Of a DNA stretch of 64,000 nt, positions 1 to 64,000 are shown piece after piece. Under the pieces are notes generated by a model. The model had not been told where the DNA came from, made no database searches, and saw nothing but the letters and a program-made list of their open reading frames with translations. The number at the start of each line of letters is the position of its first letter. The stretch's first letter is position 1. Both the position numbers and the translations under genes were made by a program. Source of the stretch: Bryobacteraceae bacterium (GTDB taxonomy: Bacteria; Acidobacteriota; Terriglobia; Bryobacterales; Bryobacteraceae); contig JBBFLJ010000014.1 in assembly GCA_037481575.1 (NCBI GenBank), positions 24,134 to 88,133 on the forward strand, written 5' to 3'.

Positions 1-2
1 TG

Positions 3-725
3 CCCTCCAGCTCCTCCCACGCCCTCATCGGCGGCTACGCCGGCGCTGCCATGGCCAAGGTCGGACTCACCCGCGGCTGGCTCTCCGTCTTTGACGCCAT
101 CGTCCCCTCGGGGTGGATCTCCACGATCCTCTTCATCTTCCTCGCCCCCATGATCGGACTCTCCCTCGGCTATTTGCTGATGGTGCTCGTCTTCTGGCTC
201 TTCCGCCACTCCTCGCCCCGGCGCATGGACGTCTGGTTCCGCCGCCTCCAGCTGGTCAGCTCCGGACTCTTCAGCTACTCGCACGGCGCCAACGACGCCC
301 AGAAGACGATGGGAATCATCACCAGCGTGCTGGTCGCCTCCGGCTTCCTGAAGACCTTCGATGTGCAGTGGTGGGTCGTCCTCGCCGCCCACGCCGCCAT
401 CGCCCTCGGCACCATGAGCGGAGGCTGGCGCATCGTCCACACCATGGGCGCCCGCCTCACCCGGCTCAAACCTCGGGGCGGCTTCTGCGCCGAAACCGCC
501 GGCGCCATCGCCATCCTGTTTCCCACCTACCTCAAGGTCCCTGTCTCCACCACCCATGTCATTACAGGCGCCATCGCCGGCGTAGGCTCCATCCAGCGCC
601 TCAAAGCCGTCCGGTGGGGGCTCGCTACCAATATCCTCTGGGCATGGATCCTCACCATCCCCATGTCCGCTCTCGTGGGCGCCTTCAGCTTCCTCCTGAT
701 CTTCTGGCTCACCGGTAGAGCCTGA
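3..725 (+). CDS. PiT-family inorganic phosphate transporter, C-terminal part (5' end lies outside the window)
   Basis: Frame 3 is open from base 3 (PSSSHALIGGYAGAA precedes the ATG at 51). The protein is polytopic and hydrophobic, with PiT signatures GANDAQKTMGII and VSTTHVITGAIAGVG. Stop TGA at 723-725. Confidence 0.85.
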   Translation, partial: PSSSSHALIGGYAGAAMAKVGLTRGWLSVFDAIVPSGWISTILFIFLAPMIGLSLGYLLMVLVFWLFRHSSPRRMDVWFRRLQLVSSGLFSYSHGANDAQKTMGIITSVLVASGFLKTFDVQWWVVLAAHAAIALGTMSGGWRIVHTMGARLTRLKPRGGFCAETAGAIAILFPTYLKVPVSTTHVITGAIAGVGSIQRLKAVRWGLATNILWAWILTIPMSALVGAFSFLLIFWLTGRA

Positions 726-729
726 ACCC

Positions 730-2505
730 ATGCCGGGCCGCACCCGCACCATCCGCAGCCCTCTCTTTCGCAAGCTCCTCATCGGCGCCTCCGCCCTCGT
801 CTTCGCCATGGGCGGACTCACCGATCTCCTCATGTCCCGCTTCACGCAGCAGAGCGAGGAGTCCGCCGTCCAGCGCTCCCTGCACGTCTCCGCCCGCCTC
901 CTCGCCCGCGAACTCGAGTCTCTCCCTCCCTCCCGCCTCGCCTCATGGGTTCGCAGCACCGACGCGCTTCTCTCCGCCCGCGTCACCGTCGTTGACTCTG
1001 CCAGCGGCGCAGTCCTGGCCGAATCCCGCCGCGAGCCCGGATCCATGGAGAACCATGCCACGCGCCCGGAGATCCGCGATGCCCTCCGCACGGGCCTCGG
1101 CGTCGCCAAGCGCCACTCCACCAGCGTCAACACCGATTTCCTCTATCTCGCCCTCCCCGCCCGCCTCGCCAACGGCCAGCCCGTCCTGCTCCGCCTCGCG
1201 GCTCCCCTCGCCGCCATTCAGTCCGCTGTCGCCGCCAACCGCTCGCGCATCCTTCGAGCCACCATCCTGCTCGCCGTCGCTGTCCTGGCTGCCGCCTACT
1301 TCTACACGCGATCCCTCACCCGCCGCATCCACCGCATCCAGTCCGCCGCCGAGGATCTCGCCGCCGGGCGCTTCGACTCCGCTCCGCTCCCGCCGGACTC
1401 CGGCAAGGACGAGCTCGGCGCTCTCGCCGCCTCCCTGCACCGCATGGCCGGAAACCTCCTCGAAATGGTCGAACTCGTCCGCAATGAGTCCGCCCGCCGC
1501 GAGGCCATCCTCTCCAGCATGCGCGAAGGCGTGCTCGCCGTGGACTCCTCCCTCCGCGTCACCTTCTGCAACCAGGCATTCCTCGATGCGGTCGTCGTTT
1601 CCTCCGCCCCCGCACCAGACACCCCTCTGGAGCAGATCGCGCCGGATCCCGCCCTCCTCGATCCCCTCTGGCAGGTCCTCGAACGCGGCGAAACCGTCCG
1701 CTCCAAGGTCTCCTTCCCCGCCAATCCCGGCCGCAGCTACGAACTCTGGGCCAAGCCCCTCGAGTTGAACCGCCAGCAAGGCGTCCTCGCCATCCTCCAC
1801 GACGTCACCGAACTCGAACGCCTCGAGCGCGTCCGCCGCGATTTCGTCGCCAATGTCTCCCACGAACTCCGCACCCCGCTCGCCGCCATCAGCGGCTACG
1901 CCGAAACCCTGCTCGACGGCGCCATCGACGACTCGCTCCACAACCGCCGCTTCCTCGAAATCATCCGCGCCAATGCCATCCGCCTGAACAACATTGCCTC
2001 CGATCTTCTCGTGCTCTCCGAACTCGAACAGCACCGCCCCGCGCAAGAGCCCGCCGAACCCGTTCCCCTCCAGCCCGTCATCGAAACTGTCGTCCGCACC
2101 GTGGAGTCCGCCGCCCGCCTCCGTCAGGTCCGGATCATCACCTCCCCCGCTCCGTGGTCCGTGCGCGCCCTGCGCTTCCGCCTCGAGCAGGCGCTCGTGA
2201 ACCTGCTCGACAACGCCGTCAAATTCAGCCACGAAAACTCCGAAGTCCGTGTCGAAACCTCCCGCGTGGATGGCATGATCGAGATCCACGTCATCGACCA
2301 CGGCATCGGCATCCCGGAAGAAGACATCCCCCGCATCTTCGAGCGCTTCTACCGCGTCGACAAGGCCCGCTCCCGCGAAGCCGGCGGCACCGGCCTCGGC
2401 CTCTCCATCGTGAAGCACATCGCCGAACTGTTCGGCGGCAGCGTCCGTGTCTCCAGCCGCCTCGGCCAGGGCTCCACCTTCACGCTCTCCCTTCCGGCCG
2501 CCTGA
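730..2505 (+). CDS. Sensor histidine kinase, PhoR-like (TM-HAMP-PAS-HisKA-HATPase)
   Basis: 591 aa. H-box DFVANVSHELRTPL, N-box LLDNAVKF, G-boxes DHGIGIP and GGTGLGLSIV. Starts 4 nt after the PiT gene stop. The phosphate-regulon role is inferred from the H-box type and neighbourhood only. Confidence 0.8.
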   Translation: MPGRTRTIRSPLFRKLLIGASALVFAMGGLTDLLMSRFTQQSEESAVQRSLHVSARLLARELESLPPSRLASWVRSTDALLSARVTVVDSASGAVLAESRREPGSMENHATRPEIRDALRTGLGVAKRHSTSVNTDFLYLALPARLANGQPVLLRLAAPLAAIQSAVAANRSRILRATILLAVAVLAAAYFYTRSLTRRIHRIQSAAEDLAAGRFDSAPLPPDSGKDELGALAASLHRMAGNLLEMVELVRNESARREAILSSMREGVLAVDSSLRVTFCNQAFLDAVVVSSAPAPDTPLEQIAPDPALLDPLWQVLERGETVRSKVSFPANPGRSYELWAKPLELNRQQGVLAILHDVTELERLERVRRDFVANVSHELRTPLAAISGYAETLLDGAIDDSLHNRRFLEIIRANAIRLNNIASDLLVLSELEQHRPAQEPAEPVPLQPVIETVVRTVESAARLRQVRIITSPAPWSVRALRFRLEQALVNLLDNAVKFSHENSEVRVETSRVDGMIEIHVIDHGIGIPEEDIPRIFERFYRVDKARSREAGGTGLGLSIVKHIAELFGGSVRVSSRLGQGSTFTLSLPAA

Positions 2506-2548
2506 GCCCTGTCTTTCCCTGCCCTGCAGAGTTACCCTGAATGTAATC

Positions 2549-4138
2549 ATGCGCCTCGGCATCGACTTCGGCACCACACGCATCGTGGCCGCTGCCGCCG
2601 ACCGCGGCAACTACCCGGTGATCTCCTTCGAGTGCCCCGACGGCGCTGCGCGCGAATGGGCCCCGCCCCTGATCGCCTTCAAGGACGGCAAACGCCTCTA
2701 CGGCTGGGACGCCTGGGCCGCCCAGGGCTCGGAGGGCGCCACGGTCCTTCGCTCCATCAAACGCGTCCTCTCCTGCTCCGGCCCCGAAACCCTCGTCGAA
2801 CTCGCCGGCCACACCGTCCGCCTCGCCACGCTTCTCGAGGAACTCCTCGGCTGGCTCCACAACGCCCTGCTGCATTCCTCTTCCCTGCCCCGCCGCGGCC
2901 AAGGGGCCCTCGAGGTCCTGCTTGGCGTCCCCGCCAACGCCAACTCCAACCAGCGCTTCCTCACCACGGAAGCCTTCCGCGCCGCCGGATTCCACGTCCT
3001 CGGCCTTCTGAACGAACCTTCCGCCGCCAGCATCGAGTTCTCCCACCGGCTCGACTCCTCCGGCCTCTCCGCCCCCCAGCGCATCCTGGTCTACGATCTC
3101 GGCGGCGGCACCTTCGATGCCTCGCTGGTCTTCCGCGACGGCGAATCTCACATCGTCGAAGCCACCGAAAGCATCCCCACCCTCGGCGGCGACGACTTCG
3201 ACGACGTCCTCGCGTCCCTTGCCCTCGAAAAGGCCGGCCTCGCCTCCGAACGCGACTCCCTCTCGCAAGCCGAGGAATTCCTCCTGCTCGAAGAATGCCG
3301 CGAAAAGAAGGAATCCCTCCACCCCAACACCCGCCGCCTGATGATCGACCTCGACCGCGTCCGCCCCGGCTGGCCCGTCATCCCCGTCCCTGTCGCCGAT
3401 TTTTACGATCAGCTCTCGCCCCTCGTCGAAGAAACGCTGCACGCCACCGCCGACCTGCTCGACCGCGCCCCCTCGTCTGCCCCCATCACCCTCTACGTCA
3501 CCGGCGGCGCCAGCGAACTCCCCCTCGTGAGCCGGATGCTGCGCGAACGCTTCGGACGCCGCGTCCGCCGCTCTGCCTACACCCGCGCCGCCACCGCCAT
3601 CGGTCTCGCCATTCAGTCTTCCTCCCACGCCCCGGCTATCCTGCGCGAACGATTCACCCGCTTCTTCGGCGTCTGGCGCGAGGCCGAAGAAGGCCGCGTC
3701 ATCGTCTTCGATCCCCTCTTCGAACAGGGCCTCGAACTGCCCGCCCCCGGCGCCCCGCCGCTCACCCGCACGCGCCGCTACTTCCCCGCCCACAACATCG
3801 GCCATTTCCGCTATCTCGAGTGCTCCCACCGCGCCCCCTCGGGCGAGCCCGCCGGCGACATCACTCCATGGGACGAGATCCGCTTCCCCTTCGATCCCCG
3901 CCTCGCCTCCGTCGCCGACCTGCAAAACGTGCCCGTGGAGCGCAGCCATGAAGCCGCCCGCCAGCTCATCGAAGAGAGCTACTCGGTCGATGCCAGCGGC
4001 TCGGTCACTGTCGTCATCTCCAACCTCACCGCCGGCTACCGCCGCGAATACCGCCTCGGCCAGTGGGCCTCCGCCCAGAAAACCATCCGCCGGACCTCGC
4101 CCGCCTCGCGCCCGCGCAAACGCTCCGCTTCCCGCTGA
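2549..4138 (+). CDS. Hsp70/actin-fold ATPase (DnaK-like nucleotide-binding domain) with a non-canonical C-terminal domain
   Basis: In-frame ATG at 2549 (MRLGIDFGTTRIV). Phosphate-1 motif GIDFGTT, phosphate-2 VYDLGGGTFD, adenosine motif YVTGGASELP. The last ~160 aa do not resemble a DnaK substrate-binding domain. The ORF-track start at 2447 overlaps the kinase gene and is rejected. Confidence 0.75.
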   Translation: MRLGIDFGTTRIVAAAADRGNYPVISFECPDGAAREWAPPLIAFKDGKRLYGWDAWAAQGSEGATVLRSIKRVLSCSGPETLVELAGHTVRLATLLEELLGWLHNALLHSSSLPRRGQGALEVLLGVPANANSNQRFLTTEAFRAAGFHVLGLLNEPSAASIEFSHRLDSSGLSAPQRILVYDLGGGTFDASLVFRDGESHIVEATESIPTLGGDDFDDVLASLALEKAGLASERDSLSQAEEFLLLEECREKKESLHPNTRRLMIDLDRVRPGWPVIPVPVADFYDQLSPLVEETLHATADLLDRAPSSAPITLYVTGGASELPLVSRMLRERFGRRVRRSAYTRAATAIGLAIQSSSHAPAILRERFTRFFGVWREAEEGRVIVFDPLFEQGLELPAPGAPPLTRTRRYFPAHNIGHFRYLECSHRAPSGEPAGDITPWDEIRFPFDPRLASVADLQNVPVERSHEAARQLIEESYSVDASGSVTVVISNLTAGYRREYRLGQWASAQKTIRRTSPASRPRKRSASR

Positions 4139-4257
4139 AAGGCCCCTGCAGCAGCCCGAATGGTCGTGACAGGCGGCTCGCATCTCATGGAGTCCGGGTC
4201 GGGATCGACTCGATTCTTGTGCGGCTCTTCCACTTCCCCCGGCGCTTGCTCTGCGCG

Positions 4258-4628
4258 GTTCCCCCGACGCTTGCGCCGGGGCCGCGTTTGCTCCCGTTGC
4301 TTTCGTTTTGCGCTGCACTGGCGCAGTTCCCCCGGCGCTTGCGCCGGGGCCGCACTGTACGCCCTGTTCCCCCGATGCTTGCATCGGGGCCGCGCATCCT
4401 TCGCATTTCCCCCGACGCTTGCATCGGGGCCGCGTTGCTCGCCCAGCCTGCGTTTGGTGCTGTTCCCTCGATGGAACTCCCCTCCACTGCCATCCACCGC
4501 CGCCCCCTTAAAACATGATCCGCGGCGTCAATGCCTGGCCGGCATGTTTTCTGGATGATTCTTGGCCCCCCTGCACTGCCCCGTAAGCCTCGCTGCAAGC
4601 GCAGCCCCGACGCAAGCGTCGGGGGAAT
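4258..4628. repeat. Copy 1 of a ~371-bp composite block (4 forward REP-like elements, 167-bp core, 1 inverted REP-like element)
   Basis: Aligns base for base with 4864-5234 at an offset of 606 bp, with about six mismatches by eye. The forward element 4406-4433 and inverted element 4601-4628 flank the 167-bp core like terminal inverted repeats. Confidence 0.85.
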
Positions 4629-4863
4629 TCGCGAAGGGAAGTGCGGGGCAACAGCACCAGCCACGGAGCCCTGCCTCCGATTTGCCCTGGAATCAATCCC
4701 TGGAAGACTCACGGGCGAATCCGCGCCCACGGGCCCTGCCACGAAAACCCCGGCCCTTGCGCCGGGGCCGCGCTGCGTGCCCTGTTCCCCCGACGCTTGC
4801 GTCGGGGCCGCACTATACGCCCTGTTCCCCCGATGCTTGCATCGGGGCCGCGCATCCTTCGCA

Positions 4864-5234
4864 TTTCCCCCGACGCTTGCGTCGGGGCCGCGTTTGCTCC
4901 CGTTGCTTTCGTTTTGCGCTGCACTGGCGCAGTTCCCCCGGCGCTTGCGCCGGGGCCGCACTGTACGCCCTGTTCCCCCGATGCTTGCATCGGGGCCGCG
5001 CATCCTTCGCATTTCCCCCGACGCTTGCATCGGGGCCGCGTTGCTCGCCCAGCCTGCGTTTGGTGCTGTTCCCTCGATGGAACTCCCCTCCACTGCCATC
5101 CACCGCCGCCCCCTTAAAACATGATCCGCGGCGTCAATGCCTGGCCGGCATGTTTTCTGGATGATTCTTGGCTCCCCTGCACTGCCCCGTTAGCCTCCCT
5201 GCAAGCGCAGCCCCGACGCAAGCGTCGGGGGAAC
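4864..5234. repeat. Copy 2 of the ~371-bp composite block
   Basis: Near-identical to 4258-4628. The forward element 5012-5039 and inverted element 5207-5234 flank the same 167-bp core (5040-5206). Confidence 0.85.
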
Positions 5235-5298
5235 CCGGAGAGGATCGCGCCGGCCCGGCCTTCTCCCCCCGCCTTGCTATTCTGGTGTTTTCACCTGC

Positions 5299-6321
5299 AT
5301 GCTGGAATCCACGCTCGCTGACATCGAATCGCGCGCCCTCGCCGCCATCGATGCCGCGCCCGACGCCGCCGCCCTCGAGCAGGTCCGCGTCGAATTCCTC
5401 GGCCGCAAGGGCGCCCTCACGATCGCCGCCAAGGAACTCCCTTCGCTCCCCCCGGAGGACCGCGCCCGGGTCGGACGCCTGCTGAACACCGTCCGCCGGA
5501 CCCTGGAAGAGCGCTTCCAGCAAAAGTCCGCGTGGTTTGAAGAGCAGGCTCTCCGCGCCCGCCTCGACGCCGAATGGCTCGACCTCACCCTGCCCGCTCC
5601 CGGCGTCCGCCCCGGATCGCTCCACCCCCTCACCCGCATCCAGAAGGAACTCGAAGATCTCTTCACCAGCCTTGGGTTCGCCATCGTCGACGGGCCTGAA
5701 GTCGAAACCGAATGGCACAACTTCGACGCCCTCAATATTCCGCCCACGCACCCCGCCCGCGACGCCCAGGATACCTTCTGGCTGGAAAACGGCCACGTCC
5801 TCCGCACCCACACCTCTCCGGTGCAGATCCGCGCCATGGAGCGCTTCGGCGCGCCGCTGCGCATCATCGCCCCCGGCCGCGTCTTCCGCAACGAAGAAGT
5901 CGACGCCAGCCACGAACACACCTTCTACCAGCTCGAGGGCATGATGATCGATCGCGACGTCAGCATCGGCCACATGCTCTACTTCATGACCACCCTGCTG
6001 GAAGCCATCTTCGGCCGCCGCGTCGAAGTCCGCCTCCGCCCCGGCTTCTTCCCCTTCGTCGAACCCGGCTTCGAGCTCGACATCCAGTGCCTGCTGTGCT
6101 CGGGCCAGGGCTGCCCGGTGTGCAAGCAGAGCGGATGGGTGGAACTGCTCCCCTGCGGGCTCGTCCACCCCAATGTCCTCCGCGCCGGCGGCATCAACCC
6201 CGACGAGTGGAACGGCTTCGCCTTCGGCCTCGGCCTCACCCGCCTCGTCATGATGCGCTACTCGATCGACGACATCCGCCTGCTGCAGTCGGGCGACCTC
6301 CGCTTCCTCCAGCAGTTCTAG
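5299..6321 (+). CDS. pheS: Phenylalanine--tRNA ligase alpha subunit
   Basis: 340 aa. Class II aaRS motifs, including FRNEEVDASHEHTFYQLEGMMID and GFAFGLGLTRLVMMRY. Typical N-terminal coiled coil ending in LGRKG. Directly upstream of pheT. Confidence 0.95.
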   Translation: MLESTLADIESRALAAIDAAPDAAALEQVRVEFLGRKGALTIAAKELPSLPPEDRARVGRLLNTVRRTLEERFQQKSAWFEEQALRARLDAEWLDLTLPAPGVRPGSLHPLTRIQKELEDLFTSLGFAIVDGPEVETEWHNFDALNIPPTHPARDAQDTFWLENGHVLRTHTSPVQIRAMERFGAPLRIIAPGRVFRNEEVDASHEHTFYQLEGMMIDRDVSIGHMLYFMTTLLEAIFGRRVEVRLRPGFFPFVEPGFELDIQCLLCSGQGCPVCKQSGWVELLPCGLVHPNVLRAGGINPDEWNGFAFGLGLTRLVMMRYSIDDIRLLQSGDLRFLQQF

Positions 6322-6333
6322 AGGTGTTCTGCC

Positions 6334-8682
6334 GTGAAGCTCTCCTGTAACTGGCTTCGCCAGCTCGTCCCCGGTCTCGACCTCGCGCCCCGCGACCTCG
6401 CGCGCCTCATCACCATGAAAACCGCCGAGTGCGAGGGCGTCGAGCCCTTCGCCCCGTGGCTCGAGGCCGTCGTCTGCGCCCGCGTTCTCTCGGTGGAGCC
6501 CATCGAAGGCTCCCGCAACGTCCGCGCCGTCGTTGACGCAGGCCCCGAATACGGCCATCGTACAGTCGTCTGCGGCGCCCCCAACTGCCGCCCCGGCCTC
6601 CTGACCGCCTTCGTTCCCCCGGGCGTCACGGTCGCCGGCGGCAAGCACGTCCGCACCGCCATCATCCAGGGCGTCGAAAGCCAGGGCATGCTCGCCTCCG
6701 GCGCCGAGCTCGGCCTGAACCGAGACTCCGCCGGCATCCTCGAACTCGAAGGCGTCCAGCCCGGCGATCCCCTCCCCGGCTGCCCCGTCGACCACATCAT
6801 CGAAGTCGACAACAAGAGCCTCACGCACCGCCCCGACCTCTGGGGCCACCTCGGCATGGCCCGCGAAGTGGCCGCCTTCTCCTCCCTCCCCCTCGCCGAT
6901 CCCGTCCACCTCGACCTCATTCCCTCGGCGCCCCCAGCCTGGAAGGTCGACATCCGCGACTTCGACCTCTGCCCCCGCTACTCCGCGCTCGTCTTCGAAA
7001 ACGTCACCGTCGGCCCCTCCCCCCTCTGGCTCCAGGCGCGCCTCGAAGCCATCGGCCTCAACCCCATCTCCAACATCGTCGACGTCACCAACTACGTCAT
7101 GGCCGAGCTCTCCGAGCCCATGCACGCCTTCGACGCCGACCGCCTCCACGGCGACACCATCATCGTCCGCCGCGCCCTCGAAGGCGAATCCTTCGACGCC
7201 CTGAACGGCCAGTCCTACACGCTCTCCCCCTCCAATCTCGTCATTGCCGACTTGCGCGGCGCCGTCGCCCTCGCCGGCGTCATCGGCGGCGCCGGCTCCG
7301 CCATCAGCAGCTCCACCACCAGAATCGTTCTCGAAAGCGCCAACTTCGAGCCCTCCTCCATCCGGCTCACCTCTGCCGCCCTCAAGCTGCGCACGGACGC
7401 CTCCATGCGCTTCGAAAAGGCGCAGGACCCCGTCAACACCGTCCGCGCTCTCGCCCGCGCCATTGAACTCTTCCAGCTCGTCTCCCCGGGCATCCGCCTT
7501 GTCGGCGGGCTCGTCGACTCCTGGCGGCAAGCGCCCCCGCCGCCCCCCATTCAGCTCGATCTGGACTGGCTCGAACGCCGCCTCGGCCGCTCCATCTCGC
7601 CCGCCGAGGTCCGCCGCATCCTCGAATCGCTCTCCTTTACCGTCGCCGAATCCGCGCCGCGCGTCTTCTCCGTCTCCGTCCCCTCATGGCGCGCCACGCG
7701 CGACATCTCCATCCGCGAAGATCTCCTCGAAGAGGTGGGCCGCATGGTCGGCTACGACACCGTGCCCCCCGCAGCCCCTCTGCTGCCCGCCCGCCGCCCG
7801 TGGATCAACCAGGAACGCCTCTTCCACCACGCCGTCCGCCAGATGGCCTCCGCGCAGGGCTTCACCGAGGTCTCCAACTACTCGTTCCTCAGCGAGGAAG
7901 CCGCCGCGCGCTTCGGCTTCGATCCCGCCGCCCTGCTGCGCGTCGCCAACCCCATCTCCGTCGAACAAACGCTGCTCCGGCCCAGCCTCGTCCCCGGCAT
8001 CCACAAAAACATTCTCGACAACTCGCGTTTTTACTCCTCCTTCCGCATCTTCGAAATCGGCGTCGAGATCCATAAGCGCGAGGGCCGGGAACTCCCTGAC
8101 GAAATCCCGCACTTCGCCGCTGCCATTTACTCCCGCAGCGGCGACGGTCAGGAAGGCCTCTTCGAACTGAAGCGCCTCGCCGAATGCCTGATGCCCGGCT
8201 GCGAGGCGCGCCCCGCCGAAGCACGCCTCTTTGAACATCCGGCGCGCGCCGCCGCCATCGAGTGGCGCGGCGAAACGCTCGGCCGCCTCTTCGAATTCCA
8301 CCCCCGCCTCATCGAGCAAGGCCGCGCCGCCGTGCTCGACGTCGACCTCGCCCGCCTCTTCGCCCTCGGGCCGCTGCCCGTCAAATACCAGCCCCCGCGC
8401 CGCTTCCCGTCGAGCGAATTCGATCTCTCCGTCGTCGCCGGACTCCGCGTCCTGTGTGCAGAGCTTGCCGCCCTCATCCGCAGCGCCGCCGGCCCCCTCT
8501 GCGAGCGCGTCGCCTACTTGTACTCCTACCGCGGCAAGCCTCTGCCCGAAGACCGCCAGAGCCTCACCTTCCGCATAACCCTCGGCGCCCCGGACCGGAC
8601 CCTGTCCAGCGACGAAGTCGCCCAGGTGCGCTCCAAGATCATCGAGGCCCTCACCGCCGCAGGCTACTCGCTCCGCCAGTAG
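6334..8682 (+). CDS. pheT: Phenylalanine--tRNA ligase beta subunit
   Basis: 782 aa with a GTG start. N-terminal MKLSCNWLRQLV plus a tRNA-binding OB region, then B3/4 and B5 regions and a C-terminal anticodon-binding-like domain. Lies 12 nt after pheS. Confidence 0.93.
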   Translation: MKLSCNWLRQLVPGLDLAPRDLARLITMKTAECEGVEPFAPWLEAVVCARVLSVEPIEGSRNVRAVVDAGPEYGHRTVVCGAPNCRPGLLTAFVPPGVTVAGGKHVRTAIIQGVESQGMLASGAELGLNRDSAGILELEGVQPGDPLPGCPVDHIIEVDNKSLTHRPDLWGHLGMAREVAAFSSLPLADPVHLDLIPSAPPAWKVDIRDFDLCPRYSALVFENVTVGPSPLWLQARLEAIGLNPISNIVDVTNYVMAELSEPMHAFDADRLHGDTIIVRRALEGESFDALNGQSYTLSPSNLVIADLRGAVALAGVIGGAGSAISSSTTRIVLESANFEPSSIRLTSAALKLRTDASMRFEKAQDPVNTVRALARAIELFQLVSPGIRLVGGLVDSWRQAPPPPPIQLDLDWLERRLGRSISPAEVRRILESLSFTVAESAPRVFSVSVPSWRATRDISIREDLLEEVGRMVGYDTVPPAAPLLPARRPWINQERLFHHAVRQMASAQGFTEVSNYSFLSEEAAARFGFDPAALLRVANPISVEQTLLRPSLVPGIHKNILDNSRFYSSFRIFEIGVEIHKREGRELPDEIPHFAAAIYSRSGDGQEGLFELKRLAECLMPGCEARPAEARLFEHPARAAAIEWRGETLGRLFEFHPRLIEQGRAAVLDVDLARLFALGPLPVKYQPPRRFPSSEFDLSVVAGLRVLCAELAALIRSAAGPLCERVAYLYSYRGKPLPEDRQSLTFRITLGAPDRTLSSDEVAQVRSKIIEALTAAGYSLRQ

Positions 8683-8739
8683 CCGCGGCGCAGATCCGGG
8701 CGCGCCTCAGCCGCGGTCTGCTCTGCCGCCTGCGCGGAC

Positions 8740-9996
8740 TCAATGTGCCGCCGCCCCGCCGTTGTCCGCATAGCGCGGGCGGATCATCAGCACCAGCGTC
8801 ACCGACAGCGCCGTCACCGCGGCGAAGATCCCGAAGATCGCCAGCAGCGGCACGCCCCGGTCCCGCAGCAGCCCGAAGCTCCAGTCCGCCACGCCGCCGC
8901 AGCTGATGCTCACCAGGTTCATGATCCCGTATCCGGTAGCCCGCGCATGCGGCCGCGCAATCTGGCACAGGATCGGCATGTTGTTCGTGTCGAAGAATCC
9001 CCATCCCGCGCCAAACAGAATCAGAAACAGCACCGCCACCGCCAGCACGCCCGTCTGCGGCGAATAGCCCACGCCCATCATCGCCACCGCCATCAGCAGC
9101 ACACCGATGGCGCTCGTATAAATGCGCCCCCGCCGGTTCCTCCTCGTCCACCGGTCCGCCAGCCATCCGCCCGCAAGCGCCGCGCCGATCGCCGCCACCA
9201 TCCAGAACAGCGTCGCCGAAACGCCCGCCTTCCCCTGCCCGATCCCGAACTCCGCCTTCAGAATCGCAGGCATCCAGTCGCGCACGATCCAGCCCGCCAT
9301 CGCCGGCAGCGTGAAATAGAGCACCAGCAGCAGGAACGAGACGTTTCCCGCAAGCTCCCGCAGCGCGCTTCCCTGCCCTGCCCGTGGTTCCGCACCCGTC
9401 TGCGGCTCCGGCGCGTTGCGCACGAGCAGAAACAGCGGCAGCGCGTACAGCGCGCCGGCGAGTCCGCAGATCTCGAACATCCAGCGCCACCCCAGCGCCG
9501 GATGATCCGCCGCGTAGCCGCTGAACCCGCCCAGGATCACGCCCGCATAGATGCCCATCTGATGCATCCCCACGGCGCGCGAACGCGTGGGTCCAAGGTG
9601 GTAGTCTGCGATCAGCGCCAGCGCTGCGGGAATGTAGAACGCTTCGCTGATCCCCATCACGGCGCGCGTCAGCAGCAGCTGCTCGAACGTCGTCGCGTGC
9701 GCCGTCGCCCAAGTCACCGCGCTCCAGACAAACAGGCTCCCGGCGATCACATGGCGCCGGCTGAAGCGGTCCGCCAGCCAGCCGCCCAGCGGGCTCAGGA
9801 ACGCATACGTCCACTTGAAGAACGCCAGGATCTTGCCCCAGTTGGCTTCGCTGCCGATATCGGCGATGTCCTGCATCACCGAAAACTTCATCGACGCCAG
9901 CATCTGCCGGTCGAGATAATTCAGCAGCGCCACCGGCACCAGCAGCGCCACCACCAGCCACGCATATCCGGGACGGCGCGGGTCAATCCATTTCAT
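8740..9996 (-). CDS. MFS transporter
   Basis: 418 aa with about 12 predicted hydrophobic helices. N-terminal LNYLDRQMLS-type motif and GGWLADRFSRR (MFS loop 2-3 motif). Confidence 0.8.
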   Translation of the reverse strand: MKWIDPRRPGYAWLVVALLVPVALLNYLDRQMLASMKFSVMQDIADIGSEANWGKILAFFKWTYAFLSPLGGWLADRFSRRHVIAGSLFVWSAVTWATAHATTFEQLLLTRAVMGISEAFYIPAALALIADYHLGPTRSRAVGMHQMGIYAGVILGGFSGYAADHPALGWRWMFEICGLAGALYALPLFLLVRNAPEPQTGAEPRAGQGSALRELAGNVSFLLLVLYFTLPAMAGWIVRDWMPAILKAEFGIGQGKAGVSATLFWMVAAIGAALAGGWLADRWTRRNRRGRIYTSAIGVLLMAVAMMGVGYSPQTGVLAVAVLFLILFGAGWGFFDTNNMPILCQIARPHARATGYGIMNLVSISCGGVADWSFGLLRDRGVPLLAIFGIFAAVTALSVTLVLMIRPRYADNGGAAAH

Positions 9997-10073
9997 CGGG
10001 AATTCACCATGCTACAGGGGACCTTGTCCGCCCCGCAGGCACGCCCCTGCAAGCAAACCACCCGCACCCCGAG

Positions 10074-11927
10074 TCACTCTTCCGCAGGCAGCGCCCGCGC
10101 CGCGATCTCCGCCACGTCCGCCACCCGCGGCGCCCCGGCTCCGCCCGCCGCCGAAAGCGCGTCCTCGAGCATCGTCCTGCAGAACGGGCACGCCACCGCC
10201 ACCTGCTTCGCCCCCGTCGCCGCCAGCTCCTGCGCCCTCACGTGGCTGACGCGCGTGCCGCGCTCCTCGCCCAGAAACACCAGCCCGCCGCCCGCGCCGC
10301 AGCAGAAGCCGCGCTCCCCGCTCCGAGGCGCCTCCTTCAGCTCCCCTGCCAGCGCCGCCACCCGCCGCGGCGCCTCGTACACGCCGCGGTAACGTCCCAG
10401 ATAGCAGGGATCGTGAAAGACCGTCGACTCTCCTCCGGCGCGCCCCGCCGGAAGATGTGCGGCGAGCCACTCGGAGTGATGCGCCACCTCGAACTCCGCC
10501 CCGAATTCCCGCCAGTCCACATCGATCGTGCGCACGCAATGCGGGCAAACCGAGAGGATCTTCTTCACCCCGGCACTCTGCAACTGCGCGATGTTGAACT
10601 CCGCCAGCTGCTGAAACAGCAGGTCGTTGCCCAGCCGCCGCGCCGCATCGCCCGAGCACTTCTCCTTCCGCAGCACGCCGAACGTCACCCCCGACGCTCG
10701 CAGCACCCGCACCAGCGCCAGCACTGCTTCCCTGCCGCGCGGATCGTAGGTGCCCATGCAGCCCAGCCACAGGCACCACTCCTGCGAGCCGTCGAACCAC
10801 GGCAGCCCGTTCTTCTGGATGAACCGGTCCCGCTCGTACGCCGCCATGCCCAACGGATTGCCCTGCCGCTCCAGCCGCACAAACAGCTGCGCTCCGTACT
10901 CGTCCTCCCACGCGCCCGTGTTCACCGCCCCCCGCCGCAGCCCCAGAATCAGCGGCAGGTGCTCCACGCCCACCGGACACTGATACTCGCACGCCCCGCA
11001 AGTGGTGCACTGAAACGCCGCATCCAGGCTCAGATTCGGCCCCGCGAGCGGCGCGTCCGCCCCGCCCCCGTGCTCCCGCAAGAACGCGCGCAGCCCCAGC
11101 GCCATCTGCTTCGGGTTCAGCTCCTTGCCCGTGTTGTGCGCCGGACAGTGCTCCTGGCACCGCCCGCACTCCACGCAGGAAAATGCCTGCAGCGCCATCC
11201 GCCGCGTCACGTCGCGCCCGGTGACCAACCCGAAGTCGTCCTCGCCCTCGAGCGGCGGCACCTTCCCGAACGGCTCGCGCGCCAGAAACACCGCCGCCGG
11301 AGAAAGCATCAGGTGCAGGTGCTTCGTCTTCGGGATCAGCGGCAGAAACACCAGCAGCGCCAGCGTGTGCGCCCACCACAGGGCGCGCTCTTCCATGCTG
11401 CCAGCTTCGGGATGCCAGAGGAAGTCCGCCAAATAGGTCAGCATCAGAACCAGGATCAGCAGCGCGATCACCCCGGACTCCAGCGACACCTTCTCGCCCA
11501 GCCACTTCGGGCGCACCACGAACCGCCGCACCGCCAGCCCTGTGATCGCCGCCGACACCGCCACGGCAAACCCTGCCGCCACCCACCCATAGGCGCGCCC
11601 GAAGCCCCCCTCGTGCGGATCGAACAGCGACAGCCCCACGCCCGCCGCCAGATGGTCCAGCGTCACCAGCGCAAACGCGCAAAAGCCCCAGAACACCAGC
11701 GCATGCGCCAGCCCCGCCCACGGGCGGTGCCGGATCACCTTCTCCTGCAACACCACTTCCCGCACAAACCGCCGCACCCGCCGCCCCAGCGGCTGCAGGC
11801 GGAAATCCGCATCCGGCTTCGAGCGCAGGACCGCCTGCACCACCGGGCGCAACCGGCGCCAGAAAACCGCCGCGGAAATCAGGCAGGCAAGGACGAAAAG
11901 CGTTGTCTGCAGAGGCATGGCCGCCAT
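10074..11927 (-). CDS. Membrane-anchored Fe-S oxidoreductase (N-terminal polytopic domain fused to an HdrD/DsrK/GlpC-like 2x[4Fe-4S] plus two CCG domains)
   Basis: 617 aa with about 5 N-terminal hydrophobic helices. Ferredoxin motifs CVECGRCQEHCP and CTTCGACEYQCP. Cysteine-rich CCG-type motifs CPHCVRT, DPCYLGR and GFCCGAGGG. Confidence 0.75.
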   Translation of the reverse strand: MAAMPLQTTLFVLACLISAAVFWRRLRPVVQAVLRSKPDADFRLQPLGRRVRRFVREVVLQEKVIRHRPWAGLAHALVFWGFCAFALVTLDHLAAGVGLSLFDPHEGGFGRAYGWVAAGFAVAVSAAITGLAVRRFVVRPKWLGEKVSLESGVIALLILVLMLTYLADFLWHPEAGSMEERALWWAHTLALLVFLPLIPKTKHLHLMLSPAAVFLAREPFGKVPPLEGEDDFGLVTGRDVTRRMALQAFSCVECGRCQEHCPAHNTGKELNPKQMALGLRAFLREHGGGADAPLAGPNLSLDAAFQCTTCGACEYQCPVGVEHLPLILGLRRGAVNTGAWEDEYGAQLFVRLERQGNPLGMAAYERDRFIQKNGLPWFDGSQEWCLWLGCMGTYDPRGREAVLALVRVLRASGVTFGVLRKEKCSGDAARRLGNDLLFQQLAEFNIAQLQSAGVKKILSVCPHCVRTIDVDWREFGAEFEVAHHSEWLAAHLPAGRAGGESTVFHDPCYLGRYRGVYEAPRRVAALAGELKEAPRSGERGFCCGAGGGLVFLGEERGTRVSHVRAQELAATGAKQVAVACPFCRTMLEDALSAAGGAGAPRVADVAEIAARALPAEE

Positions 11928-11991
11928 GGAAGCCGCTGTTTTGACACTCTAGCCGATCCGCCCCCTACAATGAAAATTTCGGAGGACCCCA

Positions 11992-12930
11992 TTGCGCATC
12001 CTCGTCGCCGGCGCGGCCGGCTTCATCGGCTCCCATCTCTGCGACCGGCTGCTCGGCGAAGGCTGCGAGGTCCTCGGCGTCGACAACTGCCTCACCGGCT
12101 CGCCGGACAACCTCGCCCACCTCGACGCCCACCCGCGCTTCCGGTTCCTCCGCCACGACATCACCGAGCCTCTCTCCGTGGATGGCCCGCTCGACCTGAT
12201 CTTCAACCTCGCCTCGCCCGCCAGCCCGAAGGACTACCTCGCGCACCCCATCGAAACCCTCCGCACCGGCGCCGAAGGCAGCCGCCACCTCCTGGATCTG
12301 GCCGCCTCCAAAGGCGCGCGCTACCTGCTCGCCTCCACCTCGGAATGCTACGGCGACCCCCAGGAGCACCCGCAAAAAGAGACCTACTGGGGGCACGTGA
12401 ACCCCGTTGGCCCCCGCTCCTGCTACGACGAGGCGAAGCGCTTCGCCGAAGCCATCACCATGGCCTATCACCGCCAGCACGGCCTTGCCACCCGCATCGC
12501 CCGGATCTTCAACACCTACGGGCCGCGCATGCAGCACGACGATGGACGGATCGTCCCGAACTTCATCCGCCAGGCGCTGCGCGGCGAGCCGATCACCGTC
12601 TACGGCGACGGCTCGCAAACCCGCTCGTTCTGCTACATCGATGATTTGGTCGAAGGACTCGTCCTCCTCAGCCGCAGCAGTGAACCCCTGCCCGTCAACC
12701 TTGGCAACCCGGAGGAGAGGACCGTCCTCGACTTCGCTTTCCTCATCCGCCGGCTCGCGGGCAGCCGGTCCGAAATCCGCTTCGAGCCCCTCCCCGAAGA
12801 CGATCCGCAGCGCCGCCGCCCCGATATCACGAAGGCGCGCCTCCTGCTCGGTTGGGAACCCCGCGTGCCCCTCGAGGAAGGCTTGCGCCGCACCATCGCA
12901 TGGTTCGCCCCCAGGCTCTCCGGCGCGTGA
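11992..12930 (+). CDS. UDP-glucuronate decarboxylase (UDP-xylose synthase), extended SDR
   Basis: 312 aa. TTG start 5 nt after GGAGGA (11981-11986). Motifs [43 protein letters not shown] and [12 protein letters not shown] are characteristic of UXS. Confidence 0.9.
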
Positions 12931-12955
12931 TCCGCCCCGGCACGCTCGAAAAGAA

Positions 12956-12979
12956 AAGCGGACCCTCGCGGGTCCGCTT
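12956..12979 (-). terminator. Rho-independent terminator for the minus-strand PilZ gene (may also stop the convergent UXS transcript)
   Basis: Stem AAGCGGACCC (12956-12965), loop TCGC, stem GGGTCCGCTT (12970-12979). On the minus strand the hairpin is followed by TTTTCTTTTC (complement of 12946-12955). Sits between convergent genes. Confidence 0.75.
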
Positions 12980-13013
12980 CACGGGGACAAGGAGAAAGGG
13001 AGAAAACCGTCCG

Positions 13014-13379
13014 TCAGAGAGCCAGCCCGTGCTTGCCCATGGTGCGGAATTCGTACTGCTGAATGGCCACCGCAGCCCGGTTGCCCGACGAGCGCACCAC
13101 CTTGCCGCGCGCAATCAGCTTCAGGCTGCACCGGTTGTCCAGCTGCGCCGGCCAGCTGATCGCCATCTCGATCCGCTTGCCCGGCACCAGTTCGCGGTCG
13201 CACTGGAACAGCACGCCGCCGCTGCTCATGTCGATCGTCCTGCCCGAGCCCAGCTCTTGTCCCAGGCGTTTCCCGCTCAACCGGTAAACCAGCTCGCACT
13301 GCAACGGGAACCGGTCCGTGCGCCGGCGGTCTGAGCGGACAGGCTCGGCTTCCGGGGTATCCATGGGGAATCGCGTCAT
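13014..13379 (-). CDS. PilZ domain protein (putative c-di-GMP receptor)
   Basis: PilZ signature RRRTDR...(about 30 aa)...DMSSGG. Start chosen at the ATG at 13379 (MTRFPMD), preceded by GGAGGTGGAGA. The ORF-track start at 13430 is also possible. Confidence 0.75.
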   Translation of the reverse strand: MTRFPMDTPEAEPVRSDRRRTDRFPLQCELVYRLSGKRLGQELGSGRTIDMSSGGVLFQCDRELVPGKRIEMAISWPAQLDNRCSLKLIARGKVVRSSGNRAAVAIQQYEFRTMGKHGLAL

Positions 13380-13467
13380 GGCTCTTGATCTCTCCACCTC
13401 CAGCTTGCCCTTGCGTCCGTGACAAGACAATAGCGCGGAAGTTCCGAAATGGCGTAGTACCTTGGTA

Positions 13468-15108
13468 CTAAGATTCGCGGCCCCTCGCCGCCCGCTCCGC
13501 CATCGCCGCCGCCATCCCTTCGGCCGTGTACGGGTTGGCCTCCGCGTCCACCTCCAGCCCCGCCTCGCGCACGGCAGCCGACGTCACCGGACCGATCGTG
13601 GCGATCCGCACCCCCGCGAGCAACTCCCGCGGCACCGCGCGCAGCAGGTGGCGCACCGTCGAGGCGCTCGTCAGCGTCACCCAGTGCGGCTTCGCCGCCG
13701 CAAACAATTCCCGCGCTTTCTGTTCCAGCCCCTCCGGCGCCACCGTCCGGTACACCGGCAGCACGTCCACCCGCGCGCCCAGCCGCTCCAGCTCTGATGG
13801 GATCACGTCCCGCGCCTCCTCCGCGCGCGCCAGCAGCACCCGCGCCCCTTCCACTCCCGCCCCGCGCAGCGCCTCCACGACGCCCTCCCCCATGTGTTCC
13901 TCTGGCACCAAGTCCGGCGCCAGCCCGCGCGCCCGCAACGCCGCCGCCGTCGCCGGCCCGATAGCGCAGATCCGCGGGCCGCGCCGCGGCTCGACCCGCG
14001 CAAAGAAAAACTCCACCCCGTTGGCCGACGTGAAAATCGCCCAATCGTAAGAATCCCAGTCTGGCGGATCGAACTCGAGCGCCCGGAACTCGAGCAGCGG
14101 CATCTCCACCACGTCCGCCCCCAGCGCCCGCAGCCGGGCGATCAGCTTTCCGGATTGCCCCCGCGGCCGCGTCACCACCACCACCTGCCCCAGCAACGGC
14201 AGCGCGTGCGGGTTCACCCGCGCCACCACGCCGCGCGCCCCCGCCGCCAGCAGCGCTTCCGCCGCGCGCCGCCCCAGCTCCACAGGCTGCCCGGCAGGGC
14301 CCGTCTCCACGCACTCGAACACGGCGCTGCCCTCCGGATCGGCCACCACCGCCCGCAGCCGCAGCTGCCCGCCCTCCAACTCCGCATAGGCGCCCAGCGG
14401 CACCTGACAGCCGCCCCCGAGCGACTCGAGCAGCGCGCGCTCGGCCTCCACCGCCGCCCGCACGGCAGGGTTGTCCAGCCGCGAGCAGATCTCGAACGCC
14501 GGATCCGGCGCCGCCCGCGTCTCGATCCCCAGCGCCCCCTGCCCCACCGCCGGACACATCCGCTCCGGCTCCAGCAGCTCGGCGATCCGCCCGCCCCAGC
14601 CCAGCCGCCTCAGCCCGGCGGAAGCCAGCACAATCGCGTCATACCGCCCTTCGTCGAGCTTCCGCAGACGCGTGTCGAGATTTCCCCGGATGTCCTCGAT
14701 CCGCACATCCGGCCGCAGCCGCCGCAGCTGCGCCGCCCGCCGCAGGCTCGACGTGCCCACGCGCGCCCCGCTCGGCAGCTCGTCCAGCCGCCGCCCCACC
14801 ATCGCGTCGAACGGCGACTCCCGCTCAGGCACAGCCGCCAGCACAAGCCCTGCCGGCAGCTCCGTCGGCAGGTCTTTCAGCGAATGCACCGCCAGATCGA
14901 TCCGCCCCTCAAGCAGCGCCTCCTCGATCTCTTTCGTGAACAGCCCCTTTGAACCTGCCCGCGCCAGCGGCACGTCCGTAATCCGGTCCCCCGTCGTGCG
15001 GATGATCTCGATCTCCGTCTCCACGCCCAGCCCGGCCAACAGCTCCGCCACCCGCCGCGCCTGCCACAGCGCCAGCTGCGAGCCGCGGCTCCCGATGCGC
15101 AGCTTCAT
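13468..15108 (-). CDS. hemC: Fused hydroxymethylbilane synthase / uroporphyrinogen-III synthase (HemC-HemD)
   Basis: ATG at 15108 (MKLRIGSRGSQLALWQA) overlaps the hemA stop as ATGA. The first ~300 aa are HemC-like (SLKDLPT, GGCQVPLGAYA). They continue without a stop into a ~245-aa HemD-like half (VVVTRPRGQ, AIFTSANGV, TIGPVTS). Confidence 0.85.
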   Translation of the reverse strand: MKLRIGSRGSQLALWQARRVAELLAGLGVETEIEIIRTTGDRITDVPLARAGSKGLFTKEIEEALLEGRIDLAVHSLKDLPTELPAGLVLAAVPERESPFDAMVGRRLDELPSGARVGTSSLRRAAQLRRLRPDVRIEDIRGNLDTRLRKLDEGRYDAIVLASAGLRRLGWGGRIAELLEPERMCPAVGQGALGIETRAAPDPAFEICSRLDNPAVRAAVEAERALLESLGGGCQVPLGAYAELEGGQLRLRAVVADPEGSAVFECVETGPAGQPVELGRRAAEALLAAGARGVVARVNPHALPLLGQVVVVTRPRGQSGKLIARLRALGADVVEMPLLEFRALEFDPPDWDSYDWAIFTSANGVEFFFARVEPRRGPRICAIGPATAAALRARGLAPDLVPEEHMGEGVVEALRGAGVEGARVLLARAEEARDVIPSELERLGARVDVLPVYRTVAPEGLEQKARELFAAAKPHWVTLTSASTVRHLLRAVPRELLAGVRIATIGPVTSAAVREAGLEVDAEANPYTAEGMAAAMAERAARGRES

Positions 15109-16376
15109 CGCTCCTCCAGCCGGAAGATCCTCCGGATCACGCCCAGAATCCGGTCGCCCTCCGGCCCCGCCGCCGCGCGCCGGATCTCCACCATCGCCCC
15201 GTGCGCCACCTTGTTCAGCAGCGAGCGCGTGTACGCCTCCAGCGCCTCCCCGCCGTTGCCCGCCGCGCCCAGCCGCCCCCGCCACCGCTCCAGCTCCTCG
15301 CGCCCCAGCTCCTCCAGCCGCTGCTGCAGGCTCACGATCACCGGCGCCACCTCGCGGGTGCGGAACCGCTCCAGCAGCCGCCGCACCTCTTCCTCGACGA
15401 TCTGCTCGGCCTCTTCCGCCTCCCGCTGCCGCGCCCTGCGGTTGGCCTCCACCTCGCGCCCCAGGTCGTCGATGTCGTACAGATAGGCGTTCTCCAGCTC
15501 GTCCACCGCCGGGTCGATGTTGCGCGGCACGGCGATGTCGATCAGAAACACCGGACGGTTCTGCCGGCGCCGCAGCACCGCCTTCATCTCGTCCTTCGTG
15601 ATCAGATACCCGGTGGCGCCCGAACTCGCCAGCACGATGTCCATCTCGTGCATCCGCTCGCGGAACCCGCCGTAGTCGATCACCTCGCCCTCCACGAGCG
15701 CCGCCATCTGTTCGGCGCGCGCCCGCGTCCGGTTGGTCACCGAGATCCGCCCGCAGCCGGCGCGCTTCAGATGCCGCGCCGCCAGCTCCGCCATCTTGCC
15801 CGCGCCGATGAGCAGCGCGTGCTTCGAGCGCAGGTCGCCGAAGATCTGCTTCGCCAGATCGATCGCCGCATAGCTGACGCTCACCGCGCTGCGGCCGATC
15901 GCCGTCTCGTTGCGCACCCGCTTGGCCACCGCAAACGCGCGCGCCAGCACCGCCTCCAGCCCCGCCTGCACGGCGCCCAGCTCGCGCGCCGCCGCATGCG
16001 CCTCCTTCAGCTGCCCCAGGATCTGCGGCTCGCCCAGCACCATCGAGTCCAGGCTCGACGCCACCCGGAACAGGTGCCGCACCGCCGCCTCGCCCGCGTG
16101 CGTGTAAAAGTGCGGCGCCACGGCAGCAGCCTCGATGCCGCGCAGCCGCGCCAGCGTTTCGATCAGCGGCTGCGCCTCGGGCGCGCCCGCCTCCCCGCCG
16201 TGCGCCAGCACCTCCACCCGGTTGCAGGTCGACAGCAGCATCACCTCCTCGACGCCCGGACACGCGCGCAGCGCGCCGAGCGCTTCCGGCAGCTCCGCCG
16301 CGGCAAAAGCCAGCCGTTCGCGCACCTCCACCGGCGCTGTCTTGTGGTTCAGTCCGGTGAGCAGGATCGGGATCAT
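15105..16376 (-). CDS. hemA: Glutamyl-tRNA reductase
   Basis: 423 aa. GLNHKTAPVEVRE, LSTCNRVE (catalytic Cys), and the NADPH site LLIGAGKMAEL. Confidence 0.93.
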   Translation of the reverse strand: MIPILLTGLNHKTAPVEVRERLAFAAAELPEALGALRACPGVEEVMLLSTCNRVEVLAHGGEAGAPEAQPLIETLARLRGIEAAAVAPHFYTHAGEAAVRHLFRVASSLDSMVLGEPQILGQLKEAHAAARELGAVQAGLEAVLARAFAVAKRVRNETAIGRSAVSVSYAAIDLAKQIFGDLRSKHALLIGAGKMAELAARHLKRAGCGRISVTNRTRARAEQMAALVEGEVIDYGGFRERMHEMDIVLASSGATGYLITKDEMKAVLRRRQNRPVFLIDIAVPRNIDPAVDELENAYLYDIDDLGREVEANRRARQREAEEAEQIVEEEVRRLLERFRTREVAPVIVSLQQRLEELGREELERWRGRLGAAGNGGEALEAYTRSLLNKVAHGAMVEIRRAAAGPEGDRILGVIRRIFRLEER

Positions 16377-16386
16377 CGCCTCGCCA

Positions 16387-17223
16387 TCAGTGCTCGAGCA
16401 GCGGGCGCAGTCCGATGTGGGCCGCCCACGTCAGCGCCGCAAACACCAGCACCGCCAGCGACAGCAGCGCCGCCCTCCGCCCGCGCCAGCCCGCCCACGT
16501 GCGCAGCACCACCATCAGCAGATAAAAGGTCCACGTGGCCAGCGAAATGAGAATCGCCGGCTTGCCGATCCAGCGCGCGCCGAACTCGGCCGACGCCCAC
16601 ACGCTCGCCACTCCCACAGCCAGCGTCAGCGCCACAAAGCCGATGTTCATCGCCGCCGTGATCAGCCCGTCCAGCGTCTCGAGCGGCGGCAGCCGCTCCG
16701 GCGTCAGGCGCGACAACCACCCCGCGTTCTCGTGCCGCCGCTTCAGCCGCCGCTCCTGCAGCAGATAGAAGATGGCGCCGGTGGCCGAGACCAGCAGCCC
16801 GCTGATGCCCGCCAGCACCAGGAAGATATGCGCCGCCAGCAGCGCGCCCCGCAGGTTCTGCTGCTCCCACGCCGGCGTCGAGGCGCCCGCAGCTGCGATC
16901 CACACCAGCACCGTCACCAGCGGAAAGAAGAACACGCACAAGCCGTCGAAGTGATACCGCCAGTCGATGAACAGATACGTGAGCGCCAGCAACAGCGCGC
17001 ACAGCGACGCGGTTTCGAAGAAGTTGTTCGCCGCCAGCTGCCCCAGCGCGATGCTGCGCTCGGCGATCGAGACGAAATGCAGCACCGCCGCTGTCTGGAA
17101 TGCTGCTGCGGAGACGCCCATCTCGCGCGGACGGCGGCGCACGAGCACCAGCACGGGATGAACGAAAGCCGCCGCATAGAGCAGTGCGGCGGCGCGCAGC
17201 CAGAGCAGGCTCAGATCGGGCAT
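16387..17223 (-). CDS. Cytochrome c assembly family protein (CcsA/HemX-like) upstream of hemA
   Basis: Polytopic membrane protein with a Trp-rich segment WASAEFGARWIGKP. It sits 10 nt upstream of hemA, as in hemAX-type operons. Start taken at the ATG at 17223 (MPDLSLLWL), because the longer ORF start at 17331 would overlap the divergent SDR gene. Confidence 0.65.
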   Translation of the reverse strand: MPDLSLLWLRAAALLYAAAFVHPVLVLVRRRPREMGVSAAAFQTAAVLHFVSIAERSIALGQLAANNFFETASLCALLLALTYLFIDWRYHFDGLCVFFFPLVTVLVWIAAAGASTPAWEQQNLRGALLAAHIFLVLAGISGLLVSATGAIFYLLQERRLKRRHENAGWLSRLTPERLPPLETLDGLITAAMNIGFVALTLAVGVASVWASAEFGARWIGKPAILISLATWTFYLLMVVLRTWAGWRGRRAALLSLAVLVFAALTWAAHIGLRPLLEH

Positions 17224-17325
17224 GGGCAGCGAGAACCAGGACAGGCCGCCACGAACGCGGCCTGCTTCGAGTATAGCGTCCGGCCGCCGGGCGCCGCCGC
17301 GCGCGGCCAGTGGCAAGATGTCACT

Positions 17326-18051
17326 ATGCAACCTGATCTCAGAGGAAAAACTGCGCTCGTGACCGGCGGCACGCGCGGCATCGGCCGCGCCATCGTTGAA
17401 ATGCTGCTCGAGGCCGGCGCCTCCACGGCCTTCTGCGCCCGCAGCCAGGCCGATGTCGAACAGGCCGAATTCCAGCTGCGCCAGCGATTCTCGTCACAAA
17501 CCCTAAAAATCCGCGGCCGCGCCGCCGATGTTCGGAGTGAGGAATCCGTTCGAGAGTTGTTCGAATGGATGGACCTCGAAATGGGAGGGCCGGACATCCT
17601 GGTGAACAACGCCGGCGTGGGCGTGTTCAAGGATGTGGCCGCGCTCGGTCCCGAGGAGTGGAACCTGGTGATCGAGACGAACCTGGGAGGCGTCTACCAC
17701 TGCTCGCACCACGCCATCCCGCGGATGCGGCAGCGCGGCGGAGGCTGGATCGTCAACATCGGCAGCCTGGCCGGCCGCAACGCCTTTGCGGGCGGGGCAG
17801 CCTACAACGCCTCCAAGTTCGGACTCGTCGGCATGAGCGAAGCCATGATGCTGGACCACCGCCACGAAGGCATCCGCGTCGCCTGCATCCTGCCCGGCAG
17901 CGTCAACACGAGCTTCGGGCACAGCGGCGCCGCGGACTGGAAAATGGCCCCGGAAGACGTGGCCCAGGCCGTGGCGGCCGTGCTCGCCATGCCGGATCGA
18001 ACTTTAGTGAGCCTGGTGGAAATGCGCCCGTCGCGGCCCCCGAAAAAGTAG
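17326..18051 (+). CDS. SDR-family oxidoreductase
   Basis: In-frame ATG at 17326 (MQPDLRGKTALVTGGTRGIGRAI). Motifs TGxxxGIG, NNAG and YNASK. The upstream 397 codons of ORF 16135..18051 are Arg/Pro-rich shadow sequence. Confidence 0.85.
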   Translation: MQPDLRGKTALVTGGTRGIGRAIVEMLLEAGASTAFCARSQADVEQAEFQLRQRFSSQTLKIRGRAADVRSEESVRELFEWMDLEMGGPDILVNNAGVGVFKDVAALGPEEWNLVIETNLGGVYHCSHHAIPRMRQRGGGWIVNIGSLAGRNAFAGGAAYNASKFGLVGMSEAMMLDHRHEGIRVACILPGSVNTSFGHSGAADWKMAPEDVAQAVAAVLAMPDRTLVSLVEMRPSRPPKK

Positions 18052-18091
18052 AAGCGCGGGCGCGGGAAAGGAAACGGACTTGGGCGATGCA

Positions 18092-19348
18092 ATGAGAGTC
18101 GTGGACGCGGCGGCCCCGGCGGCGCCGGCGCCCGGCGATGGACGGCGTTTTCCGTTCGCAAGGAGATCGAACGGCAAAGGCGGAGCAGCGGCAACCTCCC
18201 CCGCCTTGCTCGACCCCTGCCGCACGGGGCGTGAGGCGGCCGAACTCGAGGCCGGCCTCCGCTCCCTCGTCGTCGGCCAGGACGAGGCCATCGCGCAGAT
18301 CGTCAACGTCTATCAGATGTACCTCACCGGGCTTTGCCCGCCCCAGCGGCCCGTCGCCAACCTGCTCTTCCTCGGCCCCACAGGCACGGGCAAGACCCGC
18401 ATCGTCGAAGCCACCGCCGAGACCCTCGTCGGCACCTCCCGCGCCGTCATCAAGATCGACTGCGGCGAGTTCCAGCACAGCCACGAAATCGCCAAGCTGA
18501 TCGGCTCGCCCCCGGGCTACCTCGGCCACCGCGAGACCCATCCCCTGCTCAGCCAGGAGGTCCTCAACCAGTACCACACCGACCGCGTCAAGCTCAGCTT
18601 CGTCCTCTTCGACGAGATCGAAAAGGCTTCCGACGCGCTCTGGAACCTCCTGCTCGGCATCCTCGACAAGGCCACGCTCACTCTCGGCGACAACCGCAAG
18701 GTGGACTTCTCGCGCGCCATGATCTTCCTCACCTCCAACCTCGGCGCCTCCGAGATGCAGTCGCTGGTGAGCCCCAAGCTCGGCTTCCGCGCCCTCGCCC
18801 AGCTGCCGCCCGACCCCCGGCTCGAAGGGCGCATCCACCGCAGCGGCATCGAGGCCGCGCGCCGCAAGTTCACCCCCGAGTTCATGAACCGGCTCGACAA
18901 GATCGTCGTCTTCCGCCCGCTGGGAGACGCCGAGCTGCGCCGCATCCTCGACATCGAACTCGGGCTCGTCCAGCAGCGCGTGCTCACCGCGAGCCCCGAG
19001 CGCGCCTTCGTCTTCCGCCTCACCGACGAAGCCAAGGACGCCCTGCTCGAGGACGGCATCGACATCCGCTACGGCGCACGCCACCTGAAGCGCTCCATCG
19101 AGCGCATGCTCGTCCAGCCGCTGTCGAACCTCATCGCCACCGAGCAGATCCGCGGCGGCGACCTCGTCCGCGTCGACTGGGACGAAGAAAACGGCTGCCT
19201 CCGCTTCTTCCGCGAAGACGAGGGCATCCCCGTGCAGGCGATGGCCGAAATGCTCGACCCGCCCGTCCGCCTGTGGGCGCGGTCCGCTGCCGCCACGCAG
19301 CCGCTTCCCCAAAAAGCTCCCCTCGCACGCGGCTCCCGCCGCGCCTGA
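18092..19348 (+). CDS. Single-ring AAA+ ATPase resembling the D2 module of ClpA/ClpB/ClpC
   Basis: VVGQDEAI, Walker A GPTGTGKT, Walker B VLFDEIEKA, sensor-1 LTSN, GSPPGYLGH, and RPEF-like TPEFMNRLD with C-terminal small-domain GARHLKR. There is no N-domain, D1 or middle domain. First ATG at 18092; an in-frame TTG at 18080 is possible. Confidence 0.75.
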   Translation: MRVVDAAAPAAPAPGDGRRFPFARRSNGKGGAAATSPALLDPCRTGREAAELEAGLRSLVVGQDEAIAQIVNVYQMYLTGLCPPQRPVANLLFLGPTGTGKTRIVEATAETLVGTSRAVIKIDCGEFQHSHEIAKLIGSPPGYLGHRETHPLLSQEVLNQYHTDRVKLSFVLFDEIEKASDALWNLLLGILDKATLTLGDNRKVDFSRAMIFLTSNLGASEMQSLVSPKLGFRALAQLPPDPRLEGRIHRSGIEAARRKFTPEFMNRLDKIVVFRPLGDAELRRILDIELGLVQQRVLTASPERAFVFRLTDEAKDALLEDGIDIRYGARHLKRSIERMLVQPLSNLIATEQIRGGDLVRVDWDEENGCLRFFREDEGIPVQAMAEMLDPPVRLWARSAAATQPLPQKAPLARGSRRA

Positions 19349-19368
19349 GCGAGAGCTGGAAAATCGCG

Positions 19369-19494
19369 GTTCCCCCGGCGCTTGCGCCCGGGCCGCGTTG
19401 CCTGCCCTGTTCCCCCGACGCTTGCGTCGGGGCCACATGGCCTTGCTAGCGCTTGCGGATTGCGCAGTTCCCCCGACGCTTGCGTCGGGGCCGC
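19369..19494. repeat. Three further copies of the 28-nt REP-like palindromic element
   Basis: Copies at 19369-19396, 19409-19436 (a 12-nt linker from the first, giving the same 40-bp phasing as at 4.3 kb) and 19467-19494. They lie immediately downstream of the Clp-like gene stop (19348). Confidence 0.85.
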
Positions 19495-19524
19495 GCTGCC
19501 TCCGTTGCGCGCCACCCCCGATGA

Positions 19525-19617
19525 GGAGATGGGGACAGACTACTCTGTCCCGCCCCCGCACTGCCCACACCCAAACGCCCCGCCCACTCGTGGACAGAGC
19601 AGCCTGTCCCCATCTCC
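19525..19617. promoter_or_regulatory. Pair of GGACAG-N6-CTGTCC(C) palindromes nested in a 14-bp long-range inverted repeat, upstream of the NtrC-like gene
   Basis: Site 1 is GGGACAG actact CTGTCCC at 19532-19551. Site 2 is GGACAG agcagc CTGTCCC at 19592-19610, spaced about 60 bp from site 1. The outer arms GGAGATGGGGACAG (19525-19538) and CTGTCCCCATCTCC (19604-19617) are perfect complements. The element lies 70-165 nt upstream of the ATG at 19689. Its function is inferred, not shown. Confidence 0.4.
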
Positions 19618-19688
19618 GCTCCGATCCCGCCCGCCAGTCCACCCCAAACAGTTGGCCCGCCGCCGCCTGTATAGTCGGTAATGAAACC

Positions 19689-21089
19689 ATGGCTCCCACT
19701 GCCAGACCCGGCGTGCTCGTCGTCGATGACGAAGTCAACCAGCGCACGGCCCTTGCCTCGATGCTCGAAGCGTGGGGCTACTCCGCCGCCACCGCCGCCG
19801 ATGGCGCTGAAGCGCTGGACCGGCTCCGCGATTTCCCAGCCGACGTCATCATCACCGACCTCATGATGCCCGGCATGGACGGCGCCGAACTCCTCCGCCG
19901 CCTCAAGGAGCAAGGCAACGCCCCGCCCGCCATCGTCCTCACCGCCTTCGGCAACATCGAAACCGCCATCCGCATGGTGCACGATCTCGGCGCCTTCTGG
20001 TTCCTCGAAAAACCCCTCCAGACCGGCGCCCTGCGCCTCCTGCTCGAGCGCGCCGTCGCCCAGCGCCGCCTCGCCCAATACAGCGAATCCCTCGAACGAC
20101 AGCTCTCCTCCCGCGGAATTCTCGGCGATTTGGTCGGAAATTCGCCGCAAATGCAGGAGATTTTCTCCCTCATCCGCCAGGTCGCCCCCACTTCCGCCAC
20201 CGTCCTGATCACCGGCGAAAGCGGCACCGGCAAGGAACTCGCCGCCCGCGCCCTCCACCGCCTCAGCCCCCGCCGCGATGCCCCCTTCGTCGCCATCAAC
20301 TGCGCCGCCATGCCCGAAACCCTCATCGAAAGCGAGCTGTTCGGCCACGAAAAAGGGGCCTTCACCGGCGCCGTCGAGCGCCGCCGCGGCTGTTTCGAAC
20401 TTGCCCACACCGGCACGCTCCTGCTCGACGAGATCGGAGAGATGCCCCTCTCCACCCAGGCCAAGCTTCTCCGCGTGCTCGAAGAGCGCCGCGTCCGCCG
20501 CCTCGGCGGCAGCCGCGAAATCGACGTCGACGTCCGCCTCCTCGCCGCCTCCAACCGCCGCCTCGAGGAGGAAGTCCGCGCCGGGCGCTTCCGCGAAGAC
20601 CTCTACTTCCGCCTCCAGGTCTTCGAAATCCGCATGCCCCCGCTCCGCGAGCGCCTGAGCGACCTCCCGCTTCTCTGCGAGTCCATCATCGACGAACTGA
20701 ACCGGCGCCATCAGTGCGCCGTCGAGGGCCTCTCCCCTTCCGCCCTGGAAGCCCTCCGTGCACACCCCTGGCCCGGCAACGTCCGCGAGCTCCGCAACGC
20801 CCTCGAACGCGCCGTCATCCTCGCCGGCAGCGGCCTGCTTGAACCGCGCCACTTCCTCTTCCTCTCGCCGCAGCCCCGCCCCGCCGCCGCAGACGCCCCC
20901 GCCGCGGACACCGGCGAAGTCCGCATCCCCATCGGCGCCACCATCGATCAGGCCGAACGCGCCCTCATCGAGGCCACCCTGCGCCACACCGGGAACAACC
21001 GCACCCGCGCCGCCGCCATCCTCGGCATCAGCCAGAAGACCCTCTTCAACAAGCTCCGCGAGTATGGAGCCCGCCCGCAGGGAGAGTGA
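19689..21089 (+). CDS. Sigma-54-dependent response regulator (NtrC family: REC-AAA+-Fis HTH)
   Basis: In-frame ATG at 19689 (MAPTARPGVLVVDDE). REC domain with DLMMPGMDG. Walker A GESGTGKE, the sigma-54 contact loop GAFTGA, and a C-terminal HTH (AAAILGISQKTLFNKL). Confidence 0.9.
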   Translation: MAPTARPGVLVVDDEVNQRTALASMLEAWGYSAATAADGAEALDRLRDFPADVIITDLMMPGMDGAELLRRLKEQGNAPPAIVLTAFGNIETAIRMVHDLGAFWFLEKPLQTGALRLLLERAVAQRRLAQYSESLERQLSSRGILGDLVGNSPQMQEIFSLIRQVAPTSATVLITGESGTGKELAARALHRLSPRRDAPFVAINCAAMPETLIESELFGHEKGAFTGAVERRRGCFELAHTGTLLLDEIGEMPLSTQAKLLRVLEERRVRRLGGSREIDVDVRLLAASNRRLEEEVRAGRFREDLYFRLQVFEIRMPPLRERLSDLPLLCESIIDELNRRHQCAVEGLSPSALEALRAHPWPGNVRELRNALERAVILAGSGLLEPRHFLFLSPQPRPAAADAPAADTGEVRIPIGATIDQAERALIEATLRHTGNNRTRAAAILGISQKTLFNKLREYGARPQGE

Positions 21090-21092
21090 TCC

Positions 21093-22922
21093 GTGTCCCT
21101 CCGCGCCCGCGTCATTCTGATGACCGTCGGCCTCGTCGCCGCCGTCGCCCTCACGCTCATTCTCGTCGAACTCCACAACCTCATCTCCATCTCCCTGCAG
21201 CACTCCAGCGACCGCGCCCACATGACCGCGCAGTTCGTCAAGCGCTACGTCCTCGACCGCGCCCAGCAGCGCACCCGCGAATCCGCCCACCTCGCCACCC
21301 TCGACGAACGCATCGCGGAATGGCAGCAAGCCGTTCAATCCGATCCCGAGCTCCCTGCCCTGCTCGCCTCCACCCTCGCCCAGACGCGCGCCATCGTGGA
21401 AATCTCTGTCGCCGATGGCCGCGGCCTGATTCTCGCTTCCTCCAACCCGGCGCGCACAGGCCAGCTCCTCCAGCCTCGCCTCCCCCTGAAAAATCTCCTC
21501 GATCTCGGCCCCGTCGACAAATTCCAGGCCGTCCTCGGCAGCCAGATCGATTACGAAAACCGCGTCGAATTGGGCGTCGAATTCCCGGAAAATCCCGCCC
21601 AACGCCGCGTCGTTTTCGCCATTCAGGTCCTCGTCTCCTCCGTCCTGCTCCGCGATGCCATCCTGCCCGAGGTTCGCCGCTCCGCCCTCGCCTCCCTCCC
21701 CCTCTTCCTTCTCGCGCTCGGCATCGCCTCCCTCACCGCCCAGATCGCGCTCCTCCCCCTGAACCGGATCAGCCGCACTATCGACAGCATCCGCAGCGGC
21801 GAACCGGAACCCTTCTCCGAACCGCCCTCCTCCCGCGAACTCGCCGCCGTCCAGGAAAAGCTCCGCCTGCTCGGCGAGCAATTCCGCGGCGCGCAGGAAG
21901 GCGCCTCACAGCTCCGCCACAGCGTCGAGCACATGATCCAGGGCCTCGAGGAATCCCTTCTGCTGTTCGATGCCCAGGGCCGCCTCGTCGTCTCCAGCGA
22001 AGCGGCCGAGCACCTCCTCGGACTTTCCCGCAGCCAGATCGCCGGCCTCCACATCCACGACCTGTTCCCTCCCGAAGGCCCCGTCGGCTCTGTCCTGGCC
22101 CAGCCCCTCCTCACCCGCACCCCCGTGAAACAGGTCCGCGCCGGCCGCCTTCTCGTCAGTTTCGATCCCCTCCCCCACGGCGCGTCCCTGCTCCGCCTTC
22201 GCGACGCCGAAGGACGCCGCATCGTCGAGGATCAGCTCAACCTCACCTCCCGCCTCGCTGCCATCAGCCGCCTCACGAGCGGCGTCGCCCATGAAATCAA
22301 GAACCCCCTCAACTCCATCGCCCTCCGCCTCGAACTCCTCCGCTCCCGCGTCCTCCCTGAATTGCCCGAAGCCCAGCCTGAGCTCGATGTCATCGCCCAG
22401 GAAATCGTCCGCCTCGACCGCGTCGTCCGCACCTTCCTCGACTTCACCCGCCCCGTCGAACTGCAAACCGAAATCCTCGACCTCGCCGCCCTCATCCGCC
22501 GCCTCCTCGATCTCGTCCGCCCTGAAGCCGGCCAGCACTCTGTCCTCATCAGCGAGGAGGGACTCGACTCCCCCGCCCCCGTCCGCGGCGACTCCGGCCT
22601 CCTCCAGCAGGCCCTCCTCAACATCCTCCGCAACGCCCTCGAGGCCATGCCCTCCGGCGGAAAACTCTCCGTGCGCCTGCAAAAATCCGCCGAAAATGCC
22701 TTCCTCGAAATCTCCGATACCGGCCCCGGAATTCCTCCGGAATTGCGCGAAAAAGTCTTTCACCTGTATTACACGACCAAGCAGAACGGCACCGGCATTG
22801 GCCTGGCCATGACCTACCGCGCCATCCAGCTCCACAACGGCGCCATCGAGATCGGCGGCGAGCCCGGCTCGGGCGCCGTCTTCCGCATCCGCCTGCCCCT
22901 CTCCGCGGAGGTGCCCGCATGA
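21093..22922 (+). CDS. Sensor histidine kinase (two TM helices, sensor domain, HAMP/PAS, HisKA, HATPase), partner of the NtrC-like regulator
   Basis: GTG start 3 nt after the regulator stop. H-box SGVAHEIKNPLNSI, N-box ILRNALEA, G-boxes DTGPGIP and GTGIGLAM. Confidence 0.85.
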   Translation: MSLRARVILMTVGLVAAVALTLILVELHNLISISLQHSSDRAHMTAQFVKRYVLDRAQQRTRESAHLATLDERIAEWQQAVQSDPELPALLASTLAQTRAIVEISVADGRGLILASSNPARTGQLLQPRLPLKNLLDLGPVDKFQAVLGSQIDYENRVELGVEFPENPAQRRVVFAIQVLVSSVLLRDAILPEVRRSALASLPLFLLALGIASLTAQIALLPLNRISRTIDSIRSGEPEPFSEPPSSRELAAVQEKLRLLGEQFRGAQEGASQLRHSVEHMIQGLEESLLLFDAQGRLVVSSEAAEHLLGLSRSQIAGLHIHDLFPPEGPVGSVLAQPLLTRTPVKQVRAGRLLVSFDPLPHGASLLRLRDAEGRRIVEDQLNLTSRLAAISRLTSGVAHEIKNPLNSIALRLELLRSRVLPELPEAQPELDVIAQEIVRLDRVVRTFLDFTRPVELQTEILDLAALIRRLLDLVRPEAGQHSVLISEEGLDSPAPVRGDSGLLQQALLNILRNALEAMPSGGKLSVRLQKSAENAFLEISDTGPGIPPELREKVFHLYYTTKQNGTGIGLAMTYRAIQLHNGAIEIGGEPGSGAVFRIRLPLSAEVPA

Positions 22923-23503
22923 CGCCCCGCAACGTCGCGGCGCTCCTGCTCGCCGCTGCCCTCCTTGCGGGCGGATGCCGCGCCCGCCGCGCCCCCGCAC
23001 CCGCCGTTCCTGCCCGCCCTTTGCGCGTCTTTACGCCCCCGCCCCCGCTCGTGCCCGCCCTCGTCCTGCTTGAAGAGCCCGCGGTCCCTGAAACAAAAGA
23101 CGCCGTTTCTGTTCTTCCGCCGCCGCCTTCCTCGTTCCGAGGATTCCCGCCCCCGCCGCCCGTCCGCCGCCGTCCTGCTCCGCCCCCGGCGAAGCCCGAA
23201 GCCGGGGAGCCCGCGCAGCCGGAACCGCCCGCCGCCCCCGAAATCCGCCTCGGCGAGGTCCTGCCTGCGGACGTCGCCCGCCAGCTCGAACGCCAGCTCG
23301 CCGCGAACACGGCAGCCGCCCGCGGCGTGCTTGAGCGCATCCGCGGGCGCCGCCTCACGCGCGAACAGGCAGACCTCGCGGCGCGCATCCGCGCCTTCCT
23401 CCAGCAGGCCGGGCAGATGCGCGCCCGCGATCTCGCCGCCGCAGCGGAACTCTCCCGCCGCGCCGCGCTCCTCGCCCAGGAACTGGAGCGCAATCTCAGA
23501 TGA
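22919..23503 (+). CDS. Proline-rich putative lipoprotein, translationally coupled to the kinase gene
   Basis: The ATG overlaps the kinase stop (ATGA). Signal peptide with lipobox LLAGGC. Pro-rich linker and an Arg/Ala-rich helical C-terminus. No family recognised. Confidence 0.5.
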   Translation: MTPRNVAALLLAAALLAGGCRARRAPAPAVPARPLRVFTPPPPLVPALVLLEEPAVPETKDAVSVLPPPPSSFRGFPPPPPVRRRPAPPPAKPEAGEPAQPEPPAAPEIRLGEVLPADVARQLERQLAANTAAARGVLERIRGRRLTREQADLAARIRAFLQQAGQMRARDLAAAAELSRRAALLAQELERNLR

Positions 23504-23506
23504 GCG

Positions 23507-24670
23507 CTACTTCCTCGGCGGCACGGTCACGAATTTCCACACGGTCGTCGAACGGTACTCCTGCCCCGGTTCCAGCACCGTCGACGGAAACTCCGGCTTG
23601 TTTGGCGAATCCGGAAAATGCTGCGTCTCCAGGCAGAATCCCGAGCGCCGCGGATACACCTTCCCGCCCTTGCCCGTGATCGTGCCATCCAGGAAATTCC
23701 CGGTGTAAAACTGCATCCCAGGCTCCGTCGTCCACACCTCCAGCCCGCGCCCGGTGGCCGGCTCCACCACTCGCGCCGCCAGCGACAGCCCCTCACCCTC
23801 GCGGTCCAGCACGAAATTGTGGTCATAACCTCCGCCAAGACGGATCTGCTCGTCGTCGGCGTCGATTCGCTCTCCGATCCGCCGCGGCTTGCGGAAATCG
23901 AACGGCGTGCCCTCCACGCTGCGCAGCTCGCCCGTCGGAATCAGCCCCGCATCCACCGGCGTAAACCGGCTCGCACGGATTTCAATCTCGTGATTCAGAA
24001 TGTCCCCCTGTCCTTGCCCTGCCAGGTTGAAATAGGTGTGGTTGGTCAGATTCACCACCGTCTTTTTGTCCGTGGCCGCCCGGTAATCAATCCGCAGCGA
24101 ATCGTCGTCGGAGAGCGTATAGCGCACCTCCGTCCGCAGCGTTCCCGGATAGCCCTCCTCTCCATCCGGGCTCGTGTATTCGAGGATCAGCGTCTGCCCC
24201 TGCTCGCCGGACTCCGTGCGCGCCTTCCACAGCTTCTTGTCGAACCCCTCGTTGCCTCCGTGCAGCGAGTTCTCTCCATTGTTCTTCGCCAGCGTGTAGG
24301 TCACCCCGTCCAGCGTGAAGCGCGCCTTCCCGATCCGGTTCCCGTAACGCCCGATGATCGCCCCGAAATACGGATGCGGCTGCAGATACCGCTCCAGCGT
24401 GTCAAAGCCCAGCGCCACGTCCGCGAGCAGCCCTTTGCCGTCGAACGTCTTCAGCGTCACAATAATGCCGCCGTAATTCGTGATCGACGTCTCGATCCCG
24501 TTCTTGTTCTTCAGCGTGAACAGCTGCACGGTTTCTCCGTTCGGCATTTTCCCGAATTCCTGTACAGTCACGGTTCCTTTTGCTCCTCTCTCTGCGGTCT
24601 TGCATGCCGCAAACAGCGCTGCCGCCGGCACAGCCGTGCGCATCGCCTCGCGGCGGGAAATTCGTCTCAT
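23507..24670 (-). CDS. galM: Aldose 1-epimerase (galactose mutarotase), secreted
   Basis: 387 aa. N-terminal signal or lipoprotein-like leader (AALFAACKT). Motifs GNRIGKARF, SLHGGNEGFDKKLW, NHTYFNL and FCLETQHFPDSPN. Confidence 0.88.
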   Translation of the reverse strand: MRRISRREAMRTAVPAAALFAACKTAERGAKGTVTVQEFGKMPNGETVQLFTLKNKNGIETSITNYGGIIVTLKTFDGKGLLADVALGFDTLERYLQPHPYFGAIIGRYGNRIGKARFTLDGVTYTLAKNNGENSLHGGNEGFDKKLWKARTESGEQGQTLILEYTSPDGEEGYPGTLRTEVRYTLSDDDSLRIDYRAATDKKTVVNLTNHTYFNLAGQGQGDILNHEIEIRASRFTPVDAGLIPTGELRSVEGTPFDFRKPRRIGERIDADDEQIRLGGGYDHNFVLDREGEGLSLAARVVEPATGRGLEVWTTEPGMQFYTGNFLDGTITGKGGKVYPRRSGFCLETQHFPDSPNKPEFPSTVLEPGQEYRSTTVWKFVTVPPRK

Positions 24671-24673
24671 GGA

Positions 24674-27973
<3,300 letters not shown>

Positions 27974-27975
27974 TC

Positions 27976-28281
27976 ATGCTGATCGTTCATGTCCACGTCT
28001 CCGTGAAGCCCGAATCCGTGGAAGCCTTCCGCCAGGCGACTATCGAAAACGCCTCCGCCAGCCTGAACGAGCCCGGCGTCGCCCGCTTCGACGTCATTCA
28101 GCAGACCGACGATCCCACGAAGTTCATCCTCGTCGAGGTCTACCGCTCGCCGGAAGCCGCCGCCGCCCACAAGGAGACCGCCCACTACGCCAGGTGGCGC
28201 GACACCGTCGCCCCGATGATGGCGCAGCCGCGCTCCAGCGTGAAGTACTCCAACGTCTTCCCTCCCGACGAGGGCTGGTGA
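27976..28281 (+). CDS. ABM-domain (antibiotic biosynthesis monooxygenase-like / quinol monooxygenase-like) protein
   Basis: 101 aa with a ferredoxin-like fold pattern: [11 protein letters not shown]...F...E.GV.RFDV.Q...DP..F.LVEVY....A...H..T.HY. AAGGAG lies 6 nt before the ATG. Confidence 0.7.
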
Positions 28282-28285
28282 GCGC

Positions 28286-29449
28286 ATGATGTGGGAATTC
28301 GCCACCGCGGCGCGCATCGTCTTCGGCGCCGGCGCCGCCAGCCAGATCGCCCCCGCCGCCCGCGCCTTCGGCTCGCGCGCCCTGCTCGTCACCGGGCGCA
28401 AGCCCCGCCACGCCGCCCGCCTCGTCGCCGACCTGCACAACCTCGGCGTCGGATGCACGCCCTTCCCCGCCTCCGGCGAACCCACGCTCGACACCGTGCG
28501 TGCGGGCGTCGAAACCGCGCGCCGCGAGGGCTGTGATCTCGTCATCGCCTGCGGCGGCGGCAGCGCCATCGACGCCGGCAAAGCCATCGCCGCCATGCTC
28601 GCCAACCCCGGCGATGTTCTCGACTACCTCGAGGTCATCGGAAACGCGCAGCCGCTCCGCGCCGCCCCCGTGCCTTTCATCGCCGTCCCCACCACTGCTG
28701 GCGCCGGCAGCGAGGTCACGCGCAACGCCGTTCTTCAGTCTCCGGAACACGGCGTGAAAGCCAGCCTCCGCAGCCCGCTGATGCTCCCCCGCCTCGCCGT
28801 CGTCGATCCCGAACTCACGCTCTCTGCGCCGCCTGACGTCACTGCCGCCACAGGGCTCGACGCGCTCTCCCAGCTGCTCGAACCCTTCGTCAGCCTGCGC
28901 GCCAATCCCTTCACCGACATGCTCTGCCGCGAGGGGCTGCGCCTCGCCGCCCGCTCGCTCCGGCGCGCCTTCGAGGACGGAAACGACCTGGAAGCCCGCA
29001 CCGGCATGTCGCTTGCCAGCCTCCTCGGCGGCATGGCTCTCGCCAACGCCGGGCTCGGCGCCGTCCACGGCTTCGCCGCGCCTATCGGCGGCGCCTTCCC
29101 CGCTCCCCACGGCGCCGTCTGCGCGGCTCTGCTCGCGCCCGTCACCCGCGCCAACCTCCGCGCCCTCCAGTCGCGCGAGCCGAACAACCCCGCACTCGCG
29201 CGTTACGAAGAAGCCGCGCGCATCCTCGATCCCGGCGGCGCCGGCGCCGCCTCCCTCCCCGATTGGCTCGATCAACTCCGCGCCGCGCTCGGCATCCCTC
29301 CGCTGTCTGCTTACGGGATCCGCGAATCCGACATCCCCGGGCTGTGCGAAAAAGCCGCCCGCGCCAGCAGCATGAAGGGCAATCCGGTGCAGCTCACCCC
29401 GGAGGAGCTTCACGCCGTGCTCGCCGAAGCGCTCGGCGCGCCGCGTTGA
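28286..29449 (+). CDS. Iron-containing (group III) alcohol dehydrogenase
   Basis: 387 aa. Motifs GGGSAIDAGKA, VPTTAGAGSEVT, and His-rich metal-site motifs (GAVHGFAAPIGG, PHGAVCA). Confidence 0.85.
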   Translation: MMWEFATAARIVFGAGAASQIAPAARAFGSRALLVTGRKPRHAARLVADLHNLGVGCTPFPASGEPTLDTVRAGVETARREGCDLVIACGGGSAIDAGKAIAAMLANPGDVLDYLEVIGNAQPLRAAPVPFIAVPTTAGAGSEVTRNAVLQSPEHGVKASLRSPLMLPRLAVVDPELTLSAPPDVTAATGLDALSQLLEPFVSLRANPFTDMLCREGLRLAARSLRRAFEDGNDLEARTGMSLASLLGGMALANAGLGAVHGFAAPIGGAFPAPHGAVCAALLAPVTRANLRALQSREPNNPALARYEEAARILDPGGAGAASLPDWLDQLRAALGIPPLSAYGIRESDIPGLCEKAARASSMKGNPVQLTPEELHAVLAEALGAPR

Positions 29450-29533
29450 CCCAATCCGGAGTTTTCGATACGCTTGTCGCAGCCCTGCCCGGCGCCGGGA
29501 CTCTCCGCCGCCTGCCGGGCGAAGGAGTCTCGC

Positions 29534-30172
29534 ATGGCAGACCTTCAAAAACTCTACGACGCGGTGCTCAACGGCGATCAGAAAACCGCCGTGGCTGTCA
29601 CGCAGGAAGCCCTCGCCGAAGGCTGCGACCCCATGGAGCTCATCACGAAGCACATGGTGCCCGCCATGGACGAGGTGGGCAGGCGTTTCGAGTGCGAAGA
29701 GTACTTCGTGCCGGAGCTGCTGCTTTCGGCGCGCGCCATGAAGGGCGCGCTCGAACTGTTGCGCCCGTTGCTCGCCGCCAGCGGCGCCGAACCCGCAGGC
29801 CGCGTCGTCATCGGCACCGTCAAGGGCGACCTGCACGACATCGGCAAGAACCTCGTCGCCTCCATGCTCGAGGGCGGCGGCTTTGAAGTGATCGATCTCG
29901 GCGCCGACGTGCCCCCGGAGAGATTCATCGAAGCCGTACGCGAAAACAATGCCCGCATCGTCGCCCTCTCGGCGCTGCTCACCGTCACCATGCCTTCCAT
30001 GCGCAAGACCATCGAGGCGCTCGAGAAGGCGGGCATGCGCCAGCAGGTAAAGGTCATGGTGGGAGGCGCGCCGGTGACGGCGCAGTTCGCCGCCGAGATC
30101 GGCGCCGACGGTTACGGGGAGAACGCCACCGCCGCCGTCGCGCTCGCCCGCAGGTTCGCGCAGGCAGGCTGA
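29534..30172 (+). CDS. Corrinoid (cobalamin-binding) protein of the MtaC/MtbC/MetH-B12 type
   Basis: ATG at 29534 preceded by GAAGGAG. N-terminal helical cap domain, then DxHxxG (GDLHDIGKN), SxL (SALLT) and GG (MVGGAP) motifs. Confidence 0.9.
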   Translation: MADLQKLYDAVLNGDQKTAVAVTQEALAEGCDPMELITKHMVPAMDEVGRRFECEEYFVPELLLSARAMKGALELLRPLLAASGAEPAGRVVIGTVKGDLHDIGKNLVASMLEGGGFEVIDLGADVPPERFIEAVRENNARIVALSALLTVTMPSMRKTIEALEKAGMRQQVKVMVGGAPVTAQFAAEIGADGYGENATAAVALARRFAQAG

Positions 30173-30177
30173 CGCGT

Positions 30178-31050
30178 ATGTCCCGGCTCGCGGAATGGAT
30201 CCACGGCGGCATCGTCATCACCGACGGAGCGTGGGGCACGCGCCTGCAGGAGCTTGGCCTCGAACCGGGCGCACTGCCCGATGCATGGAACCTCGCGAGC
30301 CCGGACCGCGTGGAACAGGTGGCGCGCGAGTACGTGGAAGCGGGCAGCGAGGTGATCCTCACGAATACCTTTCGCTCCAACCGCATCGCGCTAGCCGCCG
30401 CAGGAATGCAAGACCGCGTCGCGGAAATCAACGCCGCGGGCGTGGCGATCAGCCGCCGCGCCGCCGCGGGGCGCGCGCGCGTCGCCGCCTCCATCGGGCC
30501 GACGGGAAAAATGCTGACGGCGGAGGAGGTCGCACCACCCGAGCTGCGCGCCGCGTTCCTCGAACAAGCGCAGGCGCTCGCCGCCGCGGGCGCGGACGCG
30601 ATTCTGATCGAGACGATGAGCGATCTCGAAGAAGCGCGCATCGCCCTGCGCGCGGCTCTTTCCACCGGCCTCCCCGTGATCGTCTCCTTCGCCTTCGACA
30701 CCGGCCGCAACCGCGACCGCACGATGACAGGCGTGACGCCCGAGCAGGCCGCCGCGGAGATGGCAGCCGAGGGAGCCGACGCCGTGGGCGCCAACTGCGG
30801 CGCGGGCATCGAACGCTTCGTCCCCATCTGCGCCCGGATGCGCGCCGCCTGCTCCTTGCCGCTGTGGATCAAGGCCAACGCGGGAATGCCCGAGTGGCGC
30901 GAGGGGCGCGCCGTCTACTCGACGCCGCCCGCAGACTTCGCCGCCTTTCTGGCGCCGTTGCGGGAAGCCGGCGCCGCCTTCGTCGGCGGCTGCTGCGGAA
31001 CCACGCCCGATTTCATCCGCGCCCTCGCCGCCGAAAAGGAAAGGCTATGA
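30178..31050 (+). CDS. Free-standing homocysteine S-methyltransferase domain protein (MetH N-terminal module / BHMT family)
   Basis: 290 aa. Motifs TDGAWGT, LTNTF, and the Zn-binding cysteines in GANCGAG and GGCCGTTP. Lies 5 nt after the corrinoid protein gene. Confidence 0.85.
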   Translation: MSRLAEWIHGGIVITDGAWGTRLQELGLEPGALPDAWNLASPDRVEQVAREYVEAGSEVILTNTFRSNRIALAAAGMQDRVAEINAAGVAISRRAAAGRARVAASIGPTGKMLTAEEVAPPELRAAFLEQAQALAAAGADAILIETMSDLEEARIALRAALSTGLPVIVSFAFDTGRNRDRTMTGVTPEQAAAEMAAEGADAVGANCGAGIERFVPICARMRAACSLPLWIKANAGMPEWREGRAVYSTPPADFAAFLAPLREAGAAFVGGCCGTTPDFIRALAAEKERL

Positions 31051-31793
31051 AGCTCCGGCTCATCAGTTGCGAGGTCCTCTTCCGCGAAATGTGCGACGCC
31101 GTGGCGCGCTCGCCGCATCAGGTGGACGCGGAGTTCCTGCCCAAGGGCTGGCACGACCTCGGCGGCAAGCGCATGGCGGAGCTGATCCAGGAGCGCATCG
31201 ACGCCGTGCCCGCCGGCGCATACGACGCCATTTTGCTGGGCTACGGGCTGTGCGGCAACGGGCTGGATGGCATCCGGGCGCGGCACACCTTGCTCGTCCT
31301 GCCCCGCGCCCACGACTGCATCGCCCTGCTCATGGGCGGCCGCGCCCGCTACCAGGAATTCTTCGAGGAATTCCCCGGCACTTTTTACCGCTCCACGGGC
31401 TGGCTGGAGCGTGGCAAAGGCCTGAAACAGCTTACCCACGGCACCACCGGCATGGACGTTTCGCTCGAGAAATTGATCGAAAAATACGGCGAGGAAAACG
31501 GCCGGTATTTGTACGCGGAACTCACCCGCTACCGCTCCGCCTATCAGCGGCTCGTCTACATCGAGACCGGACTCGAGCCCGACGGCCGCTTCGAGGAGGA
31601 GGCGCGTTGGGAAGCCGCCGAACACGGCTGGGAATTCCGCAAGATCCGCGGCAGCCTCGAGCTGTTCCGCAGGCTCGTCAACGGCGCGTGGGGCGGCGAG
31701 GACTTCCTGCTCGTGCAGCCCGGCGAGCGGGTTCGCGCCACCTACGACGACGCGGTGGTGCGGATCGAGCCGGCGCCGGAGGCGGCGCGATGA
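31047..31793 (+). CDS. DUF1638-family protein
   Basis: The ATG overlaps the upstream stop (ATGA). MKLRLISCEVLFRE...LLGYGLCGNG...PRAHDCIALLMG matches my memory of DUF1638, a family commonly found beside corrinoid proteins. Confidence 0.7.
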   Translation: MKLRLISCEVLFREMCDAVARSPHQVDAEFLPKGWHDLGGKRMAELIQERIDAVPAGAYDAILLGYGLCGNGLDGIRARHTLLVLPRAHDCIALLMGGRARYQEFFEEFPGTFYRSTGWLERGKGLKQLTHGTTGMDVSLEKLIEKYGEENGRYLYAELTRYRSAYQRLVYIETGLEPDGRFEEEARWEAAEHGWEFRKIRGSLELFRRLVNGAWGGEDFLLVQPGERVRATYDDAVVRIEPAPEAAR

Positions 31794-31818
31794 CCGGGGG
31801 GCGGAAGGAGGCTGCGCG

Positions 31819-32832
31819 GTGACAGGCAAGGAACGCATCCTGGCGCGCATCCGGCATGAGCAGCCGGACTGCCTGCCGCTGATGCCCATCACGATGATGT
31901 TCGCCGCCGACGTGGCGGGAGTCCGCTATGGCGATTACGCCCGCGACCACCGCGTGCTGGCGCGGGCGCAGCTCGCCGTGGCGCGCCGCTTCGGCTTCGA
32001 TTACGTCAGCGTCATCTCCGACCCGGCGCGGGAGACGGCGGACTTGGGCGGCGCGATCGAGTGGTTCGAGGATCAGCCGCCGGCGGTGATCGAGAGCCGC
32101 GCCGTCTTGCACGAGAAGAGCGTGCTGGACCGTCTGCCGCTGCCCGATCCGCTGGCGCCGGGCAGCCGCATGAGGGACCGCGTCGACGGCGTGGCGCTGC
32201 TGAAGCACGAGGCGGGGGAGGAGCTGATCGTGGAGGGCTGGGTGGAGGGTCCGTGCGCCCTCGGCGCGGATCTGCGCGGCGTGAACACGCTGATGCTCGA
32301 TTTCATCGACGACCCTCCCTTCGTCGAGGCGCTGTTCGATTACTGCGTGCGGCTCGAGATCGAATTCGCACGCGCGCAGGTGGAGGCGGGCGCCACGCTG
32401 ATCGGCATCGGAGACGCTGCGGCGTCCCTGGTCGGCCCCCGCCTTTATCATCAATATGTGCTCCCATTCGAGAAAAAACTCGTGGCCGCCATCCGGGCGA
32501 TGGGGGTTCCCGTGCGGCTGCATATTTGCGGCAACACGCGGAAAATTGCAAAGGGAATGGGGGAAACGGGGGCTGATATTGTGGACCTGGATTTCCTGAC
32601 GCCGATGGCCGAGGCCCGCGCGGCGATGCCGGAGCCGCAGGTGCTGCTCGGCAACATCGACCCTGTCCGCGTGCTCCGCGACGGGACCCCGGAGCAGGTG
32701 GAAGCCGCTCTGGAGGAGTGCTGGCGCGCCGCAGGCCCCTCCTACATCGTGGGTCCGGGCTGCGAAACCCCCCGCGGCACGCCGGCGCAGAATATGGAAG
32801 CGATGGCGCGCTTCGCGCGCTCCCGGCAGTGA
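31819..32832 (+). CDS. URO-D-fold methyltransferase of the MtaA/MtbA/CmuA type (Zn-dependent methylcobamide:thiol-type enzyme)
   Basis: GTG start after GGAAGGAGG. 337 aa with a URO-D-like N-terminus (ERILARIRHEQPDCLP). H-x-C Zn motif RLHICGN plus the downstream Cys in GPGCETP. Confidence 0.8.
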   Translation: MTGKERILARIRHEQPDCLPLMPITMMFAADVAGVRYGDYARDHRVLARAQLAVARRFGFDYVSVISDPARETADLGGAIEWFEDQPPAVIESRAVLHEKSVLDRLPLPDPLAPGSRMRDRVDGVALLKHEAGEELIVEGWVEGPCALGADLRGVNTLMLDFIDDPPFVEALFDYCVRLEIEFARAQVEAGATLIGIGDAAASLVGPRLYHQYVLPFEKKLVAAIRAMGVPVRLHICGNTRKIAKGMGETGADIVDLDFLTPMAEARAAMPEPQVLLGNIDPVRVLRDGTPEQVEAALEECWRAAGPSYIVGPGCETPRGTPAQNMEAMARFARSRQ

Positions 32833-34259
32833 AACTCACCCTCCGCCCGGCGCCGGGCATGCGCCTGTCTGACCAGCTCCAGCAGGCGGGAGTCGAATTC
32901 CCGTGCGGGGGTCAGGGCATCTGCGGCGGCTGCCGCGTCCGCGTGATCGAGGGCGACATTCCGGTCACGGACGCGATGCGGCAGCAGCTGGGCGAACGCG
33001 AGCTGCGGGAGGGCTGGCGGCTCGCCTGCTGCGCAAACGCTTCGGCGCCCGTCACCGTCGAGGTGGAGCAGTGGTCGGCGCGCGTGCTCTCCGACGAGGA
33101 GGAGGTGCCGGTGGAACCGCGCCCCGGTTGGGGCGCAGCCGTGGACCTCGGCACCACGACCGTCGCTGCGCAGCTCGTCCATCTCGAAACCGGCGAGGTG
33201 GAAGCGGTGGAAACGGCGCTGAACGCGCAGGCGCGCTTCGGCGCCGACGTCATGAGCCGCATTCAGCACGAGTTGAAACACCCCGGGGAGCTCGGACGCG
33301 TGATCCGTGCGCAGCTGGAGGCGATGCTCGGCAGGCTGGCGGGAGGGCGCAAGCTCACGGAGGTGCTGCTGGCAGGAAACACGGCGATGCACCATCTGTT
33401 CAGCGGTCTGGACGTAGCCCCGCTGGCGGCGGCGCCGTTCCTTTCGCCGGCCACAGGCGCGCAGAGGTGGAAAGCGGCGGAGGTTCCGTGGGGCGCGGAC
33501 ACGGTGTTCCTCCCTTGTTTGGGCGGTTTCGTGGGCAGCGACCTGCTGGCCGGGCTCGCCGCCACGCGGCTCGACAAAAAACGGAATTGCCATGTTCTGT
33601 TTGATATCGGAACCAACGGCGAGATCGTGGCGGCGCAGCGCGCGCGCGTCCGCTGCGCCTCCACCGCCGCCGGGCCCGCGTTCGAGGGCGGCAGGATCCG
33701 CTGCGGCATGCGCGCCTGCGAAGGGGCCATCGACTCGGTGCGGATCGAACACGGGCGCCTCGTGCCGCATGTGATCGGCGGCGGCGCGCCGCGCGGCATC
33801 TGCGGAAGCGGACTGGTGGACGCGGTGGCGAAGGCGCTGGATCTCGGGCTGGTGCAGCGCAACGGCAGGCTGGCGCGCGGCGACATCGCCCTGGCGGAGG
33901 AAGTCGTGATCACGCAATCCGACGTCCGCCAGCTGCAACTCGCAAAAGGTGCGATGGCCGCGGGGCTCAAGCTGATGGCGCGCGGCGCGCGGCAGCTCTT
34001 TCTGGCTGGGGCGTTCGGCAACTACCTGCACGCCGACAGCGCGCGGCGCATCGGGCTGCTGCCGGAAGACGCGGAGGTTCAGCCTGTGGGCAACGCGAGC
34101 CTGCGCGGCACCCGGATGCTGCTGTTGTCGCCCTCCACGAGGGAGGAGCGGGTGGCACGGATTCTGGCGGCAGCGGAGCACGTAGAGCTCGCCGGGATAG
34201 CCGGATTCGAGGACGTGTTCGCCGAGAGCATGGCGCTCGAGCCTTTCCGGCTCCGGTGA
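32829..34259 (+). CDS. RACo-type reductive activator of corrinoid enzymes ([2Fe-2S] ferredoxin domain plus ASKHA ATPase domain)
   Basis: The GTG overlaps the upstream stop (GTGA). Plant-type ferredoxin motif CGGQGICGGCRV...LAC, then ASKHA motifs AVDLGTTTVAAQL, DIGTNGEIV and TAAGPAFEG. Confidence 0.85.
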   Translation: MKLTLRPAPGMRLSDQLQQAGVEFPCGGQGICGGCRVRVIEGDIPVTDAMRQQLGERELREGWRLACCANASAPVTVEVEQWSARVLSDEEEVPVEPRPGWGAAVDLGTTTVAAQLVHLETGEVEAVETALNAQARFGADVMSRIQHELKHPGELGRVIRAQLEAMLGRLAGGRKLTEVLLAGNTAMHHLFSGLDVAPLAAAPFLSPATGAQRWKAAEVPWGADTVFLPCLGGFVGSDLLAGLAATRLDKKRNCHVLFDIGTNGEIVAAQRARVRCASTAAGPAFEGGRIRCGMRACEGAIDSVRIEHGRLVPHVIGGGAPRGICGSGLVDAVAKALDLGLVQRNGRLARGDIALAEEVVITQSDVRQLQLAKGAMAAGLKLMARGARQLFLAGAFGNYLHADSARRIGLLPEDAEVQPVGNASLRGTRMLLLSPSTREERVARILAAAEHVELAGIAGFEDVFAESMALEPFRLR

Positions 34260-34304
34260 CTGCGGTCACAGCGCGCTGCCGCAGCGCACCGCCACCATGG
34301 GAAC

Positions 34305-34877
34305 ATGATTCCCGCAGATCAGTTGTTCGGCGCGGCAGCGGCGCCTTCCCCGGAGAACGTGGAGGAGTTCCTGATGGCGTGCCACCGGCGGATCGAACAG
34401 CGGCTTGCGGCAATGGAGCGCGCCGCCGCGGCGCTGGATTCGAGCCGCCAGGAGGCACTGGCGGCGCTGGAAGCAGCGCTCGAGTTCCTCGATACGAGCG
34501 GCGCCCTGCACACGGAAGACGAGGAAGAGAGCGTGTTCCCGCGCCTGCGGGCGCGGATGGAAGCCGGAGAGCGGACGTTTCTCGCAGGGCTGGAGCACGA
34601 TCATGCTGAGGCGGGAATGATCCACCGGCGCCTGCGAAAGCTGGTTTCGAAGGCGAAAGACGGGCAGGAGAACGGCGGCGCGGTGCGCGGCGCGGTGGAG
34701 GAGCTGGCGGCTCTCTACCGGCGCCACATTGCGAGCGAGGACTCGGCTCTGACGGCTTACGCGCGTGCGCTGCTCACGCCGGAGGAGCGCTCCGCGATTG
34801 CATCGGAGATGCGGGCTCGGCGAAAGCTGGCGGCAGGTACGAGCACCGCGGATCGGCAGCCAGAAAGTCTCCCGTAA
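34305..34877 (+). CDS. Hemerythrin-like cation-binding domain protein
   Basis: 190 aa. Repeated H/E ligand pattern (CHRRIE, HTEDEEESVFP, LEHDHAEA, HIASED). Confidence 0.7.
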   Translation: MIPADQLFGAAAAPSPENVEEFLMACHRRIEQRLAAMERAAAALDSSRQEALAALEAALEFLDTSGALHTEDEEESVFPRLRARMEAGERTFLAGLEHDHAEAGMIHRRLRKLVSKAKDGQENGGAVRGAVEELAALYRRHIASEDSALTAYARALLTPEERSAIASEMRARRKLAAGTSTADRQPESLP

Positions 34878-35871
34878 GCGCCCACGCGCGGGCCCGGGAG
34901 CCGCCGCAAAGGTTGCGGTACTCGCAGACGCCGCACTTTCCGCCCAGAGCGTCGGCGTTGCGGAGGACGCGGAACAGCCGCGAGTTGCGATAGGCGTCCG
35001 CCAGGCGGACATTTCTCACGTTTCCCGCGGAAATTTCCAGAAACCCCGAGGGATAAATCTCGCCAGTGTGGGAGATAAAGAGCAGCCCCTTTCCATCATT
35101 GATGCCCGCCTGGCGGGCGATGGCGCCGGCGGAGGCGCGGGCGGGGGCGGCGCCGGAGGCCTTCCGCTGCCGGGCGGCGAAGCGGCGGTAATGCTGCGCT
35201 TCCGTCGTCTTGACGTCGAATGGCGCGGTCAGCGAGATCCGGTAAAGGAACTCGAAAACCTGCTCGTATTCTTCCGCCGTCAGGTCGTCTTCCAGCTGCG
35301 CCCGTCCGGTGACGACTAGAAAAAAGACGCTCCACAGCCGGGCGCCGCTGTCCTCGACGAGTGCGGCGATACGATCCAGGGAACGGAAATTGCGGCGCGT
35401 CACCGTGGTGTTGATCTGAGTTTCGAGCCCTGCTTCGCGTGCCGCGCGCAGGGCTTCGAGCGTGATGCGGAAGCTGCCCTCGACGCCGCGGAAGCCGTCG
35501 TGCTGCGGGGCATCGGCGCCGTCCAGGCTCACCGCCATGCGCGCGACGCCGGCGTCGCGGAAGCGCCGAACCGCCTCCCCGGTGAGCAGCGGCGTGGCGC
35601 TCGGCGTGATCGTGGTGCGCAGCCCCGCTGCAACGCTCATCCGCAGCAGGTCGAACAGATCCTCCCGCTTCAGGGGATCGCCCCCCGTGAAGACCAGAAG
35701 AGGATCGCCAAATTCCCGGATCTGCCGGATCAACTCCTCCGCCTCGGCGCGCGTGAGCTCCGCCGGATGGCGCTCCGGCTGCGCGGAGGCGCGGCAGTGG
35801 CGGCAGGCGAGGTCGCACGCCTGGGTGACCTCCCAGATGACGAGGAACGGGGCTTCGGAGAAGTCTCGCAT
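34774..35871 (-). CDS. Radical SAM / SPASM-domain enzyme (AhbD/NirJ-related; resembles the uncharacterised BA_1875-type family)
   Basis: 365 aa. CxxxCxxC in WEVTQACDLACRHCRA, GG motif FTGGDPL, FFLVVTGRA, and C-terminal auxiliary-cluster cysteines GKCGVCEYRNLCGG...DPRCSY. Confidence 0.8.
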   Translation of the reverse strand: MRDFSEAPFLVIWEVTQACDLACRHCRASAQPERHPAELTRAEAEELIRQIREFGDPLLVFTGGDPLKREDLFDLLRMSVAAGLRTTITPSATPLLTGEAVRRFRDAGVARMAVSLDGADAPQHDGFRGVEGSFRITLEALRAAREAGLETQINTTVTRRNFRSLDRIAALVEDSGARLWSVFFLVVTGRAQLEDDLTAEEYEQVFEFLYRISLTAPFDVKTTEAQHYRRFAARQRKASGAAPARASAGAIARQAGINDGKGLLFISHTGEIYPSGFLEISAGNVRNVRLADAYRNSRLFRVLRNADALGGKCGVCEYRNLCGGSRARAWALTGDFLAADPRCSYLPPAFAEPASPMQSRSAPPA

Positions 35872-35919
35872 GGGCTGCTCTATTCTTCTCCAGAATCGGG
35901 CAGCCGCGGCAGGGAAACA

Positions 35920-35933
35920 GTGACCGGGGTCAC
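35920..35933. promoter_or_regulatory. CRP/FNR-type palindrome GTGA-N6-TCAC upstream of the radical SAM gene
   Basis: GTGACCGGGGTCAC lies 49-62 nt upstream of the radical SAM start codon (35871, minus strand) and 50 nt downstream of the Crp/Fnr gene stop. It matches the tGTGA-N6-TCACa core of CRP-family operators. Confidence 0.45.
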
Positions 35934-35982
35934 GGACGCGGGAACGGGCACCGTGCAGACTGAAAGTGCGATGACGGCCGCG

Positions 35983-36657
35983 TCAGAACTCGGTTTCGGC
36001 CTCGGCGCGCAAGGCTTCCGGATCGGCGATCACGATCTGGCGGCGCTCGATGCGGACCATGCCTTCCGCCTGGAAGCGCGAGAGGTTGCGGCTGACCACT
36101 TCGCGGACCGTGCCCAGCCGCATGGCAAGCTCCTCGTGTGTCAGCGGAGCCGTTTCCATCTCGCCGCGCTCCCAGGCATCCAGCAGCAGGCGCGCCAGCC
36201 GCTGTCGCACACTGCCGAAGGTGATCGCCTCGATCAAGCCGACCAGCTGCCGCAGCCGCCGCCCGAGAATGGCGAATACCCGCAGCGGCACTTCAGGGTG
36301 CTGCAGGCAGAAGCGCCGGAAATCTTCTTTGCGGATCAGATAAGCGGTCACGGGCGTGATCGCTCTTACGGTGGCCGGGTAGTCGCCTTCGTCAAACAGC
36401 GGCACTTCCGCCACCGAAGACGGCGCGGTCTCCATCGCCAGCATGATTTCCCGCCCCGTCTGGCTGGTCTTGCAGATCTTCACCGTGCCCTCGCCCAGCA
36501 CGTACAGCCCCTCGCAGGTGTCTCCTTCGTAGAAGAGCGTCTCGCCGGCATCGAATCTTTTCTCGACGGCGAGCGCAGCCAGCTGAAGGCATACGTCCTG
36601 CGGAAGCGTGCGGAACAGCGGCGTGCTGCGGAAGGCTTCGTGCTTGCGCTCGCCCAT
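35983..36657 (-). CDS. Crp/Fnr-family transcriptional regulator
   Basis: 224 aa. cNMP-binding-like beta-roll (FYEGDTCEGLYVLGEGTVKI) and a C-terminal HTH (THEELAMRLGTVREVVSRNLSRF). No N-terminal FNR-type Cys cluster is seen. Confidence 0.88.
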   Translation of the reverse strand: MGERKHEAFRSTPLFRTLPQDVCLQLAALAVEKRFDAGETLFYEGDTCEGLYVLGEGTVKICKTSQTGREIMLAMETAPSSVAEVPLFDEGDYPATVRAITPVTAYLIRKEDFRRFCLQHPEVPLRVFAILGRRLRQLVGLIEAITFGSVRQRLARLLLDAWERGEMETAPLTHEELAMRLGTVREVVSRNLSRFQAEGMVRIERRQIVIADPEALRAEAETEF

Positions 36658-36668
36658 GGGGAGGAACC

Positions 36669-36893
36669 GTGAAGCTGCGGATCAGCCTCCAATGTACCCT
36701 TTGCGGGTCCTGCGCGGCAATTTGCCCGGACGGTGCGGTCCTGCGCGTGAAAAAGCGTATCGTGATCGACACCTCGCGCTGCCGCTCCTGTGACAGCCTC
36801 GATACGCCCGCCTGCGGGGCGCACTGCCCGGCGGGGGCGATCACCGCTTTGGAAGACGGAAGCGGCCGAAAGGAGGGAACGGAAAATGAATGA
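36669..36893 (+). CDS. Small 4Fe-4S ferredoxin-type protein
   Basis: 74 aa. GTG start after GGAGGA. First cluster motif CTLCGSCAAICP, second degenerate motif CRSCDSLDTPACGAHCP. Confidence 0.65.
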   Translation: MKLRISLQCTLCGSCAAICPDGAVLRVKKRIVIDTSRCRSCDSLDTPACGAHCPAGAITALEDGSGRKEGTENE

Positions 36894-37218
36894 GCCATAT
36901 TTCTTCCTCGAGGATCTGCGGCAGCATGCGCCGTTGCCGCCGAATGGCATTCTGAGCCGCACGCTGCATGCCGATGACCGAAGTAAAATCATTCAGTTTT
37001 GTTTCGCCCCGGGCCAGGAGCTTTCGGCGCACACGGCGCCGGTGCCGGCGCTGCTCTATTTCGCGCAGGGAGAAGCGGAGCTGCAGCTTGGCGATGACGT
37101 GAAACAGGTGCGCGAAGGGGCGCTGGCATACATGGCGCCGCGGCTCGAACACGCCATCCGCGCGAAGACCGAAGTCGTGATGCTGCTTGTCATGTTCCGC
37201 GAACCTGCCAGGGGCTGA
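36886..37218 (+). CDS. Cupin-domain protein
   Basis: In-frame ATG at 36886 overlaps the ferredoxin gene end by 8 nt. 110 aa with a cupin beta-barrel pattern (F.PGQELSAHT...LYF.QGEAEL.LGD...G...YM.P...H.I.A). Confidence 0.65.
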   Translation: MNEPYFFLEDLRQHAPLPPNGILSRTLHADDRSKIIQFCFAPGQELSAHTAPVPALLYFAQGEAELQLGDDVKQVREGALAYMAPRLEHAIRAKTEVVMLLVMFREPARG

Positions 37219-37267
37219 CCCGCCCGCGGCGGTACGCGACCCGCCTCCGGGGATAATACGGGGAGAG

Positions 37268-40200
37268 ATGGCACATCCTCAGCCTTTTCCCGGATCCCTG
37301 GACAAGGAACAGCAGGCGGCGGTCGGCCGCGAGCATCAGGACGTCTGCGTGGTCGCCGGTCCCGGCTCGGGCAAGACCCGCGTTCTGGTGGAGCGCTTCG
37401 CGTGGCTGGTGCTGGAGCGCGGATGCGATCCCGAACGGATCCTCGCGATCACCTTCACCGAAAAAGCCGCCAACGAGCTGAAAGAAAGGCTGGCACGCCG
37501 GTTTGCGGAACGCCCTGACCTTCGGCAGAAGGTGGAGCGGGCGCAGATTTCCACCATCCACGCCTTCTGCCACGCCATCCTCCGCGAGCATGCGCTGGAG
37601 GCGGGGCTCGATCCGCAGTTCGAGGTCCTGGATGAAGTGGAGGCGGCGGCGCTCCGATTCGAGGCCATCTCGCGCACGCTCGACGAGATCGCGAAGGAGA
37701 AGAGGGCGGATTTCCTCCGCCTCGCGGAGGTTTGGCCGGCAGCCGACATGGCTGGCGCGCTGCTGGCGGTGCACGATGCGATGCGGGCAGCCGGAAAGCT
37801 GAAAGAGGGGCTTGCTCCAGTTGCCGCGGATGGAAGTTTGCAGAGTCTGCGGCAGAAAATCTCGGAGCTGATCGAAAAGGCAATCCACAGCGCTGAAGGG
37901 AACACTCCGGCGCGCCGGGCAAGGCGCGAATTGCTGCAAGAGTTACGGGCAAAGATGGGGAACATTCAGCCGCAAGAGCTGTCGGCCCGCTTGCAGAGCA
38001 TCAACCTCCAGGGAGCGGAGCAAGGCGTCAACGCGGCTGTAAAGGCTGCGCGGGAGGCGGCAGATCGCCTCCTCGCGGCGTGGGTGATGGAGGAGTACAG
38101 TTCGCAGCGAGAACTGCTGACGGAGATCTTGCGAAGGTTCGACGCGGAATCGCGCGACATGCGCCGCCAGCGCGGCGCACTCGACTACACCGATCTCGAG
38201 GAATTCGCCCTTCGGCTCCTTCGGGAAAACCAGGGGGCGCGGCGCGCCGTAATGGAGCGCTTCGAGCACATTCTCATGGATGAATTGCAGGACACCAATC
38301 CCCTGCAATGGGAAATTCTCCGCCAGATCCGCCAGCCGGGACGCTTCTTTGCCGTGGGCGACGTCAACCAGTCCATCTACGCCTTCCGGCATGCGGAGCC
38401 GCAGGTATTTCGCGATTTCCAGGCAGAGATCGAGCAGCAAGGCTGGGTGGTGGACCGGCTGACCCGGAATTACCGGACCCGCCCGGAAATTCTCGAGGCC
38501 GTGCAAAGGATTCTGGTGCGCACCGGCCGGCCCGGAATTGAGGCGCACGAGTTTCAGCCGGAAGCCCGATATGGGAATAGCGGACGGCCCTACGTGGAAG
38601 TGTACTGTGCAGCCACGGCCGGCAATCGCGACGAGGCGCCGGATGTGATGCCTTGGCTCGCTGCAAGGCTGGCACAGTTGTACGGTCAGCCCCTGGCAAG
38701 TGCGGCAGGCCGCGCGGCGCGCTTCAGCGATATGGCCGTCTTTGTGCGGAATTCCAACTCCTTTGCGCCTTTGGAAGAAGCTTTGAAGCGCTATTCCATC
38801 CCCTACGTCATCACCGGTGGAAATACGTTTTTTGACGCGCAGGAGGTGGTGGATCTGGTCAATTTCCTCCGGGTATTGGCGTTTCCGGAGGATGAAATCG
38901 CGCTGTTCTCCGTGCTCCGCTCCCCGTTTTTCGGCATCAGCGACGAGGAACTGTTCCAGCGCAGGGTCAGAAAGGCTCTGGCACGGCCGGAAGAACTGGA
39001 GCTTTTGGACCGCTGCCGGCGCGCCGCTGCTTCGCTTCCGCTGGCGGGGGTGCTCCAGCGGGCCATGGATGAGACTGGCTACGCCATGCAATTGTCTCCA
39101 ACGGAGCTGGGAAATGCCGAGAAGTTGCTCACCCTCGTCGACCGGCTGGAACAAAGCGGGCGCCGGGACCCTGCTGCTCTGGTGACGGAACTGGAGAATC
39201 TGCGCAGTTCGGCCAAGGAGGCCAACGCGCCCGCGCTCGAGGCGGGTGACGCCGTGCAGCTGATGACGATCCACAAGGCGAAGGGGCTCGAGTTTCCGGT
39301 CGTCGCGGTGGCAGCGCTCGAGAAGCGGGCAAGGAATGAATCCCTGCCCGCGGCGTTCCATCCCGAATGCGGCCTCGGATTCCAGTGGGTGGCGCCGGGC
39401 GGGGAAAGAATCGAAGACCGGATCCTGAAAGACGCCCGCGAGAGGATCAAGCGAAAGGACGACCTGGAACGGGACAGGCTGTTGTACGTAGCGCTCACGC
39501 GCGCCAAGGAGCGCCTGATTCTGGCGTTCACGCGTTCTGGCAACCGCACGGAGGAATGGCCGAAGCTCGTGCTCGACGGACTGGGTCTGGACATTCCGGG
39601 CGAGGACGGGCAGAGCAACGAAAACGAGCTGGCCTCGATCCTGCGGATTCAGGGAGCGCCGGAGGCGCCCGCGCTGCAACTCGAAAACGCAGGGACCTCG
39701 GAAGTCGTGACAAACCGGCTGGAGATTGCCGCCGAACCGCCTTCCGAGGTGGCCGTGACTGCACTCGCGACGTTCGCACGGTGTCCGAGACGCTACTTGC
39801 TGCAGTCGGTGCTCCATTGGCCGCTGCCCCCGGCGGGCGGAGGCGAAGCGATCGAACTCGGAACCGAGGTGCACGATTATCTGCAGGGCGCACGCGCGGA
39901 TGTTTCCGAAGAAGCAAAAGAGCTTGCCCGGGTCTTCGAGGCAAGCGATCTTGCACGGCGCGCGGAACAGGCGCGCCGGTGCCGGCGGGAGATGGATTTC
40001 CTTGTCGAAATGGAAGGCACGCTCGTACGCGGGCAGATCGACCTGTGGTTCGACGAGGGCCACGGCCCGGTGCTCGTCGACTACAAAACCGACCGCTACA
40101 TGAGCGGCAGCCGCACGCGCAGCTACGAGTTGCAGCTGCGGCTTTACGCAGCCGCGCTCGGGAAGCTCGAGTCGAGCCAGGTGAAGGAAGCGTGGCTCTT

Positions 40201-40396
40201 CCCGCTGCGCGAAGGCCAGCCGCATCTCGTGGACGTCTCGCCGGGCAAGATCAGCGAGGCGGTGGAGGTGCTGCGGCAGTGGCAGGAAGCCGAAAGGCGC
40301 GGCGAATTTCCGGTGCGGGAAGCGGAGGATTGCCAGTGGTGCCCCTTTGCCGGCGGCGCCTGCCCGGTGCAGCCTCCGCGCGGGGGCGTCTTGTAG
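37268..40396 (+). CDS. UvrD/Rep-type helicase fused to a C-terminal PD-(D/E)XK nuclease with a 4-Cys cluster (AddA/AdnB-like)
   Basis: ATG at 37268. Helicase motif I VVAGPGSGKT, motif II-like MDELQDTNPLQ, and TIHKAKGLEFP. The C-terminus has CPRRY, then GQIDLW...VLVDYKT, QLRLYA and CQWCPFAGGAC. Confidence 0.85.
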   Translation: MAHPQPFPGSLDKEQQAAVGREHQDVCVVAGPGSGKTRVLVERFAWLVLERGCDPERILAITFTEKAANELKERLARRFAERPDLRQKVERAQISTIHAFCHAILREHALEAGLDPQFEVLDEVEAAALRFEAISRTLDEIAKEKRADFLRLAEVWPAADMAGALLAVHDAMRAAGKLKEGLAPVAADGSLQSLRQKISELIEKAIHSAEGNTPARRARRELLQELRAKMGNIQPQELSARLQSINLQGAEQGVNAAVKAAREAADRLLAAWVMEEYSSQRELLTEILRRFDAESRDMRRQRGALDYTDLEEFALRLLRENQGARRAVMERFEHILMDELQDTNPLQWEILRQIRQPGRFFAVGDVNQSIYAFRHAEPQVFRDFQAEIEQQGWVVDRLTRNYRTRPEILEAVQRILVRTGRPGIEAHEFQPEARYGNSGRPYVEVYCAATAGNRDEAPDVMPWLAARLAQLYGQPLASAAGRAARFSDMAVFVRNSNSFAPLEEALKRYSIPYVITGGNTFFDAQEVVDLVNFLRVLAFPEDEIALFSVLRSPFFGISDEELFQRRVRKALARPEELELLDRCRRAAASLPLAGVLQRAMDETGYAMQLSPTELGNAEKLLTLVDRLEQSGRRDPAALVTELENLRSSAKEANAPALEAGDAVQLMTIHKAKGLEFPVVAVAALEKRARNESLPAAFHPECGLGFQWVAPGGERIEDRILKDARERIKRKDDLERDRLLYVALTRAKERLILAFTRSGNRTEEWPKLVLDGLGLDIPGEDGQSNENELASILRIQGAPEAPALQLENAGTSEVVTNRLEIAAEPPSEVAVTALATFARCPRRYLLQSVLHWPLPPAGGGEAIELGTEVHDYLQGARADVSEEAKELARVFEASDLARRAEQARRCRREMDFLVEMEGTLVRGQIDLWFDEGHGPVLVDYKTDRYMSGSRTRSYELQLRLYAAALGKLESSQVKEAWLFPLREGQPHLVDVSPGKISEAVEVLRQWQEAERRGEFPVREAEDCQWCPFAGGACPVQPPRGGVL

Positions 40397-40484
40397 ACTG
40401 CAAGCCTGAGGGATTATTCTCAACACTTGGAAGCCCGCGCGGCCGCCGTGCGGAGCCGCCGGAACACCGCAGGGGGAAATTCAA

Positions 40485-41069
40485 ATGTCGATGCCCGTGA
40501 AAGACGAAGGCGAATTTGAACTTGTGCTCGGCAACAGGCAGATTCTCGCCGTGTTCGTGATCGTGCTGTTGCTGATGGGGCTCTTTTTCTCCCTCGGCTA
40601 CCTGGCCGGGAAACACTCCGCGGGGACGGCCGGAACCGCGGCCACCAAGTCGCAGCAGTCAGAGCCGATCCAGCTGGCCGCCGGAAAAAGCGAGGCCGCT
40701 GTGAGCCCGCCGCAGGAGACGCAAAAAGAAGCGCCGCCCGCCACCGCGCCTGCCGGCGAGCCCCGCTCGGCCGAAACGCGTCAGGAGCCGCCGAAGAACG
40801 CAGCTGCCCCGCCCGCGCGGCTCTACGTGGAAAAGCCGCCGTCCGGGCTTTACCTGCAAGCCGCGGCCACGCAGCGGACGGATGCCGAAGCCATGCTCAG
40901 CTTCATCATCGGCAAGACCGGGCTCAGCGGCTACGTGACGCCGTCTCCCAAATCGCCCGAACTCTGCCGCGTGCTGATCGGCCCGCTGGAGGGCAACGAA
41001 AAGGTCGCGGAAGCCCGCGCCAAGCTGGGCGCGCTGGGCGTGACGAATGCCTATCCGGTCAAATATTGA
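40485..41069 (+). CDS. SPOR-domain membrane protein (septal peptidoglycan binding)
   Basis: 194 aa with one N-terminal TM helix, a low-complexity Pro/Ala linker, and a C-terminal ~75-aa SPOR-like domain (YLQAAAT...A......L...G......P......RVLIGP........A...L...G). Confidence 0.65.
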   Translation: MSMPVKDEGEFELVLGNRQILAVFVIVLLLMGLFFSLGYLAGKHSAGTAGTAATKSQQSEPIQLAAGKSEAAVSPPQETQKEAPPATAPAGEPRSAETRQEPPKNAAAPPARLYVEKPPSGLYLQAAATQRTDAEAMLSFIIGKTGLSGYVTPSPKSPELCRVLIGPLEGNEKVAEARAKLGALGVTNAYPVKY

Positions 41070-41087
41070 CGCGGGAGCTTTTCCGCG

Positions 41088-42572
41088 ATGAGGCTGCCGG
41101 CCCTCTGCGCAGGCGGGGCGGTGCTCACCGGCCTGCTGCTGGCTTCCCTGTTCCCGCCGCTGGGCTGGAATGTGCTGGCGCCGGTGGCGCTGACGCCGCT
41201 GCTGTTCGCCATGGCTCATGAGCCGCGGCCCCTGCGGCGCTTCCTGTTCGGCTGGCTGAGCGGCGCCGTCTTCTGGATCCTGGTCTGCCACTGGATCCGC
41301 GACGTGCTCGCCAATTATGGCGGCCTCAACGCCGCGCTCAGCTGGCTGGCTCTGGCCTTGTTCGCCGCAGCCAAGGGGCTGCACACCGCCGTGTTCGCCA
41401 CCCTCGCCGGACCGGTGATGCGCCGGTGGTGGGCGACTCCCGCCGTTGCCGCGCTCTGGACAGGCATCGAAAGAATGCACGGGCCGCTCGGCTTCGCATG
41501 GCTCGTGCTCGGCAACGCCGGAGCAGGCATGGCCGTGCCTCTGCGGCTCGCGCCCTGGACCGGCGTCTACGGGCTCTCGTTCGCCTTCGCCCTGATCGGC
41601 GCCGCCGCGGCGGCGCTGGCACTGCGGCGGAAGCGGCTGGAGCTCGCCTGGCTGCTGCCCTTGCTTGCCCTGTGGCTCCTGCCGGCTGTGGAGCGGCGAA
41701 GCGCATACGACCGCGAGGCGGTGGCCGTGCAGATCAATGCCGCGGGAGACGCGCAGTGGAACGAGGACGTCCTGCGGTCGGCCACCCGCCGCATGGCGTT
41801 GCGAACGCTCGAAATGGCGCTCGATCCCTCTCGTCCGCGGGCATCGCTCCTGCTTTGGCCGGAGGTTCCCGCGCCCTTCTACTATTACGACGACCCGCAG
41901 TTCCGCCACGAAGCCACCGAAACGGCGCGCCTGGCGCGGGCGCCCTTCCTGTTCGGCACCGTGGCGTGGACGGCGGACCGTGCGCCCATGAATTCGGCCG
42001 TCCTGCTCGATTCGGGCGGAAGGCTGGCCGGACGCTACGACAAGGCGCGCCTCGTCCCCTTTGGCGAATTTGTGCCGCCGGGCTTCCGGTGGATCCGCAA
42101 GATCTCCTCCGAGGCCGGCGACTACGCCGCCGGGGAAGGAGCGCGTGTCCTCTACGCCGATGACCGGGCCATCGGCGCCTTCATCTGCTATGAATCCGCA
42201 TTCCCGGATTACGTTCGGCAGTTCGCTGCCGACGGCGCGGAAGTGCTCGTGAACCTGACCAATGACGGCTACTTCGGCAGCAGCGCCGCCCGTGGCCAGC
42301 ACTTGCTCTTGGCCCGCATGCGCGCGGTGGAGAACCGCCGGTGGCTGCTGCGGCCCTCCAATGACGGCATCACGGCTTCCATCGATCCCTCCGGACAGGT
42401 TTGGGGCGCCTTCCCCGAACACACAGTTCACGCCGGGCGCCTTCCCTTCCGTTTCCTGAAAGAGCAAACTTTTTACACGCGCCACGGGGACTGGTTCGCC
42501 TGGCTGGCCTTTGCCGCCGGCCTGGCCGGATTTGCCGCGACGCAGATCCCCGTCTACCGCCCGCTCGAATAG
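41088..42572 (+). CDS. lnt: Apolipoprotein N-acyltransferase
   Basis: 494 aa. N-terminal polytopic domain and a C-terminal nitrilase-fold domain with WPE, the catalytic-Cys context GAFICYESAFP, and NLTNDGYFG. Confidence 0.88.
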   Translation: MRLPALCAGGAVLTGLLLASLFPPLGWNVLAPVALTPLLFAMAHEPRPLRRFLFGWLSGAVFWILVCHWIRDVLANYGGLNAALSWLALALFAAAKGLHTAVFATLAGPVMRRWWATPAVAALWTGIERMHGPLGFAWLVLGNAGAGMAVPLRLAPWTGVYGLSFAFALIGAAAAALALRRKRLELAWLLPLLALWLLPAVERRSAYDREAVAVQINAAGDAQWNEDVLRSATRRMALRTLEMALDPSRPRASLLLWPEVPAPFYYYDDPQFRHEATETARLARAPFLFGTVAWTADRAPMNSAVLLDSGGRLAGRYDKARLVPFGEFVPPGFRWIRKISSEAGDYAAGEGARVLYADDRAIGAFICYESAFPDYVRQFAADGAEVLVNLTNDGYFGSSAARGQHLLLARMRAVENRRWLLRPSNDGITASIDPSGQVWGAFPEHTVHAGRLPFRFLKEQTFYTRHGDWFAWLAFAAGLAGFAATQIPVYRPLE

Positions 42573-42581
42573 AATGGCGCC

Positions 42582-43634
42582 ATGCGGCGCCTTGTCATTC
42601 TGATCTCCGCTTCCCTGTTGGCCAGCGCGGAGCCGTTGCCCGTGCGCGGAATTCACCTCGCCGCGCCACGGCCGGACGAAATGGAGCTCGCTCTGCGTTT
42701 CATCCGCGAAGCCCTGCCCAAGGAGGGCGTCAATACGCTCGTTCTGGAGTTCAACTACCGCTACCGCTACCAGTCGCACCAGGAGGTCGTGGACGAGCCG
42801 GCGCTGACGCGCGAGGACCTCCAGCGGCTTGCCGCGGCATGCCGCGAGGCGGGAGTGAAACTGATCCCGATGATCAACCTGCTGGGCCACCAGTCCTGGG
42901 CGAAGACGACGTTCGGACTGCTGCGCTCCCACCCGGAATTCGACGAAACGCCGGGCAAATATCCCGAGAATGAAGGCATTTATTGCCGCAGTTATTGCCC
43001 CCTCCATCCGGACGTGCACAAGGTGATTTTCGATCTGATCGCCGAACTCATGGACGCCGCCGCGGCGCAGGATTTTCACGCCGGCATGGACGAGGTCTTC
43101 CTGCTCGGCGAGGACGATTGCCCCCGGTGCCGCGGGCGCGACCGGGCGGAGCTCTTCGCGGGCGAAGTCAAAGCCTTGCGCGATTTCGTGGCTGGCCGCG
43201 GCGGCCGGCTCTGGATCTGGGGCGACCGTCTGCTGGACGCCAACCTGACTGGAATCGGCAAGTGGGAGGCCGCCGAAAACGGCACGGCGCGGGCGGTCCA
43301 CCTCATCCCGCGGGACGTCGTGATCTGCGACTGGCACTACGAAGCGCCCCATCCCACCGCGCCCTTCTTCGCGCTGCAGGGGCTGAGCGTGGTGAGCTCT
43401 CCGTGGAGAAAGCCATCCGTGGCGCTCGAGCAGCTGCACATCCAGAGACGCACACGCGCCACCGCGGCCAAACCGGTGGCAGAGCGCATGCTCGGCATGC
43501 TCCAGACCACATGGGTGGGCTTCGGGCCCTTTGTCCGCGCCTGGTTGGGCGAGGACAAGACGCCTCGCCCGCAGGTAGCCGAGGCCGTTCTCTGCTTCCG
43601 GGAACTCTTCGCCGAGCTGCGCAGAAGCAACTGA
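42582..43634 (+). CDS. Secreted glycoside hydrolase family 20-like (hexosaminidase catalytic-domain-like) protein
   Basis: Signal peptide. TIM-barrel-like pattern with the GH20-type H-x-G-x-D-E motif (FHAGMDEVF) and LLGHQSW. Assignment rests on motifs only. Confidence 0.55.
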   Translation: MRRLVILISASLLASAEPLPVRGIHLAAPRPDEMELALRFIREALPKEGVNTLVLEFNYRYRYQSHQEVVDEPALTREDLQRLAAACREAGVKLIPMINLLGHQSWAKTTFGLLRSHPEFDETPGKYPENEGIYCRSYCPLHPDVHKVIFDLIAELMDAAAAQDFHAGMDEVFLLGEDDCPRCRGRDRAELFAGEVKALRDFVAGRGGRLWIWGDRLLDANLTGIGKWEAAENGTARAVHLIPRDVVICDWHYEAPHPTAPFFALQGLSVVSSPWRKPSVALEQLHIQRRTRATAAKPVAERMLGMLQTTWVGFGPFVRAWLGEDKTPRPQVAEAVLCFRELFAELRRSN

Positions 43635-43642
43635 ACGCCCGC

Positions 43643-44716
43643 TCAGCCGTGCCGGATGACGAGCACGTCCCCGTCCTTCACGATGTAATCCTTGCCCTCC
43701 AGCCGCAGCAGCCCCTTCTCCCGCACGCCGGCATAGCCGCCGTGCTCCACCAGAGCCTCCCAGGGGACCACTTCGGCGCGGATGAACTTCTTCTCGAAGT
43801 CCGAGTGAATCGCGCCGGCTGCTTTCACCGCGGTGGAATTCACGGGAACAGTCCAGGCGCGGACTTCCGTTTCGCCCGCGGTGAGAAAACTCATCAGCCC
43901 GAGCAGGCGGTACATCACGCGTACCAGGCGGTCGAGCCCCGAGCCCGGCAGCCCGTATGAGGCAAGATATTCCTGCTGCTCTTCCGGCGGCAGCTCGGCA
44001 AGCTCCGCCTCGATCTTGCCGCAGACCGCAGCCACCTCCGTGCGGCTGGACTCCGTCACCAGCTCCCGGCGGAACTGCTCCTCGATTTCCGGCATCCGTG
44101 CCGCGTCATTTTCACCCACATTCAGGACAAACAGAACCGGCTTTTGCGAGAGAAACTGGAAGCCCCGGAGGCGCTTTTCATCGTCCGCCTCCAGCTGCCA
44201 GCCGCGCAGCGGCGTGCCGTTTTCCAGCATCCCTTTCGCCGTGGTGAGCAGTTCGAATTCCCGGTCCAGGCCCGGATCCTTGATCTTTTTGCGGTCCTTT
44301 TCGAGCCTCTCCAGCCGCTTCTCGACCACCGCCAGATCGCTCAGCACAAGCTCCATGTCAACGTCGCGGATGTCCCGCATCGGATCCACGGAGCCCTTCT
44401 CGTGGGGCACGACGTCGCTCTCGAACAGCCGCACCACGTGCGCCACCGCGTCTGCCACCCGCAGGCTCGCCAGGTAGGAAGGCTCGCGCAGCGCCTCGCG
44501 CGAGATCGAGGGAAAGTCGATGAACTCGAGCGTCGCGTGCGTCACCTTCTGCGGCGAAAATACCTTCGCCAGGGCCTCCAGCCGCGGATCAGGCACCCGC
44601 GTGACGCCCACGCGCGTCTCCATCGCGCCCGTGCGTGCGGTCTCATGCACGCCGGTCAAAATCGTAAAAAGGCTGGTCTTGCCCGTCATGGGCAGGCCGA
44701 TGATGGCAGTTTTCAT
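43643..44716 (-). CDS. ychF: Redox-regulated ATPase YchF (Obg-family P-loop NTPase)
   Basis: 357 aa. G1 GLPMTGKTS, a central coiled-coil insertion, and a C-terminal TGS/DUF933-type end (FIRAEVV.WE......G......GLLRLEGKDYIVKDGDV). Confidence 0.88.
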   Translation of the reverse strand: MKTAIIGLPMTGKTSLFTILTGVHETARTGAMETRVGVTRVPDPRLEALAKVFSPQKVTHATLEFIDFPSISREALREPSYLASLRVADAVAHVVRLFESDVVPHEKGSVDPMRDIRDVDMELVLSDLAVVEKRLERLEKDRKKIKDPGLDREFELLTTAKGMLENGTPLRGWQLEADDEKRLRGFQFLSQKPVLFVLNVGENDAARMPEIEEQFRRELVTESSRTEVAAVCGKIEAELAELPPEEQQEYLASYGLPGSGLDRLVRVMYRLLGLMSFLTAGETEVRAWTVPVNSTAVKAAGAIHSDFEKKFIRAEVVPWEALVEHGGYAGVREKGLLRLEGKDYIVKDGDVLVIRHG

Positions 44717-44731
44717 GACAGCTTTCCGGAA

Positions 44732-45691
44732 TTACAGGGGCACTTCGACGAGCTTGAGAATTTCGTTGAGGATGCGTTCGCAGACTTCCGTGGAGCGCGT
44801 GATCAGCGTGCTGCGCTGGTTCAGCACCACCCGGTGGGCGAACACCGGCACCGCAAGGCGCTTGATGTCATCCGGCAGCACGTAGTCCCTGCCTTCGATC
44901 AGCGCCAGCGCCTGCGCCGCGCGGTATAGCCCCTGCGCGCCCCGCGGGCTCACGCCCAGCGCCAGCTGATCGTGCGTGCGGGTCTGTTCCACAATCGCCA
45001 GGATGTAGTCGACCAGCGAATCGTCCACCCGGATCGACTCCACCGCCCGCTGAATCTCCCGCAATTCCGCCGGGCTCAGCACCGGCTTCACCTCCGGCGC
45101 GGTGGCGGGCTGCGCGGCGCGCACGATCTCCCTCTCGCTCGCCGCGTCCGGATAGCCCACCCGGATCCGCATCAGGAAGCGGTCCATCTGCGACTCCGGC
45201 AGCGGATACGTCCCATGATGCTCGACCGGATTCTGCGTGGCGATCACCATGAACGGCTCCGCCATCGGGTACGTGACCCCGTCGATCGTGATCTGATGTT
45301 CGTTCATCGCCTCCAGCAGGGCGGACTGCGTCTTGGGCGTCGTGCGGTTGATCTCGTCGGCCAGCAGGAGGTTCGTGAAAATGGGCCCGCGCTTGAATTC
45401 GAACTCGCCCGTGCGCGCATTGAAAACGGTGACCCCAAGGATGTCGCCCGGCAGCATGTCCGACGTGCACTGCAGGCGGTGAAATCCGCAATCGATGCTC
45501 CGCGCCAAAGCATGAGCCAGCGTTGTCTTGCCGACTCCCGGAACGTCCTCGATCAGCAGATGACCGCGGCTCAGAAGGCACACCACCGAAAGGCGCACCA
45601 CCTCCGGCTTGCCGCGTACAACGGCGTTCAGGGCGGCCTCCAGCGCCTGCAGCTTGGCCGATGCGGTGGCGACGGCCTCGGGTGCGGTCAT
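44732..45691 (-). CDS. MoxR-family AAA+ ATPase
   Basis: 319 aa. Walker A DVPGVGKTT, Walker B LLADEINRTTPKTQSALLEAM, and IATQNPVEHHGTYPLPESQMDRF. Confidence 0.9.
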   Translation of the reverse strand: MTAPEAVATASAKLQALEAALNAVVRGKPEVVRLSVVCLLSRGHLLIEDVPGVGKTTLAHALARSIDCGFHRLQCTSDMLPGDILGVTVFNARTGEFEFKRGPIFTNLLLADEINRTTPKTQSALLEAMNEHQITIDGVTYPMAEPFMVIATQNPVEHHGTYPLPESQMDRFLMRIRVGYPDAASEREIVRAAQPATAPEVKPVLSPAELREIQRAVESIRVDDSLVDYILAIVEQTRTHDQLALGVSPRGAQGLYRAAQALALIEGRDYVLPDDIKRLAVPVFAHRVVLNQRSTLITRSTEVCERILNEILKLVEVPL

Positions 45692-45745
45692 CCTCTCCCC
45701 ATGATAGCCGTGACTTCGGCGGGAGTCTCGAAAGCCCGCAGGCTC

Positions 45746-47266
45746 TCAAAGACTGTAACCGCTCTTCGAAGCGCGCACGCGCCCGTTGGCGGCCAGGTGC
45801 TCCAGGATGTGAGCCACCGCCTCCTCGCTCTCCGCGCCGGTCTCTGCGGCGATCTGATCCACGGGCTTCGGCGACGCTCCAAGCGCGGCGAGAATCCGCT
45901 TCTGCAGCTCGAGCAGCGCCGCCGCCGCTTTCTTGCCCGCCTCCACCCCCGGCTGATGATAGGCGTTGATGTTCACCAGCGACGCGTAGAAACCCGTAGC
46001 GCGCTCATACAGCGCGATCAGCGCGCCAACAGAGCGCGCGTCAACGCGCGGAATCGTGATCGTGATCGACTCGCGCCCGTTGCTCGAAAGCGCCTCGCGA
46101 GTCCCCAAAAGGAACCCGTCCAGATAATCGCCCGCGCGGATGCCGGGTTCCAGCTCCAGCGGATCCCCGCCGTCCTCCAGAACGCGAATGAACGTGACGA
46201 AAAAGTTGTTCACTCCTTCGCGAAGCTGCTGCACGTAAGCGTGCTGATCCGTGGACCCCTTGTTGCCGTACACGGTGATGCCCTGCTCCACAACCCGGCC
46301 GTACAGGTCCCTCTGCTTCCCCAGCGACTCCATGATCAGCTGCTGGAGATAACGCCCGAACAGCAGCAAGCGGTCCTTGTAGGGCAGGATCACCATGTCG
46401 CGGCGCCCCTTGCCTCCCGTGGCGTAATGCCACATCAGGGCGAGCAGCGCCGCCGGATTTCGCCGCGTCACGCGCACCCGCGTAGCTTCGTCCATCGCAG
46501 CCGCTCCGGCCAGCAGCCCGGCCGTGTCCAGCCCTTGCAGCGCCGCCGGCAGCAGCCCGACGGCCGACATCACCGACGTGCGGCCCCCCACGAAATCGAA
46601 CATCGGAAACCGGTCCAGCCACCCGTTTTCCTGCGCGTAGACATCCAGCTTCGACCCCGGCATCGTGATGGCCACGGCGCGCGGGCCGAATGCCACCCCG
46701 GCGCGCGCGAAGGCCGCCTCGGCCAGCTTCATCCCCACGTGCGTCTCCGGCGTGCCCCCGCTCTTGGAGATGACCAGCACCAGCGTTCGGTCCAGCCGGC
46801 CCTCCAGCGCCGCAAGCACGCGCTCAATGCCATCAGGGTCGGTGTTGTCCAGAAAGTGAAGCCGCATGCGGTCGCGCCGCGGGTGGCCGAGCGCGTCGGC
46901 CAGAAACATCGGCCCCAGCGCGGAGCCGCCAATGCCGATGCTCAACACTTCCGTGAATGCGGACGACTCGTGAATCCGCGCAGCGAACTCCTCCACCCGG
47001 CTGCGCGCCGATTCAATGGCGATCCGCAGGTCCGCGGTCGGCGCCAGGTGCGGCGCGCGCAGCCAGTAGTGCCCTACCATGCGGTTCTCATCCGGATTCG
47101 CGATGGCCCCGCGCTCCAGCTCCTCCATCGCGGAGTAGGCGCGCTGCATCTCGGCTTCCATCGAATCCAGCCACGCGCCCGAGAAGTTCATGCGCGAGAT
47201 GTCCAGCGAAAGCCCGGCCTGCGGGACGGTCACCAGATATTCGAGATAACGCTTGTACATCGGCAT
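45746..47266 (-). CDS. pgi: Glucose-6-phosphate isomerase
   Basis: Start at the ATG at 47266 (MPMYKRYLE). Motifs GIGGSALGP and SKSGGTPET. The ORF-track N-terminal 104 aa (Arg/Cys-rich) are rejected. Confidence 0.88.
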
Positions 47267-47334
47267 GGCGCTATCACACAGCATACCGGTCCGGCGTGCA
47301 GCGGCGAGAGGCGCAGTGCGCATAATGAAGGGGT

Positions 47335-50004
47335 ATGAGGAAGTGGATCGCGGTTCTTCTGGCGTGCCTGCCCGCCGCCGCCGGCGACAAGTGGACGGTT
47401 GACGACATCCTGCTGCAAGAACACGTCGGCGGCGTGGAGCTGTCGCGAGACGGACGCATGGGCGTCTATACGAAGTCGAAAATCGACAAGGACAAGGGCG
47501 AGTCGGTCTCGCACATCTGGCTGAAGCGCTTCGGCGAGGAGGGCGCCGTGCAGCTGACGCGCGGCCGCGACAGCGCATCCAGCCCCAAATTCTCTCCCTC
47601 CGGCAAGCTGATCGCGTTTCTCACCAGCCGCCGCGCCCCCCGCGCGGAAGGCGAGGAAGGCGAATCCGGCGGCTCATCCGGCCCCGGCGATCCGCCCCGC
47701 CAGCAGGTCTGGCTCATGCACACCGGAGGCGGAGAGCCATGGCAGCTCACCCGCTTCGAGCGCGGCGTGCGCGCCTTTGATTGGATCTCCGACGACGCCA
47801 TCGCCGTCGCCGCCCCCGAGGACCCCTCCTGGTACGATCAGCGCATCAAAAAACAGAAAGACACCTCCCGCGTCGTCGATGACGAGGAGCACGAGCCGCC
47901 CGTGCGCCTGTTCCGCGTCGACGTGAAGGGTGGCAAGCCGGAGCGCCTGACGTCGAACACGGACCGCATCACCAGCGTCGACGTCTCCCCCGACGGCCAG
48001 TGGGCCCTCACCATCCACAACCGCAGCCTCGCGGAAATCTACAACCAGAAGATCAAGCCCGCCACCATGCTGCATCACCTGCCCACCGGCCGCAGCGTCA
48101 CCCTGTTCGACGACCAGAAACTCTACCCGCGCTCCTTCCATTGGAAACCGGATTCAAAGTCCTTCTACTTCACGGCGCCCTACACCACGCATCCTTATCT
48201 CTTCAACGCGAGCATCACAAAGCTCTATCACTTCCCGATGACTCTCGCCGAGCCGCTCGAGGCAGCCGCAAAGGCGCGCCCCGTGGAGGTGCCCCTCGAT
48301 TGGGAGAACGCCCTCGCCGCCCCGCCCGCAGCTACCGCAGACGGCTTCGTCGCGCTGCTCGCCAACGGCGCGCGCAACCGCGTAGCGCGCTATTACGAGA
48401 GCGGAAATTCCTGGAAGCGCGAGTGGGTGGAGGCGCCCGACGTCCATCAGGTCTGGAGCTCGCCCTTCAGCGGGCGCATCGCATGGATGAAGTCCAACGC
48501 CTCCTCCCCAGCCGTCTACATGACGGCAAGACTGGAAGGCAGCCGCTTCCAGGACGCAGAAGCCTGGATCGAGCCAAACCCCGGTTTCCGCAAGAAGACT
48601 CTTGCACGGACGGAAGTGATCCGCTGGAAGGGCGCCCTCGACGAGGAAATCGAGGGAATTCTCTACTACCCGCACAACTACCAACCGGGCAAAAAATACC
48701 CGCTCGTGGTCATGATCCATGGAGGTCCCCACGGGCATGACCCCGACGCCTTCCGCGAAAGCTGGGCCTATCCCCACCAGCTTTTCGCCCAGAGGGGCGC
48801 CTTCATTCTGAAGCCGAATTATCACGGCTCGTCCAATTACGGGCTCAAATTCGGCGAATCCATTTCCGGCGGCAAATACAATGATCTGGAGTGGATCGAC
48901 GTCGAAAAAGGCGTGGATCATCTCATCGCCAGGGGCTTGGTAGACCCGGAGAAACTTGGCGTGATGGGATGGTCCAACGGATCCATCATCAGCATCGAGC
49001 TTTCGGTGCGAACCGCCCGCTACAAGGCCGTGGGCGCGGGGGCGGGCGATGTGAACTGGACAAGCGACTGGGGCAATGCCGTATTCGGCGATGCTTTCGA
49101 ACAGTATTACCTCGGCAAAACTCCGATGGATGACCCCGATTTTTACGTCAAAAAATCGCCTCTGTTCCAGATGGCGAAAGTGACGAGCCCCACCATTATT
49201 TTCTTCGGCACAGAGGACCGGCAGGTGCCTACCGAGCAGGGATGGCAGCACTACCGGGCCCTGCAGCACTACGGCAAGGCCCCTGTGCGCTTCATCCTTT
49301 TCCCCGGCGAAGCCCACAGTCTGCGCAAATATGTCCATCAGAAGCGCAAGGTGGAGGAGGAACTTGCCTGGTTCGACCGGCACCTCTTCGGCACGGCGCC
49401 GGAGGCCAATCCCTCCCTTCGCCCGGAATCTCCTTTGGCCGCCCTGGAGCGGCTGCGCCGTGCGGGCGAAGTCCCGGAAACGGTGGACCGGGGCGCAATC
49501 TCCGTCGGGCGCTTCGAAGTGACTCGGGCGCAATTTCGCGCCTTCGACCCCTCCTACCCGGTCCCTCCCGGCACCGAGCGGTTCCCCGCCACCGGAGTCT
49601 CCTACGAAAAGGCGCGGCAGTACTGCGAGTGGCTCTCGAAGAAGACCGGGCGCAAATACCGCCTGGGAACGGAAGAAGAACTCGGCGGGCTGCTGAAACG
49701 CAGCAAGGAGGAAAACACGCTGGACTATTGGGCCGGCTACACGGTGAACTTCGACGACGCGGCGCGGCTCGCGCCCCTCGTCGAGAACGCCGGTCCGGGC
49801 GGACTCCTGAAGCCCGTCGGATCCTTCCCCGGCTCGGGCGAGGACCCGCTGTTTGACCTCGGCGGCAACGCTGCAGAGTGGGTCGCCGGGAAGGACAACA
49901 AGCCGAAGGTCATGGGTGGCAGCGCCGACCAGCCCGCCGACGAAAAAGCGCCTGTGACGTCGCGCCCCGACTACATCGGCTTCCGGGTCGTTCTGGAGAA
50001 CTAG
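47335..50004 (+). CDS. S9-family serine peptidase (beta-propeller plus alpha/beta hydrolase) fused to a C-terminal FGE/SUMF1-like domain
   Basis: 889 aa with a signal peptide. Catalytic triad contexts [14 protein letters not shown] and GEAHSL. The last ~170 aa (about 49490-50001) carry FGE-sulfatase-type motifs: [40 protein letters not shown] and IGFRVV. Confidence 0.8.
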
Positions 50005-50015
50005 CAGCCCGCGGC

Positions 50016-50056
50016 CTGCAGGGTAGCACGCTTTGCAAAATCGTGCTACCCTGCAG
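50016..50056. promoter_or_regulatory. Perfect 15-bp stem-loop ending 2 nt before the TonB-receptor start codon
   Basis: CTGCAGGGTAGCACG (50016-50030), an 11-nt loop CTTTGCAAAAT, then CGTGCTACCCTGCAG (50042-50056). No U-tract follows. It fills most of the 54-nt gap between the peptidase stop and the ATG at 50059. No Shine-Dalgarno sequence is visible outside it. Confidence 0.6.
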
Positions 50057-50058
50057 AC

Positions 50059-52005
50059 ATGCGCCTCCGGAATCTCGCGGTCGCCCGCCTGCTCGTCCTG
50101 TCTCTGCCGTGTCTCGCCGCGGAGATTGTTGTTGTGGATCCTTCCGGAGCGGTGATTCCGAATGCCGTCGTCGAGGTGACAGGCGGCTCAGCGCGTGTTT
50201 CCGCACCCGGCTTCGCCCCGAAGGTCATCGTTCTTCCCCCGGGCGGCGGCGAGGCGCGTGTCACTCTGGAGCCCGCCCCTTTGCGAACCACCGTCGACGT
50301 CGTGGTTCGGGCGGCAGGCGCAGAGGCGGCGCAGACGATCGCCACAACAGCTCTCGAGATCGAAAGCACCGGCGCCCGCACTGTCCTCGATGCGATAGAC
50401 AGGCTGGCGCCCGGCGCGTTTGTCACGCGGCGCGGCATCATGGGCTACGGCATCGCCACCAATGGCACCGGCGCCGTCAATGTCCGCGGCATCGGCGGAT
50501 CGCCCAACACGGGGGTGCTCATCGTGATTGACGGACGCCCGGATTTTCAGGGGCTCATGGGACACCCGCTTCCGGATCTGTACACACTCTCGGATGCTGC
50601 GTCGGTGCGCGTCACCCTCGGCCCGGCGTCCGTGCTGTACGGATCCAACGCCATGGGCGGTGCCGTGGAGATCATCCCCGCCCGGCCAGAGGCTGGATTT
50701 CAGACCCGGCTCACCTCCTCTCTCGGCTCGTGGTGGACCACCCAGCACCGCCTCAACCATGCAGCGAAATTCGTAAAGGGATTTTATTCCCTGAACGCAG
50801 GATATTCTGGCACCTCCGGGGAAAGGCCGTCTTCAGATTTCCGCAATCCGGATGCGGCCTTCACAGCCGGGGGCGATTTTTCCGAACACTGGAGGGGATC
50901 CCTCGAAAGCCGTTACGGCTTCTTTCATGTCGAGGATCCCGGGACGGTCTTCGCACCGCTCCAGGGCAGCTTTGCTCGCGTCGGCAGGGGCGGCTACAGC
51001 CTGAACCTCAACAACGCATATGCCCGCTCGCACGGCTACATTCGCCAGTACGGCGCGTGGGGGCGGCACTTCATCACGGACGGCTTCCGCTCCACGGACT
51101 CCACTCGCGGCGTGCGCGCCATGCAGACCTTCCTCCTGCATCCATCGCTGACTGTGGACGCCGGCGGGGACTTCAACCACTATGGCGGAAAGGCGCGCAA
51201 CGTCAAAACCAGACTGAATTTCGGCGAGCATTTCCTGAAAGAAGGCGCCGGATTTACGCGCGCCCAGTGGCAGGCGTCGCAGCGGGTTTCCCTCGCCGCC
51301 GGATACCGCTATCACCGCCATTCCGTTTACGGAGGACTGTCCGTTCCGGAAGCCAGCGCGACCGTAAGAATCTCTCCCCACGTATCCTGGTCGGCAGCCG
51401 TGAGCCGCGGATTCCGCAATCCGACAATCCGCGAACTCTACCTCTTCCCCGCCCCGAATCCCGCTCTCCAGCCGGAGCGCCTGTGGAATTGGCAATCCAC
51501 GCTCTACCTCCAGCCCCACCGCACATTCACCGCGTGGGCGACCGGCTACTATTCCTCGCTTTCGAACCAGATTCTCACTCTCGGCCGGTTCCCGAACCTG
51601 CGGCTGGAAAATTCCGGGCGCGCCATTCTGCGCGGCGTCGACATCCAGTCCCAGTGGCGCCCTTCGCGCGCGTGGATGCTCGCTGCCGGCACTGGCGTGC
51701 TGCGCTCTAGGCAGATCGCGCCGCTCATCCCGGCCAACAAATTCAACGGCTCGGTGCACTACCAGAACAGAAGATTCACGGCCAGCCTGTCTGCCATGGT
51801 CGTGGGGCGGCGCTATGCGAACGCCGCCCGCACGGCGGCGCTCGGCGGCTATCCGCTGCTCACGTTGCAGGGATCCTGGAAAGCTGGCCGCAGGACGACG
51901 TTCTTCGCTCTCGTCGACAACCTTCTCGATCGCCGCTACGAAATCCTGCCGGGGTACGTAATGCCGGGCGTCAACGCCGCTGGCGGCATGACGCTCCAGT
52001 TTTGA
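50059..52005 (+). CDS. TonB-dependent outer-membrane receptor
   Basis: 648 aa. Signal peptide, carboxypeptidase-regulatory-like N-terminal strand (IVVVDPSGAVIPNAVVEV), plug motifs (VRGIGG...VLIVIDGRP, GPASVLYGSNAMGGAVEII), and a C-terminal aromatic residue (TLQF). Confidence 0.88.
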   Translation: MRLRNLAVARLLVLSLPCLAAEIVVVDPSGAVIPNAVVEVTGGSARVSAPGFAPKVIVLPPGGGEARVTLEPAPLRTTVDVVVRAAGAEAAQTIATTALEIESTGARTVLDAIDRLAPGAFVTRRGIMGYGIATNGTGAVNVRGIGGSPNTGVLIVIDGRPDFQGLMGHPLPDLYTLSDAASVRVTLGPASVLYGSNAMGGAVEIIPARPEAGFQTRLTSSLGSWWTTQHRLNHAAKFVKGFYSLNAGYSGTSGERPSSDFRNPDAAFTAGGDFSEHWRGSLESRYGFFHVEDPGTVFAPLQGSFARVGRGGYSLNLNNAYARSHGYIRQYGAWGRHFITDGFRSTDSTRGVRAMQTFLLHPSLTVDAGGDFNHYGGKARNVKTRLNFGEHFLKEGAGFTRAQWQASQRVSLAAGYRYHRHSVYGGLSVPEASATVRISPHVSWSAAVSRGFRNPTIRELYLFPAPNPALQPERLWNWQSTLYLQPHRTFTAWATGYYSSLSNQILTLGRFPNLRLENSGRAILRGVDIQSQWRPSRAWMLAAGTGVLRSRQIAPLIPANKFNGSVHYQNRRFTASLSAMVVGRRYANAARTAALGGYPLLTLQGSWKAGRRTTFFALVDNLLDRRYEILPGYVMPGVNAAGGMTLQF

Positions 52006-52008
52006 CCC

Positions 52009-52530
52009 ATGCCTCTCCCTGCCGCCACTCTTCGGTCCATGGTGATCAGCGCCGCCATGGGCGCGCTCGCGCTCGCACTCCCCGTGGTGTTTCACGCCGT
52101 GGGGCTCGGTTCGCGCTTCCTGCCCATGCTGCTCCCTTTGCTCGTGAACGGCTATCTGAGCCGCTGGCCGTGGGCTGTCGGCACAGGACTCGTCATTCCC
52201 TGGATCTCCGCCTTCGCCACGGGCATGCCGCCGCTGTATCCTCCCATTGCTGCCATCATGAGCGCCGAGGGCGCGGTGCTCTCGGGCGCAGCGGTGCTCA
52301 CCGCAAGGCTGCCTCTCCTTTTCTCCGTAGCGCTGTCGGTGGCGGCAGGACGGGCCACGGCGCTCGCGGGCGCCTACGCCGCGGCGGCGTGGCTCGACCT
52401 GCCTCCCGGCTTCGCCTCTCTGGCGATTCTGGTCCAGGGGCTGCCGGGCGTTGTGCTTCAATTGGGGGTGACCCCGCTCGCCGTGGCCGCGCTGCGGCGG
52501 CGCAGAGGCCTGCTGCTCGATGAAACGTGA
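52009..52530 (+). CDS. ECF-transporter substrate-capture (S) component-like membrane protein
   Basis: 173 aa with 5-6 hydrophobic helices. The pattern FLPMLLPLLVNGYL....WAVGTGLVIPWIS...TGMP....P.AAIMSAEG resembles the ECF S-component family. Lies 3 nt after the receptor stop. Confidence 0.55.
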   Translation: MPLPAATLRSMVISAAMGALALALPVVFHAVGLGSRFLPMLLPLLVNGYLSRWPWAVGTGLVIPWISAFATGMPPLYPPIAAIMSAEGAVLSGAAVLTARLPLLFSVALSVAAGRATALAGAYAAAAWLDLPPGFASLAILVQGLPGVVLQLGVTPLAVAALRRRRGLLLDET

Positions 52531-53119
52531 ATGGTTCGACCGCCTCGCCCCATCCTGGGACTCGCTCCCGGGACAGCCGGAAACCGCCGCGCGAGTAGAA
52601 ACATTTCTGCGGAAAATTGTCGACTCGCGCTGCCCCCGCATCCTCGATGCCGGCGCGGGCACGGGCGTCCTCGTCGAACCGCTCCTGCGCCTGCCCGAGC
52701 CGCCAGCGCTCATCGTCGAGCTCGACTTCGCGCCCGCCATGCTCGCCGAAAACCGCCGCAAACATGGCGCGCGCCCGCAGGTCCGCATGGTGTGCGGCGA
52801 CATCTGCGCGCCGCCCTTTCCGCCGGCGTTTTTCGATGCAGTCATCGTCTTCAGCGCGCTGCCGCACATCGAGGACAAACGAAGGGCGCTCGAGGCGCTG
52901 CTTGGCGTGCTGCGCCCGGGCGGGCGGCTGGCAGTCGGTCATCTGATGGGCAGCGATGCGCTGAACGCCATGCATGCCGCCATCGGGGGCGCCGTGGCGG
53001 AAGACCGCCTGCCCCCGGCGCGCGAGCTCGCCGCGCTTTGCTCCTCCCTCGGCGCGAAAGTCCTGGCGGCAGAGGAAACGAGCGGCGAATACGCGGTCGT
53101 GGCGGAGAAGCCGGCGTGA
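52520..53119 (+). CDS. Class I SAM-dependent methyltransferase
   Basis: 199 aa. Motif I ILDAGAGTGVL, post-I IVELDFAPAML, and motif III LRPGGRLAV. Overlaps the upstream gene by 11 nt and the downstream gene by 4 nt. Confidence 0.8.
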   Translation: MKREWFDRLAPSWDSLPGQPETAARVETFLRKIVDSRCPRILDAGAGTGVLVEPLLRLPEPPALIVELDFAPAMLAENRRKHGARPQVRMVCGDICAPPFPPAFFDAVIVFSALPHIEDKRRALEALLGVLRPGGRLAVGHLMGSDALNAMHAAIGGAVAEDRLPPARELAALCSSLGAKVLAAEETSGEYAVVAEKPA

Positions 53120-53529
53120 GACTGCCTGCGGCGTGGTCGGGGCTGCTCGTGCTGGCGGCAATTCTGGCGGCTGCGGAATGGCTGGCGGCGCGCCGCCCGC
53201 CGTGGCTCGCCTTGCGGATGCTCGCAGCGGCCGCAGCCGGTCTGGCGCTCGCGCGCATCGTCCCGTGGGGGCGGCTCCTCCTGCGTGCCGCGCGGCGGCC
53301 GTTCTTGCGGAATTCCGCGCTGTATTTTCTGTTTCTGGGACATTTTGTGGGCGTGTTTTTCGAGGAAACGCTCTCGCTTTTTCGGGCATGGAAACTGGCG
53401 GCGCCTAACCGCTGGCGGCGCGTCGCCTGGCGCTCGCTGGCTTTGGCAGCGGCATCCCTGTTCCCGAGGGCGCTGCGGCGCGCGGAGCGGTTCTACGCCT
53501 CTCTGCTCGTGAATGGTCTGGCGCGATGA
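53116..53529 (+). CDS. Short EcfT/CbiQ-like transmembrane component (possibly truncated)
   Basis: 137 aa. The GTG overlaps the methyltransferase stop (GTGA). About 3 hydrophobic helices and an Arg-rich C-terminal amphipathic segment. It is roughly half the usual T-component length, so the assignment rests mainly on its position before the EcfA-like gene. Confidence 0.35.
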   Translation: MRLPAAWSGLLVLAAILAAAEWLAARRPPWLALRMLAAAAAGLALARIVPWGRLLLRAARRPFLRNSALYFLFLGHFVGVFFEETLSLFRAWKLAAPNRWRRVAWRSLALAAASLFPRALRRAERFYASLLVNGLAR

Positions 53530-54191
53530 CAGCGGCGGCGCGGGTCGAGAATCTGGTCTTCCGCTACGGACGCCGGCGGGTGCTCGACGGCGTGTCCCTC
53601 GAAATCGCCCCGGGCGAGAGCGTCGGCCTCGCCGGCCCGAACGGCGCCGGCAAGAGCACCCTGCTCTGGTGCCTGATGGGCCTGCTGCGCCCGCACGGCG
53701 GCCTCGTGGAGGTCTGCACTGCCTTCGGAGCCGTGTTCCAGAATCCCGAGGATCAGCTCTTCCTGCCATCCGTCCTCGAGGACGTCGCGCTGCCGCTCGA
53801 AAACCGCGGAGTCCCCTGCGAAGAGGCGCTGCGCCGGGCAAGGGCGGCTCTGGCAACCTGCGGCCTCGGCCATGCCGAAGACAGACCGGCCCACCAGCTC
53901 AGCGCAGGTGAGCGCAAGCGCGCCGCGCTTGCTGTCGCCTTGGCTCTCGAGCCCGGCCTGCTTCTGCTCGACGAGCCCACCAGCGAATTGGATCCCCGGG
54001 CGTCCCGCCGGCTCGCGGATCATTTGAACCGCCTGCAATGCGCCAGGCTGATCGCCAGCCACGACCTCGCCTTCCTGCGGCGCACCACCACGCGGCTGCT
54101 GATTCTCGATGAAGGCCGCATCGTCGCCAACGGCCCAACCGAAGCGCTGCTCGCCGACGAAGAGCTGCTCGAGCGCCACGGGCTGAAGTGA
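53526..54191 (+). CDS. ECF/cobalt-type ABC transporter ATP-binding protein (EcfA/CbiO-like)
   Basis: 221 aa. Walker A GPNGAGKST, Q-loop VFQNPEDQLF, signature LSAGERKR, and Walker B LLLLDEPTSELD. The ATG overlaps the upstream stop (ATGA). Confidence 0.88.
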   Translation: MTAAARVENLVFRYGRRRVLDGVSLEIAPGESVGLAGPNGAGKSTLLWCLMGLLRPHGGLVEVCTAFGAVFQNPEDQLFLPSVLEDVALPLENRGVPCEEALRRARAALATCGLGHAEDRPAHQLSAGERKRAALAVALALEPGLLLLDEPTSELDPRASRRLADHLNRLQCARLIASHDLAFLRRTTTRLLILDEGRIVANGPTEALLADEELLERHGLK

Positions 54192-54223
54192 GCCCCCCGC
54201 GCTTGCCACAATAAATCGAGCGC

Positions 54224-55903
54224 ATGGGAATCGCCGCCGATTTCGTGCTGATCGTGGTGGCCGGGCTGGCCGGCGCCGTGCTGGCGCGCCTGCTGCGGCT
54301 GCCGCTGCTGGTGGGCTACATCGCGGCGGGCGTGGTCGTGGGCCCGAACACCGCGGGGCCGACCGTGTCGTCGATCCGCGACATCGAGCTGCTGGCCGAA
54401 ATCGGCGTGGCCCTGCTGCTGTTCAGCCTCGGACTGGAAATTTCGATCCGCGACATGCTGGCGGTGCGGCGCATAGCCCTGCTGGGCGGCCCTCTCCAGA
54501 TCCTCGGCTGCGCCGCGCTGGGATGGCTCGCCGGCGAGCGGCTGTTCGGCATGAACAGCTCGGAGGCGGTGTGGTTCGGGGCCATGACCGCGCTCTCCAG
54601 CACGATGGTCGTCGTGAAAATGCTCGACGAGCGCGGCGTGACCCGGACCTTGGCCAGCCGCGTCATGGTCGGGCTGCTAGTCATGCAGGACCTCGCCGTC
54701 ATCCCGATGCTCGTCCTGCTGCCGCAGGCAGGGGCAGGCGGCGCACTGTCTGTGCTGCGCCCGCTGGCGGCTTCGCTCGTGCTGCTCGCGCTGGTGGTCG
54801 TTCTGGGCACCCGGCTTCTGCCTTGGCTCCTGCGGCGCATCCTGCGCTGGGGCTCCCGCGAGATGTTCCTCGTGGCGGTCGTCGCTATCAGCGTGGGCAT
54901 GGGATTCGGCGCCCACTTCGCGGGGCTGAGCTTCGCGCTGGGCGCCTTTATCGCCGGACTCATCCTCAGCGAGAGCGAGTTCAGCCACCAGGCGCTCAGC
55001 GAACTCGCGCCGCTGAGGGACATCTTCGGGCTGATGTTCTTCGTCTCCGTCGGCATGTTGTTCGATCCGCGGACCGTGCTCGACAATCCCTGGAAAATTC
55101 TCGGCGGAATAGCGTTCGTTTCCCTCTCGAAATCCCTCTTTATCGGCTTGCTGGCGCGCTGGTTCGGCTACGTGTATATGGCTCCGTGGATCATCGGGCT
55201 CGGCCTGGCCAACATCGGAGAGTTTTCCTTCGTGCTGGCGCGCACCGGGCTTCGCGGCGGATTTCTCTCAAAAGATGCCTACGATTTCGCGCTCACCTGC
55301 ACCATCCTGTCCATCGCCCTCGCGCCCCCGGTGGCGTCGCTCGCGCTGCCGCTCGGCCGCTGGTGGAGGCGGCGCTTTCCGCCCCGCGGCGCCGCCCGGC
55401 AGTTGGACGTCCCGCGCGAACGGCTGCACGATCACATCCTCGTGGCAGGCTACGGGCGTTCCGGCCGCGCCGTCACGGGAGTGTTGCGGGCGGCAGGACT
55501 GCCCGTGGTGGTCATCGAGCTGAATCACGCCATCTTCAACGATCTGCGCTCGGACGGAATTCCCGCCATCTGGGGAGACGTCACAAGCGAGGAGATCCTC
55601 CGCGCAGCCGGGCTGAAAGACGCCCGTATGCTGATTCTCACCGTCCCCGGCGCCGAAACGGTCAAGCTCGCCGCCGAGCGCGCCCGCCGGATCGCGCCGC
55701 AGGTGCCCGTCATCGCCCGCGCCGCACGGCTGCACGTCCTGGACGAACTCAGGCGCCTCGGAGTCGCCTCCGCAGTGCTGCCGGAATTCGAGGGCGGCAT
55801 GGAGATGGCCCGGCAGGCCATGATCCGCAGCGGCATCGATCCGGCGCGCGCCGAACAGACCATCCTCGAAGTCAAGGAGCGCTACCTCGGCGAGGGGCTT
55901 TGA
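54224..55903 (+). CDS. CPA2-family cation:proton antiporter with a C-terminal RCK/TrkA-N domain (KefB/YbaL-like)
   Basis: 559 aa with about 12 TM helices (GYIAAGVVVGP, an N-terminal motif typical of Kef). A Rossmann-type region VAGYGRSGRAV lies in the soluble C-terminus. Confidence 0.85.
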   Translation: MGIAADFVLIVVAGLAGAVLARLLRLPLLVGYIAAGVVVGPNTAGPTVSSIRDIELLAEIGVALLLFSLGLEISIRDMLAVRRIALLGGPLQILGCAALGWLAGERLFGMNSSEAVWFGAMTALSSTMVVVKMLDERGVTRTLASRVMVGLLVMQDLAVIPMLVLLPQAGAGGALSVLRPLAASLVLLALVVVLGTRLLPWLLRRILRWGSREMFLVAVVAISVGMGFGAHFAGLSFALGAFIAGLILSESEFSHQALSELAPLRDIFGLMFFVSVGMLFDPRTVLDNPWKILGGIAFVSLSKSLFIGLLARWFGYVYMAPWIIGLGLANIGEFSFVLARTGLRGGFLSKDAYDFALTCTILSIALAPPVASLALPLGRWWRRRFPPRGAARQLDVPRERLHDHILVAGYGRSGRAVTGVLRAAGLPVVVIELNHAIFNDLRSDGIPAIWGDVTSEEILRAAGLKDARMLILTVPGAETVKLAAERARRIAPQVPVIARAARLHVLDELRRLGVASAVLPEFEGGMEMARQAMIRSGIDPARAEQTILEVKERYLGEGL

Positions 55904-55920
55904 ATGCGGACGCCCCGCGG

Positions 55921-57672
55921 CTACTCCTTCTCTTCCTCTTCCGGCTCTTCCCCGAACCCTGCCGTGCGGCGCAGGCTCTCCAGCTTGTCGGATTTGGCGG
56001 GCAGCAGAATCTTGCGGTAGTCGCTCCAGTTGGACGCCACCAGGAAAATCGTGAAGAACACCGAACCCACCACAAGGAGCGTCACCGCCACGATCGAGGC
56101 GTAATGAAGACCCGCGAGTTTTTCGCCCGAGAAAAACAATTTCTCGAATTCCCGGCCGAAATTCATGCCGAAATAGCCGGTGATCATCGCGCCGCCGCCC
56201 AGGATCATGCTCAGCATCGCCAGCCGGTTGATCGACTCGGTGTTGCGCTGCTGGTAGATCCGCTCCAGCGTGTTGTTCAGCTTCTCGATCTCCTGCTCGA
56301 TCTCCGCCTTCATCTGCGGCACGCGGAACTCCGCGCACTGCATCTGGAAGTGCTCGATCTCTTCGTCCTTGTTGGCCAGCTCGCTGAAGTACCAGTAATT
56401 GGAGAACAGCTGAAACTCCGCCATCAGCCGCGTTACCAGCCGCGTGTCCTCCTCCGTGATGTCGTAGGACCCGAACTTGCGGCTCAGCAGGCGGGAGACG
56501 AGAGCCGTGCGCTCGCTGAAGTCCAGCAGCGTGGCGCGGTAAAACAGCGCCACCACCGCCTGCAGGTAGTACCGCGACATGAACATGCGGTGAATGAGGA
56601 AACCCTCGCGCAGCTGGTGCTCGTCGCAGTCGAACCGCCCCATCACCAGCGTCACGTTCGAATAGCTCGAAAAACCGTAGAGCGTGCCCTGATGGGCCCA
56701 GCGGCGGTACACCTGCCGGCGCATCGCCTCGCGCGTGAACTCGCTGTCGTAGCGGTAGCCCTCGCCCCAGCGGTCCACGTACAGAAAGCGCGCCATCAGC
56801 ATCTCGTACTCCTCGCTCTGGTCGAAGTCCGGCTCGACGCTCGCCGGATCCACCGACATGTAGGAGTACACCGTCATGCGCTCGTCCAGCAGCGGCTCGA
56901 ACTCCTGCCGCGAATAGTTGAGGAAATACAGCAGCTCCAGAATCACGCGGCTCAGCGGAGGCAGGTAGCCCCGCATCGCACACCGCGTGAAGCGCTCCTC
57001 GGCAAGCACCTGCGTCTCGCCGCCCCCCTCCAGCCGCAGCTCGATGTGGTTGGGCACGCGCCCTTCGCGGATCTGCCGGCCGCTGGAAGGATACACCTTC
57101 CGCATCATTTCGTTGATCCAGAGCGCGGTGGGGATCGGAATGTCGTTCGCCTCCACGCCGATCGTCAGAATTCCGATCCCGTTGGCGAACATGAACAGGC
57201 GCAGATCCGTCACGCGCACGGACGCGCTGCGCCCCCGCGAATCGGCGGCGAAAAGGATCAGCTTCCGACCGGTCTCGCCGAGGTGCGCCAGCGGGATCGA
57301 GTACACGCGCAGCATGTTCTCCGGCGCCCCTTCGCCTCCGGCGATCCCTTCGCCCACGTCAAAGAACACGCGGCGCACGAAGGGGTGAAAGAACACCATG
57401 TCCTGGTAGGCGAACGAGTCCATGTCGAAACGCCGGAACGGGTCCCGCTGCCACCGCCCAAGCTTGCCCGGCACCGGCGAACCCGCGCCCATGGCGTGGT
57501 CCTGAATCCACTCGTCCAGCCCCGCGGTCCAGAGCCGCTGCTTCTCCCACACGCGCTGATGGTCGTGCATCACGGCTTCCTTGTCCACGGCGAACGGGAA
57601 CAGGAAATACGTGTGCAGGTGCTGCGCGCGCGCCTCCATCGAACCCGTATTGTAACCCGCGGCAGCCGCCAC
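55921..57672 (-). CDS. CorA-superfamily metal-ion channel-like protein with a large unrecognised N-terminal cytoplasmic domain
   Basis: 583 aa. The C-terminal ~90 aa have two TM helices with the CorA signature at the end of TM1 (MITGYFGMNFG, encoded at about 56158-56190). The preceding ~470 aa match no family I recognise. An alternative start is the ATG at 57639 (MEARAQHL). Confidence 0.7.
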   Translation of the reverse strand: MAAAAGYNTGSMEARAQHLHTYFLFPFAVDKEAVMHDHQRVWEKQRLWTAGLDEWIQDHAMGAGSPVPGKLGRWQRDPFRRFDMDSFAYQDMVFFHPFVRRVFFDVGEGIAGGEGAPENMLRVYSIPLAHLGETGRKLILFAADSRGRSASVRVTDLRLFMFANGIGILTIGVEANDIPIPTALWINEMMRKVYPSSGRQIREGRVPNHIELRLEGGGETQVLAEERFTRCAMRGYLPPLSRVILELLYFLNYSRQEFEPLLDERMTVYSYMSVDPASVEPDFDQSEEYEMLMARFLYVDRWGEGYRYDSEFTREAMRRQVYRRWAHQGTLYGFSSYSNVTLVMGRFDCDEHQLREGFLIHRMFMSRYYLQAVVALFYRATLLDFSERTALVSRLLSRKFGSYDITEEDTRLVTRLMAEFQLFSNYWYFSELANKDEEIEHFQMQCAEFRVPQMKAEIEQEIEKLNNTLERIYQQRNTESINRLAMLSMILGGGAMITGYFGMNFGREFEKLFFSGEKLAGLHYASIVAVTLLVVGSVFFTIFLVASNWSDYRKILLPAKSDKLESLRRTAGFGEEPEEEEKE

Positions 57673-57698
57673 CCGTGCGATGATCGTCTTGTCCGGCC

Positions 57699-58478
57699 AT
57701 GAAATACGCGGTCATCACCGGTGCATCGAGCGGACTGGGCGAAACCTTCGCGCGCAAGCTCGCGGCGCGCGGCTTCGGGCTGCTGCTCGCCGCCCGCCGC
57801 ATTGCCCGCCTCGAGGCGCTCAAAGCCGAGCTCGAACAGAAACACAAAATCGAGGTGGAATGTTTCCCCTGCGATCTGGCGAAGCCCGCCGAAGCCGAGG
57901 GGCTCGCGGCGCGCATTGAATCCGGCGCCACGCCGGACCTGCTCGTCAACAACGCCGGCTTCGGCACCCTGGGCTTCTTCCACGAAACCGACTACGCGCG
58001 GCAGGTGGAAATGGTCCACCTCCACATCCTCGCCACCATGCGGCTCACGCGGGCGGTGCTCGGCGGCATGATCCGGCGCGGCAGCGGCGCCATCATCAAC
58101 GTCAGCAGCGTCGCCGGCTTCTGGCGCAGCGGCGGCAACACCAGCTACTGCGCCACCAAAGGCTGGATGAACGATTTCACCGAAGGGCTGAGGATCGAAC
58201 TGGATCTGCTCGGCTCGCACGTCATCGTGCAGGCGCTCTGCCCCGGTTTCACTTACACCGAGTTCCACGACGTTCTGGGCGTGGACCGCAACAAGGTGCC
58301 AAAGTGGCTGTGGATGGACGCCGACCGGGTGGTGGAGGAAAGCCTGAAGGGGCTCGAGAGCCGCAAGCTCTTCGTGATCCCCGGCTGGCAATACCGCATC
58401 GGCGCCGCGCTCGGCGAGCTGCTGCCCGTGAGCTGGCGCCTCGCGCTCGAGCGGAAAAGCCCCCACAAGCGGCGCTGA
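57699..58478 (+). CDS. SDR-family oxidoreductase
   Basis: 259 aa. Motifs TGASSGLG, NNAG and YCATK. Confidence 0.85.
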   Translation: MKYAVITGASSGLGETFARKLAARGFGLLLAARRIARLEALKAELEQKHKIEVECFPCDLAKPAEAEGLAARIESGATPDLLVNNAGFGTLGFFHETDYARQVEMVHLHILATMRLTRAVLGGMIRRGSGAIINVSSVAGFWRSGGNTSYCATKGWMNDFTEGLRIELDLLGSHVIVQALCPGFTYTEFHDVLGVDRNKVPKWLWMDADRVVEESLKGLESRKLFVIPGWQYRIGAALGELLPVSWRLALERKSPHKRR

Positions 58479-58518
58479 AACCGGAGACGCCGCCCGGCAG
58501 CCGCGCGCCGCGCCGCGC

Positions 58519-59988
58519 TCACGGGCGCGTGGAAGCCAGAAGCCTTTGCAGGGCGCCGCGCGCCGCCAATGCGTTCTCCCGCAGCACCCGCCTGTCGCTC
58601 TCTGCAAGCATCCCTGAGCGCCACAGCCACAGGAGGAACAGCGCCATCAGCACCGCGTCCGCCGCGACCCGCGCCGCCATCGGGCCCGCGCTGAAAAACT
58701 GCCCGGCAATCATCCACGCGCCGCAGGAAATCGCAATGCCCGCCAGCCGGCCCGCCGGCAAACCGCATCGGATGTCCCGCTCCGCCAGCCAGAACAGCAC
58801 CGCCGCATACGGAGCCCAGGTGGCCAGAGTCGCCCACGCCGCCCCATGCATCCCGTAGGCCGGGATCAGAAGCCAGTTCAGCAGCAGATTCAGGCCCGCC
58901 GTGGCCGAACTCACCCAGCCCACCACCGGCGAGCGCAGGTTGATGTACAGCAGGTACCGGCAATAGTCGCCGATCTCGCGGAAGACGTAGGCGAACGCCA
59001 CGATCGGGATCACCGCGGCCGCCGCATGGTAGGCGGGCGCGGTCAGCAGTTCCACCGCCTCCCGGCTGGCCAGCGAAAGCATCACGGCAACCGCTGCAAG
59101 AACCGCCGCGTAAATCCTCGCCACCATGCGGAACCGCTCCTGCCAGCCCTCGGTGCGGGTCATGTCCACGAAGCGGACGCTCCAGGCGCGGCTGAACGGC
59201 TCGGCCACCAGATAGGTGACCAGAAACCCCGCCTTGTAGGCGAGAGCATAACGCCCCACATCGGCCAGCGTGGCGTAATGATTCAGGAAAAACCGGTCGC
59301 AAAAATGGATAGAAAAGAAGGCCACATTTGCAAAAATCAGCGGGACGCCGAATTTCGCCATTTCGACAAACATCCTCGTGTTCCAGCGCAGCCCGCTCTG
59401 GCGCAACATCCACACGAGCAGCGCGAGGGCGGCTGGCCCCAGAACCAAAAGCTTCGTTTCCACGAATCCGAAAACCCCGCGGCCGCGGAATCCGATGAGG
59501 TAGATGTTGAGGGCGACCGTCGATACGAGCACAAACAGCGAATAGGCCAGGAACGTGCCCGCCCGTTTCTGCAGCCGGAGATAACAGAGGCAGACCTCCC
59601 CGACATTGCCGAAGAACATCGCTGCCAGGGCCAGCTCCAGCAGCGCGGCGGCCTCACGGGAAGACAGCCAGTCAGGCCCGAACCGGTGCACAAGCCCGAT
59701 CGCCAGCAGCGTCGCGGCCGCGTTCAGGGCTACAGAGGCGATCGCTGCCGTGGAGGCAACGGACTTTTGCCTCTCGGCAGAGCTTTCTCCCTGATAGAAG
59801 CGGATCAGGGAATTTCCGAACAGGTTCAGCCCGACGGCCAGGCTGATCACCTGCGTGGCCAGTTCGATCAGCTCGATGGTCCCGTAGTCGGAAGGGCTGA
59901 GGTGCGCCGTATAGAACGGGATCATGATAAAGCTGGCAGCGCGCGCCGCCAGCCCGGCCAACAGGTACAGCAACGATTCGCGGATCAT
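58519..59988 (-). CDS. Polysaccharide flippase (Wzx-like, MOP superfamily)
   Basis: Start at the ATG at 59988 (MIRESLLYLLAG). About 489 aa with 12-14 hydrophobic helices. Lies immediately downstream of a GT2 gene. Confidence 0.6.
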   Translation of the reverse strand: MIRESLLYLLAGLAARAASFIMIPFYTAHLSPSDYGTIELIELATQVISLAVGLNLFGNSLIRFYQGESSAERQKSVASTAAIASVALNAAATLLAIGLVHRFGPDWLSSREAAALLELALAAMFFGNVGEVCLCYLRLQKRAGTFLAYSLFVLVSTVALNIYLIGFRGRGVFGFVETKLLVLGPAALALLVWMLRQSGLRWNTRMFVEMAKFGVPLIFANVAFFSIHFCDRFFLNHYATLADVGRYALAYKAGFLVTYLVAEPFSRAWSVRFVDMTRTEGWQERFRMVARIYAAVLAAVAVMLSLASREAVELLTAPAYHAAAAVIPIVAFAYVFREIGDYCRYLLYINLRSPVVGWVSSATAGLNLLLNWLLIPAYGMHGAAWATLATWAPYAAVLFWLAERDIRCGLPAGRLAGIAISCGAWMIAGQFFSAGPMAARVAADAVLMALFLLWLWRSGMLAESDRRVLRENALAARGALQRLLASTRP

Positions 59989-60016
59989 TTCGGACGCGGC
60001 CGCTCCGCAAGACAGA

Positions 60017-61069
60017 TCACGCGCGCGCTCCTTCGGAAATCCCCGCGGACACGTGGCAGCAGGCGCGGCGGCGGACATCCAGCACGCGGCGCCGGCCGTA
60101 GGATGGCCAGACGGCGTGCGCGACTTTCTCCGGCCCCCAGCGCAGCGCTTTGGCAGCGGCCACGGAAATGTGCCGGGCGGTCCAGCCGATCAGCCTGTAC
60201 CGCCGGGCTGTGGCCTTGGAAAAGAAAGGCGCGTCTTTCAGATAACGGTCCAGCAGCCCGGCCTCGCCGTTCCAGAGGAGCCGGTCCGCATGGCGGGTCA
60301 GCTGCCAGTCTGTGTAGTTGCGGACGCGCGCTGCCAACAAGGGGGCGGGGCTTTCTTCAGCCAGACGCGCCAGCTGACGCCGGACCACCAAAGGAAGTTC
60401 CGCCGTTGGAGGGCGGCTCAGATGTACGCTGTTCTGCGGCGTGAAATACCAGGCCAGCACCTCCGGATGGCAGGCGAACGGCCAGGTCCAGTGAATCCGC
60501 GTCCAGAGCTCGATGTCGGCGCCCAGCGGCTCGCCCTCCAGAAATCCGCCGCAGGACTCCAGCACCTTCCGCCGGATGCAGACGTTCGAGGAGCTGATGA
60601 AATCGCCTTCCTGCACGGCGCTGAAATAGTCATCCACAAGAACTCCGCTCTTTCCATCCGGCGACTTGACGCCGACCAGAAGATCGGGTCTGCCGTCGAG
60701 CCAGCAGCGCCCCAGCCCGGTGGCGAACAGACCCGCCTCGGGAAACTGCCTCGCCAGGGACGACACGGCGGCAAGAAATTCCGGCATCCAGAGATCGTCA
60801 GCATCGAGAAATGCGATCAGGTCGGCCCGCGCCTCCGCGATGCCGCGGTTGCGGGCGGCGGATTCGCCGCGGTTCTCCTGACGCACGATCCGCAGGCGCG
60901 GATCGCTCAGCGTTGCCGCCAGCTCCCCCGACCCGTCCGTCGAGCCATCATCCACCACAATCAGTTCGAAGTCCCGCTCGGTTTGCGCCAGGATGGACTG
61001 CAGGCACGGAACCACAGTCTGCCGCTTGTTGTAAAGCGGCACCACAACGCTGATCTGCGGCCTGCTCAT
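60017..61069 (-). CDS. Family 2 glycosyltransferase
   Basis: Start at the ATG at 61069 (MSRPQISVVVPLYNKRQT). Motifs VVDDGSTDGS and the DxD motif FLDADD. Confidence 0.85.
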   Translation of the reverse strand: MSRPQISVVVPLYNKRQTVVPCLQSILAQTERDFELIVVDDGSTDGSGELAATLSDPRLRIVRQENRGESAARNRGIAEARADLIAFLDADDLWMPEFLAAVSSLARQFPEAGLFATGLGRCWLDGRPDLLVGVKSPDGKSGVLVDDYFSAVQEGDFISSSNVCIRRKVLESCGGFLEGEPLGADIELWTRIHWTWPFACHPEVLAWYFTPQNSVHLSRPPTAELPLVVRRQLARLAEESPAPLLAARVRNYTDWQLTRHADRLLWNGEAGLLDRYLKDAPFFSKATARRYRLIGWTARHISVAAAKALRWGPEKVAHAVWPSYGRRRVLDVRRRACCHVSAGISEGARA

Positions 61070-61242
61070 GACTGTTGCGCTCCCGCCTCCGCGCGCGGGC
61101 TTCGGCAAGAGCCTGCGGCTCCGCAACGCTCCTCGAGCCGCACGCCTGCGGGAAGAATCCGGATGGCCGCCTCGCTCCCCACGGCCCTCGCTTATTGTAG
61201 CGGAACCACAGGCGCGCGCCGTGTCATCCCCTGCATCCGGCT

Positions 61243-62496
61243 TCAGAACTGCAACCGTTCATAATCCACGGGCTCGTTCGCAAGGTGTAGGAGCGGCTCG
61301 CCGGGCATGCGGAGATAGATGCTCTTCAGTTCGTAGCGGGGAAAATCCGTCAGCTTGCGCGGAACGGGGCCGGAGTCCGTCCATTCGTAAAGGTCGATCT
61401 CCCAGGGATTGAACGTGTCGCTCAGGCCGCGCTCTTTGGCGATGCGGTAGAGGTAGACATTTCCAGGCTCGTGCCCGCCAAGCCAGAGGCCGATGACATC
61501 CAGCCGGAATTTGTCGCGCGAGAACATTACGAGGTTGGTCAGGTAGTCGTTGCCCAGCCCGAAGCCGTCGCCGTCGCGCCCGTAGATGCCCTCGATGATG
61601 GCGAGCCCCGTTTTCAGCACGCTCTGGTTGTCCAGCGTCTTGTGGGCCCAGATCTCCTGCGCCAGCGGGCTGACGGTGTTGTCCTCGGCGCGCGCCTGAT
61701 AACGCCGGTAGCCGTTGCGGAGGTGATTTTCGAAGTAGCGTTGGACGCGCTCCGCCGCATCGCGGCACATGTGCGGCTTCATCACATCCGGGACGCTGGC
61801 GACCATGCGCATGCCCTGGCAGAAGCGGATGAACGGCATGCACACGAGCCCCTGCTCGTTTTTCACCGCCTGCGTCAGACACATCGAGTGGCCCTTCCAC
61901 TTGGCGATGTTCAGCAGCCACGTGTCGGGGGCGTTGACAGGCCAGTGGTGCGGGATGCGGTCATAGATCACGCCTTCCGGCACCTTCGACCACACGATCT
62001 CGCGCTCGGCTCGCGGGCTGCGGTAGTTCTGCTCCGTCTCGTTCATCTCCACGCCGTGGCGCTCATGGATGTCCATGAAGCCGCGGTAGTGCCACGCGTG
62101 GTAAAGGTTGGTTTCCACGGAGTGGAATTTGCGCAGGCCCAGCTCTTTGAGGCCGAGGATGAGCCCTTCGTAGAAATCCGGGTCTGTGCCGGTGCCCCAG
62201 TTTTCCTCATCGGGGCGGCTGCGCGTGCGGACACTGGTGATGTTGGGCTTGAGCACGATGCGGTGCGTGAGCGGGATGCCGGGTTCCGTCTTCGGGACGA
62301 AAATCTGCCGCGCCAGTTCGAGCCCTTCGCGGAGTTTCGACTCGCGGTCCATCTTGTGCGGGACACGCGTACGGCGGATGAATACGGCCTTCGGGTGCTG
62401 TTCAATGAAGTCGTGCAGGCCGAAATATTGCGCGGGCGCGGCGGAAACCGGCGCGGCGGCGAGAGCGCCCAGCATCTGGCGGCGGGAGAGAGTCAT
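61243..62496 (-). CDS. Tat-signal DUF362-like protein
   Basis: Start at the ATG at 62496 (MTLSRRQMLGALAAAPVSAAPA, a twin-arginine-type leader). Motifs VLKPNITS, NIAKWKGHSMCLTQAVKNEQG and AIIEGIYGRDGDG...MFSRDKFRLDVIG...IAKERGL resemble DUF362. The ORF-track N-terminal 147 aa are rejected. Confidence 0.55.
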   Translation of the reverse strand: MTLSRRQMLGALAAAPVSAAPAQYFGLHDFIEQHPKAVFIRRTRVPHKMDRESKLREGLELARQIFVPKTEPGIPLTHRIVLKPNITSVRTRSRPDEENWGTGTDPDFYEGLILGLKELGLRKFHSVETNLYHAWHYRGFMDIHERHGVEMNETEQNYRSPRAEREIVWSKVPEGVIYDRIPHHWPVNAPDTWLLNIAKWKGHSMCLTQAVKNEQGLVCMPFIRFCQGMRMVASVPDVMKPHMCRDAAERVQRYFENHLRNGYRRYQARAEDNTVSPLAQEIWAHKTLDNQSVLKTGLAIIEGIYGRDGDGFGLGNDYLTNLVMFSRDKFRLDVIGLWLGGHEPGNVYLYRIAKERGLSDTFNPWEIDLYEWTDSGPVPRKLTDFPRYELKSIYLRMPGEPLLHLANEPVDYERLQF

Positions 62497-63872
62497 CGAC
62501 CGGCCTCCTGAAGGGTGACGACGGCGATTCGGTGAAGCCCAGGCTGGTTCCATTCTACACGCCCGCCGCGGGGCATCAGTTTCAGCGGCGCGGCGGCAGC
62601 GCCCGGCTGCGCAAGACGGGCAGAGCCGAATTGGCCACGGGCGCCGGCGAGGAAATCGTGATCGATCCAGCGGCCATATCCGATGAGGATCACCAGCAAC
62701 GTGCCGTCTTGCGCCCGCCGCAAAACGGGAAGTACAGTTGAGGCGTTCCAGATCCGGACGTCCAGGCCATGCAGCCCGCGGCGGAGAGGATTGTCCAGCC
62801 CGAGCTGCTCCCGCAGGTCGAGCGCGAAGACGAACGGATCCAGCGCAGGCTCGTCCATCACGCGAACAGAACCGCGCCCGGTGCGGTGGACGGTGATCGT
62901 GCCTTGCCTGGCCGGTTCCTCTGAATGATCCCACCATGGTTCGAGCGGTTGGCCGGGCTCGGGCGCGAGCAGAACCATGCCGCCCGCAGCGGCGAACTGG
63001 CGAAGCCGTTGCTGCACGGGCGGCGGAGGCGTGCGGTTGGGGACGGCAATGAGGCGCAAGCCGGGCGGCGGCTTGAAATCCGCGAGCGGAAACACGCGCG
63101 GGGAGAGCTGCTGGCGCCAGGCGAGGTTGAGGATCTCTTCAAACTCCTCGTCCCACTCCGGGACGGGCACGGCGAGCGTGGAGGCGGGGCGGCGGGGCGC
63201 GGCGCCGAGACCACGAAGGAAAGCCGCGACTTCGCGCAGGCGCTGCCATGCGGCAGTGGCGCGCGGGTCGTCTTTGGCGAGGGCTTCACGGTACGACTGC
63301 GGCAGGCGGAGGAGGGCGGGGGCGCCGAAGGCCCACGCTTCGGCGAGGGCGATTTCCGAGCCCTCGTATTGCGTGGTGTCTGCGGGAGGTTCGTAATCCA
63401 GCGCGGGGACGCGGCGGGGGAAAAAGCCTTCCAGCCAGGAGTAGTGGTGAAGGTTGGCGTTGATCCAGGGCTGCTCGGTGGCGCCGGCGGCGCTGTCGAG
63501 CGCCTGCAAGCCGGGCCAATGCCCGGCGCGGATGACGGCTTGCGCGGGCGCGACGTTCCAGTGCGCTTGCGCCGGGGAGAGAGACACGAAGCGGATAAAA
63601 GCGCCGTGCTCTTTGAGCAGCGCCCGGAGCGCCGTCTCTTCGGCGGGAGCGGCGATCATCACGCCGCGGAAGCCGGCGCTCTTTGCGGAAGCGATGGCGG
63701 AGGAATCAGCGGAAACCAGCGCGATGACCTCGATGCCCTGCGGGGCGGCGGGCGCGCGGGCGGCAGGAGGCGTCACGAGCACAGAAGCGCCGAGTTCGCC
63801 GGCGCGGCGCACTGCCTCGGCGGAAGGATCGGGCCAAAACAGAATGATGAGAAATGTTGCGGGCGCGAGCAC
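62493..63872 (-). CDS. Hypothetical protein, no family recognised
   Basis: 459-aa ORF with plausible amino-acid composition. Its stop overlaps the start of the DUF362-like gene (ATGA), which supports expression as an operon. Confidence 0.5.
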   Translation of the reverse strand: MLAPATFLIILFWPDPSAEAVRRAGELGASVLVTPPAARAPAAPQGIEVIALVSADSSAIASAKSAGFRGVMIAAPAEETALRALLKEHGAFIRFVSLSPAQAHWNVAPAQAVIRAGHWPGLQALDSAAGATEQPWINANLHHYSWLEGFFPRRVPALDYEPPADTTQYEGSEIALAEAWAFGAPALLRLPQSYREALAKDDPRATAAWQRLREVAAFLRGLGAAPRRPASTLAVPVPEWDEEFEEILNLAWRQQLSPRVFPLADFKPPPGLRLIAVPNRTPPPPVQQRLRQFAAAGGMVLLAPEPGQPLEPWWDHSEEPARQGTITVHRTGRGSVRVMDEPALDPFVFALDLREQLGLDNPLRRGLHGLDVRIWNASTVLPVLRRAQDGTLLVILIGYGRWIDHDFLAGARGQFGSARLAQPGAAAAPLKLMPRGGRVEWNQPGLHRIAVVTLQEAGR

Positions 63873-64000
63873 GGGCCACGCTCCTCTGCGGCCGACGGGA
63901 TGCTGCTTGCCGGAGTATTCCCAGCATACAGCGGCGGCTCAGCCGGCGCGGCGCGAGACGGCGCGGTGCAGGAAAAGCGCGGCGAGCGCCATGCCGAGCC

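Follow-up and report, generated by a model that had tools for sequence, protein, structure and literature searches.

Gene content and layout of the operon

The locus raises the question of how a corrinoid methyl-transfer operon is supplied with methyl groups when no folate or donor module is recognizable beside it. Gene calls in the window (the whole 64-kb stretch of DNA that was analyzed) gave five co-oriented, tightly packed genes for a corrinoid protein (CoP), a homocysteine S-methyltransferase (HcyMT), a DUF1638 protein, a URO-D/MtaA-like protein (UroD_S), and a RACo. The same-strand order, tight spacing, and motifs quoted by a first-pass annotation were all found as described, and its five family assignments held in Pfam profile searches of the proteins. 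Judged by these families, the operon appears to be a known split B12-dependent methionine synthase core with an extra MtaA-like zinc methyltransferase inserted. The host is a soil Acidobacterium.

All five genes lie on the + strand. The first (positions 29534 to 30172), with an AAGGAG ribosome-binding site 7 nt upstream, encodes a corrinoid (B12) carrier of the MtgC/MtbC-like, DxHxxG type that scores 89 bits to B12-binding_2 and 116 bits to B12-binding in Pfam, and 212 bits to NCBIfam TIGR02370 (cut-off, 215); its motifs are D-L-H101-D-I-G, SALLT at 146, and MVGGAP at 175. After a gap of 5 nt follows a standalone, MtgE-like homocysteine S-methyltransferase (30178 to 31050; S-methyl_trans, PF02574, 231 bits), equivalent to the homocysteine module of a split MetH, with DGAWGT at 16 and TNTF at 62. 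Its cysteines C207, C272, and C273 align residue for residue with the zinc ligands C207, C272, and C273 of T. maritima MetH 1Q7M (E 1e-43), which confirms that they stand at the catalytic positions, as the earlier reading required. An ATGA overlap joins this gene to that for the DUF1638 protein (31047 to 31793; PF07796, 121 bits), for which the AF2 model (pLDDT 82) had no fold match in the PDB (TM of 0.29 or lower); DUF1638 has been tied by genetics to B12-dependent methionine synthesis and reactivation (Price 2018, PMC5764234). A gap of 25 nt, containing GGAAGGAGG, precedes the UroD_S gene (31819 to 32832), which begins with GTG and shares a GTGA overlap with the last gene (32829 to 34259). 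The latter encodes a RACo/RamA-type ATP-dependent reductive activase (Fer2, 38 bits; Raco_middle, 122 bits; RACo_C_ter, 197 bits) with an N-terminal ferredoxin domain, whose [2Fe-2S] cysteines are C26, C32, C35, and C67.

Relation to known corrinoid systems

In Phaeobacter inhibens, genetics showed that a CoP, an HcyMT, DUF1638, and a RamA-like activase make methionine, with the pterin subunit unlinked (Price 2018, PMC5764234). Four of the five window genes are this published split MetH set—a standalone PF02574 protein, a B12-binding_2 plus B12-binding protein, DUF1638, and a Fer2 plus DUF4445 (RACo) protein—and the earlier description of the pathway as split methionine-synthase-like is borne out. 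Because the gene set is exactly that shown in Phaeobacter, where the pterin subunit likewise need not be linked, the split core is not new. In comparison, the window is without a pterin subunit and has an MtaA-like URO-D gene inserted between DUF1638 and RACo, its five genes form one operon, and the arrangement belongs to Acidobacteriota and Planctomycetota rather than Alphaproteobacteria.

The same four genes recur in Ruegeria pomeroyi, where a single CoP serves several methyltransferases, mtgD adjoins metF2, and RamA and DUF1638 are co-induced (Mausz 2025, PMC12478193). In that MtgBCDE hub, one corrinoid protein works with three partners: a donor methyltransferase, the Hcy methyltransferase MtgE, and a pterin methyltransferase that acts in both directions (PMC12478193). 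The adjacency of the pterin gene to an MTHFR paralogue is paralleled in Bryobacterales, where a pterin gene adjoins MTHFR. In contrast to Ruegeria, the donor here is not glycine betaine, and the candidate donor enzymes are URO-D-fold proteins (MtaB in four related loci) and not MttB-family MtgB.

Two further types of system resemble the operon in part. Type 1 mlp clusters (PMC10418091) share an MtaA-like His-Cys-Cys URO-D protein, a corrinoid protein, and a RACE/RACo activase without a folate methyltransferase; as described, they need at least Mlp2 and Mlp3, are confined to strict anaerobes (for the most part Firmicutes), and have neither HcyMT nor DUF1638, whereas the window has a single MtaA-like gene within a split MetH core. 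The bacterial and archaeal O-demethylase systems MtvABC, OdmABCD, and MtoABCD are likewise modular and combine a corrinoid protein with a URO-D-fold MT I and an activase of the RACo type. Their MT I is without the full Cys pair and their MT II, a pterin or MtrH-type enzyme, is encoded in the cluster, whereas the window has neither such an MT I nor an MT II.

Distribution and features of UroD_S

UroD_S scores 207 bits to URO-D (PF01208) and is predicted to be an MtaA-like zinc methyltransferase. The top PDB match of its AF2 model (pLDDT 93) is MtaA of Methanosarcina mazei (4AY7; methylcobamide:CoM methyltransferase), with a TM of 0.90 and an rmsd of 2.3 Å. The two proteins share the fold and the LHICGN and PGC zinc motifs, with which H235, C237, and C315 align, so that the His-Cys-Cys site is kept; HxC...GCE is found in 38 of 40 UroD_S homologues, down to 32% identity. 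However, UroD_S is only 22 to 24% identical to MtaA and falls below every curated family cut-off (MtaA, 111 versus 400 bits; MtbA, 147 versus 600; TIGR01463, 162 versus 235). To our knowledge, coenzyme M is not expected in these bacteria.

We surveyed the neighborhoods (within 10 kb) of UroD_S in 80 species-representative loci. The five-gene order of the window, with no other methyltransferase present, recurred in 10 loci from two phyla, including the cultured Aquisphaera insulae (L062), and the core was kept in most others (CoP in 61, HcyMT in 57, and RACo in 67 loci), so the arrangement is not due to chance. DUF1638 adjoined the short URO-D gene, UroD_S, in 71 loci, and in 67 UroD_S lay between DUF1638 and RACo with the GTGA overlap that couples it translationally. 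Around this constant core, UroD_S and other candidate donor enzymes varied: the commonest cluster form had a second, long URO-D gene upstream (49/80), a third URO-D gene was present in six loci, and MtaB was next door in four. The long URO-D carries an HxC...H site, unlike the S-type, and may play the MT I part of the O-demethylase systems. The annotation had called the pairing of two thiol-type enzymes unusual; the claim is weakened by the commonest form, which adds the long URO-D and sometimes a third.

Methyl entry and exit

Our preferred reading, which we hold at slightly less than even confidence, is that the operon is a corrinoid hub, in which a split methionine synthase has an extra port for methyl groups that do not come from folate. 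CoP, HcyMT, DUF1638, and RACo would form the core of the cobalamin-dependent enzyme. RACo, with DUF1638, would hold or restore cobalt as Co(I) at the expense of ATP and a low-potential electron, and methyl-Co(III)-CoP would then pass its methyl group through HcyMT to zinc-activated homocysteine, giving methionine. Methyl-tetrahydrofolate, the usual source of the methyl group, most probably feeds in by way of a separate pterin-binding methyltransferase whose gene lies outside the window; we propose such an enzyme because Phaeobacter and Ruegeria are arranged in this way and because the gene adjoins the core in some Bryobacterales, and we infer that the source genome carries it. UroD_S, with its His-Cys-Cys zinc site, would be a donor-side methyltransferase and a second, non-folate port to the same corrinoid protein. 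It might strip methyl groups from a small compound, either a thioether or methylthiol or an O-methyl compound freed in polysaccharide breakdown, which would then go to homocysteine or, via the pterin enzyme, to folate.

Besides the published genetics and the variation of donor candidates around a constant core, this hub is favored by the proposal of Kountz and Balskus that MtaA-like proteins transfer methyl groups from methyl-S/Se compounds to a corrinoid protein so that they can be recycled into methionine (2023 preprint, PMC10418091). It is also favored by the sugar setting of UroD_S-type genes, which occupy sugar-catabolic neighborhoods in several phyla; sugar porters or glycosidases lie inside the operon in about 10 of the 80 loci. 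Against it stand the lack of a pterin gene in the 64 kb, the single pterin methyltransferase within 10 kb of UroD_S in the 80 loci, and the probable kinship of UroD_S with MtaA and MtbA, its closest characterized relatives, which act on the acceptor side.

That kinship, which covers the nearest solved and curated relatives alike, is also the starting point for a somewhat unlikely alternative, in which UroD_S works on the acceptor side (MT2), as MtaA does, and moves the methyl group of CH3-CoP to a thiol (e.g., a low-molecular-weight thiol, or sulfide, which would become methanethiol). HcyMT would then be a second outlet alongside it, and the methyl group would come from a long URO-D enzyme, MtaB, or methyl-THF. 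S/Se methyltransferases typically have a His-Cys-Cys site, which differs from the HxC...H site of the long URO-D. Eleven of the 80 loci have the long URO-D, CoP, DUF1638, UroD_S, and RACo without HcyMT, a complete MT1/CoP/MT2 set; this composition would also suit a division of labor in which the long URO-D is the MT1 and UroD_S the acceptor-side MT2. The acidobacterium Holophaga foetida methylates sulfide from methoxy groups, according to Bak et al. (1992) as cited in PMC6486533. However, an acceptor-side UroD_S would leave the window without a donor enzyme except a pterin enzyme in trans, and these taxa have no known acceptor thiol. Moreover, some UroD_S-type genes stand alone in sugar-catabolic loci and have no further corrinoid gene less than 10 kb away (long URO-D-family paralogues lie near them in L020 and L021), and a generic acceptor-side role is therefore odd.

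Folate genes in related loci

The annotation had gone further and proposed a folate-independent pathway: a self-contained methionine synthase in which UroD_S loads CoP from a methyl thioether or methoxy donor and HcyMT unloads it onto homocysteine, with no pterin enzyme. MT1, CoP, MT2, and activase are a formally complete set, the 10 loci with the bare five-gene form are compatible with it, and so is the idea of corrinoid-based methionine salvage put forward by Kountz and Balskus. The absence of a folate, MtaB, or MttB module was also borne out over the 64 kb: Pfam searches of ~55 coding-like ORFs found no pterin-binding, MtaB, or MttB gene, and phmmer searches that used an MtaB and a pterin methyltransferase from Bryobacterales as queries gave no match.

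However, the seemingly missing folate module adjoins the same core in Bryobacterales relatives. In L092 and L094/L095, found apart from the 80 loci, CoP-HcyMT-DUF1638-RACo without URO-D is divergent to GntR-FTHFS-cNMP-MTHFR-Pterin_bind, and the core proteins are 57 to 74% identical to those of the window, the same range as in the URO-D-containing cluster L031. In L047, the one pterin-positive locus of the survey, a standalone pterin methyltransferase (PRK07535, 321 bits; cut-off, 259) lies ~1 kb from the cluster; its best 120 matches listed are 63 to 96% identical, and the named ones are from Bryobacteraceae, Terriglobia, or Acidobacteria. Standalone 267-aa pterin methyltransferases are plentiful in Bryobacteraceae and Terriglobia. 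A pterin or MtaB neighbor thus occurs in a minority of relatives (one pterin and four MtaB among the 80 loci, plus L092 and L094/L095) and is not a conserved neighbor. Since the orthologous core sits beside folate genes and the lineage abounds in pterin methyltransferases, folate independence is not supported and we consider it unlikely; in addition, Phaeobacter runs the same core with an unlinked pterin subunit, and an environmental methyl donor would be a fragile basis for housekeeping methionine.

It is very improbable that UroD_S is a sugar- or sugar-acid-modifying URO-D-fold enzyme inserted incidentally in a split MetH operon. Homologues 35 to 54% identical might suggest this, as they occur either singly or within sugar operons and have no corrinoid or RACo gene less than 10 kb away. 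Against it stand the translationally coupled site that UroD_S occupies between DUF1638 and RACo, its complete set of MtaA zinc ligands, and a 35%-identical Eubacteriales homologue that again adjoins CoP and RACo.

Neighboring genes

Upstream on the + strand lie genes for an ABM-fold protein (27976 to 28281; Pfam ABM) and an Fe-dependent alcohol dehydrogenase (28286 to 29449; Fe-ADH, ADH_Fe_C). Among the 80 loci, only L006, L007, and L009, which are the three closest relatives, keep this sublineage-specific pair; it fills the slot that the long URO-D holds in about 40 other loci. A hemerythrin-domain protein (34305 to 34877, + strand; PF01814, 61 bits) is encoded 45 nt downstream of RACo and was kept in 11 of the 80 loci; its gene may be the last of the operon, or the protein may sense O2 or iron. 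Convergent genes for a radical SAM/SPASM protein of family TIGR04053 (34774 to 35871, − strand; 464 bits; NCBIfam cut-off, 395) and a Crp/Fnr regulator (35983 to 36657, − strand; cNMP_binding, HTH_Crp_2) were kept in eight to nine loci. On the other side, divergent sugar genes (23507 to 27943, − strand; Pfam) encode a LacZ-type GH2 beta-galactosidase (NCBIfam Bga2A, 1,031 bits; cut-off, 999) and an aldose 1-epimerase. In several relatives, GH2 genes lie next to the cluster or break into it, and we regard the sugar genes in the window as context only.

Operon structure and family assignments

Gene calls and junctions placed all five genes of the operon on the + strand of the window, which has a G+C content of ~68%. 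Database proteins identical to those encoded by the operon bear the label of Bryobacteraceae (Acidobacteriota) metagenome-assembled genomes (MAGs). The corrinoid carrier protein (CoP; 29534 to 30172) is followed after a 5-nt gap by a standalone homocysteine S-methyltransferase (HcyMT; 30178 to 31050), which shares an ATGA overlap with the DUF1638 gene (31047 to 31793). A 25-nt gap containing GGAAGGAGG leads to the gene for a short MtaA-like URO-D-fold protein (UroD_S; 31819 to 32832), which is joined by a GTGA overlap to the fifth and final gene, encoding the reductive activase RACo (32829 to 34259). The first-pass annotation had reported these positions together with five family assignments and a set of motifs, and its observation as a whole proved real and well described: Pfam scores were well over the gathering score for every family, and the quoted motifs are all present at catalytic positions. 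No promoter-like site was detected between 27.7 and 35.1 kb of the window, and terminator-like sites there were no commoner than in shuffled sequence; the limits of the operon are therefore set by spacing alone. Rfam returned no B12, SAM, or other riboswitch in the window, with the region upstream of the operon tried to an E value of 1.

HcyMT is a standalone PF02574 protein (231 bits; Pfam) in which C207, C272, and C273 match the Zn ligands C207, C272, and C273 of Thermotoga maritima MetH (1Q7M; E = 1e-43) and so occupy its catalytic positions. CoP consists of a B12 cap (PF02607) and a B12-binding domain (PF02310), likewise standalone, with the DxHxxG motif present as D-L-H101-D-I-G, and RACo has a plant-type 2Fe-2S cysteine pattern at its N terminus. 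The AF2 model of the DUF1638 protein (pLDDT 82) had no fold match in the PDB (Foldseek; best TM, 0.29), and no sequence relative of this protein was found there. For genes that might feed the carrier, we compared ~55 coding-like open reading frames (ORFs) spanning all 64 kb with Pfam and probed the six frames with a Bryobacterales pterin methyltransferase (the folate-side enzyme, PF00809) and a methanol:corrinoid methyltransferase (MtaB). Neither scan of the 64-kb window found a pterin-binding, MtaB, or MttB-type gene, and PF06253 (MttB family, MtgB type) matched none of the scanned ORFs, in agreement with the absence reported from the initial reading.

A published split methionine synthase and its probable folate partners

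In Phaeobacter inhibens, transposon fitness data showed that methionine synthase is divided into three separate proteins (a PF02574 protein, a corrinoid protein, and a pterin-binding protein whose gene lies elsewhere) and that two further proteins are required, DUF1638 and a "RamA-like" protein with ferredoxin + DUF4445 (Price et al. 2018; PMC5764234). In Ruegeria pomeroyi, the corrinoid protein MtgC is a hub common to three enzymes, the glycine betaine methyltransferase MtgB, the pterin methyltransferase MtgD, and the homocysteine methyltransferase MtgE; MtgD is bidirectional and adjoins a metF paralogue, and RamA and DUF1638 are co-induced with the enzymes that share MtgC (Mausz et al. 2025; PMC12478193). 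The window shares with the P. inhibens system a standalone HcyMT, a standalone CoP, a RamA-like activase (Fer2 + DUF4445/RACo), and DUF1638, with both reactivation partners inside the operon, but, unlike the R. pomeroyi hub, it has no MttB-family MtgB to feed the corrinoid protein. Since the window core matches the gene set of these two studies, four of its five genes are an already published split MetH core. Most of the operon is thus an already published system, and the URO-D gene alone is extra.

Related genome loci (designated L001 and so on) provide candidates for the folate side. The pterin domain of Escherichia coli MetH was an insensitive probe, giving 61 bits on the single true match, and was replaced by the protein encoded at L047:1795-2613, which recovered the same single match among the 80 loci surveyed. 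This protein passes the NCBIfam methyltetrahydrofolate:corrinoid methyltransferase model (321 bits versus a cut-off of 259) and, used as a query, had 1045 protein-database matches at E ≤ 1e-20. The best 120 of the 1045 are standalone proteins of ~267 amino acids (aa) with 63 to 96% identity to it, and the named entries among them are assigned to Bryobacteraceae, Terriglobia, or Acidobacteria. In L092 and L094/L095, CoP-HcyMT-DUF1638-RACo occurs without a URO-D gene, divergent to a conserved GntR-FTHFS-cNMP-MTHFR(+DUF5981)-Pterin_bind operon (L092:5555-10804; L094:5563-10810; L093:6429-10813), and in L093 a CoP gene is followed by FTHFS-cNMP-Pterin_bind. The cNMP-binding protein within this folate C1 operon of L092, L093, and L094 has 150 aa. 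The core proteins of the window have 57 to 74% identity to those of L092 and L094, the same range as for the URO-D-containing L031, and the cores are therefore orthologous. A PF00809 gene adjoins orthologous cores in L047, L092, and L094/L095 and is common in the lineage. Taken together, these gene contexts suggest that the core is a split MetH working with a pterin enzyme, which adjoins MTHFR as in Ruegeria, and that the URO-D genes are add-ons to it.

UroD_S and its homologues

UroD_S scored under all curated cut-offs (TIGR01463, 162 of 235; MtbA, 147 of 600; MtaA, 111 of 400) and so has no qualifying score for the MtaA/CmuA family (TIGR01463), yet it keeps the Zn His-x-Cys...Cys triad. H235, C237, and C315 match the LHICGN and PGC motifs of Methanosarcina mazei MtaA (4AY7), and MtaA was the best superposition of the AF2 model (pLDDT 93; TM, 0.90; rmsd, 2.3 Å) at 24% identity. 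An exhaustive search of 1.84 billion representative proteins gave 326 clusters at E ≤ 1e-30. Among 40 homologues that were aligned, with identities as low as 32%, the full HxC...GCE motif occurs in 38 and the His-Cys-Cys triad in 39. Homologues at 35 to 54% identity come from Planctomycetota, Chloroflexi (Flexilinea and Anaerolineaceae), Treponema, Moorella, and Eubacteriales.

A genome scan with an alignment of eight UroD_S sequences, against a collection holding one genome per species, found at least 592 stretches encoding a UroD_S relative. We surveyed the best 80 of these matches (61 to 95% identity), searching them in six frames with the window proteins and with proteins met during the survey and counting genes up to 10 kb from UroD_S. 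The 80 loci are mainly from Bryobacterales, with some from Isosphaeraceae and other Planctomycetota, among them the cultured Aquisphaera insulae JC669; a second cultured carrier is Paludibaculum fermentans. DUF1638 was present in 71 of the 80 and lies directly upstream of UroD_S in nearly all, followed in frequency by RACo (67 loci), CoP (61), HcyMT (57), a long URO-D protein of ~440 aa (UroD_L; 49), a third URO-D type (6), MtaB (4), and pterin methyltransferase (1). The commonest arrangement is UroD_L-CoP-HcyMT-DUF1638-UroD_S-RACo, and ~40 of the 80 loci have all six families. Ten have the five-gene form without UroD_L (L006 to L009, L025, L026, L029, L037, L059, and L062), HcyMT is absent from 11, and UroD_S stands alone in 7. 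In four loci (L067, L075, L077, and L081), a DUF1638-UroD_S pair occurs on its own, with no CoP or RACo up to 10 kb away, a hint that the URO-D enzyme may be as much a partner of DUF1638 as the activase is.

UroD_L is only distantly URO-D-like (51 bits), and its invariant H330, C332, and H417 form an HxC...H rather than an HxC...C site. A long and short URO-D pair conserved across phyla was considered and rejected; the 451-aa URO-D of the Eubacteriales locus L098 is unrelated to UroD_L. The third URO-D gene (~354 aa) lies between CoP and HcyMT in L039, L044, L058, L060, L071, and L080, some of them from Planctomycetota MAGs, and the L044 sequence, the only one inspected, contains an HNC...EC(D) zinc-type motif. 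A bacterial MtaB (PF12176, 528 bits; NCBIfam, 427 of 720) is the immediate neighbor of the cluster in four Bryobacterales/Terriglobia loci, on the - strand in each (L014:4969-6369, L022:716-2116, L065:14577-15983, and L019:5018-6677). In the last of these, a MAG, UroD_L, MtaB, and HcyMT are each split into two or three ORF fragments (L019:5018-9288), a result either of frameshift errors in the assembly or of decay of the cluster. Canonical full-length MetH is in view at a single related locus (L015:19986-21002; 417 bits to TIGR02082, N-terminal part), the cluster of which has no standalone HcyMT. Two MAGs with loci 94% (L007) and 87% (L008) identical to the window operon, which is high in G+C and of Bryobacteraceae type, are titled "uncultured Arcobacter sp." or "Arcobacter sp.," apparently a taxonomic mislabelling of the public entries.

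A candidate corrinoid hub and its alternatives

We tentatively favor a reading, well short of certain, in which the window operon is a corrinoid hub comprising split MetH, an unlinked pterin enzyme, and UroD_S as a non-folate port. RACo, with DUF1638, would keep cobalt as Co(I); methyl groups would enter from methyl-THF through the unlinked pterin methyltransferase and pass from methyl-CoP to homocysteine via HcyMT. UroD_S would be an added port, most simply on the donor side and analogous to Ruegeria MtgB, and relatives would have additional donor enzymes in UroD_L, the third URO-D, and MtaB. The direction of methyl transfer is not fixed by the His-Cys-Cys site. MtsA is reported to be bidirectional, and CmuA, which has an MtaA-like domain, acts on the donor side. 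A less probable arrangement, although one to be taken seriously, is that UroD_S acts on the acceptor side like MtaA and methylates a thiol. Its S-type zinc site is consistent with this, as are the eleven loci that combine UroD_L, CoP, DUF1638, UroD_S, and RACo without HcyMT and the sulfide methylation that Bak et al. reportedly described in 1992 in the acidobacterium Holophaga foetida (cited in PMC6486533). The first-pass annotation, drawing on the 64 kb, had proposed a self-contained, folate-independent pathway in which the URO-D enzyme loads the corrinoid and the homocysteine module unloads it. We consider this rather unlikely, because in relatives the orthologous core pairs with a pterin enzyme next to MTHFR, with FTHFS also adjoining. 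That UroD_S is not a corrinoid enzyme at all is highly improbable.

Under the hub model, if correct, the bacteria with these loci would rely for methionine on a split, B12-dependent enzyme whose corrinoid carrier could also take up methyl groups from, or give them away to, a non-folate pool. This would bear on soil B12 demand, on the fate of plant-derived methyl groups, and possibly on methanethiol and dimethyl sulfide formation in peat, and would offer a tractable setting in which to assign functions to DUF1638 and a large, uncharacterised MtaA-like clade. Bryobacterales and Isosphaeraceae, which carry most of the loci, are reported to be common polymer degraders in peat and soil. Stordalen Mire Acidobacteriota express mtaB and methoxy-demethylation genes (Ellenbogen et al.; PMC10805028), and the isolate names bog_375, fen_178, and bog_159 of the MAGs behind several loci suggest a similar peatland source.

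The new element is that, in bacteria abundant in soil and peat, between one and three uncharacterised URO-D-fold methyltransferases are joined to a split MetH core. In the "type 1 mlp clusters" of strict anaerobes, a corrinoid protein and an activase accompany several MtaA-like His-Cys-Cys proteins, and there is no folate enzyme; one of these MtaA-like proteins showed weak selenide and sulfide methylation, and the proposed role is demethylation of methyl-S/Se compounds, with the methyl group passed to the corrinoid and recycled into methionine (Kountz and Balskus; PMC10418091). The window operon combines its MtaA-like gene with one for a homocysteine methyltransferase, the link missing from that model. 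However, a type 1 mlp cluster is defined by at least Mlp2 and Mlp3 alongside a RACE activase and a corrinoid protein, and only one MtaA-like gene is present in the window. The Mtv/Odm/Mto O-demethylases differ in that their URO-D-fold MT I lacks the full Cys pair, whereas UroD_S has the full His-Cys-Cys triad, and in that their clusters include a pterin or MtrH-type MT II, for which the window has no gene.

Sugar-catabolic neighborhoods and flanking genes

The URO-D-extended cores are often interleaved with sugar-uptake and glycosidase genes. About 10 Bryobacterales/Planctomycetota clusters have same-strand inserts between CoP (or UroD_L) and HcyMT, in several independent arrangements of sugar porters and glycoside hydrolases: a sugar-porter MFS gene (L040, L051, L052, L055, L058, and L083), GH2 (L051 and L055; best NCBIfam matches are beta-glucuronidase models, below cut-off), GH36 (L064), or a GH94-like gene (L042 and L047). 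Several UroD_S homologues also sit in carbohydrate loci with no corrinoid genes up to 10 kb away. The Moorella sulfitireducens homologue neighbors a ROK regulator, a sugar ABC transporter, a second URO-D gene, PIG-L, PfkB, and a NagB-like gene; the Planctomycetota homologues, GFO/IDH/MocA oxidoreductases and a xylose-isomerase-like barrel; lone Bryobacterales copies, an aldo-keto reductase, a galactonate-dehydratase-like enolase, GH5, and a beta-helix protein; and the Flexilinea homologue, an ABC transporter with an SBP_bac_5 binding protein and GH3. The neighborhoods of homologous proteins P0123 and P0136 (Treponema) have no obvious sugar or corrinoid genes. In a Eubacteriales MAG (L098/L099:1441-9017), the cluster comprises CoP, the 451-aa URO-D with a Cys-rich C-terminal extension, CobW, DUF2284, and a RACo without a ferredoxin domain, and then a PocR/AraC regulator and a UroD_S-like gene (35% identical), flanked by GH2 mannosidase-like, NagB-like, and GFO/IDH/MocA genes.

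The link of UroD_S to sugar catabolism is recurrent but circumstantial. One speculative explanation, which we think improbable as it stands, is that the short, long, and third URO-D proteins are corrinoid-dependent demethylases of methylated carbohydrates or methylthio-sugars from plant-polymer breakdown, passing the methyl group to homocysteine directly or to folate. A literature search returned nothing on corrinoid-dependent demethylation of methylated sugars; if true, this would be the first corrinoid-dependent sugar demethylase, operating not in strict anaerobes but in Acidobacteria and Planctomycetes of soil and peat that are aerobic or facultative.

In the window itself, a LacZ-type GH2 gene and an aldose epimerase gene lie divergently upstream of the operon. 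The ABM and Fe-ADH genes upstream are shared only with the three nearest relatives among the 80 loci (L006, L007, and L009) and fill the slot that UroD_L has elsewhere. Downstream, a hemerythrin-domain gene (34305 to 34877, +) and a radical SAM/SPASM gene (TIGR04053; 34774 to 35871, -) overlap by 104 nt at their 3' ends and neighbor a Crp/Fnr regulator (35983 to 36657, -); this trio is kept 3' of the cluster in 8 to 11 of the 80 loci and may reflect oxygen-responsive control. About 13 kb upstream of the operon, the window encodes two tetrapyrrole pathway genes, hemA (glutamyl-tRNA reductase) and a cytochrome c assembly-like gene (15105 to 17493, -).
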